IMG/VR virus record: IMGVR_UViG_3300025133_000022 | Span: 32,001 to 96,000 of that record | From: a virus | DNA length: 64,000 bases | Strand: one strand, 5' to 3' | The notes under the pieces: generated by a model | Told to the model about the DNA's origin: nothing | Databases searched by the model: none | The model's input: only the letters and a program-made list of their open reading frames with translations | Made by a program: the position numbers and the translations under genes | Shown: piece after piece, positions 1-64,000 of the stretch | Position numbering within the stretch: the first letter of the stretch is position 1 | How the letters are laid out: each line of letters begins with the position of its first letter

Positions 1-1
1 C

Positions 2-568
2 CCATTTCGCATGAGCATCGAAGACGTCTTCTCCATCAAAGGCAGAGGAACCGTCGTCACTGGATGTGTCGATCGCGGCAGTGTCAAAGTCGGAGACAAA
101 GTCGAAATCATCGGCTTTGGAGAAGAACGTGAAGTCGTGGTAACGGGCACGCAGGCATTCCGTAAGGACATCCCTGCTGCCGAAGCCGGCATGAATGTCG
201 GTCTACTTCTCCGTGGCGTCGCCAAGGACGAAATCAGTACTGGTCAAGTCATGGCGTTCCCCGGCTCCATCAAAAGCTATAAGAATTTCACTTGTGACTT
301 CTTGACACTAACAGCAGAAGAAGGTGGACGAGTTCATCCGTTCAAACCCGGCTACAAGCCCCAGTTCTTCTTCGGCACAACAAATGTCACCGGCACCATC
401 CAGACCATCGACAAAGATGGTGTTGAACAGCCGATCTGCACCCCAGGTGACCGCATCACCTGCAACGTAGAGCTGATGAAAGATGCAGGCATGGACGTAG
501 GTACTCGTTTTGCAGTTCGAGAAGGCAGCCGTACCATCGGTGCAGGTATGATCACCGCTGTCAAGTAA
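2..568 (+). CDS. tuf: Elongation factor Tu, domains II-III (5' part lies upstream of the window)
   Basis: PFRMSIEDVFSIKGRGTVVTG, AGMNVGLLLRG, GYKPQFFFGTTNVTG and RFAVREGSRTIGAG match EF-Tu motifs; the frame is open to the window edge. Confidence 0.93.
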   Translation, partial: PFRMSIEDVFSIKGRGTVVTGCVDRGSVKVGDKVEIIGFGEEREVVVTGTQAFRKDIPAAEAGMNVGLLLRGVAKDEISTGQVMAFPGSIKSYKNFTCDFLTLTAEEGGRVHPFKPGYKPQFFFGTTNVTGTIQTIDKDGVEQPICTPGDRITCNVELMKDAGMDVGTRFAVREGSRTIGAGMITAVK

Positions 569-583
569 ACTCCTTTGGAGTTA

Positions 584-610
584 GAGCCCCGCTTAGCGGG
601 GCTTCTTTTG
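584..610 (+). terminator. Intrinsic terminator after tuf
   Basis: GAGCCCCGC-TTA-GCGGGGCTTC hairpin followed by TTTT. Confidence 0.75.
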
Positions 611-792
611 TGAGCGGCATAACGCCGACAACCTAACATTTTCAGGCACAACCGAAAAAGCAGGTGTTGTGGCGACACCTGCCCTGGTGGTGAAACTAGT
701 CCGGAGTAACTCAAACAGAAGCTGCCACGCTTCAGCTCGAGCCAAATGGACCGGTGGATCCACCTAGGTACTCCCTTTGCCCAGAGTACACT

Positions 793-1515
793 ATGAACCT
801 CTCTCTCATCTGCAACGACAAGACTCTCCAAACAGTCACTCACCGCAGAACCACCTTCTTCGTCGTTGAAGAACACATGCGTGGAAAGCCCTTCGTGGCT
901 CGTGTCACCAACAAACATAATGGCCGCGTTGCCTTTTTTATGTCTATGGACGGTGTCTGTGTTCAGACCGGCAACACAGACTGGACTAACTACCGCCAAG
1001 ACTGTCGAGCCTACCTACTGGATCAACATCGCAGCCAAGATGTCAAAGGCATCCGCACCAGCCAACACACCGAAGGCGAATTCGTCTTCACTGAAGAAGC
1101 ACGCAGTTACGCAACTGCAATTGGAAGCAGCACCAACGCCAAAGGCAGTATTGGACTCATCAGCTGGAGCGAATACGTTGTTCCGAACAAGCCTTCATAC
1201 CTGACTCCACGTACCCGCATGAGTCAAGGGCTTGAAAGCATGGGCGGAGGGCTTGAAAGCATGGGCGGAAGGTTCGAATCTCTTCGCAGCACCGAAAAGG
1301 GTGTCGGTGTTGGCATGGGACGCGACGTGCAAAGCAACGTCCGCACTGCCGAATTCGAATGGGGTCACATGCTGAATCAAACAACCTACCGATACGCAAC
1401 TCGCGCTCAGCTGATAAGTTGGGGGATTCTATATCCCGAGATTCCTGCCGTCGATGCATTCCCCAAACCTGCTCAATACGCAGCTCGAGTGAATACAAAC
1501 CCCTACGAAGAGTAG
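793..1515 (+). CDS. Hypothetical protein with an internal GLESMGG tandem repeat
   Basis: Long ORF; probable ATG at 793; 21-bp repeat at about 1228-1269. Confidence 0.7.
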   Translation: MNLSLICNDKTLQTVTHRRTTFFVVEEHMRGKPFVARVTNKHNGRVAFFMSMDGVCVQTGNTDWTNYRQDCRAYLLDQHRSQDVKGIRTSQHTEGEFVFTEEARSYATAIGSSTNAKGSIGLISWSEYVVPNKPSYLTPRTRMSQGLESMGGGLESMGGRFESLRSTEKGVGVGMGRDVQSNVRTAEFEWGHMLNQTTYRYATRAQLISWGILYPEIPAVDAFPKPAQYAARVNTNPYEE

Positions 1516-1578
1516 ATTCTGCAAAACTAGGCGTGCGTAGCACGCCTTCTTAGTTGAGAGCTGCAACAGGAGCTCCCA

Positions 1579-1971
1579 ATGATAACAATTTTCCACTGGA
1601 AAGCCATTGGATATGATCCAACAAATCGATTCCCCAACGGCTTCCACATTTTGTTCGATTACGACGCACCCAAGTACATCGTAATTCTAACGCTTCAACA
1701 CCTTCTGGGATACATGCCCTACATAACGGATGCATTTCCGTTTAGTGATCTTCTTCCAGAAGCGACTCTTGACCAAGAAAGTCTAACTTGGAAACTGAAC
1801 AAATCATTATTTGTTCAATCTAAGCAAATGCAATCAAAAGTCATCCCAGCAGGAACCGTAGTAAAGCATCAACTTTGCCACGAATTGCTATTCTCCCCAA
1901 CAGAAAGAGAAAAATGGAACTCACAGCAAAAGGCGCCAGCGCCAACATCCCTCCCAACGTCGCCAGTCTGA
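1579..1971 (+). CDS. Hypothetical protein
   Basis: ORF preceded by AGGAG. Confidence 0.55.
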   Translation: MITIFHWKAIGYDPTNRFPNGFHILFDYDAPKYIVILTLQHLLGYMPYITDAFPFSDLLPEATLDQESLTWKLNKSLFVQSKQMQSKVIPAGTVVKHQLCHELLFSPTEREKWNSQQKAPAPTSLPTSPV

Positions 1972-2465
1972 ACATCTTCCTGAGTTGGCAGAAGCCAGTC
2001 GATTTCGACCTGCTGATCATCGGCCAGAGATCCGATGGCTCCCACCACGCCTTCTACTTCGGCAACAAAACCGGTACGGGTATTCAGCTCGGCGAAGATG
2101 CTGGTGTGGGTGACTCCGGAGACAGCAACAACGAAGAAGCCACCATCGATGCCAGCTTCTGGGACACCTACGAAAAAGCACTGGTCGGAATCATCGACTA
2201 TCCAAACGTCAGCGCCGGACAGAACGGACGGTTCGACACCGACACCCCGACAGTCATGGTCATGGGCATGGATGCTGGTGGCTCTCAGGTGGTTGACCAC
2301 CTGGCACGCCCAGATGGTGGAACACTCGATGGCAATGCCTATGCGGTGGCCAAGCTCACCCGCAGTGGCCCTGTCACCCGCTTCGAGGTCGTAAGCGAAG
2401 AAACCCTTCTGAAGGGTTTCGACGGTACAGCCATCGAAAACTGGGCCAGAGGCATTCTCGCCTAA
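1914..2465 (+). CDS. TerD/TerA-like stress protein
   Basis: LSWQKPVDFDL...FYFGNK...QLGEDAGVGD...NEEATI resembles the TerD fold; neighbours TerB-like and vWA genes. Confidence 0.6.
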   Translation: MELTAKGASANIPPNVASLNIFLSWQKPVDFDLLIIGQRSDGSHHAFYFGNKTGTGIQLGEDAGVGDSGDSNNEEATIDASFWDTYEKALVGIIDYPNVSAGQNGRFDTDTPTVMVMGMDAGGSQVVDHLARPDGGTLDGNAYAVAKLTRSGPVTRFEVVSEETLLKGFDGTAIENWARGILA

Positions 2466-2592
2466 AGCTACTAGTTTCAGTCGAAACACATAGCTCACAA
2501 ACCGGGGTGCGTAGCACCCCCTTTTCTTCGGGCTTGATTAAAGCCATTCGAATTAAATCTCCTACAACTTCCTCCAACAGTTGAGACTCACA

Positions 2593-3003
2593 ATGACAAT
2601 CGTGACCCTTCTCTCCCTCGTAAGTGCAACCTTGACCGCCTTGAGTGCCTCTGTCAAGGCCGATGGTGTCGTCGACGCCGACGAAGTCAACTCCCTCGAA
2701 AGCGAAATCTACGCCGACGGGTCTGTCGATGCTGAAGAAGTCGCTGTCCTCTTCGACATCGCCGACAACTGCACCTATGACTCCAACTTCGAGAACCTCG
2801 TCAGTCGCGCCGTGCGCGACTGGGCCTACGCCGATGGCTCTGTCGATGCCAGCGAAGCCACCCACCTCCGCTCCTTCATCGAAGCCGACGGTGAGTACTC
2901 GGATCTCGAGATCCGCATCCTCAACGAGATCTTGAACTCCGGAGCCAGCATGCCCGACGACTTCAAGAGCTGGGCCAGCGGCATCGTGAACCATCCTGAT
3001 TGA
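2593..3003 (+). CDS. TerB-like acidic protein
   Basis: Repeated ADG-x-VD-xx-E motifs typical of TerB-like metal-binding proteins. Confidence 0.6.
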   Translation: MTIVTLLSLVSATLTALSASVKADGVVDADEVNSLESEIYADGSVDAEEVAVLFDIADNCTYDSNFENLVSRAVRDWAYADGSVDASEATHLRSFIEADGEYSDLEIRILNEILNSGASMPDDFKSWASGIVNHPD

Positions 3004-3088
3004 TTTGTATCAAATCAAACCTGAAGCCCCTGCCACGGCAGGGGCTTCTTGTTGTGAATTCTTTCCAGCTTCAACCCCAAGGACCACT

Positions 3089-3871
3089 ATGAAACTTACA
3101 TCAAAGACAGCAAAAGATAAAAACATGAACCGCATGGTTCTACAAGCCAAAACCACTGCAGCCAAAAAAGGCTTATTCAATCGCAAAGCCCAAGTTTATC
3201 TTAGCATTGATACCAGTGGTAGCATGCGCGACCACTATCGTAGTGGACGCGTACAAGAAATCGTCGAGCGCATGCTGGCCATCGCCCTAAACTTTGATGA
3301 TGACAAAGAAATTCGTATCTTTGCCTTTGGTACACAGCCTGTTGACTGTGGCGTAGTCACCATGAAGAACTACCACGAGTGCGTGGTCTACAACCCCAGT
3401 CGTAGCGTCACCATCAACGGCACCAATATCCGTCTTACCGGCACCAACTACGCTCCAGTATTCGAAGCTGTACTTCAAGACGCCTTCGGCATCAACTGGG
3501 AAACACTCAACAACCCCAAAGGGCTTTTTGGCTTCGGCAAAACCAAGAGCAGTCGCCCTAGTGTCAAGAACCCCTTGGACAACCCGGTCTTTCACTTGTT
3601 CGTCACCGACGGCGAGTGCGCAGACCGAAACGCCTCTCTAGCCATTGTAGACAAGAGCAGTAAGCTGCCGATGTTCACTCAGTTTGCAGGCTTCGGAAGG
3701 GATTTCCACACCCTAAGTCAAATTGACAACATGCAAGGTCGCTATGTCGACAATGCTGGAGTCTTCACGGCCTCCAGCCTGAATATCACTGATCAACAAC
3801 TGTTTGACGGCATGTTAAACGAATTTCCCGACTGGCTTCGGGCTACCTCAAACAAAGGCTGGTACAAATGA
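3089..3871 (+). CDS. vWA domain protein (TerF-associated type)
   Basis: MIDAS motif SIDTSGSM, GTNYAPV, FVTDGE, QFAGFG, DNAGVF. Confidence 0.85.
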   Translation: MKLTSKTAKDKNMNRMVLQAKTTAAKKGLFNRKAQVYLSIDTSGSMRDHYRSGRVQEIVERMLAIALNFDDDKEIRIFAFGTQPVDCGVVTMKNYHECVVYNPSRSVTINGTNIRLTGTNYAPVFEAVLQDAFGINWETLNNPKGLFGFGKTKSSRPSVKNPLDNPVFHLFVTDGECADRNASLAIVDKSSKLPMFTQFAGFGRDFHTLSQIDNMQGRYVDNAGVFTASSLNITDQQLFDGMLNEFPDWLRATSNKGWYK

Positions 3872-4164
3872 ATACAGAAACCACAGAAGCTAAAGCTACT
3901 GTGGAGAAGGTGCCCGAGAAGAAAGCCGTCAAGAAGATACAATTCACCTTCGAAGATGGCACAGTCACCAGGCTGTGCTTTGATTACCAAGAGTGGTGGG
4001 TTGAAGATGGCGAAGGCGTCATCCTGGAGCCAGATGGTAAAAACGAGTTCTATAAGAACTCAGCCAACATCACAGGCTACTTAACTGAAATGGCTGGCTG
4101 GGGATACCTCATCCAGCCAATGTTCGGTCCTAAATTCATGCTAACGCCACCTGAAGCTCAGTAG
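3868..4164 (+). CDS. Hypothetical protein
   Basis: ORF with a 4-bp overlap with the vWA gene; terminator hairpin follows at 4168-4190. Confidence 0.6.
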   Translation: MNTETTEAKATVEKVPEKKAVKKIQFTFEDGTVTRLCFDYQEWWVEDGEGVILEPDGKNEFYKNSANITGYLTEMAGWGYLIQPMFGPKFMLTPPEAQ

Positions 4165-4194
4165 TTCAAGCCCGCCTAAGGCGGGCTTCTTAAT

Positions 4195-4312
4195 TGAGTC
4201 AGAAGAGAGCCCTAAGGTCCTATGGGCTATATCTCTAAGCTGCTGTAGTAGACATGTAATCACATGTCAGACACGATAAATAGCTGGCGTAGGCGCGATC
4301 CAGCCTGACTCA
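4195..4312 (+). ncRNA. Candidate ~118-nt structured RNA or leader upstream of the antiporter
   Basis: TGAGTCAG/CTGACTCA closing stem, three internal hairpins, followed by TCTTTTTT. Confidence 0.45.
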
Positions 4313-4345
4313 TCTTTTTTAAAACTTCCTTCTACTGAGGTTCAC

Positions 4346-5428
4346 TTGGAAGCACTCTATCCTCTATTTATGATTCTTATCGCTTGTGTCGGCATCATGT
4401 ATGCCTGCAACCTGTTCGAGCAAGCCTCTGACTACCTTGGCCGAAATATGGCCCCTGGTGTTAAAGGCGCGACCATAAATGCCATTGGCAGCTCTCTTCC
4501 AGAGCTGTTCACTACACTCATTCTGCTCTTCTTTTACAAAGACATGGATGGGTTTACTGGTGGAGTCGCGACAACTGCAGGCTCAGCAGTCTTTAACGCT
4601 GTTCTCATACCTGCAAGTGTAATTCTAGCCGTCACAGTCTGGAAAGCAACTACCAGCGATATCAAGATTAGTCGACCGGTCCTCCTGCGAGACGGCTTCT
4701 TCGTCATCGTAGCCGAGCTTGCCCTGATCTTCTTCCTGGGTGCAGCTGAACTAACTACCTGGATGGGTTTGGTCCTCATGAGCATCTACGGTGCGTACTT
4801 CACGTACTTGATGATACAAAACCTACACCACGAAGAAGAAAATGAGAAAGAAGACGAACACCTAGTAGCCCTGGGATTCTGGCAAGACCTTTGGACCGGC
4901 ACCACCGGCAAGGATGACATTGGCTTTGACAAAGGCCCCGATAGCAGTGCATTGCACGGGGACTTGCGTGCATGGATCTTCTTAAGCCTGGCTACCAGCG
5001 CAGTTGGTGCATTCTGTCACCTGCTGGCTCACGCCACCGTTAGTCTAGCTACTATCTGGGAAGTGCCGTTGTTTATCACAACAGTCGTCTTCGCAGCAGC
5101 AGCAACCAGCGTTCCAGACACAATCATCAGCATCAAGGATGCACTCAAGGGCGAGTACGAAGATGCTGTTGCCAATGCCATTGGCAGCAATATCTTTGAT
5201 GTCTGCTTTTCCCTAGGGTTGCCCCTGGCACTTTACACAATTGTCTACGGTCCTGTACACCTTCAAGGCGGAGCGGAAATACAAGTTCTCCGCTGGGTAA
5301 TGCTTGGTTTCACCCTGGTCGTCCTTGCCGTATTTCTCAAAGGTAAAGTTGGTAAAAAAGCTGGCTACACAATGCTTGGCATGTACTTCAGCTGGTTAAG
5401 CTATATCGCATACATTGCTTTTAGCTAA
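4346..5428 (+). CDS. Sodium:calcium antiporter (CaCA/YrbG family)
   Basis: Two alpha-repeats, AIGSSLPELFT and AAATSVPDTIIS...NAIGSNIFD; multiple TM helices; TTG start. Confidence 0.9.
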   Translation: MEALYPLFMILIACVGIMYACNLFEQASDYLGRNMAPGVKGATINAIGSSLPELFTTLILLFFYKDMDGFTGGVATTAGSAVFNAVLIPASVILAVTVWKATTSDIKISRPVLLRDGFFVIVAELALIFFLGAAELTTWMGLVLMSIYGAYFTYLMIQNLHHEEENEKEDEHLVALGFWQDLWTGTTGKDDIGFDKGPDSSALHGDLRAWIFLSLATSAVGAFCHLLAHATVSLATIWEVPLFITTVVFAAAATSVPDTIISIKDALKGEYEDAVANAIGSNIFDVCFSLGLPLALYTIVYGPVHLQGGAEIQVLRWVMLGFTLVVLAVFLKGKVGKKAGYTMLGMYFSWLSYIAYIAFS

Positions 5429-5486
5429 TATTAAAGTGGGACAATGCGTCCCACTTCTTAATTGAAACACAAACAGAAGAGAATTA

Positions 5487-5789
5487 ATGACTCCAGGAAC
5501 TATTATCCAGGCAAAGACTTTATACTTTTTAGTACTTTACCCTATTAAAAACAATATTAAAATACCATGCGTTGCATTGTCTACCGAACCTTATGATAGT
5601 GGTGTCATTGATATTGTCCTTTCTAATAAAGGGCAATATTATCTACTGCCAGCGGTTGCAATGATTAAAAAGACGACCCTAGAAGAAATGAAAACAATAG
5701 CAAATGCCGACCAAGATCAACTAAAAGCTATTGCACACTCTCCTTCGGTAGTTAGTCAAATACAATACATAATGAAACAAAATCAATAA
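5487..5789 (+). CDS. Hypothetical protein
   Basis: ORF track. Confidence 0.55.
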   Translation: MTPGTIIQAKTLYFLVLYPIKNNIKIPCVALSTEPYDSGVIDIVLSNKGQYYLLPAVAMIKKTTLEEMKTIANADQDQLKAIAHSPSVVSQIQYIMKQNQ

Positions 5790-5795
5790 GGAAAC

Positions 5796-6170
5796 ATGCT
5801 TTCTATTCTAGCCAAAATATTACTGCTCCCATTTGAAATACTATACTATTTCAAACCAGAACTAAGAAAAAGATTCGCACCAAAACCACATGAACTTATG
5901 GATGTAGACAACTCCCCCAATATGCATCCAAAAATTCAAGACGCATGCAAAACACTAGCCCTCGGTCTAATTTCTGGACCTGTTTCAAACCATGTAACAT
6001 TCCACCTGCTGCATGACGAAGGTCGTGATGTAGTAGTAGATGTTTATTTTGTAGACGGACTAAGTCCATCTCAAAAAATTGCACGTCTCGAAGCCCTGCT
6101 AGAAGAAGCTGGGGTGGAAAATCCTTTCCACTTTAGTAAAACAAGACTGGACAAACCTAACATGAGGTAA
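5796..6170 (+). CDS. Hypothetical protein
   Basis: ORF with AAGGA RBS. Confidence 0.6.
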   Translation: MLSILAKILLLPFEILYYFKPELRKRFAPKPHELMDVDNSPNMHPKIQDACKTLALGLISGPVSNHVTFHLLHDEGRDVVVDVYFVDGLSPSQKIARLEALLEEAGVENPFHFSKTRLDKPNMR

Positions 6171-6404
6171 TGCATGAAATTCTATTTTGGATATATTGTA
6201 GGTTGGGCAACAGCAATCTGTCTTTTCAGTCCTGGAGACTGGCCAAGTATTCTCGGTGCCATTCTTGGCTGCGGGGCTGGCAGTGCGATTTACCATAAGC
6301 TCAATCGCTAAGAACCACGCCATGGGGCGACGTAGTCGCCCCTGCGGCAAAGAGTTTAGTTACAGAGCGAATAGCTCACCCACCGCACACCCCCTAGATA
6401 CACA

Positions 6405-6755
6405 ATGAAACTTACATACGAAGGCGAAACCGTCACATTCGAAGACTGGACTCCAGAAGAGTCTCAGCTCGGAAAGATTCGTCTCATGCTAGAAGCAGGA
6501 GATATGGCAGAAGGCATCTGGGTTTGGATTCATCCTGACTACAGAGCCAAATACGACAATAACGACTCTTGCGGTGAACTCATTGTCTGCGCGTTAGCAA
6601 ACCAAAGCCTCCTAGGTATTCCCTGGGGGGCCTACGTGCTAGCTCGTACCAATGGGGAAAGCAGACCAGAGTGTTACGCAATGAGTCACGACGGCCTAGA
6701 AAGCCCTAGAGACTTTACTCTTTGCCCAAATCTGAAATACAAAGGCGAAAGATGA
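6405..6755 (+). CDS. Hypothetical protein
   Basis: ORF track. Confidence 0.6.
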   Translation: MKLTYEGETVTFEDWTPEESQLGKIRLMLEAGDMAEGIWVWIHPDYRAKYDNNDSCGELIVCALANQSLLGIPWGAYVLARTNGESRPECYAMSHDGLESPRDFTLCPNLKYKGER

Positions 6756-6789
6756 ACATACTCATCTGATGGCCTCACTGTAAACCTAT

Positions 6790-6873
6790 GCGAGTATGGC
6801 GGAATGGTATACGCATCCGGTTTAAAACCGGTAGGGGCTTGTCCTCGTGAGGGTTCGACTCCCTCTACTCGTA
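6790..6873 (+). tRNA. tRNA-Leu(TAA)
   Basis: Cloverleaf with long variable arm; loop ttTAAaa; GGTTCGA T-loop. Confidence 0.9.
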
Positions 6874-6878
6874 CTTTG

Positions 6879-7565
6879 TTAAAACCAAAGCTTATCTGTC
6901 CCTAAGACCAGAACACTATTACTAACAGGACTCATGCTGTGGTTTTCAGGATCGTCCATTGCAACAACCATACCTAGAACGCACCCCCTACTATCAAAAA
7001 CAGGGCCACCACTATTTCCAGGTAAGACTCTTGCGTCTATGTATATGAATCCATCAATATCATTAGTAATAGCTCCACAAGTAACTTCACCTATTCGTCC
7101 AAGTGGCGCACCAACAACACAAACAGAATCACCAACAACGGTATTGCTAGCAATTCTGCTTGGCCTAAGTCCCACAGGCAGCGCATCTACCTGCCAATAC
7201 GCCCAGTCGTGCCTAAGGCTCTCTCCAACAATTGGCCCAACTGCATTAAATCGATCTAAGGCAATGCAATTGTGCTCACTAGAGCACACTTCAAGTACTC
7301 CAGGTAAAGTCATCGTACCCAAAGCAACGTGCTGCGCAGTCACAATCTTGTAATGCCAACCATCCTTGACAACCCAAGCAGATCCAATTACTTGAGAAGG
7401 AAAAGCCAAATCTGGAAGCACACTAACGTCAGGTGTAAACTGAATATAGCCTGTTTGACTTACCAGTGCTGACACATGATCAACACGTCTTCCTGCTTGA
7501 GCATGACATGCTGCCAAAGCAAGAAACACCACACTTGCTATCACATTTGTAATTTTACTCCACAC
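6879..7565 (-). CDS. Trypsin-like serine protease, predicted lipoprotein
   Basis: TAQH (His), HDWA (Asp), GNSGGP (Ser); GTG start after GAGGAGG; signal peptide ending LAAC (lipobox). Confidence 0.85.
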   Translation of the reverse strand: MWSKITNVIASVVFLALAACHAQAGRRVDHVSALVSQTGYIQFTPDVSVLPDLAFPSQVIGSAWVVKDGWHYKIVTAQHVALGTMTLPGVLEVCSSEHNCIALDRFNAVGPIVGESLRHDWAYWQVDALPVGLRPSRIASNTVVGDSVCVVGAPLGRIGEVTCGAITNDIDGFIYIDARVLPGNSGGPVFDSRGCVLGMVVAMDDPENHSMSPVSNSVLVLGTDKLWF

Positions 7566-7597
7566 AAAACACCTCCTCAAATAGTGTAGCACAACAA

Positions 7598-7675
7598 TGC
7601 AACGTAGCTCAGCGGTAGAGCAGCTCGCGCACAACGCCTGGTTTGTCGGTGGTTCAAATCCACCCGTTGCAACCA
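7598..7675 (+). tRNA. Degenerate tRNA (possible CAC anticodon, unpaired anticodon stem)
   Basis: Good acceptor stem, D arm, T arm and encoded CCA; the anticodon arm does not pair. Confidence 0.55.
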
Positions 7676-7686
7676 CAGGAAAAGCA

Positions 7687-8370
7687 ATGCAAATCACTGG
7701 AAAATTAAAATTAGATCCACAGGTACTTGCCACCGGCAAAACCCGCATACGGATCATCAGACGCCATAGCCAGCAACTAGCTATCTGTGCTCGTGCATAT
7801 GTTCCTCACCTCGAAAACAGTACACGAAGAAAAGCAAATCAACTAGACCAATTACTGGTTGATGACCCAAATTACTGGATTCGCCGCAAAGGAAAAATCA
7901 GTGAAGCTCACAAACTAGAAAGCCTCTTAGAGCATGCTCGTGAGATTGCACAAACTCAAAACAACTATCCAGAAATTAAGAAAATCTTGCAAGACACTAT
8001 CAAACAGATAGACAGTAGTCTTGTCCTTACCAGACAAGATAAAGGATGGGCAATTCTTAATGTATCCAAAAGCACTATCCTTCCATATCTTAAAAGCATC
8101 AGAAACACTGGTGTTCGTATAAACACCAGTGTTTGGGGTCCACACATTTCCGTAATTCGCGGAGAGCTTAGCCATTGGGAAGCTTCTCAAATGCATATGC
8201 TAGACGGAATGAAATTTGAAGTTGAGATAGGCGACACTATTCGCAAAAACCGTTCAGGTTACCACTGGCTAACAGTAAAATCCCGCAGATTAGAAAATTT
8301 GCGCTCAGAGCTAGATCTGCCACCTAGACCAAGCCCACCATTTCATCTAACTATCGGCAAAGGATGCTAA
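7687..8370 (+). CDS. Putative 2H phosphoesterase domain protein
   Basis: Two Hx(S/T) motifs (PHISVIRG and FHLTIG) spaced as in the 2H superfamily. Confidence 0.6.
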   Translation: MQITGKLKLDPQVLATGKTRIRIIRRHSQQLAICARAYVPHLENSTRRKANQLDQLLVDDPNYWIRRKGKISEAHKLESLLEHAREIAQTQNNYPEIKKILQDTIKQIDSSLVLTRQDKGWAILNVSKSTILPYLKSIRNTGVRINTSVWGPHISVIRGELSHWEASQMHMLDGMKFEVEIGDTIRKNRSGYHWLTVKSRRLENLRSELDLPPRPSPPFHLTIGKGC

Positions 8371-8546
8371 ACAGCAAGTTGTTTTTACCAGGACTTGCAG
8401 GAACCCTAACAATGGCCACGATCAAGTGGCAAGTTCAAGGAACTATCCTGGAGTGTCCTGTACCTCTTCATTATGGCATCTACTTATGTCTGTTTGCTCT
8501 GCTTCTACCTGTCGCAGAGTGGATACTACAACAGGTACAAAAATGA
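8364..8546 (+). CDS. Small membrane protein
   Basis: Two hydrophobic segments; overlaps both neighbours. Confidence 0.45.
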   Translation: MLNSKLFLPGLAGTLTMATIKWQVQGTILECPVPLHYGIYLCLFALLLPVAEWILQQVQK

Positions 8547-9097
8547 GCACATACTTCACAAGCGACACCCACTTCGGCCACAGAGGTATCATGCGCTGGG
8601 CAAAGAGACCTTTTGCCAGCGTAGAAGAAATGGACAAAGAAATGATTCGTCGGTGGAATGAAACAGTAGGCACTAACGACACTGTTTATCACCTAGGCGA
8701 CTTTGGGTTCCACAGTACAGCTGAACAACTGGATCCAATCCTAGCACAATTAAATGGCAAAATTCATTTGATTCTCGGCAACCATGATCAAAATCCAAAC
8801 ATTGAAACATTTGCTCACTGGCGAATCACTAGCTTTAAAGAACTACTCAAAATAAGAGTAGGTGGACAAGACATTGTGCTTTGCCACTACCCATTACAAG
8901 AATGGGATGGAGCATTCAGAGGAACATGGCATCTCCATGGTCACTCCCATAATCAATGGCCAATAAGTTCCTGGAAGCAAATTGATGTTGGCACTGACGG
9001 TCACGCATTTCACCCATGGTCAATGCAAGAACTTCATATCGAAATGTCAAAACGCAAAATCATGACTTCAGAAATCTATCAATCTCAGCCAAGTTAG
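8543..9097 (+). CDS. Calcineurin-like metallophosphoesterase
   Basis: SDTHFGH, HLGDF, LGNHD, LCHYP, HLHGHSH motifs. Confidence 0.9.
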   Translation: MSTYFTSDTHFGHRGIMRWAKRPFASVEEMDKEMIRRWNETVGTNDTVYHLGDFGFHSTAEQLDPILAQLNGKIHLILGNHDQNPNIETFAHWRITSFKELLKIRVGGQDIVLCHYPLQEWDGAFRGTWHLHGHSHNQWPISSWKQIDVGTDGHAFHPWSMQELHIEMSKRKIMTSEIYQSQPS

Positions 9098-9165
9098 TTC
9101 AGTCTGGCCAGAGCACCTGGTTTGTAAGCAGGATGTCGTCGGTTCGAATCCGACACTTGGCTCCA
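9088..9165 (+). tRNA. tRNA-Thr(TGT)
   Basis: Cloverleaf; loop ttTGTaa; CCA encoded. Confidence 0.88.
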
Positions 9166-9279
9166 TTCTATTTGACCGTCGGTCAAAAACACCAGCAAAC
9201 TCAAGCAAATCTTGATAAGCTCTAAATGTTCTAGCATTAACACAGTAGATAGCGCAATAAAAATCCCTAAAGGAAAACT

Positions 9280-9588
9280 ATGTTTCACGTTACCCTTCAA
9301 GTTTCACCAAGAAAAAAAGATTCATATGGCTATTTTAGCAGTATAGAAGTAGCCACACATGTGGCCGAGAGCCTTACAGGCTATTCAAAAGACAACGATC
9401 CAGTTTGTGGCGTCGTGACTGAAGTGCCAATTGACACAAGCGCTTCAATCGCAGAATACAAAGAAAAGTCAACCAAAGCTGCAGAACTAACTGAACGCAA
9501 GCAGTGGGCGAATTTCTATGAGCAAATGACCAGTCAGCAAAAAGACCTCATGTCCAAATTTGCTCCAGCGTCCCTTCAAGATACCTAA
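9280..9588 (+). CDS. Hypothetical protein
   Basis: ORF with RBS. Confidence 0.6.
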   Translation: MFHVTLQVSPRKKDSYGYFSSIEVATHVAESLTGYSKDNDPVCGVVTEVPIDTSASIAEYKEKSTKAAELTERKQWANFYEQMTSQQKDLMSKFAPASLQDT

Positions 9589-9620
9589 ACTGAATATGCT
9601 GCTAACAGCAGCATGCTTAC

Positions 9621-9694
9621 GCTCCGGTAGCTCAGTTGGATAGAGCATCGGCCTTCTAAGCCGGCGGCCCTAGGTTCAAGTCCTAGTCGGAGCA
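9621..9694 (+). tRNA. tRNA-Arg(TCT)
   Basis: Cloverleaf; loop ctTCTaa. Confidence 0.92.
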
Positions 9695-9721
9695 CTACTC
9701 TCACAAAAAAAAGAGAAACTT

Positions 9722-10147
9722 ATGCCAATACTACTTGAGCGACCAAAACTAGTCATAGATGAAAACGGAAGGCCAATTTCAGAAAACGAAATGAAAAAAC
9801 GACAATGGAAAACCACAGTTGTTTGCGGCCAGCACAGCCTTGGCTGTGGTGCCAAATCAGAAATCGTTTTCAACGACATCTTCAAAAAAGTAATTCAAAA
9901 CCCTTCAATGACTCAAATCGGATATCATGCAAAATGCATGCATTGTCACCAAGATTTGGTAATTCCTCATAATGACACTCCTTGGCATTACGATGAAATT
10001 CCCGTGAAAACCAAATGGTTAAAAACCTATATGACGAGTCTAGTCGATACACTGCATGCAGAGTCCAACGACCGCCAACGCCTTAAAATAGATCTAATGA
10101 AAGACAATATCGATATTAAATATCTTAGAGAATACGACTGGTCATAA
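9722..10147 (+). CDS. Hypothetical protein, possible Zn-binding
   Basis: CGQHSLGCG and CMHC motifs. Confidence 0.55.
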   Translation: MPILLERPKLVIDENGRPISENEMKKRQWKTTVVCGQHSLGCGAKSEIVFNDIFKKVIQNPSMTQIGYHAKCMHCHQDLVIPHNDTPWHYDEIPVKTKWLKTYMTSLVDTLHAESNDRQRLKIDLMKDNIDIKYLREYDWS

Positions 10148-10151
10148 TTCC

Positions 10152-10181
10152 TTGACGCCAAATTCATAGCAGGGTTACCAT
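10152..10181 (+). promoter_or_regulatory. Possible sigma70-type promoter
   Basis: TTGACG-N18-TACCAT upstream of the gene at 10206. Confidence 0.35.
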
Positions 10182-10205
10182 CTTGCTAATGGGCGAGGTG
10201 TCAAA

Positions 10206-10694
10206 ATGACAAGTGAAAACACTCATAGAGATTTATGTAAATTAGCAACAGGTTGGTTAGTTAAGCAATCTTGGTGCGATATCGCGTGTTACGAACTTAA
10301 GGTAGGAAGAGGATTTGCTGATGCTATTGGACTCAGCAAACCCAGAGCACGTGTACATCGTATTACTATTATCGAATGCAAAAGAACTCGTTCAGATCTT
10401 TTGCAAGATCTGCGTGCCGGCAAATACCGCAAATATGAACAAAAATCTACCCACTGCTATCTAGCTGCTACTGCTGAAGCCTATGGTAATAAAACAAATA
10501 GTCAAATATTAGTAGATATGAAAAACAGAGGTGTTCCAGATCACTGGGGGCTTCTAAGGTTTGGACCAAGAAGTGAGATTATTTGCATTCGCTCAACAAA
10601 AGCACACAGACGCACTACAGCAACACAAGTCCGTGGACTTGTACGAAAAGTTGCCAGATCTCTATGTTATAGAGCAATTCAAGGAAAACTATGA
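10206..10694 (+). CDS. PD-(D/E)xK nuclease-fold protein (MmcB-like)
   Basis: ADAIG...IIECKRTRSDLLQD...KYRKY...CYLA pattern. Confidence 0.65.
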   Translation: MTSENTHRDLCKLATGWLVKQSWCDIACYELKVGRGFADAIGLSKPRARVHRITIIECKRTRSDLLQDLRAGKYRKYEQKSTHCYLAATAEAYGNKTNSQILVDMKNRGVPDHWGLLRFGPRSEIICIRSTKAHRRTTATQVRGLVRKVARSLCYRAIQGKL

Positions 10695-11041
10695 GCCTAC
10701 AAGAAACAACAGCAGCATGGACTAAACTCCAAGAACTTAAGATAAAGCATCTTCGAATATGGCAGCCTAAGAAAGATTCTATAAACATGACAGACATGAC
10801 TTCCATTCACAGTATGGCAAAAGCCTTAAACATACAAATGTCAAACGCCATGGATGTAGAAGAAATTCACGAAGCTGCCTATGCGCTCGCTACCAAAGTA
10901 GCCGCACTGCCCTTTAGTGAATTCACTACATGGAATCAAGGACAAGCAGAACGCTCTATGAGTACCGGCCAACTTATGAGTGAAATCAGCAGTTCCAAGC
11001 TAATGGCTATGGCAGGCATTTCAACTTCTGAGCATTTCTAA
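10691..11041 (+). CDS. Hypothetical protein
   Basis: Coupled ORF. Confidence 0.55.
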   Translation: MSLQETTAAWTKLQELKIKHLRIWQPKKDSINMTDMTSIHSMAKALNIQMSNAMDVEEIHEAAYALATKVAALPFSEFTTWNQGQAERSMSTGQLMSEISSSKLMAMAGISTSEHF

Positions 11042-11248
11042 TTGGACAATAAAGAAAGATACATCTTACAATTCGAAAGCCTTGGAATCTCTTGTCAATG
11101 TGGTTGGACTGGTAAAATAAAACATTTAAATCAAAAAATGTGGAGCTGGCTGTGTCCTAGCTGCAGTCTCATTCTTCTCGGTCAACATCATTACAAACCA
11201 CCAAAATCTTACTACAAAACTACGAAACTTCTATAAAAGGATTTCCAA

Positions 11249-12610
11249 ATGAGCTACCAAGGCATCATAACCACAGTCAAGCTGAAACCACATCCTAGTG
11301 CAGACAAATTACTTCTTGCAGAAGTGGCAGGACACCAGCTAGTCTGCGCCAAGAATGCATACGAAGACGGTGACATCGTCATTTTCTTCCCCGAAGGTGG
11401 CCAACTCAGCCACCCGCTCTGCTGGTACAATGACCTCTACCGAGAAAACAAAGGTGAAAACCGCACACCTAATGTCTATGGATACTTTAGTGAAAATCGT
11501 CGAGTACGCAGCATTAAATTACGTGGTGAAATCTCAGAAGGCTTCATGCTTCCACTCGAAGGCTTGGCTTTCGTTGGCTCAGCCAAACCCCCGAGCGAAC
11601 TCCTTCGTCCCGGCATGCTTATCAACGAACTGCTAGGCAACGAAATCTGCAGAAAATACGAAACCCGTGCAACGAAACAAGCCCGACAAAAAGCAAGTGG
11701 TAAAGCTCGTAAAGACATTAACAACTTTGCCAAGGTTGGACAAACCAGTAAATTCCGCTACGTGATGAACAGCATCCCTAAAGATGCCATCATAACCATA
11801 TCTGAAAAGATTCATGGTACCAGTGGCAGAACCGGTCTTGTTAAAATCAAAGAACGTGTTGACCTACCATACCCCTGGTGGAAGCGTGCTTTGTACTGGA
11901 CTCGAGGACTGTTGCCCAACTGGACTTACGATCCAAAATACGTACCCCACACCCATACGCGAGAATTCAAACACCTCAGTGGCAGTCGCCGTATGATTGT
12001 GGCTCAAGACGAACAAATCTGCAAAACTCGTCCAGATGGTACTCCAATTCCACTTGGTTACCGCAAAAAGATTCACAACGCACTAATCAGCTGCCTCCGC
12101 CCAGGAGAAAGCCTATATTACGAAATCGTAGTGTGTAACGATCAAGGTGTATCCGACTTCCGACAAAAAATCGGCAACAACAAAAGCGACACAGTTCTCA
12201 AAAGTCTTCGAAAGAAATACGATGAACAAATGAACTATAGTTATGGGGTTGCTCCAGGCAGTTACAACATCTGGATATATCGCATCACCATGCAAAACGA
12301 ACGAGGTGATGCGATTCGCCTAGGATGGAATCAAATGACCAAGCGTGCCGCAGAGCTTGGAATTAGTACCGTTCCAGTGCTTGATCAATTCATCTACGAT
12401 GGTGACGCAGAGGCTCTTAACAAACGTCTTGCTCTCATCAGTGATGGACCTAGCACTTTAGACAGCACACACATTCGAGAAGGTGTGTGTGTGCATATCG
12501 ACAGTCCTAAAATGCAAAACGTATTTAAGCGAAAGGGTTTTGCATTTTGTCACTTGGAAGGAATAGCCAAGAACGACGATGAGTACGTTGATCCAGAAGA
12601 CATTGCGTGA
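11249..12610 (+). CDS. RNA ligase, DRB0094/Rnl2-like, with N-terminal OB/tRNA-binding domain
   Basis: HPSADKL, FFPEG, RVRSIKLRGEISEG N-domain; motif I SEKIHGTS; YYEIV; REGVCV; FKRK. Confidence 0.88.
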   Translation: MSYQGIITTVKLKPHPSADKLLLAEVAGHQLVCAKNAYEDGDIVIFFPEGGQLSHPLCWYNDLYRENKGENRTPNVYGYFSENRRVRSIKLRGEISEGFMLPLEGLAFVGSAKPPSELLRPGMLINELLGNEICRKYETRATKQARQKASGKARKDINNFAKVGQTSKFRYVMNSIPKDAIITISEKIHGTSGRTGLVKIKERVDLPYPWWKRALYWTRGLLPNWTYDPKYVPHTHTREFKHLSGSRRMIVAQDEQICKTRPDGTPIPLGYRKKIHNALISCLRPGESLYYEIVVCNDQGVSDFRQKIGNNKSDTVLKSLRKKYDEQMNYSYGVAPGSYNIWIYRITMQNERGDAIRLGWNQMTKRAAELGISTVPVLDQFIYDGDAEALNKRLALISDGPSTLDSTHIREGVCVHIDSPKMQNVFKRKGFAFCHLEGIAKNDDEYVDPEDIA

Positions 12611-12652
12611 TACTATACCCCTATAGCGACTTTTGTCATATAGAGGGCATTA

Positions 12653-13213
12653 ATGCACACCGGAACAATAACTATTAGAGGAGTTGAATACTCCTCTATT
12701 ACCGAGGCTACCAAGGCCCACGGTATTAACAACCGCACGTACCACACAAGAATCAAGAGAGGGTGGTCACCAGAACAAGCACTTCAACTAGTGGCCCCAC
12801 CCAAGAAGTACTTCAGCGCATATAATCACTGGCTAGCACTTCAAGACGAACCCGTTAGAATCTGCAACGCCTGTGCTGAAGAGAAGCCTCTAGAAGACTT
12901 CTACAAGAAAAGCTCAAAGATCGGCTATGGTGCTCGATGTCGACCATGTGTAAGCAAACAAGTCCTCAGAAATTTACGAAAACGTGTCTACGGTTTAGAT
13001 CCAGACCAATGGAAAGCACTCTTTGAATCTCAAGACAGATGCTGTGCTATCTGCAAGACCAAGCACCCAGGCAAAGGAACTTGGCATACCGACCATTGCC
13101 ACAGCACAAATACAGTAAGAGGCATCCTGTGCAGAAATTGCAATGTAGGACTAGGCTTCTTTAAAGACAAGACCGAGCTGCTACAAGCAGCCATAGGATA
13201 TCTAGATGAATGA
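12653..13213 (+). CDS. Endonuclease VII-family HNH endonuclease (free-standing homing endonuclease-like)
   Basis: CCAIC...HTDHCH...VRGILCRNCNVGLG. Confidence 0.88.
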   Translation: MHTGTITIRGVEYSSITEATKAHGINNRTYHTRIKRGWSPEQALQLVAPPKKYFSAYNHWLALQDEPVRICNACAEEKPLEDFYKKSSKIGYGARCRPCVSKQVLRNLRKRVYGLDPDQWKALFESQDRCCAICKTKHPGKGTWHTDHCHSTNTVRGILCRNCNVGLGFFKDKTELLQAAIGYLDE

Positions 13214-13448
13214 GAAAGACATTGCAGCTTTACTTTCCGGTGGAATTCCTATTCTGTTGCTCATTCTTGCAGGACTCTTTGGAGGCGTGTTTATAACAGC
13301 TTTCAATTACTACATAGTTGGCTTAATCATAATAGCAGGCATCGCAATGCAAGTCTTGTACATATTGGAAAGCCCCTTAAGAATGGCTCTCATTTACAGT
13401 GCCTTTTATGGCATCTACTGGTTGCTTACCATTCCTGGCACAGCATAA
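13206..13448 (+). CDS. Small membrane protein
   Basis: Hydrophobic ORF. Confidence 0.55.
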   Translation: MNEKDIAALLSGGIPILLLILAGLFGGVFITAFNYYIVGLIIIAGIAMQVLYILESPLRMALIYSAFYGIYWLLTIPGTA

Positions 13449-13519
13449 ATAATAGAAACACAAATACAACTTAAAATATACTTGGTGGATGCCAAGCAAA
13501 CCCAATAAAGGATCCAACT

Positions 13520-13747
13520 ATGACACATGGCAAAGCAACAACGCTTTCGCAGTTAATAGATCAAAAGCGAAGAGAGTACGGATTAGACTGGGACGCCCAC
13601 AAGCAAGTATGCCGAAAAGCATGCATTAACTGGTCGATAGCAAACCAAAAGGCCATCCTGCACACTCCAGACATGGGTCGTGTAACCCTTGAGGGTTATA
13701 TTAAAGCTTATCATCAGCTTTATGTGAACCCAGAGGAAATATCATGA
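13520..13747 (+). CDS. Hypothetical protein
   Basis: ORF with AAGGA RBS. Confidence 0.55.
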   Translation: MTHGKATTLSQLIDQKRREYGLDWDAHKQVCRKACINWSIANQKAILHTPDMGRVTLEGYIKAYHQLYVNPEEIS

Positions 13748-14061
13748 ATAAGCAAATTGCAGCAACAGTCATTGGTGCGATTTCAGGTGCTATGTATTTT
13801 GCATTTGCAGTTCACATGCTGACAAATACCCTGTTGTGAAATATCCAGAACAAGTACAACGACTGATAGACCAATGTGTCGCCGCTCCTAAACAGAGCGA
13901 GCGACAGCAAGCTGTTGAAGCACTTATTGAGCTTCTTACAAAACCAAAAAATGACTTCTCGTGCATTTGTACCAAAAACGACCCTTGGTGTATTTGCTGG
14001 AGTAGATGAGCGGGGCGTAGCCCCGCTTTAGGTAAGAAAACTTAATAAGGAGCACAAGCCT

Positions 14062-14367
14062 ATGAATACTGTTCAACTTTACAGAACAATGCACGCAGCC
14101 CTACATAATAGTGAAGCAAAAACAGTACAAGTAGAAGAAAACACATATCAGGTTGAAACCACAAACAAAAGTATTCGTTACATACGATATAAAAATATCG
14201 TATTCGCACAACAAGATACAACTCAAATGGGTTACCTAGCCCATTTAGCAAAAAGTCAACCAATTTCTAGAATTATTCGCACAGGACAAAAGTGGGGTTG
14301 GATTTCAAACAAAGAAATCGCTGACCCACTCCTCGTGAGCAATGATGGCCAGGTGGCGCAACGGTGA
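14062..14367 (+). CDS. Hypothetical protein
   Basis: ORF with AAGGAG RBS. Confidence 0.6.
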   Translation: MNTVQLYRTMHAALHNSEAKTVQVEENTYQVETTNKSIRYIRYKNIVFAQQDTTQMGYLAHLAKSQPISRIIRTGQKWGWISNKEIADPLLVSNDGQVAQR

Positions 14368-14427
14368 CGCAGCAGGTTTAGGCCCTGTGATCTAATGATC
14401 TTGCGGGTTCGAATCCCGTCCTGGCCA
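14347..14427 (+). tRNA. tRNA-Leu(TAG)
   Basis: Type II cloverleaf; loop ttTAGgc. Confidence 0.88.
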
Positions 14428-14463
14428 CTATTTTTATTCTACAATCTTAATCCAAAGAAAAAA

Positions 14464-14793
14464 ATGAGCACACCTCCAATAGAAGAACTACTCCCAAAAA
14501 CCGAGTTTGAAAAGCCACGCGCTCCACTCGGTATGAGAAAGTTCACAATATATCGTCCTTCAGATGAAACCGGTGTCAGTGGAATAGGAATTGTCGCTCA
14601 AGGCATCTTGTTTGCTGATGGTACTGCCAGTGTGCAGTGGGTCTGCCCACCTGCTGCTGGAGATGTACAAACCAAAAAATGGGAAAGTTTCTTAGACGTA
14701 CATGTACGTCAACACCCAAAGAACCAAACCATCATTACTTGGGAAGACGGCAAGCAAGACATATACGAACCTGTTGCAGAATCTACAGAATAA
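14464..14793 (+). CDS. Hypothetical phage protein
   Basis: DETGVSGIGIVAQGILFADG-x-VQW resembles a motif I recall from other phage proteins. Confidence 0.6.
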   Translation: MSTPPIEELLPKTEFEKPRAPLGMRKFTIYRPSDETGVSGIGIVAQGILFADGTASVQWVCPPAAGDVQTKKWESFLDVHVRQHPKNQTIITWEDGKQDIYEPVAESTE

Positions 14794-14861
14794 CAAATAC
14801 CCCGACTGTAGGTACAACAAGATTCAATTACAAACACAAATCTTAAACCAAAGACCCAACC

Positions 14862-15767
14862 ATGAACCTTACTGAAAAAACGGCACCACCACGCACGCTG
14901 AACCCAAACGGCTGGTACATTCAAATGCACAACTATATTGGATGGGACTACAGCAAAAGAAACTTTTGTCCATTCTTTTGGAAAACTGCACTTGGATGCG
15001 CTCTCATCGGCTTCATCTTCGTCTGGCGTCTTAGCATTGCCATGCTTAAGATCGCAGCTCATGGCATCGGCTGGTGCTTAGGCGGCGTCCACAAGGCCGT
15101 TTGTTGGCTAATTCCACACAAACTTCTAAATTTCCTAGCACGCACTCTGACCAACACCATTAGCAAGCTGATAGATATTTATGAAATACAAGAGCTAAAA
15201 AGACTTGAACGTCTTTACGGCCATTACGATCAATTTGCTATGCTCATTGCATATCGTTTAGAAAACGCCAAAGATATCTCGCCCAATACACGATCAGCAT
15301 ATTACAAAACAATTACTGATCGTATCAAAATCACCAATGACGAAAACCAGACACACTGGACGCGATACCAGACAATTCCTGGAGGAAAATTACGAGTCAA
15401 ACCTGCATTAAAAATGACTGATGTCTGTTTATACAAAAATGACTACAAGCCCATTTCAGATGCAATAGCTACTCATAATGCCAAACATCAAGCAATTTTT
15501 GGTAGCATCTTGCTGTTCTCTATAGCCTGCGTGCTCTTGACTGTAATTTATGCTGTCATCGGGACTGGTGGAATGCTATCTGGCCTACTCTTTGTCAGTA
15601 AGTGGTTGCTAATAGTTGGTGGCGTTATCGCCACCATCGTTGCTACTGTTGCTGGAGCTCCTCTTGTATGGGGCTACTGGAAAGATGTAGTCATGCAAAA
15701 ATACTGCCCATCAATCATATGGGAAGAAGAAACTCAAGATAACAATTTACCAACAAAAGAGAAATAA
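14862..15767 (+). CDS. Membrane protein
   Basis: N- and C-terminal TM segments. Confidence 0.65.
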   Translation: MNLTEKTAPPRTLNPNGWYIQMHNYIGWDYSKRNFCPFFWKTALGCALIGFIFVWRLSIAMLKIAAHGIGWCLGGVHKAVCWLIPHKLLNFLARTLTNTISKLIDIYEIQELKRLERLYGHYDQFAMLIAYRLENAKDISPNTRSAYYKTITDRIKITNDENQTHWTRYQTIPGGKLRVKPALKMTDVCLYKNDYKPISDAIATHNAKHQAIFGSILLFSIACVLLTVIYAVIGTGGMLSGLLFVSKWLLIVGGVIATIVATVAGAPLVWGYWKDVVMQKYCPSIIWEEETQDNNLPTKEK

Positions 15768-15770
15768 ATA

Positions 15771-15956
15771 ATGAGCAACTCAAAAAATAAAGTCATTGTC
15801 AGTTCAGGCATTAGCACCGGAACCCTTGTAGCTGCAATAGCTAGCTACTTGCTTGGAAACAGCTTTGGCTGGATCATCTGGCACGGAATTATGGGATGGG
15901 CTTATGTCCTGTACCTGATAGCCGGGTGCGGTGGCGGCCTACCTGCACTTCCTTAA
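15771..15956 (+). CDS. Small membrane protein
   Basis: Hydrophobic ORF. Confidence 0.5.
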   Translation: MSNSKNKVIVSSGISTGTLVAAIASYLLGNSFGWIIWHGIMGWAYVLYLIAGCGGGLPALP

Positions 15957-15957
15957 A

Positions 15958-16350
15958 TCAAGGACATGCCAACAACAATCGCGCTTCGTTCAGAGTAAGG
16001 GGTTCGCGCCCCTGCTCCTCGTCGCACGATGCTACAAGTAGCGCTTCACCTGTAAGTCCATTCCAATCCACAAGAGCATCCCAGCAAACTCCATCATCTG
16101 AAGTAATTTCAATAATTACTCCATCAGTTTGAATTAATAGATTTTCATCTAAACAATATTCAGACAACACAACCCCATCTTCAAAAAGCATTTCTACCAT
16201 TCCGTCATCTCTAAAACGTCCACAAACACCTTCGTATGATTGAATAACAGCTGGAGCTTCTTCAACCTCCAGCCAGAGATTTATAAAATCATATTTGCCT
16301 GTAGAGTTCTCAGGGGTTACAATACATGCTACTAGTAGCCAAATCAACAT
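15958..16350 (-). CDS. Predicted acidic lipoprotein
   Basis: AGGAG RBS before ATG at 16350; MLIWLLVAC lipobox-like signal. Confidence 0.55.
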   Translation of the reverse strand: MLIWLLVACIVTPENSTGKYDFINLWLEVEEAPAVIQSYEGVCGRFRDDGMVEMLFEDGVVLSEYCLDENLLIQTDGVIIEITSDDGVCWDALVDWNGLTGEALLVASCDEEQGREPLTLNEARLLLACP

Positions 16351-16379
16351 TAGTTTCTCCTGTATCTTTGAAAACATAT

Positions 16380-16456
16380 GGCTGGATAGCTCAGTCTGGT
16401 AGAGCACGGGATTGAAAATCTCGGTGTCAGCGGTTCAAATCCGCTTCCGGTCGCCA
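16380..16456 (+). tRNA. tRNA-Phe(GAA)
   Basis: Cloverleaf; loop ttGAAaa; CCA encoded. Confidence 0.9.
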
Positions 16457-16457
16457 T

Positions 16458-16773
16458 AGAATGTTAGTAGGTAGGATTAATAGTATCCAGGGTTTTGTAC
16501 CCGTTTGCAACTCAAAGAGCTGCGGCTGGTGAAACACCCAGCTAGACTGTAGCATCTAAAGCTCTTGCAGACCCTTTCAAGAGTGGAACAAAGGTATTGA
16601 ACACGGAAATGTGGGAAAGGACCATTGTGTCCAGAACCATAATTCTTGCGCAAAAGAAGAAGTCTCACACTGGTTAAAAGACCAGCTAAACAAACTCCGC
16701 CGAGCTACAAGAGACAACTTTGCAGGCCGTGTAGATATACTGGGCCTTTGGTGTAACAACACGCTAATATTCT
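16458..16773 (+). ncRNA. Candidate ~315-nt structured ncRNA between two tRNAs
   Basis: 10-bp closing stem AGAATGTTAG/CTAATATTCT; nested stems (AAGAGCT/AGCTCTT, GCTGG-TGAAACAC-CCAGC, CTGGT/ACCAG); no credible ORF. Confidence 0.55.
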
Positions 16774-16780
16774 TCCTCCC

Positions 16781-16855
16781 GGCCGGTTAGCTCAGTGGGA
16801 GAGCGTCCCCTTTACACGGGGAGGGTCACAGGTTCGATCCCTGTACCGGCCACCA
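16781..16855 (+). tRNA. tRNA-Val(TAC)
   Basis: Cloverleaf; loop ttTACac; CCA encoded. Confidence 0.93.
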
Positions 16856-16866
16856 CAAGGAACATC

Positions 16867-17100
16867 ATGAAACGAAAACACTTGCTAACTCGAAAAGGGA
16901 TTTACTGCGGGGAAAAGGAAACTCCAGGCAACTGGACTACAAACACCTCCCTCGATCTCAATCAGCCAATTGTCGTTACCTGTTCTGAGTGCAGACTTCA
17001 CCTTCGGCAACGGCACAAAGACAAGGAAAACATGAAGAAAACCTTCACCTCCACCCTCATTGCCGTATTGTCATTCCTTTCAGGAACGTACATTAGTTAA
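16867..17100 (+). CDS. Hypothetical protein
   Basis: ATG after AGGA RBS. Confidence 0.45.
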   Translation: MKRKHLLTRKGIYCGEKETPGNWTTNTSLDLNQPIVVTCSECRLHLRQRHKDKENMKKTFTSTLIAVLSFLSGTYIS

Positions 17101-17102
17101 AC

Positions 17103-17221
17103 GAGAGTGGCGAAATTGGCAAACGCGACGATCGAGGAAAACCTAATGGTTTAGAGAACAACTTTCCAAACTCGCCTGAAGACTAACCATCCGATTATAG
17201 GTTCGAGTCCTGCCTCTCACA
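17103..17221 (+). ncRNA. tRNA-Leu/Ser-like RNA with the anticodon arm replaced by a branched insert
   Basis: D arm GGCGAAATTGGCAAACGC, T-loop GGTTCGAGTCC, GAGAG/CTCTC acceptor; ~60-nt central insert. Confidence 0.55.
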
Positions 17222-17237
17222 TACACAAAGGAAAACA

Positions 17238-17684
17238 ATGACTAAATTGCATTATTTCAACTTTAGTTGGGGGCATGTTGAAAGCAGTAGGATTGCTATG
17301 CTGCCAAGCTGGTACCACGCTGTGGGTTTCGACACCGTAGAGGCAGCTGCCGAAAGTTTTGCTCGCTGCTTGATGACACAGGTACCGCCAACTAAAATGT
17401 GCCCAATTCATGGCAAGCACAATAGCCACTTCTGCCCCGACTGTGGCACAGCGACCACTGTCGGACAATTAAGTGAAGATTGGCAATTCGCTTACGAATT
17501 CTTCAACAACCTATACGTCACAACAGCCAACGACTCACCCAGCAGTGACACTAACGACTGGGACAGAAACTGGTACGCTGAATGGGAAGTCATTGAAACT
17601 GCAGGCATGAAGCCAATTGTAGTAGAATGTTTCGACCGATACCTGGAGACAGGCGACCCAGAAGAACTAATTTGCGATGAATAG
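17238..17684 (+). CDS. Hypothetical protein with Zn-ribbon
   Basis: CPIH...CPDCG. Confidence 0.6.
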   Translation: MTKLHYFNFSWGHVESSRIAMLPSWYHAVGFDTVEAAAESFARCLMTQVPPTKMCPIHGKHNSHFCPDCGTATTVGQLSEDWQFAYEFFNNLYVTTANDSPSSDTNDWDRNWYAEWEVIETAGMKPIVVECFDRYLETGDPEELICDE

Positions 17685-17688
17685 AAAT

Positions 17689-17765
17689 GGGGTGTTGGTC
17701 TAGTCTGGTTAAGACGCCGGCCTGTCTCGCTGGTAACACGGGTTCAAATCCCGTACACCCCGCCA
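17689..17765 (+). tRNA. tRNA-Asp(GTC)
   Basis: Cloverleaf; loop ctGTCtc; CCA encoded. Confidence 0.92.
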
Positions 17766-17826
17766 CCCAAGGAGTCAAAAAAAATGGAAGAGCACTTTCG
17801 CTGAGCTACTTATAAAGGAGCCAGCA

Positions 17827-18045
17827 ATGCACACTAACCATAGACATACGCGGTTAAAGCGCAAAAAGCGCAACAAATATAAATACGATATGCGCAGCCT
17901 AAAACCACCCAAAGATTGGGCATATTTTAGAGCCGCAGAGCAAGAGTGCTTCAACCGAATCCTTCAGGAAGAAGATCCAGATGATATAATCTGGCCTACT
18001 AAGTTAAAGCATATTCCAATCTACAATCCACGTTCATATGATTAA
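17827..18045 (+). CDS. Hypothetical basic protein
   Basis: ORF with AGGAG RBS. Confidence 0.5.
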   Translation: MHTNHRHTRLKRKKRNKYKYDMRSLKPPKDWAYFRAAEQECFNRILQEEDPDDIIWPTKLKHIPIYNPRSYD

Positions 18046-18295
18046 TCTAGGCCGCTATAAGCGGCCTTTGCTTTACGAGAAACCAATGCAATGGAAAACC
18101 AAAAGAAAACTTAAATTAGGTGACACTAGACGACGCCATGTTTTTGCATGGCTTCCTACAGAACTTAATGACGGTACAAGCGTATGGCTAGAAAACTATA
18201 TGCTTGTAGAAGTCTGGTTTCTACACGAAACAGCACATGAAGCATTAGACTATGAGTTCTGGTCTGTAGCAAACAGACTACCAATAGACAACTAA
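18038..18295 (+). CDS. Hypothetical protein
   Basis: Coupled ORF. Confidence 0.5.
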   Translation: MINLGRYKRPLLYEKPMQWKTKRKLKLGDTRRRHVFAWLPTELNDGTSVWLENYMLVEVWFLHETAHEALDYEFWSVANRLPIDN

Positions 18296-18297
18296 CT

Positions 18298-19314
18298 ATG
18301 TTCGAGAAAACCTCAATGAATTCTAAACCAGCGTTACACTACTGGGAGCACGTCAAGATAGCTATAAGTCTTGACACAAACGTATTTAAACTCATTTTTA
18401 CTAAAAAAGATGCAGTTGCAGAAGCAGTGCTTTACCGCTATGGTTCTTTTGCCAAACGAACGGTAATCTGCACCAGTACCCAAAGCGGCTGTCCTATGGG
18501 TTGCCGATTCTGCGGAGCCGGTGAATACTTCAACCGAAGCCTGACGGCCGAAGAAATCTTCGAACAAACCACAGTTGCCATGCAGCTTGTAAAACTGTTA
18601 GAAAATATCAACAGTACTAACATCGACAGCATGCAAATCATGTTCATGTCCATGGGCGAACCTACACTCAACCAGAAAAACCTAGCCACTGCAATCAGGA
18701 AGCTACACTCTTGGTACCCTGAATCAGCACTGCTTATCAGCACCAGTGCACCCCGTGTTAGCTACGATGAAATTTTCAAAGTCTCAGCCGAGATTAATAA
18801 AGTTGGACTGCAATTCAGTGTACATGAAAGCACTGACGAAGCTCGCAACAAACTCATCCCTATCAAAGGCAAGCTGACTCTTCGAGAGATCAGCCACCTT
18901 GGCAACGCCTGGGCAATGACCACTGGCAGAACTCCGTTTTTCAACTACTGTGTTCATCCAACAAACAACAGTATCGAGGACGCTGAGCGACTCTGGAACC
19001 TCTTCAGTCCCATGGTCTGGCAGGCAACCATCTCTGTCATTTGCGAACGCACAGAAAGCGTCGCAGCAGCCAACATCCGGCAGCGCAAACTCGCAACGAA
19101 CTTCGAGAAACACTTAATGGAACGAGGCTTTAGTACTCGTACTTTCGACCCTGCAGGACAAGATGACATTGGTGGAGGTTGTGGACAGCTTTGGTTTGTC
19201 CAAAAATGGCTACGAGAACATCCAGAACATGCCAAAAAGACTTGTGGAACTGGCCTACCTCAAGTGCACACTCCCACAGTGAACCCAATTAACGAAAAAA
19301 CCACATTAGAATAA
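18298..19314 (+). CDS. rlmN: RlmN/Cfr-family radical SAM RNA methyltransferase
   Basis: STQSGCPMGCRFC (CxxxCxxC), FMSMGEP, FSVH, DDIGGGCGQL. Confidence 0.85.
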   Translation: MFEKTSMNSKPALHYWEHVKIAISLDTNVFKLIFTKKDAVAEAVLYRYGSFAKRTVICTSTQSGCPMGCRFCGAGEYFNRSLTAEEIFEQTTVAMQLVKLLENINSTNIDSMQIMFMSMGEPTLNQKNLATAIRKLHSWYPESALLISTSAPRVSYDEIFKVSAEINKVGLQFSVHESTDEARNKLIPIKGKLTLREISHLGNAWAMTTGRTPFFNYCVHPTNNSIEDAERLWNLFSPMVWQATISVICERTESVAAANIRQRKLATNFEKHLMERGFSTRTFDPAGQDDIGGGCGQLWFVQKWLREHPEHAKKTCGTGLPQVHTPTVNPINEKTTLE

Positions 19315-19391
19315 AACCCATGATTCAGAGCCCGGCATAGCCGGGCTTTTTAATTGAAACTTTATTAAAGCTTCTAAAAACGAGGTACTTT

Positions 19392-20096
19392 ATGTCAAAC
19401 CCAACTCAATGGGACGTAGGAGGCTACGTCCGCGATGAACTCCTAGGTATTCCTAGCAAAGATCGCGACATTATGGTTGACCTGCCAAGCTACGAAAAAC
19501 TAGAAGCATGGGCAGAACAACATCTAACAAAAATCTATGAACGACGTCCTGAAATGCTTATCTTGCGAGGACACGGCCCCCTGGGGCCAGTCGATTACAA
19601 CCTCCCGCGCAACGAATCAGCCTACAGTGACAGCAGAACTCCAAACTCAGTAACGGTAGGCACTTTCGAGCAAGATATGGCTCGCAGAGATTTTACTTGT
19701 AATGCTATTGCCAAAAACATTGCAACCGGTGAAATCATAGACCTCCATGGAGGAATGTTAGACATCAATATGCGACGACTACGAATGGTAGGAAGCGCTT
19801 ACGCACGCCTTGATGAAGACCACCTACGAATTGTTCGTGCAATTCGATTCTGCATCACCAAAGGTTTCACACCATATGGAGAATTAGAGAAAATTCTACT
19901 ACATGGTGAATATGCAGATAAACTAGAATCCCTACCTGTTGAACGCATTGCAAATGAAATGTGTAAAGCATTTCATTTCAATACTGCATCAACACTGCAC
20001 TTTCTTGCGTCAATTCATCCAAAATATACAGAAGCCATCTTCTCAAAAAGACTCTGGCTACTACCAACCTTAAAAAATCGCAAATCTGCGGGATAA
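19392..20096 (+). CDS. cca: CCA-adding enzyme / tRNA nucleotidyltransferase (short form)
   Basis: VGGYVRD...DRDI, DMARRDFTCNAIA, EDHLRIVRAIRF. Confidence 0.88.
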   Translation: MSNPTQWDVGGYVRDELLGIPSKDRDIMVDLPSYEKLEAWAEQHLTKIYERRPEMLILRGHGPLGPVDYNLPRNESAYSDSRTPNSVTVGTFEQDMARRDFTCNAIAKNIATGEIIDLHGGMLDINMRRLRMVGSAYARLDEDHLRIVRAIRFCITKGFTPYGELEKILLHGEYADKLESLPVERIANEMCKAFHFNTASTLHFLASIHPKYTEAIFSKRLWLLPTLKNRKSAG

Positions 20097-20100
20097 CCAT

Positions 20101-20691
20101 ATGGTATTTGACATAAAGAAACGCCTCAGAGCATTTCTACGAGATCCACCCGACACCACTCGTGAAGAACTTCCAGAATCAGAAACAGAATGGTATTCCG
20201 TCCTATCAGAAGAACAAAAAGAAGAAGAAAGAGAAACATGGACATTAAAAGAAATGTCCGTTCAGCTCATTGAAGAAGCTCGAGCAACTGTTTCTCTAAT
20301 GAGTAAATGGGTGCCTGACGAAAAAACACTTTCTGAAGTCGCAAAACTTCTTCCAGAAGACAAAAAAGAATTAATCAACTCTCCCGAATTGTCTGAATTA
20401 ATTACAGAAATTCAAGACAAATACGTTTCTCAACCATTCTTAACCAAATACTTTGAACGCTTGCACAGCTTTCAAGAAGATGTTGCTAATCTTGAAAAAG
20501 ATGACCACATTATGCACTACTTAGAAGTAAGCACAATGGCTAGTCAACTAGCTCAAATCATGGTGATTTCAACTCAAGCCCTAATTGCTAAAGCGTATGC
20601 TTTTAGACTTAAGGAACTTGAAAAAACTAAAGAACCAGCCGCAGAGCAACCCAATTGGACAACTTGGGGTGGAGTTACCGGTGAAGGATAA
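20101..20691 (+). CDS. Hypothetical protein
   Basis: ORF track. Confidence 0.6.
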   Translation: MVFDIKKRLRAFLRDPPDTTREELPESETEWYSVLSEEQKEEERETWTLKEMSVQLIEEARATVSLMSKWVPDEKTLSEVAKLLPEDKKELINSPELSELITEIQDKYVSQPFLTKYFERLHSFQEDVANLEKDDHIMHYLEVSTMASQLAQIMVISTQALIAKAYAFRLKELEKTKEPAAEQPNWTTWGGVTGEG

Positions 20692-20938
20692 ATTCTTACT
20701 CTGGCTAGAGCAATACATCCTAAATTCAGATTGGCTGTACTTCACTTCCGCATTCTACTGGGCGAGAAACAGAGAGCGAATTCGCCAAAAACAAGAATAT
20801 GAAGTACGCAAAGCTAAAGACAAAACCAAACTAGACAGCTCTGTCAAAACAATTCTCGATCACTACAACGAAACTGGCAAATCACCAAAAGTCATTATGG
20901 ACTATGGTACCAGACTAGAAGCATTCTACGAGGAATAA
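20681..20938 (+). CDS. Hypothetical protein
   Basis: GTG start overlapping the previous stop. Confidence 0.45.
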   Translation: MKDKFLLWLEQYILNSDWLYFTSAFYWARNRERIRQKQEYEVRKAKDKTKLDSSVKTILDHYNETGKSPKVIMDYGTRLEAFYEE

Positions 20939-20941
20939 GCA

Positions 20942-21760
20942 ATGAGCAGAACAATCTTCATCGGAGACGTACATGGATGTTTAAAAGAACTTCAAGAACT
21001 TATTTGTAAGATACACTTACATCAAAACGACCATCTTGTTTTCGTTGGAGATCTGATTCATAAAGGACCCGACAGTACAGGAGTTCTTGAATATGTTCTC
21101 AACTTAACGAAAACATATAAAGTTGATATCATTTGTGGAAATCATGAAGAAAAACATCTTCGCTGGCTAAAAACAGAAGCATCTTGTCTTAAAACAAACA
21201 CTAAGAACACAATGCTACACGTAGAAGAATACCCATCGGTCAACGTCTCAAGCGAAGTCAAAGAACTTCTAGAAAACACCTACATTGCAAAAAAATACAA
21301 TAACACTGTAGCTGTACATGCTGGCATCCCTAGCAATTTGCTAGAACTCAAATGCATAACACATGCCGAGTGGTCTGCAACTAGCGGCAAACAGAAACGC
21401 GCTCTTGCTCAAGTTATGAGAGTTCGATTCCTTGCTGGACCCAACAGAACTAGCACAAATAGCAAAGGCAAAACAAAGAAAGTACAAATGGGCAAAATGA
21501 TTGCCCTTGGTCAAGAAAAACCAGAAGACAACTACTGGGCTAACGTTTATGATGGACGCTTCGGAACAGTAGTTTTTGGACACAACCCATTTATGGAAAA
21601 CAAGCCAAGAATCTTTCCCTATGCCTTTGGGGTTGACCTAGGATGCGTGCACGGAGGCTACCTCTGTGCACTAATCAAGAAAAATAAAACCACTACACAC
21701 GTTGTAGTCAAAGCAAAACAAACCTATCAAAAAAGTCCATCTTGGATTTACAAAAACTAA
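20942..21760 (+). CDS. Ser/Thr phosphatase-type metallophosphoesterase (PrpA/ApaH/Pnkp-phosphatase-like)
   Basis: IGDVHGC, VGDLIHKGP, GNHE, VHAG, FGH, DLGCVHGG. Confidence 0.88.
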   Translation: MSRTIFIGDVHGCLKELQELICKIHLHQNDHLVFVGDLIHKGPDSTGVLEYVLNLTKTYKVDIICGNHEEKHLRWLKTEASCLKTNTKNTMLHVEEYPSVNVSSEVKELLENTYIAKKYNNTVAVHAGIPSNLLELKCITHAEWSATSGKQKRALAQVMRVRFLAGPNRTSTNSKGKTKKVQMGKMIALGQEKPEDNYWANVYDGRFGTVVFGHNPFMENKPRIFPYAFGVDLGCVHGGYLCALIKKNKTTTHVVVKAKQTYQKSPSWIYKN

Positions 21761-21770
21761 AGGAACCAAA

Positions 21771-22127
21771 ATGTTATTTTGTCATGCACTCGTTGCTTAC
21801 ATGTATAAAAATGACCCCACTGAACGCACAACCCGATGTACATTTGCGGTCCGGCAAGACGAAAACCAAACATACTCATATGCAACCGCGTGGGCCTCTC
21901 CGTCAGACAACTTCGCTAAGAGGATTGGCCGACAGATCGCCCACGCTCGCCTAATCAACAACTCCCCCGTTCATGTCAATAAAGTAACTACTGGCGCTGA
22001 AAATTATCGTGACATCCTGAAAACAGTCATGGCCGACGCTATGGACAAAGGGCCATCTCGATGGACTGTCACAGATATCACATTCTTCAAAACTACCAGT
22101 GATGCAATTCTCGCACAGACTCAATAA
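21771..22127 (+). CDS. Hypothetical protein
   Basis: ORF with RBS. Confidence 0.6.
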   Translation: MLFCHALVAYMYKNDPTERTTRCTFAVRQDENQTYSYATAWASPSDNFAKRIGRQIAHARLINNSPVHVNKVTTGAENYRDILKTVMADAMDKGPSRWTVTDITFFKTTSDAILAQTQ

Positions 22128-22188
22128 ATCAAATTCTAGAGACACACAAGCCGCCTTTAAGGCGGCTTCTTATTTGAAGGAGTGACTT

Positions 22189-22638
22189 ATGCCAACAGAA
22201 CACCATCAAGGCGACTTGCTTGCCAGCAACTGCACAGTCATAGCACATGGTTGCAATTGCTTTAACACAATGGGAGGAGGAATAGCACGTGTTATCAAAG
22301 CACGCTATCCCAAAGCCTACCAAGCCGATTGCGAAACCACAAGAGGTGACGCGAACAAGCTTGGCACCTACACTATGTGTTCGTACCCTGATCGCAGAAT
22401 CTTCAACCTGTATACACAATACAGGTTTGGAACAAACAAAATGCATCTTGATTATGAAGCACTTGTTAAGGCTCTCTTGCAATTGCGTTCGGCCTTAGAT
22501 AAACACGACCCCCACCATAATGAAATCGTAGGCTTCCCACGCATTGGTTGCGGATTAGCCGGTGGGAATTGGAAATACGTTGAAGAGCTTATCGAAACAG
22601 TATTCCCTAACAGAACGATACACATCTACACACTTTAG
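22189..22638 (+). CDS. Macro domain protein (ADP-ribose binding/hydrolase)
   Basis: QGDLL, AHGCNCFNTMGGGIA, NLYTQ, FPRIGCGLAGG. Confidence 0.9.
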   Translation: MPTEHHQGDLLASNCTVIAHGCNCFNTMGGGIARVIKARYPKAYQADCETTRGDANKLGTYTMCSYPDRRIFNLYTQYRFGTNKMHLDYEALVKALLQLRSALDKHDPHHNEIVGFPRIGCGLAGGNWKYVEELIETVFPNRTIHIYTL

Positions 22639-22645
22639 CGGACAC

Positions 22646-22861
22646 ATGGACAACGAAAAACCAAGACGCTCAAAAAAAGCCCAAAACCGCCGACGCGGTG
22701 GATCTAACCCAATCGCAATAGCTCATGGTAAACGCGGTGGGGCAGGAGGAGGTGCGCACCGCAACAAAGCAAAAAGCGCACAACGCAGTGAGCGTCACCA
22801 GAAACACAAAAGGTCTTGGTACGATGAATACCAAGACCTTGAAGATTACTCAGAAGAATAA
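22646..22861 (+). CDS. Small basic protein
   Basis: Arg/Lys/Gly-rich ORF. Confidence 0.45.
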   Translation: MDNEKPRRSKKAQNRRRGGSNPIAIAHGKRGGAGGGAHRNKAKSAQRSERHQKHKRSWYDEYQDLEDYSEE

Positions 22862-22864
22862 ATC

Positions 22865-23302
22865 TTATGCAAACGTCACAGCAATATAACCTGGGAAACC
22901 AGGAACATTGAGTGGACGAACCATAAGGTGAAATGTATCAGTTGATGTTTGTAAATCTTCTATATCAATAACTGCAACTCCAGAAGAGTTAGTAGTTACA
23001 ATTAAACGTGGCTGAGCAGTTGTACTAACCTCAACACCAGTGGTTGCTGCTAAGTGAGCGTTAGTCACTAAAGCATCAACACCAGTATCTGTTAAAAGAA
23101 CACATTCAAGAGTAATAGCTTCGTCAGCAGTTACATAATCATTAAGAGCCTCTTGAAAAGTAGTCATAGTGATTGTAACAGCAATCTTTTCAGATGCTTC
23201 TGAAGCAGCAACAAGCTGCGGAATATATCTACGCTGACGCAGAAAACGTTCTTGAACCCATCCATTGGCTGCACTTGCTGCAACAATCGAAGAACTAGGC
23301 AT
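22865..23302 (-). CDS. Hypothetical protein (opposite strand)
   Basis: AGGAGG RBS on the minus strand; beta-rich. Confidence 0.65.
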   Translation of the reverse strand: MPSSSIVAASAANGWVQERFLRQRRYIPQLVAASEASEKIAVTITMTTFQEALNDYVTADEAITLECVLLTDTGVDALVTNAHLAATTGVEVSTTAQPRLIVTTNSSGVAVIDIEDLQTSTDTFHLMVRPLNVPGFPGYIAVTFA

Positions 23303-23440
23303 ATTGACCTCCTATAGCTTACTAAGCTATCTAGTCTCTCATCAACCAATAGATGGACACCCATATGTGTCGGACTAGCCAACACCAGCATATCTAAACA
23401 ACAACAACACGTCAAGTGCAATCACAAAGGAAATGAAAAC

Positions 23441-25024
23441 ATGCCAAACCCAAACTTATTCCACACCAAAACATCCCAGCCACTAGCCACCAGCCACAAC
23501 AACGCAGGTGGTCGTGCTTACAAAACTTCCGATATGCATGCGCTTGCACAGCTAGCATGCACTGGTGTATTTAACAACACCTACTACACCAAAGCTGAAA
23601 ACCAACTCAAGCAAGCTCGCGCGCTCTGCAAAAAGGTAAGCCCAGCAACAGTTGCACGTATCGCTGTATACTCACGTCAACAAGGCATGATGAAAGACAT
23701 GCCTGTGCTCTTGCTTACCTACTTGTTTTCCATCGAAGACAAGAAATACTTCAATGCCGCATTCCCGTATGTCGTAAACAACATCGGACAGCTACGCAGC
23801 TTTGTGCAAATGGTTCGTAGTGGTGTTTGTGGTCGTCGCTCTCTTGGCTCTGCAGGCAAGCGCGCAATCGCAAACATGCTCAACACCATGACTCCTCGTC
23901 GAATCTTCTGGCAAGCCACTGGCAAAGGTATGAGTTTTGCAGATGTTCTCAAGCTTGCTCATGTAAGACCACAAAGTGCAGCACACGACAGCTTCTTTGC
24001 CTACATGTTAGGTAAAAGTGTTTCTGAAGACTTTGAGAAACTACCAGAAAACATCCAGCACTTCGAATTGTTCAAACGCAAAGAGTACAGCGAAGTACCA
24101 GATGTACCATTTCAACGCCTGACCAATCTAGATCTTAGTGTAATCCAGTGGGGTGAAGTCACGCGCAAAATGACTTGGAACCAGCTTCGTTTCAACCTAA
24201 ACAACCTCACTCGCAAAGGTGTGTTCAAGGACACTCAGCTGGTTCTCGAAGTAGCAACCAAACTTCGCAATCCCAAAGCAGTGCTTGGCAGCAAGGTTTT
24301 GCCATTCAGTCTATACAACACTGTCAAACATCTAGATGACAGTGTTCCACAAGCTCTAAAGAACGCTATGGTCGATGCACTGGAAATCAGCGGACAAAAC
24401 GCCCCTGTGCTTCAAGGCAACACCCTCGTTCTCGTCGACTCTAGTGGCTCTATGAACTCGCCAACAACTGGCTACCGTGCTGGCGCAACCACCACCATGC
24501 GTTGCGTCGAAGCAGCTGGATACTTTGCAGTCAGCATACTCAAAGCCAACCCAGACAGCACCACCATCCTGCCATTTGACGGCCGAGTTCATCCAGTGAA
24601 CTTAAATCCACGTGATAGCATGGCAACCTTAATCAAAAAACTCCCAACTGCAGGCGGAAGCACCAATATTGCTTGCGGTATTGAATGGGCACTACACACA
24701 AGTACAAAATTCAACCAAATCATCATTGTTTCTGACAATGAGAGCTGGGTGAACTCTGATCAATACATGTGGTACAGTCACAAAATCACTGCAACCAAGC
24801 AAGCTTTTGAAAGATACCGTCGTCACAAGAGCCCTGGCTGTAAAATGATTTGTATCAATATTCAGCCAAGCACTACAACAACGCAGGCACCCGATGACAA
24901 AAATACACTAAACGTAGGAGGACTCAGCGACGCAGTCTTCCGTGTTGCTAGCCAATTCCTCACCAGTCGTGGTAACGCGCACTGGGAAGATGTACTTAAC
25001 AAGATTCTTCCGAATCTCAAATAA
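23441..25024 (+). CDS. rsr: Ro60/Rsr TROVE-domain RNA-binding protein
   Basis: NNAGGRAY, LAQLACTG, MKDMP, LRFNLNNL, vWA C-terminus LVDSSGSM...GGSTN...VSDNESW. Confidence 0.92.
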   Translation: MPNPNLFHTKTSQPLATSHNNAGGRAYKTSDMHALAQLACTGVFNNTYYTKAENQLKQARALCKKVSPATVARIAVYSRQQGMMKDMPVLLLTYLFSIEDKKYFNAAFPYVVNNIGQLRSFVQMVRSGVCGRRSLGSAGKRAIANMLNTMTPRRIFWQATGKGMSFADVLKLAHVRPQSAAHDSFFAYMLGKSVSEDFEKLPENIQHFELFKRKEYSEVPDVPFQRLTNLDLSVIQWGEVTRKMTWNQLRFNLNNLTRKGVFKDTQLVLEVATKLRNPKAVLGSKVLPFSLYNTVKHLDDSVPQALKNAMVDALEISGQNAPVLQGNTLVLVDSSGSMNSPTTGYRAGATTTMRCVEAAGYFAVSILKANPDSTTILPFDGRVHPVNLNPRDSMATLIKKLPTAGGSTNIACGIEWALHTSTKFNQIIIVSDNESWVNSDQYMWYSHKITATKQAFERYRRHKSPGCKMICINIQPSTTTTQAPDDKNTLNVGGLSDAVFRVASQFLTSRGNAHWEDVLNKILPNLK

Positions 25025-25070
25025 CAAAGAGCCCACTCGTTGAGTGGGCTCTAATATTCAAACCACAAAA

Positions 25071-25637
25071 ATGAAAGTATACTTATTTTTATCAAATTCA
25101 CTGAAAGACGCACTTGCTGCACACGGAATTAGTCAAGAAGATTATCGCCCGGCATATGGCGGGGAAAGCGTTGGTTTAGACCTATATAATGCAGGAGACA
25201 GAATTATAATTCCACCTGTTGAAAAGCTACGCTACTTTGCACAACTAGAACTCAATCAGGAAATGGCAAAACCTGATACTTGGTCTGATATGCCAGAAAG
25301 CGCACGAAAAGCAATTTTCAAACGACTTGTTCCTACTGGGATAAGATCAGTAATTCCTACAGGTTATGCCGGTATCATCATGGAGCGTAGTTCTATAGTA
25401 AAGACACCCCTGAAGGTGCGAGCCGGAGTTATAGATCCTGGATATACTGGAGAAATCTTTATCAATATGATAAATGTTTCAAGTATACCGTTTGTACTTG
25501 AGCCAGGAGAAAAAACTCCATTTCAGCTTATTGTGCAAAAAGTAACAACCAATTACAACGTCGTAAGCGCACAAGAGTATTCAGAACTCATAAGCAAAAA
25601 CACTCGACAAGAAAAACGTATTGGTAGCTCCGACTAA
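25071..25637 (+). CDS. dut: dUTPase
   Basis: SVGLDLY, VPTG, IMERSS, GVIDPGYTGEI, QL, RIGSSD. Confidence 0.9.
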   Translation: MKVYLFLSNSLKDALAAHGISQEDYRPAYGGESVGLDLYNAGDRIIIPPVEKLRYFAQLELNQEMAKPDTWSDMPESARKAIFKRLVPTGIRSVIPTGYAGIIMERSSIVKTPLKVRAGVIDPGYTGEIFINMINVSSIPFVLEPGEKTPFQLIVQKVTTNYNVVSAQEYSELISKNTRQEKRIGSSD

Positions 25638-25644
25638 GGATAAT

Positions 25645-28600
25645 ATGAAAACTAGAAGTACAAGAGCATTTCGATTAAGCGAAAAATTTATCGAACCATA
25701 TAAAAACAAAAACGTACCATGGGGACCAATAGGATACGTCACGTATAAGCGTACATATCCACGTCGTCTTGACGACAACAACCCAAATGCAGGTACAGAA
25801 GAATGGCATCAAACATGCAGACGAGTGATCGAAGGCATGTTCACCATGCAAAAACGCCACTGCGTTCAAGCAGGTCTTCCTTGGAGCAATGCGAAAGCTC
25901 AACGCACAGCACAAATCGCATATGACAGATTGTTCAATCTAAAGTGGACACCTCCAGGTCGTGGGTTAACTCCATAGCCCACGCTAAAGAATGTAAATTG
26001 CTGGAAACTCCTTAGAGCCTCGGACACCACACGACTGCAAGTCGAAAGGTTTGACAAGAACGAGGATTGGACAATCAGCAGCCAAGGGAATTTAATGATC
26101 AACAACCAACTACTAAGGGAAATAGAAGAAGGAGTGATTTCTAGCAGACGCCAGCTCTACAAACGAGTAGGTAGAAGTAAGAAATTATTACAGTGGCTTA
26201 ATGACAACAACATCTTAGTCCCACAAAAATGGGATGCTGGTAGAGTTAAAGCTGAACTTCTACAACTTAAGAACAAGTTGGGCAGGCTACCAAAAGCTTG
26301 TGATAATGAAGCTCTAACGGCAAGAGCACAGAAATATTATGGCACATGGAATAATGCCCTAAGAGAAATCTTTGGAGTAGTGAATCAACGATGGCACAAT
26401 CACCTGTCAAACGATCAGCTCATTGAGCTGGTTAAACAACATGTAATCACTAACCAAAGACTACCACTTAGAGAAGAGTTTGATGGCAAATCACCGGCCT
26501 ATCCATATTTTGAAGTCTATCTAAATAGATTTAACATCAAAATATGGTCAGAAATCTACACTATAGTAGATCTCACAGGAATCAAATACTTTCCACACAA
26601 GAAACATGGCACAGGATACATTTACATGCATCAAGGCGTTGTTTACTTGTCGAAGCAAGAATACCTAATAGGCAAATATTTAGTAAAAAATAACATCAAA
26701 TTTAAGAAAGAAGTACCATATGGTAATTGTAAATATATCTTTGACTTCTATCTTCCAGAACTAGACTTGTACATTGAGTACTACGGGCTAGCAACTGAAG
26801 AATATAAAAAGAAAATAGAAAACAAAAGACTACATTATGGTGTAAGAAGCGTGCTTGAGATTTTCAAGCACGAGAACACGATCAAGAAATTAAATTCCAA
26901 GGTTCAGAGACTATAATCATTCCTCGTTGGTTTAATCACGAGAAGGTATAGTCCAGCGCATGGTGAAAGCTATGCGAAAGTCCCATCTGTATGGATGATG
27001 GGCACAGACTTCGTTCAAGAACGCACCGCAGCTGGTTTGTTTAACTGCGCGTTCAGGTCTACTAAGGACCTGGCTGCCAAAGGCGGCTATCTCTTCCAGT
27101 GGATGATGGATGCCCTCATGGTGGGTATTGGAGTAGGTTTCGACACCCTCGGTGTCGGCACCCTCAAAATCAAAGCTCCTGGTAGCAAGTTCCCTACCCC
27201 AGAGCAAGTTCCTGAGATGGAAAACACCTACCATCGCATCAATGGTGAGTGGACTTGTATCATTGCTGACAGCAGGGAAGGTTGGGTTGAAAGTGTGCGC
27301 GTTCTCCTGAACGCATTCTACTTTGGCTACGAGCTACCCAACTTCTGCTACGATAGTATTCGTCCAGCAGGTAGCCTCATCAAAGGCTTTGGCGGTGTTG
27401 CCAGTGGCTCTGGGCCCCTGGCTGACCTACATCAGTCACTCATTGCTATGTACTCTGAAGCCGTTGGTAAGTTGATTACTACCGAGAACATTGTAGATAC
27501 TCAGAACCTTATTGGTAGGTGTGTGGTTGCCGGCAACGTCAGGCGCTCCGCAGCTCTAGCAATGGGACAAGCAGGTGACAAGCACTTCCTGGTACTCAAG
27601 GACCCAACCCAGGTCCACGAGTGGGAAGCTGAGCTAGCTGTATCTCTTGAGCAATACCCTCCTCCCGTACCACTCGACACATCAGTTCTTGCTGGTGCAT
27701 TGGGAGCCGAGTACGCAGAGCAGACAGCTGAAGAAGCAACAAAGATCGCGCAGCTCCTGGCAGAATTCCAAGTAGCTTGGGATCGTCAAGCTGAACTCAA
27801 GGAACTCATCACTAACCACCCTCTACGTCATCACCGTTGGGGTAGTAACAACAGCGTTGATGTCAGTGGCGTCACAGACTTTACAGAATACGCTGAGCTC
27901 ACCGTAAAGAACGGAGAGCCTGGATATATCTTCTTGGAGAACGCACGCAGACACGGGCGTCTCAAGGACCCTGAGAGAGATGACGACCTACTCGTCATGG
28001 GATTCAACCCCTGCGTAGAACAGCAACTAGAAGATGCAGAGCTTTGCTGCCTGGTGGAAACCTATCCATGGTTGCACGAGAGCTACGAAGACTACCTCAT
28101 CACCCTCAAGATCGCTTACCTATACGCTAAAACAGTTACACTGGCTAAAACCCAGTGGCCTGAGACTAACGCTATCATGCTTAAGAATCGACGTATCGGA
28201 CTAAGTATGAGTGGGTTTGTCCAAGCTGCTTACCAGCGTAGCTTCACAGAGATGTATGAGTGGTGCGACAATGCCTACGACTATGTTCAAAAGCTAGACG
28301 GCACTTACAGTGACTGGTTGTGTGTTCCGCGTAGCAAGCGGACCACCTCTATTAAACCTTCCGGTACTGTTAGCAAGCTAAATGGTAGTTGGCCCGGCAT
28401 TCATCACCCTGAATCAGAACATTACATTCAACGAATCAGGTTCTCTGAAGACAACGACATGCTACCTGCTCTCATTGCCAATGGCTATCATGTAGAGGAC
28501 TGTGTTTACAGTCCTGGCACCAAGGTGGTTAGCTTCCCTGTTAAAGAAGAACACTTTGTTCGCGGCAAAAAGGAAGTAAGCATGTGGGAGCAGTTAGAAA

Positions 28601-28911
28601 TCGCTGCCCAAATGCAATACTACTGGGCAGACAACAGCGTCAGCGTAACGGTAACCTTTCAAGATCACGAAGCAGCAAGCATTCCTCATGCATTACAGCT
28701 ATACAGCAAGCGTCTAAAAGCAGTAAGTTTCCTCAAATACAAAGAAACAGGCTATGTGCAAGCTCCTTATGAGCCTATAAGTGAAGACACTTATAAACAG
28801 ATGATAGCCAAAGTGACTCCACTTCAACGCGTTAACGCATCCACTCAGGGCGTTGGTGAGCGTTTTTGCACTACGGATAGCTGTGAAATCGACTTTAGCA
28901 AACCTAACTAA
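25645..28911 (+). CDS. nrdJ: Class II (B12-dependent) ribonucleotide reductase, spliced: join(25645..25966,26990..28911)
   Basis: Splicing restores TPPGRG-L-WMMGT; LFNCAF, GNVRRSA, GFNPCVEQ, CCLVE, TSIKPSGT. Confidence 0.92.
25967..26989 (+). mobile_element. Group I intron in nrdJ
   Basis: P1 CGTGGGT/GCCCACG with U-G pair; core elements AAATTGCTGGAAA, AATCAGCAG, GTTCAGAGACT, AAGGTATAGTCC; terminal G. Confidence 0.9.
26095..26916 (+). CDS. Intron-encoded homing endonuclease (DNA-binding repeats plus Vsr/PD-(D/E)xK-like nuclease)
   Basis: YYGTWNNAL-type repeats; C-terminal SKQE...FDFYLP...IEYYG. Confidence 0.75.
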   Translation: MINNQLLREIEEGVISSRRQLYKRVGRSKKLLQWLNDNNILVPQKWDAGRVKAELLQLKNKLGRLPKACDNEALTARAQKYYGTWNNALREIFGVVNQRWHNHLSNDQLIELVKQHVITNQRLPLREEFDGKSPAYPYFEVYLNRFNIKIWSEIYTIVDLTGIKYFPHKKHGTGYIYMHQGVVYLSKQEYLIGKYLVKNNIKFKKEVPYGNCKYIFDFYLPELDLYIEYYGLATEEYKKKIENKRLHYGVRSVLEIFKHENTIKKLNSKVQRL

Positions 28912-28920
28912 GGAAAAACA

Positions 28921-29130
28921 ATGACAAGATTTAAAATCGGAGACACAGCAACAAGAACTATTGAGAACTCAGTCGGACATCCAATTGATGTACCTGTCGG
29001 AATTTACATACAAGACAATACTCTTGACACTCACCCAATCCTAGTCATGATGGATCCAATGACTATAACTGACGTACGCAAGTACACAGAAGAACTAGTC
29101 AAAACACTTAACGCAGCTGTACATAAGTGA
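28921..29130 (+). CDS. Hypothetical protein
   Basis: ORF with RBS. Confidence 0.55.
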   Translation: MTRFKIGDTATRTIENSVGHPIDVPVGIYIQDNTLDTHPILVMMDPMTITDVRKYTEELVKTLNAAVHK

Positions 29131-29199
29131 GGCGTAGCCTCACTTGTGGGGCGAGAACAGGTCCTCTTTCACTTTCATGGGTGGCGCGCAGCGCCACCT

Positions 29200-29771
29200 G
29201 TGGGGCGAGAGTAGGTTATAAGCTTGGTCTTGCTACTAGACGACCAACAAGTTGCAAATCTAGAGCTCCAAGCACTCTAAAATATAAATTTTCCATCATT
29301 CTAAGAATAGTGGAAGTAAAACTTTGAAAACAAATGTTTAAAAAGAAACAAAACTTTCAATTGTCTCTAGAAGACGTTATTGATTGAAAGTTCTATCTAT
29401 AACAATGTTTGTTGGAAAAATGCGGATACTGTAACTTAGAATGTCGTTTAGCTTCGGTGCGTTTAACACTAATTCAAAATCCCTAGGGACACTGAACGTG
29501 AAAGTCAAACCAATTGCTAAGAACTTTTTAAGCACAATAGCCTGACAACTTGAAAAGCAAGTTGACAGTCTGGAATAGACAGACGCTTATTTATAAGCAG
29601 CAGACGGGGCCCAGTAGGGCCCCGTCATATTTACAAAAATACAAATTACAATCAAATTATGTAGTCTTGTCTTGGAAGACCGAACAGCAGACATCGAATG
29701 TTGGTTCAACTCCAACAATATACTTAGTATGTCCCCAGATGGGAAGAGAGTTCGATTCTCTCGGACTACAT
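29200..29771 (+). ncRNA. Candidate large structured ncRNA region ending in a tRNA-like domain
   Basis: About 570 nt without a credible ORF; many hairpins; two T-loop motifs. Confidence 0.45.
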
Positions 29772-29863
29772 TAAAAAATTCCACGCGCGCGGAAACGAAA
29801 ATGTTCTTAATTCAATTCCGCGATATTGCAAAAGCTAATTCCAAAAAAACATAGGTACCAAAT

Positions 29864-30466
29864 ATGAAATACGAATGCTCATGCGGAGCTAACGGCTGTA
29901 AACTCTGGCGACTGTACAACATCTTCATGAGTAGTCAAAAACTATTCTGTGCGAGCTGTGCATTGGCAAACCAAAAGAAAAAAGGCCATATTGATCCCAG
30001 CGGAAAATATCAAAGCAAATATGGTCTTGTTGACCAAATTGGCAGTCTTATTCCAGCCGTCCCTATTGACCTTACCAAGCTTCAAGACATTCAGAGTTTC
30101 TGGGGGTACACCAGTGTACCTAGTAGTGGATGTGAGTGGTGGTCTTCCTTACCCTCCTATTTTCAAGAAGACACCGTATCCAAGGGTCAGTATGCTATTG
30201 TTCACAACTCTACTGGCAGTCGCTCTATTGCCTACAAGAACGCAGCTGGCAAAACCATAGTAACCATGAGGATCTGTTCAGAAGAGCAAATCAACAGCAT
30301 GTCTCATGGTAGCTTCAAAGGCTACCGTAGCAGAATCTTTGATTGGAGTGAAGCTGTGCATTCTTGCGGAACTCCAGAAGCAATTCGTACTATCGACTTT
30401 CTAATGAATGCATGCAAACGTTCAAAAACCTTACGTAGCAGAAACAACAACCCACCTCTATGTTGA
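29864..30466 (+). CDS. Hypothetical protein
   Basis: ORF track; Cys motifs. Confidence 0.6.
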   Translation: MKYECSCGANGCKLWRLYNIFMSSQKLFCASCALANQKKKGHIDPSGKYQSKYGLVDQIGSLIPAVPIDLTKLQDIQSFWGYTSVPSSGCEWWSSLPSYFQEDTVSKGQYAIVHNSTGSRSIAYKNAAGKTIVTMRICSEEQINSMSHGSFKGYRSRIFDWSEAVHSCGTPEAIRTIDFLMNACKRSKTLRSRNNNPPLC

Positions 30467-30479
30467 GTTAAAAACAAAA

Positions 30480-30788
30480 ATGAAACCTACTGTTAGCAAA
30501 GTCAAAAGAGAAAATCATATTCACCATGTTTCTCGCCAATGGTTAAACAATCCAAGTCACCATACTGTTGCTGCAGTACTCTTCTCTGCCACGTATTGGA
30601 TCAGGAGAGCTGGTCGGCCAGTTTTAGAGAATTTAGATCTTACAATTGCTGATTGCAGCAGAAAGATTACTTTAGAACTAAACCACGACACAGAAGAGGA
30701 AAGAACAAATAGCATACAGAAACTAAAGGTTTTGATAGCACATGCAGAACTTGCATTAACCTATCTTGAAACTGAAATCGAACCATAA
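30480..30788 (+). CDS. Hypothetical protein
   Basis: ORF track. Confidence 0.55.
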   Translation: MKPTVSKVKRENHIHHVSRQWLNNPSHHTVAAVLFSATYWIRRAGRPVLENLDLTIADCSRKITLELNHDTEEERTNSIQKLKVLIAHAELALTYLETEIEP

Positions 30789-30798
30789 AATCAGTTTT

Positions 30799-30891
30799 GG
30801 AGACGTGACCGAGTGGCCGAAGGTGCTTGATTGCTAATCAAGTGTGGGGTAAAACGCTCCACCGAGGGTTCGAATCCCTCCGTCTCCGCCA
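30799..30891 (+). tRNA. tRNA-Ser(GCT)
   Basis: Type II cloverleaf; loop ttGCTaa; CCA encoded. Confidence 0.93.
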
Positions 30892-30902
30892 AAAAGGAAG
30901 CT

Positions 30903-31595
30903 ATGAAAACATTCTTTAAAAAAAGATTCCGTAACCGCAACGACTGCAGATACGAACAGCTCGACCAAAATAGTTTACCTAAACATTTAAATGACGCAAA
31001 GCCAACAATCATTGCACATAGAAAAACATACTATGATTATTGGACCTACAATCGACTTGATCGTATTTCAACGTCAGAAAATATTAAAAAACTAATACAA
31101 CGCAGACGAGAATTACTAGCCGAAAATCATGCAGATACACATTGGGTAGAATTTTATGACAAAGTCATTGCACATGGGTGCAATGTAACTGGCAAAACTA
31201 TTAATCCATATAATGGAACTGTACAAATATCCACGGTATCTCCAAGCCAAAAACGAGACGGGTCTATTCTTTTCAGTAAGAACGACAAGCTTCCTGTAGT
31301 TGTAGATGACAAATGCATGACAGTCTGGTCAAGAGGGCAACGACATATGCTCTTTCGTAAAAGAATCATAAATATGATTGAAGAACTGCTAACAATAGCA
31401 GGCAAAGACAGACTGCCTCCATTACCACAAGAAACCAAACTCCCTATAGAAAAAATGGGAAGAGTCAATCTATGCGGCTTGACAATTCTATATACTGTTG
31501 ACAACCGCTTTGTCACAACCAGCAACTGCTATATCCACTGGTGGAAATTGTACTACATCAGTGAAACTAACGATATCGAATATGTCGAAATCTAA
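30903..31595 (+). CDS. Hypothetical protein
   Basis: ATG after AAGGA. Confidence 0.6.
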   Translation: MKTFFKKRFRNRNDCRYEQLDQNSLPKHLNDAKPTIIAHRKTYYDYWTYNRLDRISTSENIKKLIQRRRELLAENHADTHWVEFYDKVIAHGCNVTGKTINPYNGTVQISTVSPSQKRDGSILFSKNDKLPVVVDDKCMTVWSRGQRHMLFRKRIINMIEELLTIAGKDRLPPLPQETKLPIEKMGRVNLCGLTILYTVDNRFVTTSNCYIHWWKLYYISETNDIEYVEI

Positions 31596-31669
31596 AAAAC
31601 AATTATAACTGAGTGGAAAATTGTTCTAAACTCAGTTACATACACTAGTGCTCAAAAGCACTAGATCGA

Positions 31670-31742
31670 TGGGGATTAGCTCAATTGGCAGAGCATCGGT
31701 TTTTGATACCGTTGGTTCTGGGTTCGAGTCCCAGGTCCCCAA
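31670..31742 (+). tRNA. tRNA-Gln(TTG)
   Basis: Cloverleaf; loop ttTTGat. Confidence 0.9.
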
Positions 31743-31760
31743 TTTATTTAAGGATATCAT

Positions 31761-31991
31761 ATGCTTTATAGACAATTCGTACTGCAAGACAGCAACACCA
31801 GCACAACTTGCTGGTTGCCAGAAAAGAAAAAAGGTATCGTCCTAGAGCCAGGTGTGCGCATCACCTTAGAGGACGACAAGGAAAGCCGATGGTGGACCGT
31901 CCAGTCTGTAGGCTCAATTACCAAAACCAAAGCTGAAGTAAAAAACAAAGAAAAGCTTCAGCGCAAATACAAATCCACAACTGATATCTAA
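31761..31991 (+). CDS. Hypothetical protein
   Basis: ORF with RBS. Confidence 0.55.
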   Translation: MLYRQFVLQDSNTSTTCWLPEKKKGIVLEPGVRITLEDDKESRWWTVQSVGSITKTKAEVKNKEKLQRKYKSTTDI

Positions 31992-31999
31992 CCAACTAA

Positions 32000-32070
32000 T
32001 GGGATGTAGCTCAACGGTAGAGCACGCGGCTGTTAACCGCATGATGAGAGTTCGATTCTCTCCTTCCCAG
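32000..32070 (+). tRNA. tRNA-Asn(GTT)
   Basis: Cloverleaf; loop ctGTTaa. Confidence 0.9.
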
Positions 32071-32086
32071 TCAATAAAGAAACAAC

Positions 32087-32575
32087 ATGAATATTCAAAA
32101 TCAAAACATTAGCAACACAACATACCCTGAACTAAACCTGTCAGGTTCTCTGCTTTACGGCAACACAGCCACCCAAACCAATTGGCTAAGCTGTGCTCTT
32201 CACGGCACTAGATTCAAATGGTCTAAGCTTGACTACAGTACTTTTAGGCATTGCGTTGGGGCTGCTAAGCTGCAAAAAACAAGCTTGCGTGGCGCACTAC
32301 TCTACAAATGCAACATGACGGGCAGCAACTTTAAAAAAGCTGACTTAACTGGAGCCACACTTCGAGGTTCATTTGAGGGGTGCAACTTTAAGAACGCACG
32401 CCTACGCAAAGCAAATTTAGCAAACACATCACTGGCAGGCAGCTCTTTTAAGGGAGCTGACCTACGCAATGCAGATCTCAGTTACTGTGACCTAACAGGC
32501 TGTGACTTCAACAATGCCAATATCCAAAACATCAACCTAACCAACGCAGTATTAACTGGTGCAACAGGACTTTAA
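32087..32575 (+). CDS. Pentapeptide repeat protein
   Basis: Tandem A(D/N)LxxAxL repeats. Confidence 0.9.
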   Translation: MNIQNQNISNTTYPELNLSGSLLYGNTATQTNWLSCALHGTRFKWSKLDYSTFRHCVGAAKLQKTSLRGALLYKCNMTGSNFKKADLTGATLRGSFEGCNFKNARLRKANLANTSLAGSSFKGADLRNADLSYCDLTGCDFNNANIQNINLTNAVLTGATGL

Positions 32576-32751
32576 TTATGAAGTTCAGATGCAGTTCTTG
32601 CAAACATAGTAGAAGCAAGTATCCTTACCCTGGCAGCACTTGTGACTACTGCGGCGAATCAACATTCGAAAAGAACAATGGTACAAAATGGAAACGGTTA
32701 GATAAAAACCATTCTTAAGCAATTCAATTACCATTCACAAAGGAATCAAGA

Positions 32752-33123
32752 ATGAAAGTTGGAGATATAGTTTGCCCCAACGGACTATACAATAGTTCTG
32801 CTGCAGTACTCATCAGTAACATTCGCAGTGCCAAAGTAATGAAAGTGTTTCGTAACGGTAGCAACGGGTCAGATGGTATGGAAATCAAAATCCTAGAAGG
32901 AAATGGTTCCGCCAACCCCCACACTACTTCCATTACATTAGAAATGGGCTGGGGCCCTGGTAGAAGATTCAGAAATCCCCAGACTTTTAGTGCTGGAGGC
33001 ACAGTCAGGGTGTTTCAACGTCCATTTCGAATTATGTCAAAAGCAAACCCTGGCGCAATGGGATTACCCGATTGCGACTTACCCGCCATGGATGATATTA
33101 TGCTCATCATGGCACTCACCTAG
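32752..33123 (+). CDS. Hypothetical protein
   Basis: ORF with RBS. Confidence 0.55.
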   Translation: MKVGDIVCPNGLYNSSAAVLISNIRSAKVMKVFRNGSNGSDGMEIKILEGNGSANPHTTSITLEMGWGPGRRFRNPQTFSAGGTVRVFQRPFRIMSKANPGAMGLPDCDLPAMDDIMLIMALT

Positions 33124-33133
33124 GAAAAACAAC

Positions 33134-33427
33134 ATGTCTACCTCTATCCTTGAGCTCTGGTCCAAAACTCCACAAGAAAAAGCTAGCGCCGCTCTCACTC
33201 TCTCCTACAAGCGTCTCAAAGCCAATGCTGACGCCTATATGGTAGAAGCAGCACAAGAAAAACTAAACGCAGAAGCAGCACTATCAGCGGCACTACAAGG
33301 CAGCAAGACCACACCAGACTTTGCCTCAATTGTCAAAGCCAAACTGCGTTCAGCAGCAGCCGATCTCACATACTCCAAAGGTGCTGAAACTTACACCAAG
33401 TGTTTCAACACAGCACCTTCAGTATAG
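33134..33427 (+). CDS. Hypothetical helical protein
   Basis: ATG after AGGA. Confidence 0.55.
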   Translation: MSTSILELWSKTPQEKASAALTLSYKRLKANADAYMVEAAQEKLNAEAALSAALQGSKTTPDFASIVKAKLRSAAADLTYSKGAETYTKCFNTAPSV

Positions 33428-33459
33428 TGCTTCAGAGGAGCCACAAGCTCCTCTATTAT

Positions 33460-33530
33460 GGCCCGTTCGTCTAACGGAAGGACGCCAGGTTTTCATCCTG
33501 GAAATAGGGGTTCAATTCCCCTACGGGCTA
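33460..33530 (+). tRNA. tRNA-Glu(TTC)
   Basis: Cloverleaf; loop ttTTCat. Confidence 0.92.
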
Positions 33531-33562
33531 CTACAAAGAAGCAACCATGCTATGGAGCGGAA

Positions 33563-34357
33563 ATGAACACAATACACAGAGGCCTACGCGGTAAAAATGT
33601 TCTTGGCCTTAAGAGCCTGCTAAAAGAAGCGGGCCTTATTGTCACGCATAACAACATATTTGACCTACAAACTGAAGCAGGTGTCCGCACTGCACAAGAA
33701 AAATTAGGCCTAGAAAAAGATGGTATTGTCGGACCCAAGACATGGTCAGAATTGCTTGCCAAACCAAGACTTTTCAATAAACCTACCGATCCTATCGAAT
33801 GGGTTAAAGTTACTCCCTACTATCCTCAGAGAGATAATGAATATCATCCTGGCGGGACTTGCAATGTCACTAGCCTTGCTATGGTGCTTGCTTACCATGG
33901 GGTCATTCCCACAAAAGCGAATCAGCTTGAAGACGAGCTCTTCATTCGTCTTCAAAAAACAGACGCAATTGATGAATTCAACAAAAACTACCCATCTCTC
34001 AAAAAGATGGGATACAAACCAAGACATATCCACGGAATGCTCGGATGGCTTGCTCGTCAATATGGTTTCTCCTGGAAATACAGTGAAAAAACCTCACGTT
34101 CAGATCTAATTGATTTCGGAAAAACTACAGGGCCTATGATCATTAGTGGACGTTTTACAAGCAGCGGACATATTGTTACACTGGTAGGTATGACTCTCTT
34201 CAATGACTTGATTGTTCATGACCCGTGGGGAGACTGGAATAGCAACTATCGCAAACGCGATGGCAAATACAAAATCTACAATCGTGAAGCCATGGAAGAT
34301 GTGCTTAGCGGCCATAGCAAAGAGCTTAAAAGAGCTCATAGAATAACACCAGCTTGA
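33563..34357 (+). CDS. Peptidoglycan-binding domain plus C39-like peptidase (candidate endolysin)
   Basis: PG_binding_1 (DGIVGPKTW); YYPQRDN...TCNVTSLAMVL...GHIV...HDPWG catalytic pattern. Confidence 0.8.
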   Translation: MNTIHRGLRGKNVLGLKSLLKEAGLIVTHNNIFDLQTEAGVRTAQEKLGLEKDGIVGPKTWSELLAKPRLFNKPTDPIEWVKVTPYYPQRDNEYHPGGTCNVTSLAMVLAYHGVIPTKANQLEDELFIRLQKTDAIDEFNKNYPSLKKMGYKPRHIHGMLGWLARQYGFSWKYSEKTSRSDLIDFGKTTGPMIISGRFTSSGHIVTLVGMTLFNDLIVHDPWGDWNSNYRKRDGKYKIYNREAMEDVLSGHSKELKRAHRITPA

Positions 34358-34410
34358 AGGCAGCCGCAGGCTGCCTGCTAAAAGAGCTTGGTAACAATAG
34401 GAGTGACCAA

Positions 34411-34815
34411 ATGGAAACGGAATACACGTAGAGCCAAATCAGTTCATTCTTTGAGCGGTTAGAACAAGTAAGCAACGCACTTAACATCTGTGGAGACTAT
34501 GACTTCGAATTCACAGAATGGGAAAGCCAGTCTGGATTCATCACAGTCAGCTGGGAAGAACCAGCTTGTGGTAGCGGTTGTTGTGGCTATGACAGTCATG
34601 AAGGCCAAATACCAGTAGCACTGCTATTTGATCCCAACTGGGAAGCAACAATAGCTGCTGATAAGAAAGCAAAACTAGCTAAAGCAAAAGCTGACAAGCT
34701 TGCTAAAGAGCAAGCTGACAAGCTACAACAGCAACGAAAGGCCGAACAAGCCAAAGCCAACAGGCGTTTGACTTACCAACAATTAGCCAAAGAGTTCGGA
34801 GACACCAGTGTCTGA
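34411..34815 (+). pseudogene. ORF interrupted by an in-frame TAG at codon 7 (pseudogene or amber read-through gene)
   Basis: AGGAG RBS, ATG, six codons, TAG (34429-34431), then 127 open codons ending in a TGA that overlaps the next gene. Confidence 0.65.
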
Positions 34816-35155
34816 ACACTCTTACGATCCTAACTGGAAGCTACGTATCGTAGTAGATCAAACACTAAAGCCAGGCCAACAGATAGCACAAGCTCTTCAT
34901 GCAGCCATTGAGTTCTTGTTTGTATATCCTGAACAATCAAACACATGGCACTGTCTAAGCAACAGCGTAGTCGTCATGAACTGTGAGCCAGAAGAGCTAC
35001 CCAAGCTCTTAGATCGTTGTAAAAAGAAAAATGTGCAATACTCTACCTTCATGGAGCCTGACATGGATAACCGACTTACAGCAGTCTGCATAGAGCCAAC
35101 ACGAACAGGAAAGAAGTGCACCAGCAATTACAAGCTGGCCATGCGAGACATCTAA
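34808..35155 (+). CDS. Peptidyl-tRNA hydrolase, Pth2-like
   Basis: KLRIVV...GQQIAQALHA...FMEPD...LTAVCIEP...KL. Confidence 0.75.
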   Translation: MSEHSYDPNWKLRIVVDQTLKPGQQIAQALHAAIEFLFVYPEQSNTWHCLSNSVVVMNCEPEELPKLLDRCKKKNVQYSTFMEPDMDNRLTAVCIEPTRTGKKCTSNYKLAMRDI

Positions 35156-35187
35156 AGGCTCAGCGAGGGCTTGGACCTCGCGTTTAT

Positions 35188-35259
35188 GAGGAATTAGCTC
35201 AGCGGTAGAGCAGCAAATTCTAAACTTGTTTGTCGGGGGTTCGAATCCCCCATTCCTCA
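35188..35259 (+). tRNA. Amber suppressor tRNA (anticodon CTA)
   Basis: Canonical cloverleaf; GCAAA-ttCTAaa-CTTGT anticodon arm with an A31-C39 mismatch. Confidence 0.8.
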
Positions 35260-35365
35260 CTGCCGTAGGCGTGCGTAGCACGCCTTGTGGATTGAGCTCT
35301 TGACACACAAAAACAATCTGGTTATGTTGTCAGACTGTTCTTTGAAAACCACAATTGAAATGAAT

Positions 35366-35439
35366 CGGAGTGTAGCGCAGCCTGGTAGCGCATCTGCTTT
35401 GGGAGCAGAGGGTCGCAGGTTCAAATCCTGCCTCTCCGA
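35366..35439 (+). tRNA. tRNA-Pro(TGG)
   Basis: Cloverleaf; loop ttTGGga. Confidence 0.92.
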
Positions 35440-35458
35440 CCTTTTCTAAAGGAACAAA

Positions 35459-35755
35459 ATGGAATACAAAACAATCGAAACAGCATTGAGAAACGCAAGC
35501 GAAAGCGTGAACTTAGCTATCCAGCAGGTTCAGCTAGCGAAAATGAAAGATGAAGCAGTAAGCTGCCACATCCAAATTGCAAGATACTTCAAGATCCATG
35601 ACAACAAGCCAACAACCTACACAGAAATAGCGACTGCTATCGGTCGCCCGAAAAAGTACGTAGCCAACGTGCTTTCTGGTTACTACAAATTCCAGAAGAC
35701 TCAGTGGGGAAAAGGCTGGAAGATGAGAAAATCTTGTCTTAAGCAAGTCCTTTAA
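35459..35755 (+). CDS. Hypothetical protein, possible winged-helix DNA binding
   Basis: TYTEIATAIGRPKKYVANVL resembles an HTH. Confidence 0.5.
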   Translation: MEYKTIETALRNASESVNLAIQQVQLAKMKDEAVSCHIQIARYFKIHDNKPTTYTEIATAIGRPKKYVANVLSGYYKFQKTQWGKGWKMRKSCLKQVL

Positions 35756-35792
35756 GTAAAAGCAATTAGTTAACGAAGAAATCGTTAACCAC

Positions 35793-35923
35793 GACTGAAT
35801 GCCTGAGCAGATTACATCGCCTTCCACGCGGGTAACACAGGTTCAAATCCTGTACTCGGCTTTATGCCGAGTTCGTCTAGCGGCTAAGACACCTCAAACT
35901 AATCTCTTGTATCCTTGTCAGTC
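35793..35923 (+). ncRNA. Scaffold element 1: circularly permuted tRNA-Gly(TCC)
   Basis: 3' half 35819-35861 precedes 5' half 35866-35894; joining gives CCTGC-ctTCCac-GCGGG; outer stem GACTGA/TCAGTC. Confidence 0.85.
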
Positions 35924-35966
35924 ACCTTCACGCCCATGATTCTGAGGCTGTAAATATCAGACGCAC

Positions 35967-36041
35967 GGCTATGTGGCTCAGTTTGGTTAGAGCAGGGGCT
36001 TCATACGCCCAAGGCCACAGGTTCAAATCCTGTCATAGCCA
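35967..36041 (+). tRNA. tRNA-Met/Ile2(CAT)
   Basis: Cloverleaf; loop ttCATac. Confidence 0.85.
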
Positions 36042-36056
36042 TTTCACACTATTTAA

Positions 36057-36132
36057 TGCGGAGTAGACTGGAGTTTGGTCCCAGCACGGTCTCATAAGCC
36101 GTATGACGTAGGTTCGAATCCTACTTCCGCCT
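36057..36132 (+). tRNA. tRNA-Met(CAT), possibly initiator-like
   Basis: Cloverleaf; loop ctCATaa; 1:72 mismatch. Confidence 0.82.
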
Positions 36133-36146
36133 CTTTAGAGAATGCA

Positions 36147-36452
36147 ATGTTTGATATAATAATTCCTTTCCTCATGGGCATCGTTCTTGTCGGTGCTATG
36201 ATGGAAAGAACTCTTACAGTCATTCAAGGAAACATTTCACGAACTGCTGTACTTAGCATTCTTATCAGTTCTGTGTATTGGTTTAACATCCAATATGTAG
36301 CGAGTGGAAATGTAGCTGCTTATATTAGTTTCAGTATAGGAACTCTTATAGTTACCTGTTGGCAAAGCTGGCGAGAAAAACAACGCTATGCTGGACAACC
36401 GGGGAAAAGCAGAAGAATGACTGACAAACTTAAAAATATTAAGAAAGAATGA
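36147..36452 (+). CDS. Small membrane protein
   Basis: Three hydrophobic segments. Confidence 0.55.
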   Translation: MFDIIIPFLMGIVLVGAMMERTLTVIQGNISRTAVLSILISSVYWFNIQYVASGNVAAYISFSIGTLIVTCWQSWREKQRYAGQPGKSRRMTDKLKNIKKE

Positions 36453-36617
36453 ACAAGAGTTTTCATCGCAAAAATAACGGCCCTAAGGTACCTAGATCTG
36501 GGCAACCAGTCAGGGAAAAATGTGAATCCTTCATGGACAAAGCATTGTGGTGACGGCAGATAAGCTTCTTGAAGCCCTGTAACGACCGGCAGAAACTCTT
36601 ACCTCCTTGTCTTTCTT
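36441..36617 (+). ncRNA. Scaffold element 2: non-tRNA cargo
   Basis: AAGAAAGA-ATG...TCATCG...AAACTCTT-ACCTC-CTTG-TCTTTCTT. Confidence 0.65.
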
Positions 36618-36654
36618 ATGTATTTGAATACTTAGTATTTCCTATTTACTTTTT

Positions 36655-36730
36655 GTCCTTGTAGCTCAGTGTTTAGAGCGCCCGAACCTGAAAAGCAGGG
36701 AGGTCGTCGGTTAGAATCCAACCAAGGACA
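36655..36730 (+). tRNA. Degenerate tRNA-like gene
   Basis: Acceptor GTCCTTG/CAAGGAC and D arm intact; T-loop GTTAGAA and anticodon arm irregular. Confidence 0.5.
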
Positions 36731-36858
36731 ACAAATACATCTAAGTGCATCCAGACCTTACAGGCAACCCAAGGGTCAAGCCTGCAAGTGAAACTGTACA
36801 TTTGTGGGTACACAAACCCCGTGAGACCGTTCTCGACACGTTAAATCGGAGGACACAC

Positions 36859-37032
36859 GTTAGAATGCCAGAGAAAGATTACATCGTGCCAATTTACGAG
36901 CCGGTGGTTCAACTCCACAGCTAGAAAGCATGTACGCACGTGCAAAGGCGTACAAGGAGCGACGTTGGGTCGCTCATCGTGGATCGAAAGCCCACGATTC
37001 CTAAAAAATCATCTTCTCACCTCTTGTCTAAC
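36859..37032 (+). ncRNA. Scaffold element 3: T-loop hairpin plus multi-hairpin cargo
   Basis: GTTAGA-ATGCC...AGATTACATCG...CTTG-TCTAAC; GTGG-TTCAACT-CCAC hairpin. Confidence 0.75.
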
Positions 37033-37071
37033 ACCCTTACTCGCGTAGTTGAACCAGCTCGCTTGTACCAC

Positions 37072-37235
37072 GTACGAATGCCCAGTGAGGATTACATCGC
37101 CTTATAAGCGGGTGGTCGCAGGTTCGAGTCCTGTCTCTCCAACCATGGTCTTGACGGGCCTGGCTGTTAGCACAGCCGGAGAGTAGCTCAGTTGGTAGAG
37201 CACCTACAAACTGATCCCACAATTTCTTGTCGTAC
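37072..37235 (+). ncRNA. Scaffold element 4: circularly permuted tRNA with TAT anticodon
   Basis: 3' half 37099-37145 ends ACCA; hairpin linker; 5' half 37177-37205; joining gives CCTGC-ctTATaa-GCGGG. Confidence 0.85.
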
Positions 37236-37278
37236 ATTTTATCGAATTGAGCGTAGCTCAAACCCACCTCAATAACCA

Positions 37279-37409
37279 TAAACAAATGCCAAATAGATTA
37301 CATCGTCCCCGCCATATGGGGACGTGGTGTACAGGCGCACACCCTGAGTCCAATCAGGGAGGAATGGGTTCGATTCCCGTGTAATAATCTATTCACTTCT
37401 TTGTTGTTT
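37279..37409 (+). ncRNA. Scaffold element 5: tRNA permuted at the T-arm/acceptor junction (65/66)
   Basis: CGTCCCC-G-CCA (37304-37314) precedes GGGGACG...T-arm (37318-37380); anticodon loop aberrant (GTCCAA). Confidence 0.78.
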
Positions 37410-37605
37410 TATGTAGCAACTGCTCCCTAAAAGTACTACATTACCATCGTGGGATACGTCAGGTTAGTCCTGGAAGACTTGGTACGTTAAGCCAAGCGCG
37501 TTAAAGCACTTAAGTGCCTTGACTGGTTTTAATCAGGATACGTCCCCGCGTCTTCACTGTCGCAAGACAGCAACCCTTCAGGTGGGTACTGATTAAAATC
37601 ACCAC

Positions 37606-37740
37606 GATCGAATGCCAGAGTAGATTACATCGCTTTTGGAGCCGGTGGTTCCCGGTTCGAATCCGGGTCTCCCTACTATAGAGAGGTAGCTTAATCAGGT
37701 AGAGCACCGTTAAAACTAATCTCTCACTTCTTTGTCGATC
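37606..37740 (+). ncRNA. Scaffold element 6: circularly permuted tRNA-Gln(TTG)
   Basis: 3' half 37632-37675, 5' half 37680-37709; joining gives CCGGC-ttTTGga-GCCGG; outer stem GATCGA/TCGATC. Confidence 0.85.
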
Positions 37741-37935
37741 ACCTTTTTCATACAAAAAACAACCATACAGATGAGAAAATATGAGAAGTAGACAATACGC
37801 CAAAATCAAAAGACGAGTACGCTTGCGTCTCATCGACGGCATGGATCCAGAACGTGTCGAAGAATTAAAAAACGAAGAACTAGCTCGCCTTGAAGCAGGC
37901 GAACGACCCTACCGAGCACCATCTCGATAGAGTAT

Positions 37936-38024
37936 GGTAGGTGTAGCTCATTTGGAGACGCAAGTCGTAGAGCGCCGGGTTGTGATTCCGGAGGTAACGG
38001 GTTCAATCCCCGTCATCTACCCCA
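37936..38024 (+). tRNA. tRNA-His(GTG) with a hairpin insertion in the D-loop
   Basis: G-1, loop ttGTGat, CCA; D-loop contains GAC-GCAA-GTC. Confidence 0.82.
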
Positions 38025-38182
38025 AGAACTAGCTAGCCTAGAGAGCACCACAGTTGAGACAACTGTGGGTCAATGTTCTCGCCACGAACAATTTGCTAAA
38101 TAGTGAAGACAGAGAGCCATGAAAAGCGACGACCTGTTGTTCAGAGCCCGTGCCTACCAGGCAGCACGACCGGGCTCACCAT

Positions 38183-38352
38183 GTTGGAATGCCATGTAGA
38201 ATACACCGAATCAACGTAAACCCGGCGCCTTTTGGCTTTGTAGGTTCGAATCCTACCTCACCGACCAAAGCTCTTGAAATAAGAGTTAGGTGAGTGGTGA
38301 AATGGTAAACACTCCGGATGATTTTATCTTCATCTACACTTCCTTGTCCAAC
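38183..38352 (+). ncRNA. Scaffold element 7: circularly permuted tRNA-Tyr-like (GTA, type II)
   Basis: 3' half about 38215-38266 (GTAAA-CCCGG, variable arm, T arm, ACCA); hairpin linker; 5' half 38288-38319; outer stem GTTGGA/TCCAAC. Confidence 0.8.
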
Positions 38353-38436
38353 ACCCCACGGGAAAGCAACTCTTCGCGTAGAGTTGAGAGGAGCAGGCTC
38401 ACTGCAGTCGCGCCCAGTCGCGACCTTTCCCACCAC

Positions 38437-38567
38437 GACCGAATGCCCTAGATAACTACATCGTAAAACTTGAAATTTTAAGGTCTGGGTTCGAGTCCCA
38501 GTGGGTCCACTTTGGGCCTGTGGTGTAACGGTAGCATCAAACATGTTATCTAACTCTTTTGTCGGTC
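38437..38567 (+). ncRNA. Scaffold element 8: tRNA permuted near 26/27 (TGA loop, short variable region)
   Basis: TAAAA-ctTGAaa-TTTTA, T arm, TGGGTCC-A, linker CTTT, GGGCCTG plus D arm; outer stem GACCGA/TCGGTC. Confidence 0.78.
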
Positions 38568-38573
38568 ACCTTT

Positions 38574-38650
38574 GCGGGCATAGCTCACGCTGGTAGAGCA
38601 CCTCGTTGCCAACGAGGAGGTAGTGGGATCATCGCCCACTGTCCGCTCCA
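38574..38650 (+). tRNA. tRNA-Gly(GCC), atypical T-loop
   Basis: Loop ttGCCaa; UCCA end; T-loop ATCATCG. Confidence 0.82.
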
Positions 38651-38745
38651 AGGGTCTTGAAAACATCCCTACTCGTTAGGTAGCATCTTCCTGCTACATT
38701 CTGTCGTCTGCCAAGAGTCAGCGGCAGTCTTATATTGACTCTTAT

Positions 38746-38833
38746 GCGGGGTTAGCTCAGTCTGGCCAGAGCGCCGGCCTTCCAAGCCGGAGGCGAATAG
38801 TTTACACGGGTTCGAATCCCGTACCCCGCTCCA
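38746..38833 (+). tRNA. tRNA-Gly(TCC) with an extended variable region
   Basis: Loop ctTCCaa; UCCA end; ~15-nt variable segment. Confidence 0.82.
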
Positions 38834-38838
38834 TGCAC

Positions 38839-38913
38839 AAGAACGAGGGTTCCATTGAGAGGAATCGTGGGCGAATAGCCCACTAGATGGTTCGAATCCA
38901 TCCGTTCTTACCA
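38839..38913 (+). ncRNA. D-armless tRNA-Ser(TGA)-like RNA
   Basis: Acceptor AAGAACG/CGTTCTT-ACCA, TTCC-atTGAga-GGAA, variable arm GTGGGC/GCCCAC, T arm; no D arm. Confidence 0.6.
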
Positions 38914-39468
38914 CGCCCGTGAATACAATTACCACCTACCTGGATGCATCTTGTGTAGGCTGGACTGGGTAACTTCTCAACAACATTCATCTGGACCCAG
39001 GTGACCCTGCGGTTGAAAACATGGTTCGATCCCATGCACAGGCTCTGAAAAAGGCAGGATAGATAGCTGTACAATCTGCTATAACAAAAATATATACACC
39101 AAGTGGGGCGAGAAACCCACACCCATGCACATCGCCAATGTAGGGTCCGAGATCTGTCGAACCACTGACCTGACGGGAGTTAACCCTAATCAGACATGTA
39201 ATAACAGCAATCACCCATGTGCGGGTCATGCTAATGACGTTGGTGCCATCTCTAGGTATGCAGTAGCCCGGCCACCATCCCGGAACTGCAATGAGAAAGA
39301 ACACATCCTGAGGTTTGTGTATAATTAACCTCAACTTTATATGGCTTGTACTGTGGATACACATTCAAGCCAGTTCTTAAGCAGTCAATTAGATGACGTG
39401 CAGTGCGAGTACTCTTGCTGTGGTGACGACGGTCACAAACAAAATCTAACAAAAAGCTAAGAACAAAT

Positions 39469-39542
39469 GCGGGGGTAGTTTTCAACCGATAAAACATCGG
39501 CCTTCCAAGCCGAAGTCCCGAGTTCAAACCTCGGTGCCCGCT
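39469..39542 (+). tRNA. tRNA-Gly(TCC)
   Basis: Cloverleaf; loop ctTCCaa; U73. Confidence 0.82.
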
Positions 39543-39907
39543 CTTGTGTGATTAACTCATAGCCTACCGGCAAAACAAGACCTCGATCTTGTTCCAATAG
39601 AGCACCTGCGCAAAGGCAGGAGGTAGAGAGTTTAGGCGACTCTCATTGCACACCACGGGGAATAGCGCATCTGTGATGATCTATGAAGTAGCCAACAGAT
39701 CATTGGCGAAAAGTTGCATGCGCGCACACTGTCATAAATACTTCGAAGTAATGCGTCGACGGACAAGTGAACCAAGTACGGAGATAGCAATGCGTCTTAG
39801 CGCGTTGGATGTGGATCCAGAGGTACCCCGTGTGGGGTTCCCCAACCATTAAAGAATAATCATGGGTACAAACGAAAGTACCAGTGGCTTGAAGTAACAA
39901 TTACCAC

Positions 39908-39978
39908 GGGACCTTAGCTCAACGGTAGAGCAGTGGGCTTTTAACCTTCTGATCAGGGTTCGATTCCCTGAGGTCCCA
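39908..39978 (+). tRNA. tRNA-Lys(TTT)
   Basis: Cloverleaf; loop ctTTTaa. Confidence 0.88.
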
Positions 39979-40146
39979 TCAAGTTCAGGATGTAAGCAGT
40001 AGCGCTACAATACTTACTAGCACGACCAAGCGGTCCCAGAGGATACTCTGATCTGCAGCCTCGTGTAAACAGGGAGACACAATCTCCCTGCCTGAACACT
40101 TAAACTGCAGCCAACTGGCTGCATTCTTTTTAAGAAAGGAGGAATA

Positions 40147-40725
40147 ATGGGTGCAGATGGAGGATACCAATGGTTAGAAGTCACCAATAAATCAGCTCTT
40201 AAAGAGCTGGTCTGGATGCTCTGGCGCTACCAAAACAATAACTGCTGGGCTATCAAACATGCTAAAGAGCCAGAAGGCCTGCAAAACCCTGGAGTCAATT
40301 GGCTAGAAGGTGGTTATGGAACTGATTGTGACTACGACTTTAGAAGTCTCCTGGACTTCATTGACTACTGTATAGTAGAAGATGATCCAGTCTACTGCGG
40401 TACAGATCCACGACACCTTACGTTCGCTGAGCTAGAAGAAGACCTGCTAACTGACCCAGAATTTAATCTTTGGGCCTGGAAAGACTACGGTCTAAGCTGG
40501 AACCACTGGGACACCTGGTGGAAACAAAAACACTGGGGTCCAATCATGTACGGTATCGCCACCAAGCTGCGCGTTGAAAATCCCAATCCAACTGAGTATG
40601 CTCCCAATCCGTGGCCTGAAATCTACGTACCCAAGAACCTACGTAACACCACTGTCCAAGAGTGGGCACAACAAGTCAAAGCCCTTCTCCCCGGCGGACA
40701 CATCTATCAAGAAACATGGACGTAA
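40147..40725 (+). CDS. Hypothetical protein
   Basis: ORF with GGAGG RBS. Confidence 0.65.
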   Translation: MGADGGYQWLEVTNKSALKELVWMLWRYQNNNCWAIKHAKEPEGLQNPGVNWLEGGYGTDCDYDFRSLLDFIDYCIVEDDPVYCGTDPRHLTFAELEEDLLTDPEFNLWAWKDYGLSWNHWDTWWKQKHWGPIMYGIATKLRVENPNPTEYAPNPWPEIYVPKNLRNTTVQEWAQQVKALLPGGHIYQETWT

Positions 40726-40994
40726 CATGGATTAGCTGCAGCGACCACATGCCACCTCCTGCAAAATGGGTGCTAGTTACTGTTGACATTCCGTACAACA
40801 ACCAACCACCCTCTGTTGAGTTGGCTCAGTGGAACAATCATCAACAATGGAGAACAGCCAGCAGTGCGCTTTCTTTAGAACAAGTATCTCACTGGACTGA
40901 AATTCCAAAGCCAGCTGAAGGCTGGCTAGGTAACATCCTGGCAGCCAAACAACATTTTGATAAATACTCCAAAAGGCAAATATGGAAACAGTAA
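40716..40994 (+). CDS. DUF551-like phage protein
   Basis: WISCSDHMP...VLV...VSHWTEIPKP. Confidence 0.7.
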   Translation: MDVTWISCSDHMPPPAKWVLVTVDIPYNNQPPSVELAQWNNHQQWRTASSALSLEQVSHWTEIPKPAEGWLGNILAAKQHFDKYSKRQIWKQ

Positions 40995-41323
40995 AACAAG
41001 CATATTACGATTCGGCTATTCAAATTGCTAAAGAAGCAGTTTCAAATGCAAAGCAACATTTAAAACACACTGAAAAATATCTTGAAAAAGCTATTCAGCA
41101 TAAAAAAGATGCATGCAGTCACGAAAATACTAGCACCTCAGAAGGTGCTCCAGGCGGAATGGGAATTTATTACCAACATAAATGGTGTACGGTCTGCAAC
41201 TACAGGTGGCCATCCTTCTCTGAATGGGTAAGCCGAGGCATAGGTTATGCTAACCGCGAAAGCAAAGGCACCATGCTGTTTAAACCCGGCACTGCAAATA
41301 CAAACATCAGTAGCGGGAACTAG
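40982..41323 (+). CDS. Hypothetical protein
   Basis: Coupled ORF. Confidence 0.55.
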   Translation: METVKQAYYDSAIQIAKEAVSNAKQHLKHTEKYLEKAIQHKKDACSHENTSTSEGAPGGMGIYYQHKWCTVCNYRWPSFSEWVSRGIGYANRESKGTMLFKPGTANTNISSGN

Positions 41324-41334
41324 CTGACACGAGT

Positions 41335-41568
41335 ATGCAAAAGAAGGCTCAAGTAAACACCCAAACACCAAGCTACTTCCAAAGTTGCCCTGATTGCAAC
41401 TTCGAAATAGTCTGGGGTAAATACCTCTACTATGTACGAACAGGCCAATGCCTCTGGGCTTTCAGTTCCAGTGGAGGGCCATTCAGGCTCCTTTGCATGA
41501 ACTGTGCTTGCATGTTACAGGTAAGCTTTAACGGACCGGTAGCTCAGCTTGGTAGAGTGCCACCCTGA
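41335..41568 (+). CDS. Hypothetical Cys-rich protein
   Basis: CPDC...CMNCAC; overlaps a tRNA. Confidence 0.4.
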   Translation: MQKKAQVNTQTPSYFQSCPDCNFEIVWGKYLYYVRTGQCLWAFSSSGGPFRLLCMNCACMLQVSFNGPVAQLGRVPP

Positions 41569-41609
41569 TAAGGTAGAGGTCGTTGGTTCAAATCCAACTC
41601 GGTTCACCA
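41533..41609 (+). tRNA. tRNA-Ile(GAT)
   Basis: Cloverleaf; loop ctGATaa; CCA encoded. Confidence 0.92.
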
Positions 41610-41619
41610 TAGGAACAAT

Positions 41620-41850
41620 ATGCTACGACACGTTCAAGAAAGTCATGATATCAGCCCCTGCCCATCTAAAGGATGTGCAATCGAATTAAACTACACACCC
41701 CCTGGCAATGAATACGAACCCAACGCTACCGCAGTTTTGAAATTTAGACCAAGCGGTCAGGGAAAAACCAAACAAGAAGCCTTTCGAGCTTTGGCAACAG
41801 AGCTTGAAGAAATCGCAGCAGCATGCAGGAAATATGCACTTGAACAATAA
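41620..41850 (+). CDS. Hypothetical protein
   Basis: ORF with RBS. Confidence 0.55.
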   Translation: MLRHVQESHDISPCPSKGCAIELNYTPPGNEYEPNATAVLKFRPSGQGKTKQEAFRALATELEEIAAACRKYALEQ

Positions 41851-41896
41851 CGCCTAATCAGCTACTGTCTACTAGTCCGCCAGGACAGGAGGCAAT

Positions 41897-42139
41897 ATGT
41901 TTAAATTAATTGACATTGACACCAGATGTGTCGTAGCTGAGACCAGTACAAGTGCAGAAGCAAGAGCAGAAGCCATTAGGCTCATCAACGAACCAGAAGA
42001 ATTAACTCCGTACCACACTGAAAGCGACATTCTGACAATTACTTTATCAGAATATGGCAATCGCATTGTAGGCAAATACGGAAGCGAACTGACAGCACGT
42101 CAATTTTTGATCGTTGCAGACATGACACCAGTTCTTTAA
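41897..42139 (+). CDS. Hypothetical protein
   Basis: AGGAGG RBS. Confidence 0.6.
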   Translation: MFKLIDIDTRCVVAETSTSAEARAEAIRLINEPEELTPYHTESDILTITLSEYGNRIVGKYGSELTARQFLIVADMTPVL

Positions 42140-42211
42140 GTTTCTTTTCAAAAACACAAGCTCCCGCCATAAGGCGGGAGCTTAATTTCCCTTAATAAGA
42201 GCTAAAATAGT

Positions 42212-42826
42212 ATGAAAATCGTATTTATAACAGGAGCTGGTATTAGCACAGCCTCTGGACTCCCCACATACAGGGGGGCCAATGGACTCTACGGCAATGA
42301 GCCAATAGAAGACGGTTACAGAATTGATGAAATCCTAAGTAGAAAAATTGCAAACATAAGACCAGATTTATTTAATAAATATCATGGTCAAATTGAAAAA
42401 GCTATTGCATTAGTTGAACCCAACACTATGCACTATGCTATCGCTGCTCTTCAAGAGCAGCACGATGTACGTATTTACACTCAAAACATCGATGACTTAC
42501 ATGAACGTGCGGGCAGCAAGCATGTTGTTCATCTGCACGGTGGAGGAGCTGAAAAAGAACCAGTCATTCTGTTCGGAGACTACTTGGATCCACAGAAGCT
42601 AAAGTGGATGAAGGCAGCCTGCAAGGCTGCTGATATACTGGTGCTTGTGGGCAGCTCTGCTGCCTTCCACTACATCCAAAGACCTTTCAAGAAAGCCAAG
42701 TATGACCACCCACAGGTCTTTATTCTAGACCCTGATCCACAACATCCACTGGCTGACACGGGTGTACACAAGAAGAATCCAAGCGAATACGCAGACATCA
42801 TCAAAATTATTCCAGAACTATTCTGA
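42212..42826 (+). CDS. Sir2/CobB-family NAD-dependent deacylase lacking the Zn-ribbon
   Basis: TGAGISTASGLPTYRG, TQNIDDLHERAG, HLHG, VGSS. Confidence 0.88.
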   Translation: MKIVFITGAGISTASGLPTYRGANGLYGNEPIEDGYRIDEILSRKIANIRPDLFNKYHGQIEKAIALVEPNTMHYAIAALQEQHDVRIYTQNIDDLHERAGSKHVVHLHGGGAEKEPVILFGDYLDPQKLKWMKAACKAADILVLVGSSAAFHYIQRPFKKAKYDHPQVFILDPDPQHPLADTGVHKKNPSEYADIIKIIPELF

Positions 42827-42842
42827 TAATAATTCAACTTAC

Positions 42843-42914
42843 GGACCTGTAGCTCAGCGGTAGAGCATTCGTCTTATATGCGATAGGTCGGAGGTTCAAA
42901 TCCTCTCAGGTCTA
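42843..42914 (+). tRNA. tRNA-Ile(TAT)
   Basis: Cloverleaf; loop ctTATat. Confidence 0.85.
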
Positions 42915-42937
42915 CTAAATTAACAAGAGAAATAAAA

Positions 42938-43303
42938 ATGATTAAATCACAAACAGTAAAAATGATTAGCTGCAATGACCTAGATTGCATGGTGCAAGAA
43001 GTCTACGAACGTCCCTATTGTTTCCAACAACAAAATGGATGCAAACCCAGGGGGATAGAAAGAGTAACCATCCCCACACTTGGTGAAGACTATGAAAACG
43101 ATACCATTTCTGAAGAAGCCAACAGTATGGGGGTTTCATTCAATGCCTGGCTTAAGCGAGACCCAGAAAAAACCACTGGTTATGGCTCAGTAGGACGATG
43201 CTGGGAAAGGAATTTCTACCCACACTTAGACATGGTTTTGAACGATCTGCATAAACGAGGTCTCGTTGCTGCAGGAGAATACATCATCAACATCGATTGG
43301 TAA
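42938..43303 (+). CDS. Hypothetical protein
   Basis: ORF track. Confidence 0.6.
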   Translation: MIKSQTVKMISCNDLDCMVQEVYERPYCFQQQNGCKPRGIERVTIPTLGEDYENDTISEEANSMGVSFNAWLKRDPEKTTGYGSVGRCWERNFYPHLDMVLNDLHKRGLVAAGEYIINIDW

Positions 43304-43315
43304 CCATCAGTACAT

Positions 43316-43387
43316 GCACCGTTAGTTCAATGGATAGAATGCTCGGCTACGAACCGAAGGATAGGGGTTCAAGTCCCTTGCGGTGTA
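43316..43387 (+). tRNA. tRNA-Arg(ACG)
   Basis: Cloverleaf; loop ctACGaa. Confidence 0.9.
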
Positions 43388-43404
43388 CTATACAAGGAAA
43401 CAAT

Positions 43405-43962
43405 ATGCAGCCAATAACTCTTATTGTAGAAAACGAAGCAGCGTACCTGCATCTCATCGCCGATTGCTTTGAGCACGGTGCACACGAACCCAACCCATTT
43501 GTTAAGTCTCGAATAGACGAACTAGCTCTCAGCGATGTATTTGTCCGTCTGTCTGAAGATGCTTTGTATAACTATCTCGGATGCTACACTACTGATGTTC
43601 CTCCTGGAACTCTTGTCTATGAAAAAAACAACTATGAATCCTATCAAGAAGCAAGCATCACAGCCAAAGAATACGAAGTAAGAAAGCTTGTTCGAAAAAA
43701 CATGAAGCTGCACTATGAATGCACTCAGGTCCTCGTACCTAAGGCCGAGGACTACCCAATAGTTATTCACTGGCACTGGCTAGATGGCTGGGATAGATCT
43801 GGAAAAATCAAAGAAAGACACTTTATGTGGCATTCGTTATCCAACATCACTCGTATTAACAACAAAGACAATCCAATAAAATCAAGACACATGCAATGGG
43901 AAAGCCAATTCGGCGCCCTGTATGACAAGCTATCCAATACCACTGCAACACAATCTACGTGA
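43405..43962 (+). CDS. Hypothetical protein
   Basis: ATG after AAGGA. Confidence 0.6.
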   Translation: MQPITLIVENEAAYLHLIADCFEHGAHEPNPFVKSRIDELALSDVFVRLSEDALYNYLGCYTTDVPPGTLVYEKNNYESYQEASITAKEYEVRKLVRKNMKLHYECTQVLVPKAEDYPIVIHWHWLDGWDRSGKIKERHFMWHSLSNITRINNKDNPIKSRHMQWESQFGALYDKLSNTTATQST

Positions 43963-44089
43963 AGCACCCGTCTCAGCATAAAAATTCAAACCACAACAAC
44001 TTCATACTAAAGCCCCGCGTAGCGGGGCTTCTTTTGTGAGAGCATTGACGCTCGAAGCAAACTGCATTAGCAGGAGAATCAAAGACATT

Positions 44090-44440
44090 ATGAATAGTGT
44101 AAATATTATCGGCAACCTTGGTCAAGATCCAATGCTGCGACACGTCGCCAGTGGCAAACCTGTTTTAAATTTTCGCATAGCTGTTGATAAATCACGCACC
44201 AGTAAGCACACTACAATGAGTGACACCAGCTGGTTTGATGTCACTGTCTGGGGAGCCGCAGCTGAATACCATGCCAAGTACCTGACCAAGGGCAGTCGTG
44301 TGGCCCTACAGGGCGAGCTGAACCAACGCTCCTGGCAAGACCGCGACGGCAACAAGCGTAGTGCAACAGAAATCATTGCTCATCGAATCGAATGGGTAAA
44401 ACTAAAACCAAACACCAGCAGCGTAGAACAAACTCTTTAA
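44090..44440 (+). CDS. ssb: Single-stranded DNA-binding protein (OB fold, no acidic tail)
   Basis: MNSVNIIGNLGQDP, WFDVTVWG, YLTKGSRVALQGEL...WQDRDG. Confidence 0.9.
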   Translation: MNSVNIIGNLGQDPMLRHVASGKPVLNFRIAVDKSRTSKHTTMSDTSWFDVTVWGAAAEYHAKYLTKGSRVALQGELNQRSWQDRDGNKRSATEIIAHRIEWVKLKPNTSSVEQTL

Positions 44441-44476
44441 AAATCTGATATACTTACCTCTTGCTTGAGGTGAGAT

Positions 44477-44746
44477 ATGAAACCACTACAAAGAATGAGT
44501 CACGTTCTTCAAAACGCAACTATAAAATTTCTAGAAAATATTTTAAGTAAGAAGTTTTTAGTATTTATAACGGCGACAATACTAATGTCGCTTGGTTTGC
44601 TACCACCTGATCTCTGGGTGGCTGTAGCCTTGGCAGTGCTAGGCGTAGTGAGTGCAATTGATTACAAGCATGGAAGTAGATCTTTTGAGTCAACTTCAAC
44701 AGAAACTAACGACTCAACAGAAACCGAACCTACGCAAATCTTATAG
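44477..44746 (+). CDS. Small two-TM membrane protein (holin-like)
   Basis: SKKFLVF followed by two TM helices. Confidence 0.5.
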   Translation: MKPLQRMSHVLQNATIKFLENILSKKFLVFITATILMSLGLLPPDLWVAVALAVLGVVSAIDYKHGSRSFESTSTETNDSTETEPTQIL

Positions 44747-44797
44747 TCAAATAACCCTATTTGAAATGCCTAGATAATTATCTAAAGGTAAAAACCA

Positions 44798-45040
44798 ATG
44801 ACTCCTAAAGAAAGACAACAACTGCAAAACGCAAACCTACGTGAAAGAACAGCTACGGCAACAGCAAAAAGAGCAGGAAGAAAGAATCTAATTTTAAAAA
44901 CAAAGATTCAAAAGCTCGAAGAACAAATAGAACAACTACAGCAACAGTTAGAAGAAGCAAAGAAACCCAAACCAAAAAGCAGAACCAGAAGAAGCAAAAC
45001 CAAAACGATACCCGAGCTGACTAGTGCTGATTCCAAATAG
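44798..45040 (+). CDS. Hypothetical coiled-coil protein
   Basis: ORF track. Confidence 0.55.
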   Translation: MTPKERQQLQNANLRERTATATAKRAGRKNLILKTKIQKLEEQIEQLQQQLEEAKKPKPKSRTRRSKTKTIPELTSADSK

Positions 45041-45299
45041 TCTTCTAATCGTTCTGTCGATGCTAGGCACTATTGCCTTCTGCTGTGCAATCCTTTGGTC
45101 ACTGCCACAATTGTGGTACAGAATCAAATATGGGAAATTCAAACCTTCTTATGAAGAGCTTGAGCTACAGCACACAAAAGAAATACAAGAACTACACAAC
45201 GCGCACGTTGCGAAAGACCTCAAATTCGAAAGAGAAAGAAACGAAAGCCTCTCAACCGAACTGAAAAACACAATCAAAAAACTGGTCGATAAAATTTGA
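45024..45299 (+). CDS. Membrane-anchored coiled-coil protein
   Basis: N-terminal TM helix. Confidence 0.55.
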   Translation: MLIPNSLLIVLSMLGTIAFCCAILWSLPQLWYRIKYGKFKPSYEELELQHTKEIQELHNAHVAKDLKFERERNESLSTELKNTIKKLVDKI

Positions 45300-45313
45300 C
45301 CTAAGGAAAAACT

Positions 45314-45667
45314 ATGAATACCTACGAAATTCAACGTACCGTAACCACCACAAGAACCATCATCTCGCGCAAAACTTTCACTGAGACAGTTGAAAGCGAC
45401 AGCTTCTCTTCCGCAGCACTGGGAGCAGAAAGCGCTGCCATCTTTAGTAGTGATAGCCTCAGCGTCAAGACAGTCTCTGACTCCACGGAAGAGACCGAAG
45501 CAGTCATGGAAAGCATCAAGTTCGTTGGTGTGGCGAAAGCACCTGAAGTCGCGTCGGCTCCAGTTGATGATGGCAGCGGCCTGACCCCCGCACGCTATGA
45601 TTCTAGCCTCGCGCCAAGTGGAAAGGCATACTTCCCGATGCAGGTTGAACCAACTCCCAACACCTGA
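45314..45667 (+). CDS. Hypothetical protein
   Basis: ORF with RBS. Confidence 0.6.
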   Translation: MNTYEIQRTVTTTRTIISRKTFTETVESDSFSSAALGAESAAIFSSDSLSVKTVSDSTEETEAVMESIKFVGVAKAPEVASAPVDDGSGLTPARYDSSLAPSGKAYFPMQVEPTPNT

Positions 45668-45734
45668 TTTTTACAAAACCAACACCAAGAGCGCCCATTA
45701 GTGGGCGCTCTTCTATTTTTACACAGGAAAGTTA

Positions 45735-48376
45735 ATGAACCAGGTACCATTGTATATTATCAACTTGGACGACAGCGTCCCACTGCCTGGTGGTACGTTC
45801 GTATTAGATGTTCAAACAGAAAAACTGCATTTATTCAGCAGTGTCGAATCATACAACAAGCAATATGTTATTATTGGTATAGCTGATTGTCCAGACCCAA
45901 CAGAAATACTCGAAGACCCTACATCTGCCCTTGAGCCTTTGCTACAAGTAGGGGTCATGTGTCAAATCACAGAAACAGAAGCTGCAGACACCTTCACGGT
46001 ATATACTCTTCAGGTACTGCATCGAGTCTTGATTAGAAATATCAATAGAAACAAAAGTGAAGACGACCCATATACTCTTTGGGTTCAGCAAGAGCCTATA
46101 GCAGAAGAATTTCTCCCCGCAGAAGAAGAACTAAAGAGAGACATTCAAGATATGATTGGAATATTTCTCCGTAAAGAACAAATCTGGGCAGGTATGTCTG
46201 ATTCAACTATCAAGACACTGCGCTCAGATGAGCATCTTTTGAAAAAGATGCATCTTATGGCAGGGCACATGCTATCAGGTATTGAACGATTAGACTATTT
46301 GCAACAACTCAGCAATGTTGACAGATGGAATAAAGTACTAACTGTGGCTAGCAAAAAACTAAGCGCACAAGCGAGAGCACTACCTCCCCCCGTCTCTAAG
46401 AAAATAGACAAACCTAAAAAGAAAGGTAAGAAACTACTTACTTGGAGAGAACGAGTTGCAGAGAGCGACATGCCTGATGCCGTACGAGAGAAAGTACTAC
46501 GCGAAGTCAGCAAGTTGGAATCTACTCCAAAAAACAGTACCGAGTATGCTCAGACAGCCGACTACCTTCGATGGACTCTAAGCGTTCCATGGGGTAAAAC
46601 AAGCTACATACCAACAGACCTACGCAAACTCCACAGCAAACTAGACGAAACACACTACGGTTTAAGTGAAGTGAAAGAACACATGCTTGAAATCATGTGT
46701 GTCCAAGAGCTTCACGAAGGCTCCACGGGCTCTGTGCTTTGTTTTGTAGGCCCTCCCGGCACAGGCAAAACCACCATCGCAAAATCTATTGCAGACGTTT
46801 CAAATCGTCCACTTATTAGAATTGCCCTAGGTGGACTCAGCGATACTGCTGAATTTCGAGGTTAAGCAAAATGGCCTCGCGTGTTGGCAACAGCACGAAA
46901 ACAATTCCATTAATTGCTGGAACATCCTAATGACAAAGTCAAGGACAATCAGCAGCTAGATATTAGTGGTCACCACATGTTACATTAACTCTATAACCAC
47001 GGAGTTAACAATGAAATATCATGTAGGCGACACACTTGGTTCGTTTCTACTCATCAATAAAGATGGAGTAAAATGGACCGCAAAATGCACATGTGGAAAC
47101 ATTTGGTCAACAAGATTGATACGACTAAAAGGCCGTACCAACTGCCCCAAATGCTCACCGCCACGATCTTATAAGCAAAGACAACCAGGTGAAACAATTA
47201 ACAGCCACACCTTACTTGAACGATTACCATCTAGAAAATGGAAAACTCAATGTAAGTGTGGAGCAACTAGAATATGTTCACCAGCTGATCTTAAAAGATA
47301 CGATACATGTAAAGCCTGCTACGATCCTGAGAAAGTAGCAGGCCAACTCCGACTTCCTCCTAAAGAGAAAGAAACTAATTATCGTATCCGCTACTACAAA
47401 AAACATGCTAAAGAAAGAAACTACGATTGGGAATTGACAAAATTTCAAACCCAAACACTACTTCAAAGCATATGCAACTATTGTGGTAGCGAAAATGCTC
47501 AAGGCATTGACAGAGTAGACAACTCTCAAGGATATACAATTAGCAACTGTGTCAGTTGCTGCAATTTTTGCAATCATGCAAAGAAAAACTATCCTAAAGA
47601 AGAGTTTCTTAATCATATTAAGCGCATTTATGAATATCAGTTCAGAGACTATCCCGAAAGGGAGTACAGCCAAGCGGCTGGAAACATGGAACCCCCACGT
47701 GGGTGAAGATATAGTCCGATCTACATGGAAACATGTAGCAGCGAAAGCGAGTGTAGCCTAGCGAACTACGCTGAACACCATGCATAGACGTACATACGTA
47801 GCCAGCAGACCAGGACGACTCATCTCCGAACTAAAAGAGAAGGGCAGTATGGATCCACTCATCCTTTTAGATGAAGTTGATAAGCTTGCTCACTACAAGG
47901 GCGACCCAGCAGCAGCCCTATTAGAGATCTTAGATCCAGAACAAAACGATCATTTTGTAGACCACTACTTGGAAGTGCCAGTAAATCTAAGTAAAGCAAT
48001 GTTCATTTGCACAGCCAATTACGAAGAAAAAATTCCACAACCACTACTAGATCGTATGGAACTAATCAGGTTCCGAGCTTACGATGATGCTGAACGCGAC
48101 ATTATTACAAAACAATTTCTGCTGCCAAAAATCCAAGCTCAAGAAAACAATACAAATCTACCAGTAACCTTCGAAGATACAGCTTTAACTAGAATAGCTA
48201 AGATTCCACAAGTAAGAAAAATCGAGAAGATTTTAGCTAAGCTTGTTCGCCGAGGAGTTACCCAAGTCCATGTACATGGGAAGAAAGAATACGTCATTAC
48301 AAATGATGATGTATCAAAAATTAAACACAACTATGTGTCAAAATCCGATCGAAAAATAATTGGATTCAGGAAATAA
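45735..48376 (+). CDS. Lon-like AAA+ ATPase without protease domain, spliced: join(45735..46862,47783..48376)
   Basis: Lon N-domain, LDETHYGL, GPPGTGKT; splicing restores AEFRG-HRRTY; LLDEVDK, LLEILDPEQN. Confidence 0.88.
46863..47782 (+). mobile_element. Group I intron in the Lon-like gene
   Basis: P1 CGAGGT/GCCTCG; AATTGCTGGAA, AATCAGCAG, GTTCAGAGACT, AAGATATAGTCC; terminal G at 47782. Confidence 0.9.
47011..47706 (+). CDS. Intron-encoded HNH homing endonuclease
   Basis: CTCG/CKCG repeats; CNYCG...GIDRVDNSQGY...NCVSCCNFCNHAK. Confidence 0.85.
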   Translation: MKYHVGDTLGSFLLINKDGVKWTAKCTCGNIWSTRLIRLKGRTNCPKCSPPRSYKQRQPGETINSHTLLERLPSRKWKTQCKCGATRICSPADLKRYDTCKACYDPEKVAGQLRLPPKEKETNYRIRYYKKHAKERNYDWELTKFQTQTLLQSICNYCGSENAQGIDRVDNSQGYTISNCVSCCNFCNHAKKNYPKEEFLNHIKRIYEYQFRDYPEREYSQAAGNMEPPRG

Positions 48377-48381
48377 TTACA

Positions 48382-48579
48382 ATGACAACACAATTAGATA
48401 CAAGCACGATCCCAAACCGCATTTGGTTTGTCAACAGTGGGAATGATATTAAAGGTCAATGGCCTAGCAGAAGACTTGCTCGTGTTCAAAAACGTGAACT
48501 TATCGCAGCAGGAAACACTGCGAACATTAGTTTTAGTTTGGTAACAATTGAAAAACCAATCGTAGATTCACATTCCTAA
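48382..48579 (+). CDS. Hypothetical protein
   Basis: ORF track. Confidence 0.5.
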   Translation: MTTQLDTSTIPNRIWFVNSGNDIKGQWPSRRLARVQKRELIAAGNTANISFSLVTIEKPIVDSHS

Positions 48580-48635
48580 GCTGTGAGGAGGGGCGGCGTA
48601 GCCGCCCCTCTTGTTTGAGATAACAGGAGCTAGCA

Positions 48636-49298
48636 TTGCTCAAATACAATCCAGAAAATCGTGTAAAAGATATAATCAAAAACCAAATCCTCGACTTACC
48701 AGAACTACAACACCAACTATCTAAAAATGCCATCTCGTATCTTCGAGAAAGGGTGTTTTTAGGGCAGTGTCAACCATATACTCAAAGAACAAGTAGTGGA
48801 CGACTAACTAGTATGCAAATTCAAACTATTTGTAAATTAAATATCTTGTGTTATCAAGAAAGTTATTATCATCGAGGATTGATAAATGCCGCAACTAAAA
48901 ATAATAAACCAATAGATGTAATCGCATTACATGATTACATCTATGCTCAACTTACACTCATTGTAGCAAACCCAAGATCCGAAATTTCAAACGACTCTCA
49001 AGCTCTTTTGAGAGGTCTAAAATTAAGTAGACGAGCACAAATCGCCCTACTTAATCAAAGAAATGGCCTTTCTGAAATTCTCCAAAGAGAACAACAACTT
49101 CAGCTTGCTCAACTTGGCACGCTAATCCTTCCACCCGCCCTTCTCACCATTTTACGTGAACCAGTTCACTTTGTAGACACTACCGCTACTGCCCTTGGCA
49201 GACTTGCTGAGGTGGTGCTGCGCCAAGGAATCAAATGCCAGGTTTCCACAACGACCAACTCTTTCATTTCAGAGCTTTTAGCAAGCTGCGTCCATTAG
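48636..49298 (+). CDS. Hypothetical protein
   Basis: TTG start after AGGAG. Confidence 0.55.
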   Translation: MLKYNPENRVKDIIKNQILDLPELQHQLSKNAISYLRERVFLGQCQPYTQRTSSGRLTSMQIQTICKLNILCYQESYYHRGLINAATKNNKPIDVIALHDYIYAQLTLIVANPRSEISNDSQALLRGLKLSRRAQIALLNQRNGLSEILQREQQLQLAQLGTLILPPALLTILREPVHFVDTTATALGRLAEVVLRQGIKCQVSTTTNSFISELLASCVH

Positions 49299-51442
49299 CT
49301 TACTATGCATTGTCTAGTGCGTACTTTTGCTCCCAGATGCGTTCCAACAGGTCTGCCAGACCATCTCTAGAGTACATCTACAACTTAATCCAAGAAAGTG
49401 TTCTTGCTTTCGATATTGAATTTAATGGAAAATCAACCTTCCATACAAATTCAATAAGAAGACATCACACTACACCCAAACGCAATATGGGAATGCTTAA
49501 GGTACGCAGAACCAAGCAAGGCTATACAAGCTTACCAGAATCACTTTTGAAAAGCATGGGCTCTCCCTTGCATTTTCCGACCCTGCCACCAAGCTTGACT
49601 TTCACCCCAAATGAAAATTTTGAATTGATTCCATATCGCATACAGATGGAAGCAAAATGGGTAGATCGCAGAGGAATGATCAGTTGCTTAGGTAGTAATT
49701 TTCGCAAATGGGTTGCTAGCCAAGGCCCCAGAAGAACAATAACCTGCAGAGGATACCGACACACTTTAGAAGAAAGCAAAATACCAGAATACAGTATCAA
49801 CTACGTTCCAGGCAAAACTGTTTCTAAAGCCGGAAACTTCTTCCTCTACAGCCAGAACCTCAACATCTACAATCCATACACTAAAGAGTACGAAACTGTA
49901 CTGTGGGTGGGTCTGGCTAGTTGCATGAGCATACAATATCTTTATACTCATCCATACGCTACGAAAATCATGAAGAGTCTTCTGGAAGCTAAAAAGCTTA
50001 AGAAAACCATTACCCCTCTTAGTAGGTATAATGCAAAAACTCCAGAAGGCATACGTTGGAGTGCAGCTACTTGGGAAAAGATAGCAGGTCAAACTTTAGA
50101 CCAGTACCAGAAGCAAAGTCATTCAAAAATTCTCGAAACACTAATTTTAGTTGAAGAACTGTTTTCTACTCCAGAAGGCATCAAGCTTCAGCGCATGGAA
50201 GATCTTGCACAAATAAAAAAACAAGAACTTGACGAATTAGAAGCTCAGTTAGAAATTACCGAAAAACAACTTCTCAAAACACAAACAGCAATAATAACAG
50301 AACTGCAACGCGTTAGAGAATACCAACTGAGCCTTCAAAGAAACCGAGAGAAAATTCCCTCCCTTGTGAAAGAGAAAGAAAAACTCCACCCAGAAGTAAG
50401 TGCACGAAAAGCAATTTTCAGTAAGATTCAAACTGCAATAGAAAAGAAAAGAACAGCATTCGAGCTAAATAAACGAAACTTCTTACGCGCTGACAAATTT
50501 AAGAACTCTAGCTCCTATGCAGAAGGCCTAGCTAAGAGCGGACTGGTAATAGACGACTTGGTTTATAAGAACCAAGTCTCAGGCAGAATGAAAACCGCTA
50601 GTGATAACCCAGACATCACGGTACAGCGAGACTGGAAATTAATAAAAGCCTATATGCATACTACTCGTCCAATCAAGATGCATTTTGGTTTAGAGAATGA
50701 AAAACCAAGAGCTAGTGGACCTCATAGGTTAAAAGTATGGCTTGAAGAGGGTACACCCAAACTGAAAATTTCTCCATTGGTTGCCTGGGCGGCGCTAGGC
50801 TGGGACGAGACTACTTTCAAGATAACTCCTCATGCGGATAGCTGCTCCATAGATACAACACAGCCTGCTATGTCAATCTGTAATGACATCTTGGATCACA
50901 GCCCAACAGTTTGCATGGGAGAGCTCAGTGCAACTGCCAGCTGGGCGTTTCATGATAACAATCCTAAAATGCTGGCGTTAGCAATCCTAAGCTTTCTTCA
51001 AAGTGTTAACAAGAAAGACATCTGGGGGAAAACATATACTACGTTCCCTTTCTGGGAAGATGTACAAAAAAGCAAACTTCCCAACGATTACACACACTGG
51101 GTAGAAAATACTGTAATCAAACAATCAGAAGCGCCTAAGTATTATATATCCAAATGTAGTAATTACTTCTTCGAAGTAACTAAAGGATCTGATGGGTGTG
51201 ATTGTAGATGGGGGCGTCTGAGAAAAACAGACAATGGTCTTGTAGAAACAAGCAACAATAGCCACCTCAACTACATAAGAAGCGATTACAATACAACTTA
51301 TACTTTATTGTGCGCAAATGCGCAATGGGTATTATCTCCATTTGCTGCAATTCAACAGAAGCATGATGGAACTACACCTGGTTGGAACCCCATGTCCTAT
51401 GTGCCACCTCCAACTGATTCTTTAGCTACTCCTACTTCTTAA
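49235..51442 (+). CDS. Large protein with a coiled coil and a putative prokaryotic E2-like domain
   Basis: ITPH...VCMGEL...AILSFLQSVNKKDIWG resembles prokaryotic E2 domains; lies upstream of JAB, E1 and Ubl genes. Confidence 0.5.
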   Translation: MPGFHNDQLFHFRAFSKLRPLAYYALSSAYFCSQMRSNRSARPSLEYIYNLIQESVLAFDIEFNGKSTFHTNSIRRHHTTPKRNMGMLKVRRTKQGYTSLPESLLKSMGSPLHFPTLPPSLTFTPNENFELIPYRIQMEAKWVDRRGMISCLGSNFRKWVASQGPRRTITCRGYRHTLEESKIPEYSINYVPGKTVSKAGNFFLYSQNLNIYNPYTKEYETVLWVGLASCMSIQYLYTHPYATKIMKSLLEAKKLKKTITPLSRYNAKTPEGIRWSAATWEKIAGQTLDQYQKQSHSKILETLILVEELFSTPEGIKLQRMEDLAQIKKQELDELEAQLEITEKQLLKTQTAIITELQRVREYQLSLQRNREKIPSLVKEKEKLHPEVSARKAIFSKIQTAIEKKRTAFELNKRNFLRADKFKNSSSYAEGLAKSGLVIDDLVYKNQVSGRMKTASDNPDITVQRDWKLIKAYMHTTRPIKMHFGLENEKPRASGPHRLKVWLEEGTPKLKISPLVAWAALGWDETTFKITPHADSCSIDTTQPAMSICNDILDHSPTVCMGELSATASWAFHDNNPKMLALAILSFLQSVNKKDIWGKTYTTFPFWEDVQKSKLPNDYTHWVENTVIKQSEAPKYYISKCSNYFFEVTKGSDGCDCRWGRLRKTDNGLVETSNNSHLNYIRSDYNTTYTLLCANAQWVLSPFAAIQQKHDGTTPGWNPMSYVPPPTDSLATPTS

Positions 51443-51484
51443 AACCGAGGGGGGCGCGTAGCGCCCCTTCTTTCAAGAGCAGAT

Positions 51485-52723
51485 ATGAATAAAACACCTA
51501 AAAAAACCTTTGAAATCATACCATTTGGCATTACACCAGACGTGACTGTCTGTATTGATCATGCAAGCCTATTGCGTTACCGCTACTTGGTAGCACAAGT
51601 ATCACCAAACGAAGTTCAATGGTACGCAAAAGTAAAACGAACAGTTACACCAGCTAGCGAACGATCCCGTCAATATTCCAATTCACTATGGACATATCAT
51701 ATCACAGATATGTTCGTTCCCGAACAAAGCGTGAGCAAAGGTTCTGTTGATACTGACATCAAACAAAACCCAGCAGCAATGTATCGACTCATGAAAGAAA
51801 TCGAAGGACGCTATCCTGATGATAGCAGTGAGCTTGGATTCAATACAGAGAAAGCCAACGAAGACATACAGGCTATGCACGTCTGGTGTCATTCGCACCC
51901 GTTCACTCAATATCCTACTCCGAGTGGGCAAGACGACAAAATGTTTTCTGATTGGGTCTATGATAATCAAATAGCCCAAACAATAACCTCTCCGTTCGTA
52001 GCACTTATCTTCGGCTCTAGTGAAAACATTCACGCACGCATATATGACCCGCTTACTCCTGGCATCATGTATGAAAATGTTAAAGTCTCTATCACTGTTG
52101 ATAAAGACTTTGATACAACTTACATGGACAATGCAGTAGCAACCAAGATTGAAGAAAAGACTTTCAATTACGCCAGCGGCGGCACTTACATTCGCTGCTC
52201 TGATGGAGTTTATCGCACTTCTGAAGTAAAAAATGCCTTTGATAAAACCAATCAGAAAAAGCTAATCAGCAAGAAAAACAAATGCTTTTTTGATAAATAT
52301 TTTCCAACAGACTGGGAAACATTTGTTGCAGATTGCAATAGCAAGTACGACAACACCAAAGAAATAATGGAGCTGTGGAACTTCATGTGTCGCTGGCTGC
52401 CTACAAAATTAGAGCGAACGCTTTTCTGCTTAGCTCTTGTAGATACTTCTGAAAGCTTAGAAAAAATGGCACGAGCCAAACAAGAAGACTTATTCCACAT
52501 ATCAGATGAGGACGCTATACTCGTTCTTACAACACACTTCTCATCTGATTCTGTCTGTAGTAAACAACTTCGTTCTGCTTTGACCTTCTCTAAGCGATAC
52601 GCAAAACAAAACAGTGAAGAAGGCAGACTCCGTGCAGTACGCTTTCTTAAGAAGAGCCTAGACAAAATTATCCACAACTCTGCCAGCCCTTCAGGCTACG
52701 TCTTTTTAGAAGACTGCAATTAA
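51485..52723 (+). CDS. JAB/MPN-domain metallopeptidase
   Basis: NEVQW...WCHSHP...PSGQD (JAMM E/HxH/S/D). Confidence 0.75.
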   Translation: MNKTPKKTFEIIPFGITPDVTVCIDHASLLRYRYLVAQVSPNEVQWYAKVKRTVTPASERSRQYSNSLWTYHITDMFVPEQSVSKGSVDTDIKQNPAAMYRLMKEIEGRYPDDSSELGFNTEKANEDIQAMHVWCHSHPFTQYPTPSGQDDKMFSDWVYDNQIAQTITSPFVALIFGSSENIHARIYDPLTPGIMYENVKVSITVDKDFDTTYMDNAVATKIEEKTFNYASGGTYIRCSDGVYRTSEVKNAFDKTNQKKLISKKNKCFFDKYFPTDWETFVADCNSKYDNTKEIMELWNFMCRWLPTKLERTLFCLALVDTSESLEKMARAKQEDLFHISDEDAILVLTTHFSSDSVCSKQLRSALTFSKRYAKQNSEEGRLRAVRFLKKSLDKIIHNSASPSGYVFLEDCN

Positions 52724-52745
52724 CAAACACCAGCGAGAAATTACC

Positions 52746-53441
52746 ATGAGCACACGTGTATCATTCCAAAGACACAATGGCTTTGTAAGCCCAGAATGTC
52801 TTACTGATACTCTCAATATCATTGGAGTCGGCGCGACTGGCTCCAATGTAGCCCTAACAGCAGCTAAAATGGGGTTTACCAAATTTCGCATTTGGGATGA
52901 CGACATTGTTGAAGCTCATAATTTACCCAACCAGACATATGACCTCTGTCATGTTGGCATGCCAAAAGTAGAAGCACTTAAAACAGTGCTAAAACGCTTT
53001 AACCCCGAGATTGAAGTAGAAGTCAATCAGTGTTACTTCACCGCCAAAGAACATGGTGATGACCTGGAAGGCCCACTCATTCTCACCGTTGACACAATGA
53101 AAGCCCGCAAAGAAATCACAGACTGCTTTGAAGGCAACATTCTCATCGATACCGTAATCGAATCCCGTTTAGGATTCAATCATGGCACAATCAATATTAT
53201 AGATTGTACCAGTGCAAAAGATATAAAGGAATGGAAACATTCTTTATTCAGTGATGACGAAATACCCGAAGGTCCTTGTGGCTTTCGAATTTGTACCACC
53301 ATGGTTGGCATGGTTGCGAACTTTATGGTTCAGCAACTCTGCCAAAAATATGCTGCTCAGAAAACCAATGCAGCATGGAACCCAAAGAAAAAGACAGTGC
53401 TCGCCTTCAGTGACACTAGTCTAGACACCTATTCAACCTAA
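52746..53441 (+). CDS. ThiF/E1-like activating enzyme
   Basis: IIGVGATGS, WDDDIVEAHNLPNQ, PKVEAL, TVDTMKAR. Confidence 0.9.
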   Translation: MSTRVSFQRHNGFVSPECLTDTLNIIGVGATGSNVALTAAKMGFTKFRIWDDDIVEAHNLPNQTYDLCHVGMPKVEALKTVLKRFNPEIEVEVNQCYFTAKEHGDDLEGPLILTVDTMKARKEITDCFEGNILIDTVIESRLGFNHGTINIIDCTSAKDIKEWKHSLFSDDEIPEGPCGFRICTTMVGMVANFMVQQLCQKYAAQKTNAAWNPKKKTVLAFSDTSLDTYST

Positions 53442-53454
53442 GGAATTATCGCAC

Positions 53455-53682
53455 ATGCGCACAATCTCTCTCGTCACTCTTCCAGGCTCTGGCCGTAGCG
53501 TTCAGCAAATCGAACCCGGAACCACCCTTGCATCCTTCGCTGCCGCCAATGGCGTAACAAACCGTCAGCTCTGTCTGAACGGTGACACAATCCCAAGAGC
53601 CCAGTGGGAATCTGTCGACCTGTTTGCATATGAAGGCAGGGTAGAAGTGGCCGCACTGCTAGGCAGCAAGGGCAACAGCTGA
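53455..53682 (+). CDS. Ubiquitin-like (beta-grasp, ThiS/MoaD-type) protein
   Basis: 75 aa; beta-grasp pattern; C-terminus SKGNS; adjacent to the E1 gene. Confidence 0.7.
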   Translation: MRTISLVTLPGSGRSVQQIEPGTTLASFAAANGVTNRQLCLNGDTIPRAQWESVDLFAYEGRVEVAALLGSKGNS

Positions 53683-53737
53683 GTTTAGCAAACTCAAACA
53701 TCTGAATGGATCCTTAAGGGGATCCATTCTTATTTAT

Positions 53738-54121
53738 ATGACAATCAAAATTCAAGTCATTGGTCTTCCAGGTTCTGGGAAGACCACTTATATTCGCAAA
53801 TTCTTAGAACAACACCCTGATGTCCAATACCTAGACATTTGTAATTTTACCGGCAGATGTCGAGAACAAAAATTCAGAAGAGCTTTCAAGAATGCACAAG
53901 GGCCTATCATTGCCGAAAGCGCTTGTGGCATTTACAATGCAGGTTATATCATTAGGGTAAATACCCCAATTCAAACTACGTATCGCCAGCTGAAAGCTAG
54001 AGATGATAAAGCTGATCTAGAATATCTTTCTCTACTGAGTACACAAATAGTGCCTGCCCATTGTACACTGAGGCTGCCGGAAGATCTCCCCGGCCAATTG
54101 CAGACCATACTAAGGAGGTAA
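53738..54121 (+). CDS. P-loop kinase/ATPase
   Basis: IGLPGSGKTT. Confidence 0.75.
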   Translation: MTIKIQVIGLPGSGKTTYIRKFLEQHPDVQYLDICNFTGRCREQKFRRAFKNAQGPIIAESACGIYNAGYIIRVNTPIQTTYRQLKARDDKADLEYLSLLSTQIVPAHCTLRLPEDLPGQLQTILRR

Positions 54122-54126
54122 TAACT

Positions 54127-55014
54127 ATGTTACATATCAGGAATCTAGAAGTTCTACCAGAAATAGTAGACAGTGTTTACGCTTCTCCTACTGTGAAGCT
54201 TAAAGCAACCGGACCAATTAACAGTTACGCAATCCTACGAGACATATTCACTCCAAAGCACACTGCTTTAATTCAGCACCTAGGTGATGGCAAATGGGCA
54301 CGAGTCCGTGGATCCAGCGACCTGACAATCTCCGGTCTCCGTGGTCGAGACTCTCAACAAACAGCATGCATCAACAGTCTAGTACACGAAAAGATTTTAA
54401 TTAATACAATTATTGGTCAAGCTGGCACAGGCAAAACCACCATCGCTCTAGCTTATGCGCTTGACCGCTGGTTCAATGAAAACAAAAGAATTGTCCTAAG
54501 TAAACCAACCGCAATGGTTGGTGAAGGAAAAGCTTTTGGACCCGTGCCTGGAGACATGGCTGAAAAATACGCACCATATCTAGCAAGTTATGAAATTGCT
54601 ATGAAGCGACTACTAGGTTGCAACTCTCAAGGTCAACTTGAAGCCATGAAACGCAAAAAGCATCTAGAGTACGTACCTATTGAATTAGTACGCGGCAGTG
54701 AATTCGAAAACTGTACCTTCATTCTTGACGAAGCACAAAACCTTACATGGCATGAGATCAAAACCCTTATCAGTCGTATGGGTGAGGGCACAACGCTAAT
54801 TATTTTAGGAGATCTACGTCAAATTGATATTGTCGATCGTCGCGGATGCACCATACCAGCAAGCACTACGGGTCTATATAAACTAATTCACTCCCTCCCA
54901 TATCAGCAATCTGCGATAAGCAGCCAGATGGAATTGACTACACAATATCGCAGTCCTATTACTAAACTCATCGCCGACGTTGATGAGTGGCTTGCAAAAC
55001 CAAACAAAACCTAA
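54127..55014 (+). CDS. phoH: PhoH-family ATPase
   Basis: GQAGTGKT, RGSEFEN, ILDEAQN, SRMGEG, GDLRQID. Confidence 0.9.
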   Translation: MLHIRNLEVLPEIVDSVYASPTVKLKATGPINSYAILRDIFTPKHTALIQHLGDGKWARVRGSSDLTISGLRGRDSQQTACINSLVHEKILINTIIGQAGTGKTTIALAYALDRWFNENKRIVLSKPTAMVGEGKAFGPVPGDMAEKYAPYLASYEIAMKRLLGCNSQGQLEAMKRKKHLEYVPIELVRGSEFENCTFILDEAQNLTWHEIKTLISRMGEGTTLIILGDLRQIDIVDRRGCTIPASTTGLYKLIHSLPYQQSAISSQMELTTQYRSPITKLIADVDEWLAKPNKT

Positions 55015-55030
55015 AGTTTATCAAACAACT

Positions 55031-55279
55031 ATGAACAACAACGAACAAATCTCCAAAGAAATTATCAAGCAACTCTCGATGCTTTCTTTGGAGAACCAGG
55101 TTGAAATCCTGGCGAACGTGCTTATGTTTTTAGGTACTGACCACATGTCAGCTGAAGAAAACATTAACCCAAATAACATTGCAGAAATCATACTATTAGA
55201 CCGACGAAGCAATGGAGAAACAGTAGCCAATGCGCTGGCCCTTCAGGGCCTGACTATGATGTTGTGGCTACAGCAGTGA
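55031..55279 (+). CDS. Hypothetical protein
   Basis: ORF track. Confidence 0.55.
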   Translation: MNNNEQISKEIIKQLSMLSLENQVEILANVLMFLGTDHMSAEENINPNNIAEIILLDRRSNGETVANALALQGLTMMLWLQQ

Positions 55280-55303
55280 AAACCAAGTACAAAGAGGTAA
55301 CAT

Positions 55304-55753
55304 ATGAGAAGTGGACAGTTAAAAGTCTACAAGAACAGTGGGGCTGCGCAATTCAGCCTTATTGAATGTCGTCGTGACGATCGAGGATTCGTCATCAAAG
55401 AAGGAGCAGTTCTAGTAGAAGTTGCCAAGTGCAACGGAAAAGACAGTGATGGAAACATTCAAGCCAACTGGGGGGATAAAATCAGTTTTGCTATTAATAT
55501 AGCAGATATCTGCAACCTCATGGATGAATACAACGTACGAGCACACCGCTTGTTTCACAACTATAAAGGTACTGTCAAGTCCCTAGAATTTCGTCCCGGA
55601 GCCGGCAAATACGAAGGCACCTACATGCTTCAAGTTAATGAGGGCGGCAAAGATGGTAAAACTATCGTTGTTCCGTTAACTAATGGTGAATATAACATGA
55701 TCATGAGATTACTAGTCGGCTGTGCAGCTCCAAAGCTGCTCGGCTGGGAATAA
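55304..55753 (+). CDS. Possible Whirly/PC4-like ssDNA-binding protein
   Basis: VYK..GAAQFSL...GAVLVEVA...WGDKISFAI resembles the Whirly pattern. Confidence 0.45.
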   Translation: MRSGQLKVYKNSGAAQFSLIECRRDDRGFVIKEGAVLVEVAKCNGKDSDGNIQANWGDKISFAINIADICNLMDEYNVRAHRLFHNYKGTVKSLEFRPGAGKYEGTYMLQVNEGGKDGKTIVVPLTNGEYNMIMRLLVGCAAPKLLGWE

Positions 55754-55757
55754 TCTA

Positions 55758-56063
55758 GTGTTTAGGATTCATACAAACGGTAAAACCGTCAAGTTATCTT
55801 CTCTGCAATTAGCAGAAGCTCTAGTAGCTAGAAGTATCAATCCAAAAGTTTCAGACCGCACACAACAGACAATACCATCACTCGCAGAAGCAATGGCAAA
55901 AAGCATGGAAGCACAAGGTCTCCTCGGAGACAGTACACCCAGGCAGCTTCTTGCCCTTGGAATCGGAGTTGGATACTATCTAAATACGTTCTTTAGAAAG
56001 AACGAAGTAAAAATTCAGGAACAATTAAATGCAAATGAACGTCATTCTGATGGAAATAGCTAA
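55758..56063 (+). CDS. Hypothetical protein
   Basis: GTG start. Confidence 0.5.
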   Translation: MFRIHTNGKTVKLSSLQLAEALVARSINPKVSDRTQQTIPSLAEAMAKSMEAQGLLGDSTPRQLLALGIGVGYYLNTFFRKNEVKIQEQLNANERHSDGNS

Positions 56064-56217
56064 TCACCCTGTAGTCAAAGCAGCAGCAGTACGGCTTGCA
56101 GTAGAGTTAGCAGAAGGTGGTCTTGCAAAAACAATTGACCGCGCCATCGATAGAATGGCTTACAGCATTGCAAAAAAAATCATAGAAGAAAAGAAACAAA
56201 AAGGAAAACAGCTATGA
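56029..56217 (+). CDS. Hypothetical protein
   Basis: Coupled ORF. Confidence 0.45.
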   Translation: MQMNVILMEIANHPVVKAAAVRLAVELAEGGLAKTIDRAIDRMAYSIAKKIIEEKKQKGKQL

Positions 56218-56588
56218 GCCTACAATTCAACACAAAAATTACTATCTTAAAAAACCCACGCGGCTCACTCCGCGCATTCGCAACACTGATCGTGAACGAT
56301 GTAATTCACATCAATGGCTTTCGGATCCTAGAAGGTTCTAAAGGAACTTTTGTTTCCGCACCTCAGAAAAAGGGCAACAAGCCAGACCCAGAAACCGGAA
56401 AGGATGTTTACTACGATGAAGTTAGATTCGTAGAAGAAACCAAAGAAGACCAGTGGCGCGGCCCTGTGGCAGAACAAGCATTCCAAACAATTCTTGACGC
56501 ATACAATGTGCAAAGCGGTACTTCTGGCAGCACTGGTCGCCCAGAGCCTACCAACGAGCGTCCAAAAACTCGAGCCGTTCGCTGGTAA
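56214..56588 (+). CDS. spoVG: SpoVG-family nucleic-acid-binding protein
   Basis: LRAFATLIVND...INGFRILEGSKGTFVSAP. Confidence 0.85.
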   Translation: MSLQFNTKITILKNPRGSLRAFATLIVNDVIHINGFRILEGSKGTFVSAPQKKGNKPDPETGKDVYYDEVRFVEETKEDQWRGPVAEQAFQTILDAYNVQSGTSGSTGRPEPTNERPKTRAVRW

Positions 56589-56639
56589 GTAAACAAACCG
56601 GGAGCCCCAAGCTCCCGGTTTTATTGTCTGAGGTAACCA

Positions 56640-57197
56640 ATGTCAAACAACACTAATACCGATGCAGTACCTACCACATCTATCGAAGACATTATGGAAG
56701 AAGTCGTGTCTGGAGCCCAAGCGCATTCAGCTGCTACAGAAATCTTTATGGACTCATTCGTGTTCTACGGAAATACACTTAGCCACTGGCTAGACGAAAT
56801 GGCTGTGGCTATTCCAAAAGAAATTCATCCTGAAGATCTTCAAAGACTGTATCTGGATGTAGCTTATAAAATTCAACGAGCCAGCAATTTCTATACAATG
56901 GCTAGCGCAATCCATGGCGGATTGGTGGATGGTGGAAATATCAAGAAAAGCGATCTTGTAAAATCACTCGTAGATCAATTCTCAACCACTAAGAGAAAAA
57001 GACCTGCTGCCACCATTATTGAACGAATGGCTGACTCTTACATGAATGCAACTGTGCACACTCGCATTGCTGCCAAAATTGTGAAAGATTTCTGGCGCGA
57101 AAGAAAAGATGCGCTGATTGAAATACGAAAATGCTTAGAACAAGTGAGCATCAGTATCCATACAGAGATGAAATACCTCCACGCCAATCGGAATTAA
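56640..57197 (+). CDS. Hypothetical helical protein
   Basis: ORF with GAGG RBS. Confidence 0.6.
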   Translation: MSNNTNTDAVPTTSIEDIMEEVVSGAQAHSAATEIFMDSFVFYGNTLSHWLDEMAVAIPKEIHPEDLQRLYLDVAYKIQRASNFYTMASAIHGGLVDGGNIKKSDLVKSLVDQFSTTKRKRPAATIIERMADSYMNATVHTRIAAKIVKDFWRERKDALIEIRKCLEQVSISIHTEMKYLHANRN

Positions 57198-57200
57198 ACA

Positions 57201-57446
57201 ATGTTTAAAGACACAACAGTAGAACAAAACCAACGTTTAGCCGAAGCCATTCTTACAAGAATGTCTGAGGACGCAACTGAAGGAAACCTTGCTTGGTTAA
57301 CAGAAATCTTATCAGAAGCAATTGAAAGCAATCAAAATCAAGTGACAAACTTACTGTGTGCAGTGTTTAGCTTGGACTGCTATGATGAGCTAATTGAATG
57401 GTTTGATACTGTTCTTGAAGAGTCAGAACTTCAGGACGAATACTAA
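57201..57446 (+). CDS. Hypothetical protein
   Basis: ORF track. Confidence 0.55.
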   Translation: MFKDTTVEQNQRLAEAILTRMSEDATEGNLAWLTEILSEAIESNQNQVTNLLCAVFSLDCYDELIEWFDTVLEESELQDEY

Positions 57447-58012
57447 TGAAAAGTCACGAGGACCACAAAAGACTAATGCTAGCCATCCTACATCAAGCAA
57501 TGGATGACTATGTAAAAATGCAACACCCACGCTGTCGACGACGGAAATACGAAAAAGAAGCATTCTGGAGTGCTCGTGACCTGTTCTGGAACAAAAACCA
57601 TGAGCTAAACATCATAAGTGAAGAAGGGACTCCGGTCACACTTCAAACTTTAGCACTAGCAGCTTCAGGTAGAGGGAATGTAAATCTAAACAATTTACAT
57701 TCCCATCTTGTTAACGAGTCTATTAAATACTGGAAAGAAAAACACGTGAAAACAATAAGTATCCCAGAAGACGTTGTCATTGAAGGTCATGCCTATATGG
57801 TTGAACAAGCTGATAGCCCGCACATTGATTTTGATGCAAAAACCATTCAACTAGACAAGAAGAATCCTGCTGCGGAAAAACAATTTATGCAACTTGTAAT
57901 TGAGCTTAGTTGTCATCACAGAGAAATTCGCACAAGCGCAAAAGCAAGACGTGAGCTTAGCGAAGCAGTCTACGAACTGCTTCGCATGAATGATTGTTTT
58001 ACCGGAGATTAG
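57446..58012 (+). CDS. Hypothetical protein
   Basis: Coupled ORF. Confidence 0.6.
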   Translation: MKSHEDHKRLMLAILHQAMDDYVKMQHPRCRRRKYEKEAFWSARDLFWNKNHELNIISEEGTPVTLQTLALAASGRGNVNLNNLHSHLVNESIKYWKEKHVKTISIPEDVVIEGHAYMVEQADSPHIDFDAKTIQLDKKNPAAEKQFMQLVIELSCHHREIRTSAKARRELSEAVYELLRMNDCFTGD

Positions 58013-58017
58013 AAAGC

Positions 58018-58494
58018 TCAGTAATCCTTCCAGGTCTTAGCAACTCGACCTGCCATAGAAACAAATGTGGAGTTGGGCACAGACTCTATCAAAGAACTAG
58101 CGTTATGAATTTTCTTCGTTTGGTGAATGATTAATTCTGCACCAACTTGGTCAAGCGCATCTTGCTCTACAAGTTTCGCATCAACATAATCTGGTCCGCG
58201 AATAAACACCTGTGGTCGAAGTTGCAAAATAAGTGCAGAAGGGTCAGCTTCAGTAAAAACAACGACCTCATCTACAAATCGACAGCTATTGAGTACATAA
58301 GCACGGTTAATAAGAGGAACAGTTTTGTCTTTGCCATATTTCTTATGTAAATAAGAATCTGCATTAATACCTACGGTTACCCGTCCAAACCTACTAGCAA
58401 ACTCAAACAGCTCAACATGTCCGGCATGCATAACATTAAAAGTTCCTGTAACTAACACATGTGAGGCATGTAGCTTTTCGATTTCTTGAGGCAT
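58018..58494 (-). CDS. Cytidylyltransferase-like nucleotidyltransferase (RfaE/TagD family)
   Basis: TGTFNVMHAGH (HxGH), VGINAD, CRFVDEVVVF. Confidence 0.85.
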   Translation of the reverse strand: MPQEIEKLHASHVLVTGTFNVMHAGHVELFEFASRFGRVTVGINADSYLHKKYGKDKTVPLINRAYVLNSCRFVDEVVVFTEADPSALILQLRPQVFIRGPDYVDAKLVEQDALDQVGAELIIHQTKKIHNASSLIESVPNSTFVSMAGRVAKTWKDY

Positions 58495-58594
58495 AGTATT
58501 ATCTCCATGAAGCGCTATGAATCAAAGACCTTAGGTCAGCAACTCGCTAGACTTGCATATTAAGTCTAACACACAAAAACAATAGGAAACACCC

Positions 58595-59224
58595 ATGTTC
58601 TGTGCATTTATAACACTAGGTGTGATATGCGCTATTCTCTCAGCCGTAATATTCATAGAAATAGAGCACATACACACTCATTACAATGCCAAGATTAAAG
58701 CAATGACAACACAAGTCACAGAAGCTCAAATAATAGAAGCAGACTTGCAAAACAAAATCAAAAACCTTAACCTGCATTTCGAAGAGCAACAGCAAGCAAA
58801 CAAAATCTTGCAGTCAGAAGCTTACAAACGTGGCGATAAAAAAGGCAGACAAGACGCACTCAAGCGAAGCAAAAGCATAACTCACGGATTTGTTTCCGAA
58901 AACTTCGCTCCTCTTTTCAATCACCATGACTGGAACCCCAAAGATTTCAGGCACATGGGGGACCCTATCGACTACCTGGTGATACCTGGCATGAGCTTAG
59001 TTCACCAGGCAGGAGCACAAGCAAATGTTGAGGAAGTTGTCTTGCTGGACATCAAAACCGGCAACAGTCAACTTAATACCGTGCAACGACGTATTCGAGA
59101 TGCCGTTGTGAACGGCAGGGTGCGCTTTGCAACATACAACACAGACAAGGGCCAGCTACGATGCTGGCCACCTAGTCTGGAATCAGCACAATTAAAGCTA
59201 CCACTCAAAACAAATACAAAATGA
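58595..59224 (+). CDS. Holliday-junction-resolvase-like endonuclease with N-terminal TM/coiled coil
   Basis: SENFAP...FRHMGDPIDY...DIKTG...QRRIRDAV. Confidence 0.8.
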   Translation: MFCAFITLGVICAILSAVIFIEIEHIHTHYNAKIKAMTTQVTEAQIIEADLQNKIKNLNLHFEEQQQANKILQSEAYKRGDKKGRQDALKRSKSITHGFVSENFAPLFNHHDWNPKDFRHMGDPIDYLVIPGMSLVHQAGAQANVEEVVLLDIKTGNSQLNTVQRRIRDAVVNGRVRFATYNTDKGQLRCWPPSLESAQLKLPLKTNTK

Positions 59225-59985
59225 AATCAATTACAGCAGACACCTTTTATGAATGTCGCATTTGCGGTCGTGCCTACATGGAGTCAGGAATAGCAAGTTT
59301 CTGTCATCCAGACACTTTCGTCAAATCCGTTGACCCGTACTTAGTTATGGCAGCAATTAGACGTAAGCTCATCAAAGAGCCGACTTATACAGTCAAAGAC
59401 ATTGAAGACTTTCCTGACGAGTCACCAAGACGTTCAGATTTATACGACATGCAAGAACCAGGAAAAGCCAATCCTGGCAAGAACCTAGAGCCTGAGGAAA
59501 AGCATCCACACAACGAGACAGAAGACGGACCCTGCGAACTCACCGAATGGGGAGACCAAGTAGTCACCCACACTAGCGGAGCTAAACGTGCCAACGGAGA
59601 CAAGATCCGCTGGGACCTCATGCCTGTCGCACCTATGCGAGACACCGCGTTGATCTGGACCTTTGGTGCAAATAAATACGGTGACAGAAATTGGGAGCAA
59701 GGTTTCGACTGGTCGGGCCCCTACGCTAGTTTACAGCGACACCTACAAGCATGGTTCTCAGGAGAAGACTTCGACAAAGAGTCTGGCATGAGCCACCTGG
59801 CTCATGCCGCCTGCAACCTACAGATGCTACAGCAGTTTGAGTACACACACAAAGAGGGTGACAACCGCCCTCACAACAGCTGCCCACCGACTAGGAAATC
59901 AAATGCCGAAAGACAAGAGAATGAGTCCACTAAGGACAAAAATAAAAAAGAAAGACATCTTGAAAAAAAACCTACACGTTGGTGA
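59221..59985 (+). CDS. dATP/dGTP diphosphohydrolase domain protein
   Basis: KIRWDLMP...FGANKYGDRNWEQG...RHL...DKESGMSHLAHAACN. Confidence 0.85.
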   Translation: MKSITADTFYECRICGRAYMESGIASFCHPDTFVKSVDPYLVMAAIRRKLIKEPTYTVKDIEDFPDESPRRSDLYDMQEPGKANPGKNLEPEEKHPHNETEDGPCELTEWGDQVVTHTSGAKRANGDKIRWDLMPVAPMRDTALIWTFGANKYGDRNWEQGFDWSGPYASLQRHLQAWFSGEDFDKESGMSHLAHAACNLQMLQQFEYTHKEGDNRPHNSCPPTRKSNAERQENESTKDKNKKERHLEKKPTRW

Positions 59986-60253
59986 TGTGGTCGTCTGTAT
60001 CCCGAACCATGTGCGAACCAATGTTGCCGGTATCGGAATGATCTGTGGGGAAACTCTCCGCCACACTCGAGTGCTGAGAGTCAGTGGAGAAATCATCACA
60101 GGCAACAAACCCCTAAACACCAAAAGTATTGAAGACTGGAGTGGTGCAAACGCAAGCTTTGCACTTCATGCAGGTGGCTTCTACCTGCTTCGCGAACACG
60201 ACACCCAGTTGTGGGTGCAGCAACTTCGCAACTACATCAAAGAGCATACATGA
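59903..60253 (+). CDS. Hypothetical protein
   Basis: ATG after AGGA. Confidence 0.5.
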   Translation: MPKDKRMSPLRTKIKKKDILKKNLHVGDVVVCIPNHVRTNVAGIGMICGETLRHTRVLRVSGEIITGNKPLNTKSIEDWSGANASFALHAGGFYLLREHDTQLWVQQLRNYIKEHT

Positions 60254-60564
60254 AGCCATTAGGTACGTTTCTCAACATCAAGGACGTAGTCGGACAAGAA
60301 ATTTGTAGCGGAGACATCATCATTCACTTTGCTGGAAGAGGCAGGTTTTCTATAGGAGAAACCCTACATGTTGTCTGCGGCATCACCAAGAGCAATATGC
60401 CGAAAAGTATTTATGTTGGTTCTATTCCAATCAGAATCAACGAACTGTCAAACCCACTAACCGTTTCTGTAAAATCAAGAAGAACATCTTATGTACGAAT
60501 AGACAAACCTATTAATGCTTCTAGAATTACAGAAGCACGCAAATACATTCAGGAGAACACATGA
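60250..60564 (+). CDS. Hypothetical protein
   Basis: Coupled ORF. Confidence 0.5.
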   Translation: MKPLGTFLNIKDVVGQEICSGDIIIHFAGRGRFSIGETLHVVCGITKSNMPKSIYVGSIPIRINELSNPLTVSVKSRRTSYVRIDKPINASRITEARKYIQENT

Positions 60565-60824
60565 CGCCAAAAAAAGCATTAGCCACACTCGTAAGAGCAG
60601 CAATGAGTCAAAACCAATTGCTAGTAGGACCTGCTTTGCACCTGCAAAAAACTATAATCAAGGAGCTTGAAGCTCCCCAATTGCATAGCAGTCAGCTAAA
60701 AGCCATCAAGGCTGAGAACACGGACCTAACGCTACGTATCGCTGAACTAGAAGAGGAACTAGCTGAAGCACGCAAACCACGACGCAGAACAAGGAAGAAG
60801 AATGATGACACTGGAACCTCGTGA
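60561..60824 (+). CDS. Hypothetical coiled-coil protein
   Basis: Coupled ORF. Confidence 0.5.
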   Translation: MTPKKALATLVRAAMSQNQLLVGPALHLQKTIIKELEAPQLHSSQLKAIKAENTDLTLRIAELEEELAEARKPRRRTRKKNDDTGTS

Positions 60825-61422
60825 CATGACACTTGCCACATCAAACTATCCTGACAAAGGAAAGCCAGTGTGGTACATGCATCCAGAGCGAACACCGTTG
60901 GGGTTAGAAGATTTTCAAACCCCACTAAAAAACATCTGCAGGTACAACGGCAGTATTCGCTGGCATCTAATTCGTCATCTTGCACTTGGGGTTCTGTTGT
61001 GCCGAGTTCGATTTGGCACAGGTCATTTCGCCCGCAACATTGCGGGCTATTACGCTGCTCACGACCTACACGAATGCATTGTAGGTGACGTAGTCTCCGG
61101 AATGAAAAAATACCTAACAGGCTTTCGAGAAATCGAGAACGCCTGGGAAGTGCATACACATGAGCAAATTGAAATGCCACTAGACTTATCTCTTAGCAAG
61201 AAGGCAGTCCGAGAACTTGACTTGCTTGCTCTTGTTGTAGAGATGAAACGTCTGGAACATCCAGCAGCATACATTGCTGAACGGAACACCAAACTGACAC
61301 CTACAGAAACAGAGCTTGAATGCTTTGATAGTGTAGCTAAGCTCAGTGATGAAGACTGCTGGAAAATTATCACAGATGCAATTGAAACAGCGAGAGAAGA
61401 ACTACCATGGCAACAAAAATAG
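60802..61422 (+). CDS. HD-domain 5'-deoxynucleotidase (YfbR-like)
   Basis: CRYNG...RH...HDLHECIVGDV...D. Confidence 0.75.
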   Translation: MMTLEPRDMTLATSNYPDKGKPVWYMHPERTPLGLEDFQTPLKNICRYNGSIRWHLIRHLALGVLLCRVRFGTGHFARNIAGYYAAHDLHECIVGDVVSGMKKYLTGFREIENAWEVHTHEQIEMPLDLSLSKKAVRELDLLALVVEMKRLEHPAAYIAERNTKLTPTETELECFDSVAKLSDEDCWKIITDAIETAREELPWQQK

Positions 61423-62573
61423 AGATTGAGAACAAGACCGGACTAGCAGCACTAGATGCTATCATTAAGACAACCAGTAAGAAACGAGGAGTAGACCTTA
61501 GCGGCATCCGACTCGGAAGCATAAAACCGTTTAGCACTGGCAGCATGCAGCTTGATCTTGGACTTAAGATCGGAGGCATGCCAGAAGGACGAGTCATTGA
61601 AGTCTTCGGACAAGAGTCTACCCTGAAAACCAGCCTATGTCTCGCTGCACTCGCTCGGAAACAACAAGCTCGAATCGCAGCAGGAATTCATAAACGCGAC
61701 CTCATCCTAGACATCGAGCACTCACTGACCGACCCTTTTATTGAAGGTTTCGGTATCGATCTTGACCAGTGCATCATCTTGCAGCCAGGCTCTGCAGAGG
61801 AAGCATTACAGGTCAGTATCGACTACGTAAAATCAGGTGAAATCGACTGCGTACTCATCGACTCTGTTGATGCTATGCAGAATGAAAAACAACAGCGTCG
61901 TCAGATTGGCGAGAATGATGTTGGAGGCATTTCCAAAGACATGGCAAATGCCATGAGACAGATCAGCAAGCTAGCTGTTCAATATAGTACTACCTATCTG
62001 TTCATTAATCAAATCAAAATGAATCCAGGTGTAATGTTTGGCTCCCCAGAAACCACCCCAGGTGGCTCTGCACTACGTTTCTACGCGAGTCTACGAATCA
62101 AATGCATGAGTCGTAAAGCCTGTCCAGCTATTCCAAACGCTACCACTATGCGCATGCGGATTGTAAAAACAAAAATGGGAGGAGATTTCAATGAAATTAT
62201 TGAAGTTCCATTCGTTTTTGGAAAAGGTTTTGCTAAAGCTCTTGATATCGAAGCAGTAGCCAAAGAATTAAAGATATTACGTCACAGCGCAGGTCAAAGC
62301 AAGGTCCAGTGGGTACCAGATGCAGAGTTCGAACCACTCCTTCTCGACATTGAGAAAGGAAAAAGTGCAGGTCAGCAAGCCCTAATCAACACTCCGTGGC
62401 TGCTCGAACGTCTACGCCAAGCGTGCTTCTTGCATGCAAATGCAGACTGTGCACTTTCCCCAAAAGAAGTCCTAGCAATAGGACCCCCAATACTAACAGA
62501 AGCACAGCAGGAAATCATCACCAAGGCAGAAGCCTTGGTGGAGGAACTTGATGACACCTCAACAGAAGCTTGA
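61407..62573 (+). CDS. recA: RecA recombinase
   Basis: STGSMQLDLGL..GGMPEGRVIEVFGQESTLKT, IDSV, FINQI..NPGVMFGSPETTPGGSALRFYAS. Confidence 0.95.
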   Translation: MATKIEIENKTGLAALDAIIKTTSKKRGVDLSGIRLGSIKPFSTGSMQLDLGLKIGGMPEGRVIEVFGQESTLKTSLCLAALARKQQARIAAGIHKRDLILDIEHSLTDPFIEGFGIDLDQCIILQPGSAEEALQVSIDYVKSGEIDCVLIDSVDAMQNEKQQRRQIGENDVGGISKDMANAMRQISKLAVQYSTTYLFINQIKMNPGVMFGSPETTPGGSALRFYASLRIKCMSRKACPAIPNATTMRMRIVKTKMGGDFNEIIEVPFVFGKGFAKALDIEAVAKELKILRHSAGQSKVQWVPDAEFEPLLLDIEKGKSAGQQALINTPWLLERLRQACFLHANADCALSPKEVLAIGPPILTEAQQEIITKAEALVEELDDTSTEA

Positions 62574-62754
62574 GCACCTACAAGATATGCAATCTTTCCG
62601 AGCCTTGTTCATTCGGAACTTGGCTCGTGAACTTGCTTCATTTATACCAACCCAAACTGTCCAAGAAATAGTTGTGCAAGCATATGCTGAACTTCTGGAC
62701 AAACGACTACCGTCAGCTACCGAGGCATCTTATCCGAAGCCTGCAGAACAATAG
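62548..62754 (+). CDS. Hypothetical protein
   Basis: Coupled ORF. Confidence 0.5.
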   Translation: MMTPQQKLEHLQDMQSFRALFIRNLARELASFIPTQTVQEIVVQAYAELLDKRLPSATEASYPKPAEQ

Positions 62755-62783
62755 GATCAACTACTCAAGGAGGTAGATCCACC

Positions 62784-64000
62784 ATGAGAGAACAACTACA
62801 AACCAGAACAGAAGAGTCCCACGGAGAGCTTAGTAGCGCCCATTTCGGAATTAGCATATCTGATCAAGCTCACGTTATTGGCATTCTAAGAAACCGACTA
62901 TACTCTGATAAAATCATGGCCGTACTTCGTGAGTACGGCACTAATGCGTGGGATGCACACGTCGAAGCAGGTCTTAAAAACAAGCCTATCAAAATCACCT
63001 TGCCAAGCAGGTTCTTGCCAACTCTACGTATTAGAGACTTTGGTCCCGGTATTCCAGAGAAAAACATCTTCGATGTGTATTGCCAGTATGGCAACAGTAC
63101 TAAACGTGAAACAAATACTGCAGTAGGTATGCTCGGTATTGGATGTAAGTCCGGCTTTGCATATTCTGATACATTTACTATTGTCAGTTACCATGCTGGC
63201 ATGAAGAAAACCTATGTCGCATTTATTGACCCAACAAACCTTGGCAAAATGACCAAGCTTGCCGAAACAGAATGTGGCAGCGAAACTGGTGTTGAGATTC
63301 AGATCCAAACCCAAGCCAATGATGTTGACGCATTTCGTAACAAAGCTAGAAGTCTATTCAAGTATTTCAACCCAAGACCAGAAATCAACTGCATACTACC
63401 CATTCGAGAATACACTAACACAGGTACTGGGTGGGCGCTTCGCAGCAAGAACAACAACGATACAGATTCTGGTCCAATTGCGATTATGGGTAACATTGGC
63501 TACCCGATCAAACCCCAGCGCTTAGACAAGCTGCCAGAAAATCTAAAGTCCTTGCTCAATGTTAACATTGACATGCTGTTCCCTATAGGTGCCGTAAGTA
63601 TTGCAGCCAGCAGAGAAGATTTAGAGTACACAGACAAAACTCTGAACGCAATCAGAACCACCCTAGAAATGTGTTTGCGTGAGCTAGAGGTAAATGTAAA
63701 AGAATCTCTAAGTAAAGCAAAAACATTACACGAAGCAAGAAGTACTTTTGTTAAAACAGCAGGTAAAAAATATTCCTGGACCAACAGAAATGGACGACAA
63801 CAAAACTTATCTTGGATTGTCGCTATGGCACACAAAATGTGGAGATCACCAACCACCGGAATCGCATACGACTTAAGCAATAGTGTTTTCTCGCCTCTCC
63901 GTAATAATAAAAACTTACAAGTTCGTGCACTAATGCCAGGAGCCTATCAAACGATAGGTCTTACTTCCAGAGGCACAACCTTTGATCATGGTCAGAATAT
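62784..64000 (+). CDS. rIIA-like GHKL/HSP90-type ATPase protein (runs off the window; absent from the ORF track)
   Basis: LYSDKIMAVLREYGTNAWDAH, IRDFGPGI, GNSTKR, GMLGIGCKSGFAY; GGAGG RBS. Confidence 0.85.
   Translation, partial: MREQLQTRTEESHGELSSAHFGISISDQAHVIGILRNRLYSDKIMAVLREYGTNAWDAHVEAGLKNKPIKITLPSRFLPTLRIRDFGPGIPEKNIFDVYCQYGNSTKRETNTAVGMLGIGCKSGFAYSDTFTIVSYHAGMKKTYVAFIDPTNLGKMTKLAETECGSETGVEIQIQTQANDVDAFRNKARSLFKYFNPRPEINCILPIREYTNTGTGWALRSKNNNDTDSGPIAIMGNIGYPIKPQRLDKLPENLKSLLNVNIDMLFPIGAVSIAASREDLEYTDKTLNAIRTTLEMCLRELEVNVKESLSKAKTLHEARSTFVKTAGKKYSWTNRNGRQQNLSWIVAMAHKMWRSPTTGIAYDLSNSVFSPLRNNKNLQVRALMPGAYQTIGLTSRGTTFDHGQN

What the first reader, a model, noticed from the sequence alone, without database searches (positions are those of the whole stretch)
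35793..38567. Array of eight Y-RNA-like scaffolds, six carrying circularly permuted tRNAs
Seen: eight elements (35793, 36441, 36859, 37072, 37279, 37606, 38183, 38437) share the layout stem1-ATG(CC)-stem2-(A)CATCG-[cargo]-stem2'-pyrimidine tract-(C/T)TTG-stem1'. In six, the cargo is a tRNA whose 3' part comes before its 5' part, with the acceptor stem closed by a short linker or hairpin. Rejoining the halves gives cloverleaves with Gly-TCC (U73), TAT, Gln-TTG, Tyr-like GTA and TGA loops, plus one aberrant loop. Three have CCA encoded in the linker. Established: bacterial YrlA Y RNAs are tRNA mimics with a closed acceptor stem and a Ro-binding stem; permuted tRNA genes are known from red algae and some archaea. 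Inference: this is either a phage family of Ro60-bound tRNA-mimic decoys or permuted pre-tRNAs matured by cutting and ligation. An array that keeps isoacceptor-specific anticodon loops is not something I recognise from any phage or bacterium.
Basis: partly seen in the sequence, partly recalled or inferred. Interest (0 to 1): 0.97.

Follow-up and report, generated by a model that had tools for sequence, protein, structure and literature searches.

The report
Phage Y-RNA array carrying whole tRNAs
A 192-kb uncultured phage that encodes a Ro60 protein also carries eight small RNA genes sharing the Ro60-docking handle of bacterial YrlA Y RNAs; six display a complete tRNA, anticodon arm included, with its ends moved, which extends the known tRNA-mimic Y RNAs and recurs in other uncultured phages.

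Summary
Eight + strand elements (35793-38567) share a covarying two-helix handle. In six of them the cargo rejoins into a cloverleaf that ARAGORN calls a tRNA: Gly-UCC, Ile-UAU, Gln-UUG, Tyr-GUA, a UGA loop, and one with a 6-nt loop.

The handle is that of YrlA, the Ro60-bound bacterial Y RNA. Rfam RF02553 aligns full length to three copies, but below threshold (27-41 bits; cut-off 69). A Ro60 orthologue lies 10.8 kb upstream on the same strand. Seven of the nine records carrying the handle encode Ro60.

YrlA is already described as a circularly permuted tRNA mimic that lacks an anticodon loop. Three things appear new here: complete anticodon arms, four different opening points, and eight copies in one array. 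The same design (opened at 29/30, at least 13 different anticodons, arrays of 2-4) occurs in about 16 metagenomic contig families. Simpler copies occur in Myxococcus phage Mx1.

Best reading: these are Ro60-bound Y RNAs, probably nicked by RNase P and CCA-tailed, that act as tRNA look-alikes. Their function is untested. I found no splicing endonuclease, BHB motif or RtcB that would mature them into real tRNAs.

This scan has already reported similar phage Ro60/Y-RNA arrays on other DNA. Verdict: a new variant of a known kind.

The parts
35793..35923 (+). E1: Y handle plus tRNA opened at 29/30. 3' part 35819-35861, linker TTAT, 5' part 35866-35894. Loop CUUCCAC (UCC), U73, no CCA.
   Evidence: Seed of model R1, 125.7 bits. 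Rejoined sequence is called tRNA-Gly(tcc) by ARAGORN. The MFE fold shows the outer stem and the T, acceptor and D arms, z = -2.8.
36443..36615 (+). E2: handle with variant inner loop (ATGAA) and about 110 nt of non-tRNA cargo. Its 5' end overlaps the stop codon of ORF 36075-36452.
   Evidence: Outer stem 6/6 pairs. The MFE fold gives long outer and inner stems. Model R1 does not find it at E<=1, so membership rests on the handle alone.
36859..37032 (+). E3: handle plus cargo made of a 6-nt-loop hairpin, a T-arm-like hairpin (loop UUCAACU) and three further hairpins. No cloverleaf.
   Evidence: R1 36.4 bits, full-length match. Fold.
37072..37235 (+). E4: handle plus tRNA opened at 29/30. 3' part 37099-37145 ending in ACCA, a structured linker of about 31 nt, 5' part about 37177-37205. 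Loop CUUAUAA (UAU). C1.A72 mismatch.
   Evidence: Rfam YrlA 40.9 bits, full length, with a 15-nt insertion at the anticodon hairpin. R1 128 bits. ARAGORN calls tRNA-Ile(tat).
37280..37409 (+). E5: handle plus tRNA in native order, opened at 65/66. The acceptor 3' strand and GCCA come first, then TAT, then nt 1-65. The anticodon loop has only 6 nt.
   Evidence: ARAGORN calls an undetermined tRNA (cc) with a perfect 7-bp acceptor stem. R1 29.5 bits. The MFE fold reproduces all arms, z = -2.9.
37606..37740 (+). E6: handle plus tRNA opened at 29/30. 3' part 37632-37675, linker CUAU, 5' part 37680-37709. Loop UUUUGGA (UUG). A3.C70 mismatch, A73.
   Evidence: Rfam YrlA 37.6 bits. R1 140 bits. ARAGORN calls tRNA-Gln(ttg). 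The MFE fold is not informative, z = -0.6.
38183..38352 (+). E7: handle (CACCG variant) plus tRNA opened near 31/32. 3' part 38214-38267 ending in ACCA, hairpin linker, 5' part 38288-38318. Loop ACGUAAA (GUA, with C33). Long variable arm. A1.G72 mismatch.
   Evidence: R1 40.7 bits, full length. ARAGORN calls tRNA-Tyr(gta) only at a relaxed threshold.
38437..38567 (+). E8: handle plus tRNA opened at 26/27, with the whole 5-bp anticodon arm on the 5' side. 3' part 38464-38509, linker CUUU, 5' part 38514-38539. Loop CUUGAAA (UGA). G3.U70, A73, short variable region.
   Evidence: Rfam YrlA 27.2 bits. R1 59.2 bits. ARAGORN drawing. The MFE fold reproduces the handle and all four arms.
23441..25024 (+). 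Ro60 (Rsr/TROVE) orthologue, 527 aa. Presumed protein partner of the eight RNAs. It lies 10.8 kb upstream on the same strand.
   Evidence: Pfam vWA_Ro60 67 bits and TROVE 23.1 bits. phrog_850 full length, E 1e-41. Full-length matches to D. radiodurans Rsr 2NVO (1.4e-17), Thermus phage phiLo Ro60 9KOP/9L5Y and Xenopus Ro60 1YVP.
19392..20096 (+). tRNA nucleotidyltransferase (CCA-adding enzyme), 234 aa. It could complete or repair the 3' ends of the nicked RNAs. Its link to the array is inferred.
   Evidence: Pfam PolyA_pol head domain 74 bits. phrog_2244 tRNA nucleotidyltransferase, E 1e-38.
11249..12610 (+). RNA ligase candidate, 453 aa, in the same tRNA island. This is context only. It is the sole enzyme found that could serve a ligation route.
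   Evidence: Pfam RNA_ligase 27.1 bits (cut-off 27) and PHA02142 OB-fold 35 bits.

Best explanation
The eight elements are genes for Y RNAs of the YrlA type, the small RNAs that dock onto the ring protein Ro60, which this phage encodes itself.

The constant part is the docking handle. It consists of a 6-bp outer stem, an internal loop (5' AUGCC opposite a pyrimidine tract ending in UUG), an inner stem ending in GAUUA, and the junction CAUCG.

The variable part is displayed on the handle. In six copies it is a whole tRNA whose acceptor stem is closed by a short linker and whose chain is opened elsewhere: at 29/30 in three copies, and at 26/27, about 31/32 and 65/66 in one copy each.

Most likely the RNAs are cut out of the polycistronic tRNA-island transcript and bound by the phage Ro60. 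Where the acceptor stem is tRNA-length and followed by a discriminator (with or without CCA), they are probably nicked by host RNase P and trimmed or CCA-tailed, as shown for M. smegmatis YrlA. That would leave a two-piece, Ro60-held tRNA look-alike.

I infer that these particles present isoacceptor-like tRNA surfaces to tRNA-binding proteins such as nucleases, PNPase, synthetases or modification enzymes, during the phage-host contest over tRNAs. I do not think they decode on ribosomes.

Shown here: the sequence architecture, the covariation, the YrlA likeness, the presence of Ro60 and its co-occurrence with the handle, and the cloverleaf cargo. Inferred: transcription, Ro60 binding, RNase P/CCA processing, and the decoy or tether role.
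For: Handle resembles YrlA:
- RF02553 aligns over all 114 model positions to E4, E6 and E8. The conserved GAAUGC, YUAY, T-loop, D-loop and CUUGUCG blocks are matched.
- The YUAY motif and a fourth stem-loop upstream of the T arm are described for YrlA (PMC4201824).

Ro60:
- The genome has a full-length orthologue.
- vWA_Ro60 ORFs of 520-577 aa occur in G001, G002, G003, G004 and G007. With this genome and Myxococcus phage Mx1, that makes 7 of the 9 records carrying the handle.
- Only 357 of 50,697 catalogued phages have a Ro60 homologue by tblastn.
- In G002 and G007 the RNAs abut the Ro60 gene.

Structure under selection.

Cargo is tRNA-shaped.

Other uncultured phages hold arrays of the same handle:
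- G001 has 4 copies and G003 at least 5.
- About 16 metagenomic contig families carry CM-confirmed copies, in arrays of 2-4.
- Rejoining 19 distinct metagenomic copies at 29/30 gives ARAGORN tRNA calls with canonical 7-nt loops, nearly all with U33 and a purine at 37.
- In the three related Lys copies (L226, L201, L223) the loop is identical while the linkers differ.

Precedents:
- M. smegmatis YrlA is cut by RNase P and gains CCA in vivo, and both halves stay on Rsr (PMC4201824).
- Thermus phage phiLo Ro60 binds two phage Y-like RNAs and host PNPase (PMC12135203).
- A Ro60-like protein of phage Bas63 counters the Ppl defence (PMC11482910).

A handle inserted into the anticodon stem at 29/30 is hard to reconcile with ribosomal decoding (inference from established tRNA-ribosome contacts).
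Against: - No copy reaches Rfam's gathering score (best 40.9 against 69).
- The published GNCGAAN0-1G motif is matched only in its core: CGAAUG in three copies, NGAAUG in four, CAAAUG in E5.
- The Ro60 gene is 10.8-13.4 kb away, whereas published YrlAs lie within about 4 kb.
- One complete handle-bearing phage record (G005, 67 kb) shows no Ro60 gene, nor does a 61%-complete one (G006).
- Nothing here shows expression, Ro60 binding or processing.
- A pure tether or decoy would not obviously need an encoded CCA, a class-II variable arm (E7) or U73 with a Gly anticodon (E1).
- Tyr and Ser-UCN are absent from the 24 ARAGORN-called plus 2 Rfam-only canonical phage tRNA genes, so E7 and E8 could in principle fill gaps.
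Confidence: 0.72

Rival explanations
1. These are genuine permuted tRNA genes. The handle is a processing or chaperoning module that is cut away, the two ends (for example nt 29 and 30) are ligated, and RNase P and 3' trimming open the acceptor stem. The result is ordinary decoding tRNAs.
For: - The rejoined sequences are good cloverleaves with canonical anticodon loops.
- CCA is encoded in three window copies and in many relatives.
- E1 pairs U73 with UCC. E7 pairs A73 and a long variable arm with GUA.
- Tyr and Ser-UCN tRNAs are otherwise missing from the genome.
- An RNA ligase candidate, a metallophosphoesterase, a macro-domain protein and a CCA-adding enzyme sit in the same island.
- Wang et al. 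raised this possibility for YrlA (10.1101/312249).
Against: - There is no bulge-helix-bulge at the junction. It is a 4 x 5-7 nt internal loop (direct reading).
- No splicing endonuclease, RtcB or Tpt1 was found in the genome.
- E1, E4 and E6 duplicate canonical Gly-UCC, Ile-UAU and Gln-UUG genes.
- Several copies have defects: C33 and A1.G72 in E7, C1.A72 in E4, A3.C70 in E6, a 6-nt loop in E5, and a Ser anticodon without a long variable arm but with G3.U70/A73 in E8.
- Across 26 chimeras the discriminator matches the canonical majority for its anticodon in only 12 (permutation p about 0.14).
- Relatives in G003 have G55 in the T loop and a shifted loop register.
- Two window copies and many relatives carry no tRNA at all on the same handle.
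Confidence: 0.12
2. The handle has nothing to do with Ro60. It is a self-processing element (a small ribozyme or permuted mini-intron) or a generic processing signal of phage tRNA operons.
For: - The constant internal loop and junction are strongly conserved while the stems covary, as in small ribozymes.
- Minimal copies sit immediately beside tRNA genes in other phages.
- Two handle-bearing records lack a detectable Ro60.
Against: - The conserved blocks are those of the YrlA model, aligned end to end.
- Ro60 is present in 7 of 9 records carrying the handle, against under 1% of catalogued phages.
- No Rfam ribozyme family matched the region at E<=10.
Confidence: 0.06
3. The elements are decaying duplicates of tRNA genes and one ancestral Y RNA, without present function.
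For: Several copies carry mismatches or aberrant loops. E2 and E3 carry unrelated cargo.
Against: - Every outer stem is fully paired through compensatory changes.
- 31 of 34 pairs covary.
- The tRNA bodies are no closer to the phage's canonical tRNAs (0.64-0.76 identity) than those are to each other (mean 0.61, maximum 0.76), so they are not recent copies.
- The same design persists across distant phages.
Confidence: 0.03

Closest known systems
YrlA (Y RNA-like A; Rfam RF02553) with bacterial Ro60/Rsr: Salmonella Typhimurium, Mycobacterium smegmatis, mycobacteriophages (Chen et al. 2014, PMC4201824; Wang et al. 2018, 10.1101/312249)
   Same: - Terminal helix with a GAAUG-type 5' motif.
- YUAY motif before a stem-loop upstream of the T arm.
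- T arm, then closed acceptor-like stem, then D arm, i.e. a circularly permuted tRNA-like module.
- Encoded in genomes that have Ro60, on the same strand.
- More than one Y RNA per genome.
   Different: - Here the stem-loop upstream of the T arm is a real anticodon arm (7-nt loop, U33, purine 37) that completes a 5-bp anticodon stem. Published YrlA is said to lack the anticodon loop, and that hairpin was read as a variable arm.
- Acceptor stems here are 7 bp with a discriminator and often CCA.
- There are four different opening points.
- There are eight copies, 10.8-13.4 kb from Ro60.
- Scores fall below the Rfam threshold.
M. smegmatis YrlA processing (Chen et al. 2014, PMC4201824)
   Same: A 7-bp acceptor stem. 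In vivo it is cut by RNase P and the 3' end is trimmed and CCA-tailed, and both halves remain bound to Rsr. This is the processing I infer for E1 and E4-E8.
   Different: Processing is shown there and only inferred here. The M. smegmatis RNA is not reported to have an anticodon loop.
Phage Ro60 systems: Thermus phage phiLo Ro60 with Yrl1/Yrl2 and host PNPase (PMC12135203); Bas63 gp130 countering the Ppl defence (PMC11482910)
   Same: A phage-encoded Ro60 with phage-encoded Y-like RNAs in or beside tRNA genes, with a suggested role in host-phage conflict.
   Different: phiLo has two simple Y-like RNAs next to the gene. No partner RNAs were identified for Bas63. Neither paper describes tRNA-complete cargo or large arrays.
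Circularly permuted tRNA genes of Cyanidioschyzon merolae and some archaea (as summarised in 10.1101/312249 and PMC4090602)
   Same: The 3' half is encoded before the 5' half, the acceptor stem is closed by a linker, and the ends pair in an extended helix.
   Different: Those use a bulge-helix-bulge junction, a splicing endonuclease and a ligase, and they yield mature tRNAs. None of these was found here, and the terminal helix here is a Y-RNA handle.
Unannotated Y-like RNAs of Myxococcus phage Mx1 (OR576727.2) and Gordonia phage Cashline (MW534378.1), found here
   Same: - Mx1, whose Ro60 is 38% identical, has two handle-bearing RNAs in its tRNA island (L187 8256-8379 and 8608-8709).
- Cashline has two YrlA-like RNAs just upstream of Ro60, each with a 7-nt-loop hairpin before the T arm.
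   Different: - Mx1 copy A has no anticodon hairpin. Copy B has the hairpin and a T arm, but no D arm and no clear acceptor stem.
- The Cashline copies have 5-bp tetraloop-closed acceptor stems and do not rejoin cleanly into tRNAs.

Membership tests
YrlA (RF02553) | Score at or above Rfam's gathering threshold (69 bits) | tested here: not met
   Best scores are 40.9 (E4), 37.6 (E6) and 27.2 (E8). The other five copies are not reported at E<=10. The alignments are nevertheless full length (1-114), with a 15-nt insertion at the anticodon hairpin.
YrlA (RF02553) | 5' motif GNCGAAN0-1G in the terminal helix, the presumed Ro60 contact (PMC4201824) | tested here: inconclusive
   CGAAUG occurs in E4, E6 and E8. 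UGAAUG, AGAAUG or GGAAUG occurs in E1, E2, E3 and E7, and CAAAUG in E5. The leading G of the motif falls in the covarying stem and is not conserved.
YrlA (RF02553) | Conserved YUAY before the stem-loop that precedes the T arm | tested here: met
   UUAC in E1, E3, E4, E5 and E6; AUAC in E7; CUAC in E8. E2 departs from the motif with UUUC.
YrlA (RF02553) | tRNA-like module in the order T arm, closed acceptor-like stem, D arm | tested here: met
   Met in E1, E4, E6, E7 and E8. E5 has the native tRNA order. E2 and E3 lack the module.
YrlA (RF02553) | Encoded near the Ro60 gene (within about 4 kb) on the same strand | tested here: not met
   The strand and genome are the same, but the distance is 10.8-13.4 kb. 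In relatives the distance ranges from about 0.1 kb (G007) to 11 kb (G001).
YrlA (RF02553) | Bound by Ro60/Rsr in vivo | not testable with these tools
   Only co-occurrence could be tested: 7 of 9 handle-bearing records encode Ro60.
Circularly permuted tRNA genes (red-algal/archaeal type) | 3' half upstream of 5' half, rejoining into a cloverleaf | tested here: met
   ARAGORN calls on the rejoined halves of E1, E4, E5, E6, E8 and E7.
Circularly permuted tRNA genes (red-algal/archaeal type) | Bulge-helix-bulge motif at the junction of the termini | tested here: not met
   The junction is an internal loop: CAUC on the 5' strand and 5-7 nt ending in AAAC on the 3' strand. There are not two 3-nt bulges separated by 4 bp (direct reading).
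Circularly permuted tRNA genes (red-algal/archaeal type) | Splicing endonuclease and RNA ligase available | tested here: not met
   No tRNA_int_endo, RtcB or Tpt1 in the 192-kb genome. One Rnl-type ligase candidate is present. Host enzymes are unknown.
Circularly permuted tRNA genes (red-algal/archaeal type) | A mature contiguous tRNA is produced | not testable with these tools
   This needs RNA data.

The most novel reading that the evidence does not exclude
The Y handle is a Ro60-assisted assembly or processing platform. After RNase P and CCA maturation, the handle-borne tRNAs are aminoacylated. They would then work either as two-piece tRNAs or, after excision of the handle and sealing by the phage RNA ligase, as ordinary tRNAs (for example the otherwise missing Tyr). 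That would be a bacterial-virus route for permuted or split tRNA genes, and a new job for Ro60.
Probability: 0.1. Interest if true: 0.92.

Novelty: new variant of a known kind. Interest (0 to 1): 0.64.

Why it matters
What the tRNA-like half of bacterial Y RNAs is for remains an open question. Published work expects an unknown tRNA-binding effector.

Here the mimicry extends to complete tRNAs with isoacceptor-type anticodon loops. They are multiplied eightfold in a phage that also carries Ro60, a CCA-adding enzyme, an RNA ligase candidate and a large tRNA set. The same design recurs in other uncultured phages with at least 13 different anticodons.

That gives concrete, testable baits. One can ask which host or phage proteins each Ro60/Y-tRNA particle captures: anticodon nucleases, PNPase, synthetases or modification enzymes. 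One can also ask whether phage Ro60 systems protect against tRNA-targeting defences.

The result also shows that Y-RNA genes go unannotated in tRNA islands of cultured phages. In Mx1 one lies under a 'hypothetical protein' call.

Tried and rejected
- Megablast of the region against 50,697 phage records gave no match.
- The search for related loci with the Ro60 protein in IMG/VR found no close relative.
- Loose DNA patterns for the handle returned mostly chance hits.
- MAFFT alignments of minimal copies placed the inner-stem 3' strand inconsistently, so I did not build a handle-only model.
- RNA duplex energies of the 5' and 3' arms discriminated cognate partners poorly and the script had anchoring bugs. 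I replaced it with direct pair counts.
- Recent capture of the phage's own tRNAs is rejected. Identity to the best canonical tRNA (0.64-0.76) is within the range seen between unrelated canonical tRNAs.
- Retention of synthetase identity, tested as discriminator versus anticodon, gave 12 of 26 matches and p about 0.14. It is not significant, so I make no claim.
- Brute-force rejoining of the Gordonia phage Cashline YrlAs gave only implausible cut points and I discarded it.
- Most exact matches of the chimera pattern were chance: only about 16 contig families among the 80 metagenome and viral loci searched, and 2 of 36 GTDB loci, were confirmed by the model.
- No sigma-70-type promoter or + strand terminator pattern delimits the elements.
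- Thermodynamic folding alone is weak support: z ranges from -0.6 to -2.9.

Full report
**What is there.** The window is bases 32001-96000 of a 192.5-kb IMG/VR virus record. It holds a long tRNA island with 23 ARAGORN tRNAs and 26 Rfam tRNA hits, all on the + strand. Between 35793 and 38567 lie eight elements with one layout:
- a 6-bp outer stem;
- AUGCC (AUGAA in E2);
- an inner stem of about 9-11 bp, mostly ending in GAUUA;
- CAUCG (CACCG in E7);
- cargo of 57-125 nt;
- the return strand of the inner stem;
- a pyrimidine-rich stretch ending in UUG;
- the return strand of the outer stem.

The motif ATGCC-N6-16-AYAYCG occurs seven times in the window, only here and only on +, against 0.74 expected. 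All eight outer stems pair 6/6 with their own partner. They pair 3.9/6 on average with another copy's partner, and 6 of 100,000 permutations reach the observed total.

**The handle is that of YrlA, and the phage has Ro60.** A permissive Rfam scan aligns YrlA (RF02553) over its whole length to E4 (40.9 bits), E6 (37.6) and E8 (27.2). The conserved GAAUGC, YUAY, T-loop, D-loop and CUUGUCG blocks are matched. All three scores are below the 69-bit threshold, and there is a 15-nt insertion between the YUAY motif and the helix that leads to the T arm.

A 527-aa ORF at 23441-25024, on the same strand and 10.8 kb upstream, is a Ro60 orthologue:
- vWA_Ro60 67 bits and TROVE 23.1 bits;
- full-length phrog_850;
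- full-length matches to D. radiodurans Rsr (2NVO, 1.4e-17), Thermus phage phiLo Ro60 and Xenopus and human Ro60.

Its closest catalogued relative is the TROVE protein of Myxococcus phage Mx1, at 38% identity.

The handle occurs in eight other records examined as whole records: seven IMG/VR records (G001-G007) and Mx1. Of these, G001, G002, G003, G004, G007 and Mx1 encode Ro60. G005 (complete, 67 kb) and G006 (61% complete) do not. By the same tblastn only 357 of 50,697 catalogued phages have a Ro60 homologue. In G002 and G007 the RNAs abut the Ro60 gene.

**The cargo.** I rejoined the two parts at points fixed by the structure and ran ARAGORN.

| Copy | Opened at | ARAGORN call | Notes |
|---|---|---|---|
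| E1 | 29/30 | tRNA-Gly(UCC) | U73, G1:C72, C2:G71 |
| E4 | 29/30 | tRNA-Ile(UAU) | A73-CCA encoded; C1.A72 mismatch |
| E6 | 29/30 | tRNA-Gln(UUG) | A3.C70 mismatch |
| E8 | 26/27 | 'Ser'(UGA) | short variable region, G3.U70, A73 |
| E5 | 65/66 (native order) | undetermined tRNA | perfect acceptor stem, GCCA, 6-nt loop |
| E7 | about 31/32 | tRNA-Tyr(GUA), relaxed threshold only | long variable arm, A73-CCA, C33, A1.G72 |

In E1, E4 and E6 the anticodon stem is assembled from two sources. Nucleotides 27-29 follow the D arm. G30-C31 belong to the conserved CAUCGC. Pair 29:41 changes from U:G to G:C, and in a relative pair 27:43 changes from C:G to A:U. This favours the split-stem reading over a simple hairpin closed by CAUCGC.

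E2 and E3 carry other cargo. E3 has a T-arm-like hairpin.

The tRNA bodies are not recent copies of the phage's canonical tRNAs. Best identities are 0.64-0.76, against a background mean of 0.61 and maximum of 0.76.

The genome has canonical Gly-UCC, Ile-UAU and Gln-UUG genes. It has none for Tyr, Ser-UCN, Ala, Cys or Trp.

**Relatives.** I built covariance model R1 from E1, E4, E6 and two IMG/VR copies. It finds E8, E7, E3 and E5 as full-length matches, but not E2. It also finds arrays elsewhere:
- four handle elements interleaved with tRNAs in G001 (165.8 kb);
- at least five in G003 (359 kb);
- two in G002;
- two in Mx1 (L187 8256-8379 and 8608-8709), one lying under an annotated hypothetical CDS.

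Minimal copies of 56-65 nt, consisting of the handle alone, sit beside tRNA genes in G003, G004 and G005.

On the model-fitted alignment of 26 matches, 92.7% of cells pair, against 61.8% shuffled and 39-46% slid. 31 of 34 pairs change on both sides. The alignment is fitted to the model, so these counts lean towards the structure.

A pattern specific for the 29/30-opened design returned 5 viral, 76 metagenome and 36 GTDB loci. The model confirmed about 16 contig families, with arrays of 2-4 in L207, L224, L238, L248 and L203. Only two GTDB MAG contigs were confirmed.

Rejoining these copies at 29/30 gives ARAGORN calls for Asp, Arg (UCU, UCG), Pro, Lys, Ile, Ser, Asn, Glu, Thr and Gly. The loops are 7 nt, nearly all with U33 and a purine at 37. 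Many encode CCA followed by an A/U-rich linker. In three related Lys copies the loop is identical while the linkers differ.

**Limits of the tRNA likeness.**
- The discriminator matches the majority discriminator of canonical tRNAs with the same anticodon in only 12 of 26 chimeras (p about 0.14).
- Ser-anticodon copies lack the long variable arm.
- G003 copies have G55 in the T loop, and one has its UCC shifted by one position.
- Thermodynamic folding gives z-scores of -0.6 to -2.9.

**Compared with what is known.**
- Chen et al. 2014 (PMC4201824) described YrlA in more than 250 bacteria and 22 phages. It has T, acceptor-like and D stem-loops, a less conserved fourth stem-loop upstream of T that they read as a variable arm, the YUAY motif and the GNCGAAN0-1G motif. 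They showed that M. smegmatis YrlA is cut by RNase P and CCA-tailed in vivo.
- Wang et al. 2018 (10.1101/312249) solved the tRNA-like domain. [quoted passage not shown] They raise possible processing towards tRNA-like forms.
- Phage Ro60 with two Y-like RNAs and host PNPase is described for Thermus phage phiLo (PMC12135203).
- A Ro60-like protein of phage Bas63 counters the Ppl defence. Its authors suggest that some neighbouring 'tRNA genes' are Y RNAs (PMC11482910).

So the kind is known. Four points are not described in the papers I could read:
- the fourth stem-loop can be a bona fide anticodon arm, making the cargo a complete tRNA;
- one handle is attached at four different positions of the tRNA;
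- arrays reach eight copies with different anticodons;
- the genes can lie more than 10 kb from Ro60, inside the tRNA island.

Even a cultured actinophage (Gordonia phage Cashline) has 7-nt-loop hairpins at that position, but with short tetraloop-closed acceptor stems.

**How it most likely works.**
- Shown: architecture, covariation, YrlA likeness, Ro60 presence and co-occurrence, and cloverleaf cargo.
- Inferred from the M. smegmatis precedent and from acceptor stems of tRNA length (7 bp in E1, E5, E6 and E8; 6 bp plus a 1:72 mismatch in E4 and E7), each followed by a discriminator with or without CCA, and with U at -1 in at least four of six copies: RNase P nicks the linker, the 3' end is trimmed or CCA-tailed (the phage has its own CCA-adding enzyme at 19392-20096), and both pieces stay together on Ro60 through the handle.
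- Inferred: the particles present tRNA-like surfaces to tRNA-binding proteins in the host-phage conflict.

Decoding on ribosomes seems unlikely while a helix of about 20 bp branches from the anticodon stem. Full maturation would need excision and ligation, and I found no BHB, no splicing endonuclease, no RtcB and no Tpt1. I did find an Rnl-type ligase candidate, a metallophosphoesterase and a macro-domain protein in the island. I give the Ro60-bound mimic reading 0.72 and maturation to real tRNAs 0.12.

**Earlier notes of this scan.** One search reports similar phage Ro60/Y-like RNA arrays with tRNA-like cargo on other genomes. I did not use them as evidence. One of them pointed to the Bas63 paper, which I read myself.

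Noticed in passing
window 37937-38021: A tRNA-His(GUG)-like gene with a 15-nt insertion in the D loop and a G at -1. Rfam finds it (51 bits) but ARAGORN does not.
   Followed up: partly
window 36655-36730 and 38746-38833: Two more odd tRNA-like genes. One has a 14-nt region in place of the 11 model positions of the inner anticodon stem and loop (Rfam 45.5 bits, not called by ARAGORN). The other is an 88-nt Gly(UCC) with an insertion between the anticodon arm and the T arm.
   Followed up: no
window 35188-35260: A canonical-looking tRNA with a CUA (amber suppressor) anticodon, which ARAGORN labels 'Pyl' (Rfam 67 bits).
   Followed up: no
window 11249-12610, 19392-20096, 20942-21760, 22189-22638, 34808-35155: A tRNA/RNA-maintenance gene set in the island: an Rnl-type RNA ligase candidate, a CCA-adding enzyme, a calcineurin-like phosphoesterase (which also matches the N-terminal part of a phage 'RNA ligase' PHROG), a macro-domain protein and peptidyl-tRNA hydrolase PTH2.
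   Followed up: partly
window, flanks of E1, E3, E4, E6, E7 and E8: ACCAC or ACCAU directly precedes the outer stem in E1, E4, E5, E6, E7 and E8 (E3 has ACACAC). ACC directly follows it in five of eight copies (E1, E3, E6, E7, E8). These may be processing or CCA-like end signals. Relatives do not share them.
   Followed up: no
window about 37040-37060 and about 38375-38395; also 37410-37605 and 38022-38182: The spacers after E3 and E7 share a motif (UCGCGUAG, 0-1 nt, UUGA). The 196-nt spacer after E5 contains a near-copy of the junction motif (AUUACCAUCG) and a direct repeat GGAUACGUC. These may be further unclassified RNAs.
   Followed up: no
L187 (Myxococcus phage Mx1, OR576727.2) 8256-8379, 8608-8709, 9732-10109: The cultured phage Mx1 has two unannotated Y-like RNAs, one lying under an annotated hypothetical CDS. 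It also has an unannotated tmRNA (Rfam 117.7 bits) that overlaps a short CDS annotated as 'Hef-like endonuclease'.
   Followed up: partly
L281 (Gordonia phage Cashline, MW534378.1) 3625-3754 and 3771-3899: Two unannotated YrlA-like RNAs lie just upstream of the annotated Ro-like gene. Each has a 3-bp hairpin with a 7-nt anticodon-like loop (CUGCAAA, AUUUGGA) before the T arm.
   Followed up: partly
whole genome G000: ARAGORN finds no canonical tRNA for Tyr, Ala, Cys, Trp or Ser-UCN among 24 tRNA genes. Tyr(GUA) and UGA loops occur only on Y handles (E7, E8).
   Followed up: partly

What the first reader, a model, noticed from the sequence alone, without database searches (positions are those of the whole stretch)
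35793..38567. Compensatory covariation of the outer stem around a fixed internal loop
Seen: the outer stems differ in sequence but always pair: GACTGA/TCAGTC, AAGAAAGA/TCTTTCTT, GTTAGA/TCTAAC, GTACGA/TCGTAC, AAACAA/TTGTTT, GATCGA/TCGATC, GTTGGA/TCCAAC, GACCGA/TCGGTC. The adjacent ATG(CC) and (C/T)TTG are nearly invariant, and most copies are flanked by CAC upstream and ACC plus a pyrimidine run downstream. Inference: selection acts on RNA structure and on a protein-binding or processing site. The CGAATG strand resembles the GNCGAAN(0-1)G motif I recall for bacterial Y RNA Ro-binding stems.
Basis: partly seen in the sequence, partly recalled or inferred. Interest (0 to 1): 0.85.

Follow-up and report, generated by a model that had tools for sequence, protein, structure and literature searches.

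The report
Eight phage Y RNAs, Ro60-docking stem
The covarying stem around a fixed loop is the Ro60-protein docking module of eight YrlA-type Y RNAs (tRNA-mimicking non-coding RNAs) packed into the tRNA gene array of a 192-kb phage: a known RNA class, here in unusually many copies with unusually varied inner domains.

Summary
Eight + strand elements (35793-38567) share a 6-bp outer stem. Its four variable pairs are Watson-Crick paired in 32 of 32 positions. They also share invariant GAAUGCC on the 5' side and YUUGUC on the 3' side.

The Rfam YrlA model (RF02553) aligns end to end with three copies, below its cut-off. Its consensus already carries CgaAUGC...cUuGucG, so the "fixed loop" is the known YrlA Ro-binding module.

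The phage encodes Ro60 (23441-25024), 10.8 kb upstream on the same strand. The same RNA motif lies beside Ro60 genes in unrelated bacteria and phages. On 40 sequences all five helices covary (0 of 500 shuffles reach the observed values). Orthologous copies in sibling phages show compensatory double substitutions.

New relative to the literature I could read:
- Eight copies, against 1-6 in relatives.
- They sit inside a probably co-transcribed tRNA array.
- The ends look like a tRNA acceptor end (CAC|G...C|ACC).
- The inner domains differ. Five are permuted tRNA-like domains. One is a complete permuted tRNA cloverleaf with GCCA and a 6-nt anticodon loop. Two lack a D arm.

Ro60 binding is inferred, not shown. 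The scan's other notes concern this same stretch only.

The parts
35793..35923 (+). Y RNA copy c1 (131 nt). Outer stem GACTGA/TCAGTC. Permuted tRNA-like domain in the order V hairpin, T arm, 7-bp closed acceptor-like stem, D arm.
   Evidence: R1 scores 129.8 bits; R2 scores 117.1 bits.
36441..36617 (+). Y RNA copy c2 (177 nt). 8-bp outer stem AAGAAAGA/TCTTTCTT, loop AUGAAC, second stem AAGAGTTT/AAACTCTT, then UCAUCG. The interior has no T or D arm (YrlB-like). Its 5' end overlaps the stop codon of ORF 36075-36452.
   Evidence: It was in neither model's training set, yet R2 finds it with filters off (26.8 bits, E 1.8e-5, full model).
36859..37032 (+). Y RNA copy c3 (174 nt). Outer stem GTTAGA/TCTAAC. 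V hairpin and a short T-like hairpin (GTGG-TTCAACT-CCAC), then four further hairpins. No D arm.
   Evidence: R1 scores 48.4 bits although c3 was not in its training set. Its ortholog L129:14389 carries GTCAGA/TCTGAC, a compensatory change.
37072..37235 (+). Y RNA copy c4 (164 nt). Outer stem GTACGA/TCGTAC. Canonical YrlA order of arms. The acceptor-like 3' strand is followed by A-CCA and a 27-nt spacer hairpin before the acceptor 5' strand.
   Evidence: Rfam YrlA 40.9 bits over the full model. The T arm plus acceptor 3' strand resembles the 3' end of the phage's own tRNA-Pro (score 22 of 30).
37280..37409 (+). Y RNA copy c5 (130 nt). Outer stem AAACAA/TTGTTT, with A-U where the others have G-C. 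The cargo is a complete tRNA cloverleaf, circularly permuted between the T stem and the acceptor 3' strand. The acceptor stem is closed through GCCA-TAT. The anticodon loop has 6 nt (GUCCAA).
   Evidence: When un-permuted in a script, ARAGORN calls a 74-nt tRNA, '?(Gly|Trp)(cc)'; the native order gives nothing. R1 scores 31.7 bits and R2 34.8 bits, with c5 in neither training set. It is the only one of 42 scaffold copies with its T loop in the 3' half.
37606..37740 (+). Y RNA copy c6 (135 nt). Outer stem GATCGA/TCGATC. Canonical YrlA order of arms.
   Evidence: Rfam YrlA 37.6 bits over the full model. R1 scores 153.1 bits.
38183..38352 (+). Y RNA copy c7 (170 nt). Outer stem GTTGGA/TCCAAC. T arm, then an acceptor-like stem with a long inserted hairpin, then a D-like arm. 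Has CACCG in place of CATCG.
   Evidence: R1 scores 80.5 bits. Its ortholog L130:15822 has GTCGAA/TTCGAC, which is two compensatory changes.
38437..38567 (+). Y RNA copy c8 (131 nt). Outer stem GACCGA/TCGGTC. Canonical order of arms. Followed after 6 nt (ACCTTT) by tRNA-Gly.
   Evidence: Rfam YrlA 27.2 bits and a partial tRNA hit at 38449-38501. The syntenic ortholog L130:16616 has GACTGA/TCAGTC.
23441..25024 (+). Ro60 (Rsr/TROVE) gene, the presumed protein partner. It lies 10.8 kb upstream of c1 on the same strand.
   Evidence: PF25045 vWA_Ro60 at 2.4e-18 and PF05731 TROVE at 23.1 bits (cut-off 23). PDB 2NVO Rsr at 1.4e-17; phage phiLo Ro60 9KOP at 5.8e-16. 2221 homologs at E<=1e-20.
35300..40123 (+). 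Probable single transcription unit holding the eight Y RNAs and the interleaved tRNAs (35366-35441, 35967-36041, 36057-36133, 36655-36730, 37937-38021, 38574-38650, 38746-38833, 39469-39543, 39908-39978).
   Evidence: Promoter-like TTGACA-17-TATGTT at 35300-35328. No + strand terminator-like site until 40106-40123 (consensus scan only). tRNAs.
19392..20096 (+). tRNA nucleotidyltransferase-like gene (PolyA_pol head domain). Context only: a possible maturation enzyme for ends that finish in ACC.
   Evidence: PF01743 at 1.5e-20. The same gene sits upstream of Ro60 in sibling locus L100.

Best explanation
The eight elements are paralogous Y RNAs of the bacterial YrlA type, encoded by an uncultivated 192.5-kb phage.

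Each has a constant docking module:
- a 6-bp terminal stem whose four outer pairs only need to be helical, which is why they covary;
- two fixed pairs, G-C and A-U;
- an asymmetric internal loop with invariant AUG(CC) facing a pyrimidine-rich strand that ends in YUUG;
- a second stem;
- the conserved (Y)UAC-AUCG junction.

By analogy with characterised Ro60-Y RNA complexes, the fixed letters are read base-specifically by the phage Ro60 (23441-25024), and the variable stem supplies the shape.

Each also has a variable inner module. In c1, c4, c6, c7 and c8 it is a permuted tRNA-like domain (V hairpin, T arm, closed acceptor stem, D arm). In c5 it is a complete permuted tRNA cloverleaf. In c2 and c3 it is other hairpins. 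This module is the tether or gate end, which in studied systems links Ro60 to PNPase and is handled by tRNA enzymes.

The RNAs are probably made from the same long transcript as the tRNAs and cut out by tRNA-processing enzymes. The conserved CAC|G...C|ACC ends mimic G1-C72, A73, C74, C75 of a tRNA.

Shown here: the anatomy, the covariation, the homology to YrlA, and the co-occurrence with Ro60. Inferred: Ro60 binding, PNPase tethering, co-transcription and processing.
For: - Full-length alignments to Rfam YrlA, whose consensus carries the same fixed letters.
- A Ro60 gene on the same strand.
- A DNA pattern taken only from the RNA (GAATGCC...GATTACATCG...GGTTC) pulled out loci from public genomes and metagenomes. 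In 10 of the 12 loci where model R1 confirmed a copy, a Ro60 gene lies in the same fetched stretch (Hahella, Sphingomonadales, Pyrinomonadaceae and others).
- Two of those relatives pass Rfam's YrlA cut-off (87.3 and 70.6 bits).
- Covariation on 40 sequences: 93.6% of cells are paired against 65.0% in shuffles, the covariation score is 0.682 against 0.183, 0 of 500 shuffles reach the observed values, and slid controls give at most 0.17. Every helix has double changes.
- A12, A13, U14, G15, U313, G315 and U316 are invariant in 40 of 40 sequences.
- Sibling phages (Ro60 72% and 56% identical, and more distant ones) carry syntenic arrays of several copies each. Ortholog-level compensatory changes are seen in c3, c7 and c8.
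- The YUAY motif and the T, AS, D and V arms described by Chen et al. 2014 are present.
- A phage Ro60 has been shown experimentally to bind two phage Y-like RNAs and host PNPase (PMC12135203).
Against: - Scores are below Rfam's gathering score (at most 40.9 against 69).
- The strict GNCGAAN0-1G motif is matched by none of the eight.
- The array is 10.8-13.5 kb from Ro60, not within the 4 kb used by Chen et al.
- c2 and c3 lack the D arm of the tRNA-like domain that defines YrlA, and c5 has a different topology.
- There is no expression or binding data: the phage is known only from a metagenome.
- The 40-sequence alignment was fitted to the model's structure, which favours pairing. The anchored test does not have this bias, but it covers only the outer stem.
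Confidence: 0.85

Rival explanations
1. They are circularly permuted tRNA genes. The conserved two-strand cassette would be a processing signal: it is removed, the ends are joined, and functional decoding tRNAs result, as in the permuted tRNA genes of the red alga Cyanidioschyzon merolae (recalled from my own knowledge).
For: c5 contains every part of a tRNA, including discriminator G and CCA, and ARAGORN calls it once it is un-permuted. c4 carries A-CCA after its acceptor 3' strand. The window's tRNA set lacks Trp, His, Cys, Tyr and Ala.
Against: In c1, c4, c6, c7 and c8 the scaffold replaces the anticodon arm, so there is no anticodon to decode with. c5's anticodon loop has 6 nt. c2 and c3 carry no complete tRNA. 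The same cassette sits next to Ro60 genes in bacteria that have complete ordinary tRNA sets, and it aligns to YrlA over its full length. No bulge-helix-bulge motif is evident.
Confidence: 0.04
2. They are tRNA-mimic decoys or processing elements that act without Ro60. For example, they might soak up host tRNA-cleaving defence nucleases or tRNA-modifying enzymes. The conserved loop would then be read by another factor.
For: The array is 10.8 kb from Ro60 and embedded among tRNAs. The D arms of c1, c7 and c8 depart from the near-invariant YrlA D arm and look like those of other tRNAs. The ends mimic an acceptor end.
Against: The conserved loop letters are exactly those of RNAs that sit beside Ro60 across phyla. 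Every phage found here with the scaffold also has Ro60 wherever enough sequence was held: G001, Mx1, L129-L132.
Confidence: 0.07
3. The cassette is a self-cleaving ribozyme, a mini-intron, or a mobile element that captures RNAs.
For: The cargo varies between copies, and the break point differs in c5. Copy number differs between sibling phages.
Against: No ribozyme or intron family matches, even at E up to 10. The invariant letters are explained by the known Ro-binding module. No target-site duplications or associated transposase or integrase were seen in the array.
Confidence: 0.02
4. They are neutral tandem duplicates or terminator-like hairpins without a function of their own.
For: They are clustered paralogs.
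Against: The variable stem letters differ in all eight copies yet pair perfectly. The fixed letters are conserved across phyla. Orthologs show compensatory substitutions. No + strand terminator-like sites lie in the array.
Confidence: 0.01

Closest known systems
YrlA Y RNAs (Rfam RF02553; S. Typhimurium, M. smegmatis, mycobacteriophages; Chen et al. 2014, PMC4201824)
   Same: - Terminal stem with CGAAUGC on the 5' strand and CUUGUCG on the 3' strand.
- YUAY before a V hairpin.
- T arm, closed acceptor-like stem and D arm, in that permuted order.
- A Ro60 gene on the same strand.
- Full-length model alignment for c4, c6 and c8.
   Different: - Scores are below the family cut-off, because of long insertions in the V and acceptor-like arms.
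- The outer-stem letters vary freely, so the strict GNCGAA motif is lost.
- Eight copies.
- They sit inside a tRNA array 10.8 kb from Ro60.
- The D arms of c1, c7 and c8 are not the near-invariant YrlA D arm.
- The ends are acceptor-like (G...C-ACC).
YrlB (second Rsr-bound RNA of S. Typhimurium)
   Same: It carries the Ro-binding motif but no tRNA-like domain. c2, c3 and the short 79-103-nt scaffold copies in sibling phages look the same in this respect.
Yrn1 of Deinococcus radiodurans
   Same: c5 has the D arm, then a 5-bp stem with a 6-nt loop, then the T arm. Chen et al. describe this order and this odd 6-nt 'anticodon loop' for Yrn1.
   Different: c5 keeps the YrlA-type docking module. It also has a closed 7-bp acceptor stem with GCCA, which is not described for Yrn1.
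Yrl1 and Yrl2 of Thermus phage phiLo with phiRo60 (PMC12135203)
   Same: These are phage-encoded Y-like RNAs with a 5'-3' stem flanking a bulge that holds a CGAA motif. They are bound by a phage Ro60 and can form a complex with host PNPase.
   Different: There are two copies directly upstream of Ro60. They are not in a tRNA array, and no tRNA-like cargo is described in the passages I read.
Metazoan Y RNAs
   Same: The terminal stem carries the Ro60 site (GGUCCGA, contacted mainly on the 5' strand), and the rest of the RNA is a variable loop domain.
   Different: They have no tRNA-like module, and the register of the conserved letters within the helix differs.

Membership tests
YrlA (Rfam RF02553) | Score at or above the family's gathering score (69 bits) | tested here: not met
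   Best scores are 40.9 (c4), 37.6 (c6) and 27.2 (c8) bits. The other five copies are not reported at E<=10. The alignments are nevertheless full length, model 1-114.
YrlA (Chen et al. 2014) | GNCGAAN0-1G motif near the 5' end | tested here: not met
   The strict motif is present in 0 of 8 copies. CGAAUG is in c4, c6 and c8; GAAUG in 7 of 8; AAAUG in c5. The bacterial relatives found here read GGCGAAUG, which fits the motif. AAUG is invariant in 40 of 40 sequences.
YrlA (Chen et al. 2014) | T-arm-like stem-loop followed by an acceptor-like stem-loop and then a D-arm-like stem-loop | tested here: met
   Present in c1, c4, c6, c7 and c8, with covariation in all three helices. Not present in this form in c2, c3 (T-like hairpin only) or c5 (different order).
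YrlA (Chen et al. 2014) | Conserved YUAY at the start of the V region | tested here: met
   UUAC in c1, c3, c4, c5 and c6; CUAC in c8. The exceptions are AUAC in c7 and UUUC in c2.
YrlA (Chen et al. 2014) | Encoded within 4 kb of a Ro60 ortholog and on the same strand | tested here: not met
   The strand is the same, but the distance is 10.8 kb (from Ro60's end at 25024 to c1 at 35793) to 13.4 kb (c8). The same spacing recurs in sibling phages, G001 and Mx1.
Y RNA (functional definition) | Bound by Ro60 in vivo or in vitro | not testable with these tools
   Only co-occurrence is shown: Ro60 lies in the same locus in 10 of 12 loci that were found from the RNA motif alone.
Permuted tRNA gene | All tRNA parts are present, so that a decoding tRNA can be produced | tested here: not met
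   The five canonical copies have no anticodon arm. c5 has all the arms but a 6-nt anticodon loop.

The most novel reading that the evidence does not exclude
In a clade of tRNA-rich, Ro60-encoding phages, the Ro60-docking scaffold has become a modular carrier that is duplicated and loaded with interchangeable cargo. The cargo includes domains resembling different tRNAs and one complete permuted tRNA: Trp-like, with CCA in the loop, discriminator G and an encoded CCA end. The RNAs would be cut from the tRNA transcript by RNase P and 3' tRNA enzymes, by virtue of their acceptor-like G...C-ACC ends. As a panel, they would direct Ro60 (with host PNPase) to several tRNA-handling enzymes or host tRNA-directed defences, or shield the phage from them.
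Probability: 0.15. Interest if true: 0.75.

Novelty: new variant of a known kind. Interest (0 to 1): 0.5.

Why it matters
What the tRNA-like domain of bacterial Y RNAs is for remains open (discussion of Chen et al. 2014). A phage that keeps eight Y RNAs with one constant Ro60-docking module and different inner domains is a natural swap experiment. The docking module and the cargo can be tested separately against one protein.

It also extends recent hints. Phage Ro60 genes sit next to tRNA arrays and may counter host defence (Bas63 gp130 against Ppl, PMC11482910). Three abundant RNAs lie near an Rsr-like gene in a Listeria phage (PMC12282133).

There is a practical point. These RNAs fall below Rfam's YrlA cut-off and are unannotated in isolated phages such as Myxococcus phage Mx1, where one copy overlaps an annotated hypothetical CDS.

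Tried and rejected
- blastn of the array against isolated phages found only tRNA-sized matches.
- Ro60-based locus searches in IMG/VR found only one relative, G001.
- A 16-base motif scan of viral contigs gave 79 stretches, nearly all chance. One two-hit locus (L071) is a protein-coding tandem repeat. Only L028 was real.
- A loose stem descriptor gave 16 hits in the genome against 8.4 in shuffles, so it was too weak. The hits outside the array lack the CAUCG junction.
- Weak model hits at window 9624-9746 and next to Ro60 in G001 are ordinary tRNAs.
- Records behind ENA loci could not be searched whole. The sibling arrays were reached instead through the peptidase gene upstream of the array.
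- ORF 35459-35755 has no homologs.
- Comparing each tRNA-like half with the phage's own 24 tRNAs gave no clear donor, except that c4 resembles the tRNA-Pro 3' end. Recent capture from the phage's own tRNAs is therefore not supported.
- Chen et al.'s supplementary tables (copies per phage) and two Wolin-lab reviews were not held. 'Most copies reported' therefore rests only on what I could read.
- No protein complex or structure prediction was run, because the question is about RNA.
Full report
**What is there.** The window is bases 32001-96000 of a 192,537-bp IMG/VR virus record rated complete. Between 35793 and 38567, on the + strand, lie eight elements of 130-177 nt. They are interleaved with tRNA genes.

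Each element has:
- a terminal stem of 6 bp (8 bp in c2);
- a 5' loop strand AUGCC (AUGAAC in c2);
- a second stem of 6-10 bp, often with one bulged base;
- the junction (Y)UAC-AUCG;
- a variable interior;
- a pyrimidine-rich 3' loop strand that ends in YUUG.

**Is it more than chance?** I used only the invariant anchors GAAUG and UUGU(C/U) to locate the stem. The four variable positions are paired in 32 of 32 cells. Dealing the 3' strands out again among the eight copies gives a mean of 18.4 and reaches 32 only for the identity permutation (1 of 20000). A composite descriptor finds exactly these eight on the + strand of the window. A covariance model finds no further convincing copy anywhere in the genome.

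**What it is.** Rfam's YrlA model (RF02553) aligns over its whole length with c4, c6 and c8, at 40.9, 37.6 and 27.2 bits. These scores are below its cut-off of 69. Much of the loss looks due to 15-36-nt insertions in the V and acceptor-like arms.

The printed consensus reads acggCgaAUGC... on the 5' strand and ...cUuGucGccg on the 3' strand. Chen et al. 2014 describe:
- the motif GNCGAAN0-1G;
- a YUAY before the V region;
- the T, acceptor-like and D arms, in permuted order.

All of these except the strict motif are visible in c1, c4, c6, c7 and c8.

The ORF at 23441-25024 is a Ro60. Its neighbours on the same strand include:
- a tRNA nucleotidyltransferase-like gene;
- a Macro-domain gene;
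- dUTPase and a ribonucleotide reductase;
- PTH2 further on.

**Wider evidence.** A DNA pattern taken only from the RNA was scanned over public metagenomes and species genomes. My model R1 confirmed copies in 12 of the fetched loci. In 10 of those 12, a Ro60 gene lies in the same stretch. Examples:
- the Hahella sp. NBU794 chromosome, with Ro60 followed by at least four tandem copies;
- several Sphingomonadales;
- a Pyrinomonadaceae MAG.

Two relatives pass Rfam's YrlA cut-off.

Phages related through Ro60 carry arrays at the syntenic place, after a tRNA(CUA) and tRNA-Pro:
- L129: about 6 copies;
- L130: 6 copies;
- L131: about 5 copies;
- L132: at least 4 copies.

A more distant 165.8-kb phage (G001, Ro60 36% identical) has one copy in its tRNA array. 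Myxococcus phage Mx1 has two, both unannotated.

**Covariation.** On 40 sequences:
- 93.6% of cells are paired, against 65.0% in shuffles;
- the covariation score is 0.682, against 0.183 in shuffles and at most 0.17 for slid partners;
- the outer helix is 97.9% paired, with double changes in 5 of 6 pairs.

That alignment is fitted to the model, which favours pairing. The anchored test above does not have this bias.

Between orthologs there are clean compensatory changes:
- c3 GTTAGA/TCTAAC against GTCAGA/TCTGAC;
- c8 GACCGA/TCGGTC against GACTGA/TCAGTC;
- c7 GTTGGA/TCCAAC against GTCGAA/TTCGAC.

A-A-U-G on the 5' side and U..G-U on the 3' side are invariant in 40 of 40 sequences. Chen et al. 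wrote that only the 5' strand is recognisable in the Salmonella and M. smegmatis RNAs. Here the 3' strand YUUGUC is equally conserved.

**What differs from described Y RNAs.**

1. Copy number. There are eight here. The literature I could read reports one or two per phage, and 355 RNAs in 276 genomes.

2. Position. The array lies inside a tRNA array 10.8 kb from Ro60. No + strand terminator-like site occurs between a promoter-like site at 35300 and 40106. This comes from a weak consensus scan.

3. Ends. CAC|G upstream and C|ACC plus pyrimidines downstream recur in this phage and its siblings. This matches G1-C72, A73, C74, C75 of a tRNA. The phage's own tRNA-Pro is likewise followed by ACCTTTT. 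That suggests, but does not show, maturation by tRNA-processing enzymes.

4. Cargo.
   - c4 encodes A-CCA after its acceptor 3' strand, and its T arm plus acceptor strand resembles tRNA-Pro.
   - c5 is a complete cloverleaf permuted between the T stem and the acceptor 3' strand, closed through GCCA-TAT, with a 6-nt loop GUCCAA. ARAGORN calls it a tRNA once it is un-permuted. Its D, 5-bp/6-nt-loop, T order recalls Yrn1.
   - c2 and c3 lack a D arm. c2 was recovered by a model that had never seen it (26.8 bits).

**How it most likely works.** By analogy with the X. laevis, D. radiodurans, Salmonella and phage phiLo systems, Ro60 reads the fixed loop and the adjacent fixed pairs. The outer pairs only need to be a helix. 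The inner domain is the tether or gate, and a substrate for tRNA enzymes. M. smegmatis YrlA is cut by RNase P and receives CCA; c4 and c5 look built for the same treatment. All of this is inference.

**Verdict.** The elements work like YrlA but fail three formal membership tests: Rfam score, strict motif, and 4-kb proximity. I therefore file them as a divergent phage variant of the YrlA kind, not as something new in kind.

Noticed in passing
window 35188-35260; also L129:12057-12135, L130:12369-12443, L131:11430-11504 and 14946-15021, L132:15961-16035, G001 (L090:242-314): A tRNA with anticodon CUA (an amber suppressor, which ARAGORN labels 'Pyl') sits just upstream of the Y RNA array. It is conserved at that place in every related phage examined.
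   Followed up: partly
window 38839-38914: A cloverleaf tRNA-like element that neither ARAGORN nor Rfam calls. It has a 7-bp acceptor stem AAGAACG/CGTTCTT followed by ACCA, a canonical T arm, and a 6-bp stem with a 5-nt loop where the anticodon arm should be. Folding z-score is -3.96.
   Followed up: partly
window 36655-36730 and 37937-38021: Two tRNAs are found by Rfam but not by ARAGORN. One has 14 nt where the model expects 11 in the anticodon region. The other has a 15-nt insertion in the D loop.
   Followed up: no
L127:8251-8384 and L127:8608-8709 (Myxococcus phage Mx1, OR576727.2, about 45165-45298 and 45522-45623): Two unannotated Y-scaffold copies lie inside the Mx1 tRNA array, 11.3-11.6 kb upstream of its TROVE gene. 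The second overlaps an annotated 'hypothetical protein' CDS (record 45524-45646).
   Followed up: partly
L118:1-746 (Hahella sp. NBU794 chromosome NZ_CP192738.1): A bacterial Ro60 gene is followed on the same strand by at least four tandem YrlA-like RNAs. The locus ends inside the array.
   Followed up: partly
window 25621-28911: An ORF with a homing-endonuclease-associated repeat (26095-26916) lies between dUTPase and a ribonucleotide reductase ORF of 638 aa. In sibling phage L100 the reductase is 731 aa and follows dUTPase directly. This suggests an endonuclease or intron insertion in the reductase gene.
   Followed up: no
window 37480-37600 and 38028-38172: Non-coding spacers inside the array fold somewhat better than shuffles (z -2.5 and -2.1). 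They could be further small RNAs.
   Followed up: no
L129:14969-15116: A high-scoring sibling copy (99 bits) has an outer stem, GTCGGA against TCGATC, that does not pair in three of six positions. It is the only clear exception seen.
   Followed up: no

What the first reader, a model, noticed from the sequence alone, without database searches (positions are those of the whole stretch)
35819..37709. Three permuted tRNAs opened at the same position (29/30, anticodon stem)
Seen: in elements 1, 4 and 6 the 5' half ends at nt 29 (ACCT, ACCT, ACCG) and the 3' half starts GC at nt 30 straight after ACATC. The anticodon arm can therefore still form, with the scaffold helix inserted like an open-ended intron. 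Inference: a shared, precise insertion point suits a defined nuclease plus ligase step, or a fixed geometry that displays the anticodon loop as bait for anticodon nucleases.
Basis: partly seen in the sequence, partly recalled or inferred. Interest (0 to 1): 0.8.

Follow-up and report, generated by a model that had tools for sequence, protein, structure and literature searches.

The report
Phage Y RNAs carrying whole tRNA mimics
The three "back-to-front tRNAs" are real, but they are best read as small partner RNAs (YrlA-type Y RNAs) of a Ro60/Rsr protein that this large phage encodes, unusual in keeping a complete anticodon hairpin that published YrlA RNAs lack.

Summary
E1, E4 and E6 read 3' half, closed acceptor stem, 5' half. 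Rejoined at 29/30, ARAGORN calls Gly(UCC), Ile(UAU) and Gln(UUG) cloverleaves.

The break is not one precise site. In E1 and E4 the scaffold's own C pairs with G41, so 28/29 fits better. In relatives the break runs from 26/27 to 31/32.

These are three of eight RNAs sharing a covarying handle that matches the most conserved part of Rfam YrlA, though below its threshold. The phage encodes a Ro60/Rsr homolog 11 kb upstream. Forty-two other viral contigs carry related Rsr genes. At least 16 of these loci carry full-length copies of the element, all on the rsr strand.

Permuted topology is the published YrlA architecture. What is unusual is a retained anticodon hairpin with tRNA-like loops (U33 and R37 in 18 of 22) and often an encoded CCA.

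Maturation into working tRNAs is unsupported:
- canonical tRNAs with the same anticodons exist in the genome;
- loop and body isotype disagree;
- empty handles exist in relatives;
- no RtcB or splicing endonuclease was found.

No RNA data could be obtained.

This scan has noted phage Ro60 genes with handle-bearing RNAs on other DNA before. Verdict: a new variant of a known kind, of moderate interest.

The parts
35793..35923 (+). E1: Y RNA-like element. Handle 5' strand 35793-35818 (outer stem GACUGA, AUGCC loop, inner stem, CAUC linker); anticodon hairpin nt 30-40 at 35819-35829 (loop CUUCCAC); nt 41-43 at 35830-35832; T arm 35837-35853; acceptor 3' strand 35854-35860; U73 plus UUAU linker 35861-35865; acceptor 5' strand 35866-35872; D arm 35875-35890; nt 27-29 CCU 35892-35894; handle 3' strand 35895-35923.
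37072..37235 (+). E4: Y RNA-like element. Handle 5' strand 37072-37098; hairpin 37099-37109 (loop CUUAUAA); T arm 37118-37134; acceptor 3' strand 37135-37141; A73 37142; encoded CCA 37143-37145; 31-nt insert with its own hairpin 37146-37176; acceptor 5' strand 37177-37183; D arm 37186-37201; CCU 37203-37205; handle 3' strand 37206-37235.
   Evidence: Rfam YrlA 40.9 bits, E 5e-7
37606..37740 (+). E6: Y RNA-like element. Handle 5' strand 37606-37631; hairpin 37632-37642 (loop UUUUGGA); nt 41-43 CGG 37643-37645; T arm 37651-37667; acceptor 37668-37674 with 37680-37686; D arm 37689-37705; CCG 37707-37709; handle 3' strand 37710-37740.
   Evidence: Rfam YrlA 37.6 bits, E 5e-6
36443..36615 (+). E2: same handle (outer stem GAAAGA/UCUUUC) with cargo that is not tRNA-like. 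Its 5' end overlaps the stop of ORF 36075-36452.
   Evidence: scanner; sequence
36859..37032 (+). E3: same handle; the cargo has only a T-arm-like hairpin.
   Evidence: 41.7 bits
37280..37409 (+). E5: same handle; tRNA-like cargo joined at about 65/66. The acceptor hairpin GUCCCC-GCCAUAU-GGGGAC comes first.
   Evidence: 27.1 bits
38183..38352 (+). E7: same handle; class II-like tRNA cargo with a long variable arm and encoded A-CCA.
   Evidence: (44.7 bits)
38437..38567 (+). E8: same handle; tRNA-like cargo with a fully local anticodon arm (UAAAA-CUUGAAA-UUUUA), break at 26/27.
   Evidence: (58.9 bits)
23441..25024 (+). Ro60/Rsr homolog (527 aa), the presumed protein partner.
   Evidence: Pfam vWA_Ro60 2.4e-18, TROVE 5e-5; full-length match to D. 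radiodurans Rsr 2nvo_A, E 1.4e-17; phrog_850 1e-41
19392..20096 (+). tRNA nucleotidyltransferase (CCA-adding type). Possible context for CCA ends on opened modules.
   Evidence: Pfam PolyA_pol 1.5e-20; phrog_2244 1e-38
11249..12610 (+). RNA ligase (Rnl2-type nucleotidyltransferase with OB domain). Context only.
   Evidence: Pfam RNA_ligase 27.1 bits, PHA02142 OB; phrog_968 1e-50

Best explanation
E1, E4 and E6 are three of eight tandem Y RNA-like genes of the YrlA type, not split tRNA genes awaiting repair.

Architecture. Each RNA has a conserved handle: a covarying 6-bp outer stem, an invariant (C)GAAUGCC / CUUGUC internal loop, an inner stem and an ACAUC...AAAC apical linker. This handle is inferred to bind the phage's own Ro60/Rsr ring protein. 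In the apex of the handle sits a tRNA-like module in the order T arm, closed acceptor stem, D arm, which is the published YrlA topology. In this phage lineage the module also keeps the lower anticodon stem and a 7-nt loop as a third branch. The whole is therefore a complete tRNA look-alike joined to the handle through a break in the 5' strand of the anticodon stem. Because the scaffold base before nt 30 can itself act as nt 29, the break is degenerate (28/29 or 29/30).

Likely workings (inferred):
- The array is co-transcribed with the surrounding tRNAs.
- Rsr binds the handle.
- The tRNA-like module engages tRNA-binding proteins as a tether or decoy.
- In members with a 7-bp acceptor stem and encoded CCA (E4 here), RNase P opens the acceptor loop and leaves a CCA-ended two-piece RNA, as shown for M. 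smegmatis YrlA.

Shown here: architecture, covariation, the link to Rsr, and tRNA-like loop features. Inferred: Rsr binding, RNase P opening, and the downstream partner.
For: - Rfam YrlA matches E4 and E6 end to end (E 5e-7 and 5e-6). The only large insert relative to the model is the 15-nt hairpin. Relatives L161 and L137 also hit YrlA, at 59.4 and 42.9 bits.
- A full-length Rsr homolog lies at 23441-25024.
- My model R1 finds all eight window elements and copies in other viral contigs. The three contigs with strong copies all encode Rsr at 34-41% identity. In G002 two elements lie directly downstream of rsr.
- Of 42 viral loci fetched through Rsr, at least 16 hold full-length R1 hits, all on the rsr strand.
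- All seven helices covary: 95% of cells paired against 61% in shuffles, 33 of 34 pairs with double changes, and 96.6% pairing at the hairpin base.
- Loops are tRNA-like: U33+R37 in 18 of 22 (null 0.134, P about 1e-12), and 19 of 34 by an automatic rule.
- CCA is encoded after the discriminator in 8 of 23 modules (0.36 expected).
[quoted passage not shown] M. smegmatis YrlA is cut by RNase P and receives CCA (PMC4201824).
Against: - Rfam scores (40.9 and 37.6 bits) are below the YrlA gathering score of 69, and E1 gives no YrlA hit at all.
- rsr is 11 kb away here, not adjacent.
- Published YrlA lacks an anticodon loop, so the hairpin has no known role in that family.
- The covariation counts come from an alignment fitted to my own model.
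- The 22 loops were partly chosen by eye.
Confidence: 0.77

Rival explanations
1. Bait or decoy function. This is a specific function within the Y RNA reading: the retained anticodon loops are displayed on Rsr-bound RNAs to soak up or sense anticodon-specific host factors, such as anticodon nucleases of anti-phage defence, or aminoacyl-tRNA synthetases.
For: - Loops keep U33, R37 and A38 while the triplet varies (16 different triplets in 22 loops).
- The most similar bodies carry different loops, and identical loops sit on unrelated bodies.
- The array sits among tRNA-repair-type genes: RNA ligase, CCA-adding enzyme, phosphoesterase and Pth2.
Against: - No nuclease or synthetase was tested.
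- 4 of 22 loops break the U33/R37 rule, and A32, rare in real tRNAs, is present in 10 of 22.
- The recurrence of identical loops is not clearly above chance.
- Loop features could simply be inherited from tRNA ancestors.
Confidence: 0.15
2. True permuted tRNA genes. The handle is excised, nt 29 is ligated to nt 30 (for example by the phage Rnl2-type ligase sealing the nick in the anticodon stem), and the acceptor loop is opened to give working tRNAs.
For: - Rejoined sequences are clean cloverleaves.
- Acceptor stems are 7 bp, and E4 encodes CCA.
- The phage encodes an RNA ligase and a CCA-adding enzyme.
- Wang et al. raised this possibility for YrlA in general (10.1101/312249).
Against: - Canonical tRNAs with the same three anticodons are present.
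- Body isotype disagrees with the loop triplet: E1 has an Asp/Glu-like body, E4 Pro/Arg-like.
- The E1 ortholog in L146 has loop AUAUCCA with C37.
- The break point is degenerate and variable.
- Empty handles and handles with non-tRNA cargo exist.
- No RtcB and no splicing endonuclease were found.
- There is no bulge-helix-bulge geometry.
Confidence: 0.05
3. The handle is a self-cleaving ribozyme, mini-intron or mobile cassette that captures tRNAs, unrelated to Ro60.
For: - Different break points in E5, E7 and E8.
- The handle exists without cargo.
Against: - No ribozyme or intron family matches, even at E up to 10.
- The conserved handle core coincides with the YrlA Ro-binding core.
- The handle co-occurs with Rsr and lies on the rsr strand across dozens of contigs.
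Confidence: 0.03

Closest known systems
YrlA (Y RNA-like A; Rfam RF02553): bacterial and phage partner RNAs of Rsr/Ro60 (Chen et al. 2014, PMC4201824; Wang et al. 2018, 10.1101/312249)
   Same: - A stem with a conserved CGAAUGC / CUUGUCG core.
- A tRNA-like module in the order T arm, loop-closed acceptor stem, D arm.
- Encoded with an Rsr gene and set among tRNA genes in phages.
- Some members have 7-bp acceptor stems plus CCA, like the RNase P-cleaved M. smegmatis YrlA.
   Different: [quoted passage not shown] Here an 11-nt hairpin (nt 30-40) with a tRNA-like 7-nt loop branches off, making a three-way junction.
- Scores fall below Rfam's gathering threshold.
- There are eight copies in one array, with several different attachment points.
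Circularly permuted tRNA genes of Cyanidioschyzon merolae, other algae and Thermofilum pendens (Soma 2007; Maruyama 2010; Chan 2011, as cited in 10.1101/312249)
   Same: - The 3' half lies upstream of the 5' half.
- The acceptor strands are joined by a short linker.
- The ends pair to extend the anticodon-arm region.
   Different: - Those use a bulge-helix-bulge motif, a splicing endonuclease and a ligase to make a circular intermediate and then a working tRNA.
- Here there is no BHB, no endonuclease or RtcB in the phage, and a conserved Ro-type handle.
- The copies here are redundant with canonical tRNAs.
Thermus phage phiLo Ro60 with Yrl1/Yrl2 (PMC12135203)
   Same: A phage-encoded Ro60 with phage-encoded Y RNA-like partners that carry a CGAA-type motif in a bulged stem.
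   Different: The passages of that paper I read describe stem-bulge-stem RNAs and mention no tRNA-like module with an anticodon hairpin. That protein is a more distant PDB match (9l5y/9kop, E 6e-16).

Membership tests
YrlA (Rfam RF02553) | Score at or above Rfam's gathering threshold (69 bits) | tested here: not met
   E4 40.9 bits, E6 37.6 bits, E1 no hit; the best relative, L161, scores 59.4 bits. E-values are significant (5e-7, 5e-6, 4e-11) and the matches are end to end.
YrlA (Rfam RF02553) | Ro60/Rsr gene in the same genome, typically nearby | tested here: met
   Rsr homolog at 23441-25024. It is adjacent to the elements in G002. Rsr is present in all three contigs with strong copies, and at least 16 of 42 Rsr loci hold full-length copies on the same strand.
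YrlA (Rfam RF02553) | Conserved Ro-binding stem core (CGAA-N-G on the 5' strand; CUUGUCG on the 3' strand) | tested here: met
   E4, E6 and E8 have CGAAUGCC...CUUGUCG or UUUGUCG; E1 has CUGAAUGCC...CUUGUCA. These align to the model's most conserved columns.
YrlA (Rfam RF02553) | tRNA-like module: T arm, loop-closed acceptor stem, D arm, with the ends at the anticodon stem | tested here: met
YrlA (Rfam RF02553) | No anticodon loop; the stem continues from the anticodon stem (Wang et al. 2018) | tested here: not met
   E1, E4 and E6 and most relatives carry a GC-N7-GC type hairpin. The canonical form is seen in Cashline and Mx1.
YrlA (Rfam RF02553) | Physical binding to Rsr | not testable with these tools
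   Needs EMSA or RIP.
Permuted tRNA genes (algal/archaeal type) | 3' half upstream of the 5' half, giving a cloverleaf when rejoined | tested here: met
Permuted tRNA genes (algal/archaeal type) | Bulge-helix-bulge motif at the junction | tested here: not met
   Both linkers (CAUC and CAAAC, ACAAAC or UUAAAAC) lie at the same end of the handle helix, forming a three-way junction. This is by inspection.
Permuted tRNA genes (algal/archaeal type) | Splicing endonuclease and RtcB-type ligase available | tested here: not met
   PF01974 and PF01139 are absent from the 192.5-kb phage record. The host is unknown, so host enzymes could not be tested.
Permuted tRNA genes (algal/archaeal type) | Joined mature tRNA and circular intermediate detectable | not testable with these tools

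The most novel reading that the evidence does not exclude
A lineage of large Rsr-encoding phages has turned YrlA into a panel of complete tRNA replicas. Each is tethered to Ro60 by a handle entering the anticodon stem, is opened by RNase P to a CCA end, and displays a different genuine-looking anticodon loop. This would let the Ro60 particle be aminoacylated, or act as a decoy or sensor for anticodon-specific host nucleases during the tRNA-centred conflict between phage and host.
Probability: 0.2. Interest if true: 0.8.

Novelty: new variant of a known kind. Interest (0 to 1): 0.5.

Why it matters
What the tRNA-like domain of bacterial Y RNAs is for, and how Y RNAs arose from tRNAs, are open questions. 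Elements that keep the anticodon hairpin, tRNA-like loop features and an encoded CCA are the most complete tRNA replicas yet seen on a Ro60 handle. They suggest that in these phages the mimic must be recognised by factors that read the anticodon arm.

They also give concrete substrates for testing Rsr binding, RNase P opening, CCA addition, charging and anticodon-nuclease cleavage. For annotation, such elements should not be called split or permuted tRNA genes.

Tried and rejected
- **Motif scan of viral contigs.** The exact-pattern scan (GAATGCC-N4-9-ATTACATCG) returned 109 loci. By my estimate that is about chance level, and only about six were real by the covariance model.
- **ARAGORN over a cut-point grid.** Circularising each insert over a grid of cut points was too permissive, since many cuts gave some tRNA call. 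I replaced it with an anchored cloverleaf parser.
- **Paralogy with the phage's own tRNAs.** E1, E4 and E6 are not close paralogs of the canonical tRNAs with the same anticodon: identities of 74-77% equal the tRNA background.
- **Isotype matching with the loop masked.** This gave mostly mismatches, so I make no claim of specific tRNA ancestry.
- **Recurrence of identical loops on different bodies.** Seven pairs were found, which is not clearly above chance, so I make no claim.
- **Promoter and terminator scan of the array.** Uninformative.
- **DNA similarity search against phage genomes.** It found only tRNA-level matches.
- **Reviews not held.** Two Y RNA reviews (PMC10870794, PMC6047535) are not in the library.
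Full report
**What is there**

The window is part of a 192.5-kb virus record rated complete and has a dense tRNA region. Between 35793 and 38567 lie eight elements on the + strand that share one scaffold. The scaffold consists of:
- a 6-bp outer stem that covaries (GACUGA/UCAGUC, GUACGA/UCGUAC, GAUCGA/UCGAUC, GUUGGA/UCCAAC, GACCGA/UCGGUC and so on);
- an invariant AUGCC...UUG internal loop;
- an inner stem;
- an ACAUC...AAAC apical linker.

A scanner for this architecture finds the eight copies clustered there. It also finds about nine scattered hits elsewhere in the genome, which matches the count in shuffled sequence.

**The observation**

In E1 (35793-35923), E4 (37072-37235) and E6 (37606-37740) the cargo reads in this order: nt 30-76 of a tRNA, a linker, then nt 1-29. 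ARAGORN calls nothing in the native sequences. After rejoining at 29/30 it calls Gly(tcc), Ile(tat) and Gln(ttg) with regular cloverleaves.

The break point is less exact than stated. An anchored cloverleaf parser (T arm, then acceptor strands, then D arm, then counting which side supplies each base of the anticodon stem) gives these results:
- For E1 and E4, 28/29 fits better (five Watson-Crick pairs). The scaffold's own C of ACAUC pairs with G41, whereas U29 gives only a wobble.
- E6 is 29/30 only.

**What it is**

A permissive Rfam search matches E4 and E6 end to end to YrlA, the bacterial Y RNA-like family, at E 5e-7 and 5e-6. These scores are below the gathering threshold. The conserved CGAAUGC and CUUGUCG columns align, and the one large insert relative to the model is the 15-nt stretch holding the hairpin.

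About 11 kb upstream, ORF 23441-25024 is a Ro60/Rsr homolog:
- Pfam vWA_Ro60 2.4e-18 and TROVE 5e-5;
- a full-length match to D. radiodurans Rsr, 2nvo_A, E 1.4e-17;
- phrog_850 1e-41.

[quoted passage not shown] M. smegmatis YrlA, which has a 7-bp acceptor stem, is cut by RNase P and receives CCA in vivo (PMC4201824). The permuted order is therefore the native YrlA topology. The retained hairpin is the unusual part.

**Relatives**

A covariance model built from E1, E4 and E6 (R1) recovers all eight window elements and finds copies in other viral contigs.
- The three contigs with strong copies each encode an Rsr homolog at 34-41% identity. In G002 two elements lie immediately downstream of rsr.
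- An Rsr alignment pulled in 42 viral loci, many from contigs of 100-480 kb. At least 16 hold full-length R1 hits, all on the rsr strand.
- Rfam YrlA independently hits two relatives at 59.4 and 42.9 bits.
- On 33 aligned hits all seven helices covary: 95% of cells are paired against 61% in shuffles and 41-46% when partners are slid. The two pairs at the base of the hairpin are 96.6% paired with 8-10 double changes. The caveat is that this alignment was fitted to the model.
- Some relatives are empty handles with 2-4 nt in place of the cargo (L012:710-775, L025:3165-3228). E2 and E3 in the window carry cargo that is not a tRNA.
- The closest cultured phage is Myxococcus phage Mx1 (Rsr 38% identical). 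It has one unannotated copy at 45166-45297, of the canonical type.
- Gordonia phage Cashline's YrlA, directly upstream of its Ro gene, has no hairpin.

**The hairpin and the break point across the family**

Among split-stem elements:
- five have the break at 28/29 only;
- three at 29/30 only;
- five at either, because the scaffold base before nt 30 and the last base of the 5' half can both pair with nt 41.

A second common class has a fully local anticodon arm, with the break at 26/27 (E8 and several relatives). A few break at 31/32. So the three elements share a class of attachment, not a single phosphodiester.

The loops look like anticodon loops:
- 18 of 22 have U33 and a purine at 37 (null 0.134, P about 1e-12), 20 of 22 have A38, and there are 16 different triplets (these loops were partly picked by eye).
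- A fixed automatic rule gives 19 of 34, against 2-7 in most shifted registers. It mis-registers a few elements, E1 included.
- A32, which to my knowledge is unusual in real tRNAs, occurs in 10 of 22.

CCA is encoded directly after the discriminator in 8 of 23 modules, against 0.36 expected. These include E4 and E7.

**Against maturation into working tRNAs**

- The genome already has canonical Gly-UCC (two copies), Ile-UAU and Gln-UUG. The three modules are no closer to these than tRNAs generally are to one another.
- With the loop masked, E1 has an Asp/Glu-like body and E4 a Pro/Arg-like body. Only 3 of 14 modules match their loop's isotype best.
- The E1 ortholog in another phage has loop AUAUCCA.
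- Similar bodies carry different loops, and identical loops sit on unrelated bodies.
- The phage has no RtcB, no Rnl1 match (that control search rang nowhere) and no splicing endonuclease. It does encode an Rnl2-type RNA ligase, a CCA-adding enzyme, a phosphoesterase and Pth2.
- The junction is a three-way junction rather than a bulge-helix-bulge.
- The read-level test could not be run.

**Most likely mechanism**

The array is transcribed with the neighbouring tRNAs; no convincing internal promoters or terminators were found. Rsr binds the handle. The tRNA-like module, complete with anticodon arm, engages tRNA-binding proteins as a tether or decoy. Members with 7-bp acceptor stems and CCA are opened by RNase P into two-piece, CCA-ended RNAs.

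Only the architecture, the covariation, the Rsr linkage and the loop statistics are shown here. Binding, processing and the partner proteins are inferred from the YrlA literature.

**Novelty and score**

Phage Ro60 genes with Y RNA-like partners are published (PMC4201824, PMC12135203). This scan has also noted handle-bearing RNA arrays beside phage Ro60 genes on other DNA several times.

What I could not find described is a YrlA-type RNA that keeps a complete, tRNA-like anticodon hairpin, found in at least 15 of the Rsr-encoding viral contigs examined. I rate this a new variant of a known kind, interest 0.5.

Noticed in passing
window 37280-37409 (E5): Same handle, but the tRNA-like cargo is attached at about 65/66. 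The acceptor hairpin GUCCCC-G-CCA-UAU-GGGGAC comes first, followed by the D arm, an anticodon-like arm with a 6- or 8-nt loop, and the T arm. So one array holds several different permutation points.
   Followed up: partly
L012:710-775; L025:3165-3228 (-): 'Empty' handles in other viral contigs: a full scaffold with only 2-4 nt between ACAUC and ACAAAA. This shows the handle is a module in its own right. The contig behind L025 (G004, 67 kb, complete) has no detectable Rsr.
   Followed up: partly
window 36655-36730: Rfam tRNA hit (45.5 bits) that ARAGORN does not call. It has normal acceptor, D and T arms, but 14 nt where 11 positions of the Rfam tRNA model fall in the anticodon arm, so the loop looks oversized.
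   Followed up: no
window 37937-38021: tRNA-His(GUG)-like gene with a roughly 15-nt insertion in the D loop (Rfam 51.1 bits; not called by ARAGORN).
   Followed up: no
window 35188-35260: Canonical-looking tRNA with a CUA (amber-reading) anticodon, 67 bits in Rfam, just downstream of a Pth2-like gene (34808-35155).
   Followed up: no
window 35789-35792, 35924-35927 and the same flanks of E3, E6, E7, E8: In this phage the scaffolds are preceded by CCA(C/U) and followed by ACC(U/C). If trimmed and completed with A, the 3' tail would give the outer stem an NCCA-like end. This is not conserved in relatives.
   Followed up: no
L178:2981-3132 (Myxococcus phage Mx1, about 46646-46797 of OR576727.2): Rfam tmRNA match (50.2 bits, above the gathering score of 47), cut off by the end of the fetched locus, in the Mx1 tRNA cluster. 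In the annotated stretch I fetched, the only feature overlapping this position is a small hypothetical-protein CDS.
   Followed up: no
L160:4585-4660; L148:4415-4497: The model also matches, over positions 31-106 only, the 3' half of one ordinary tRNA plus the 5' half of the next tRNA in tandem arrays. This illustrates how a permuted module could arise from tandem tRNA genes, the origin idea discussed by Wang et al. 2018.
   Followed up: no
window 42212-42826: A Sir2-family gene (Pfam 5e-30) embedded in the phage tRNA cluster.
   Followed up: no
window 38746-38833: tRNA-Gly(UCC) of 88 nt with an extra stretch of about 13 nt in the variable region, beside a second Gly(UCC) of normal length at 39469-39543.
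   Followed up: no
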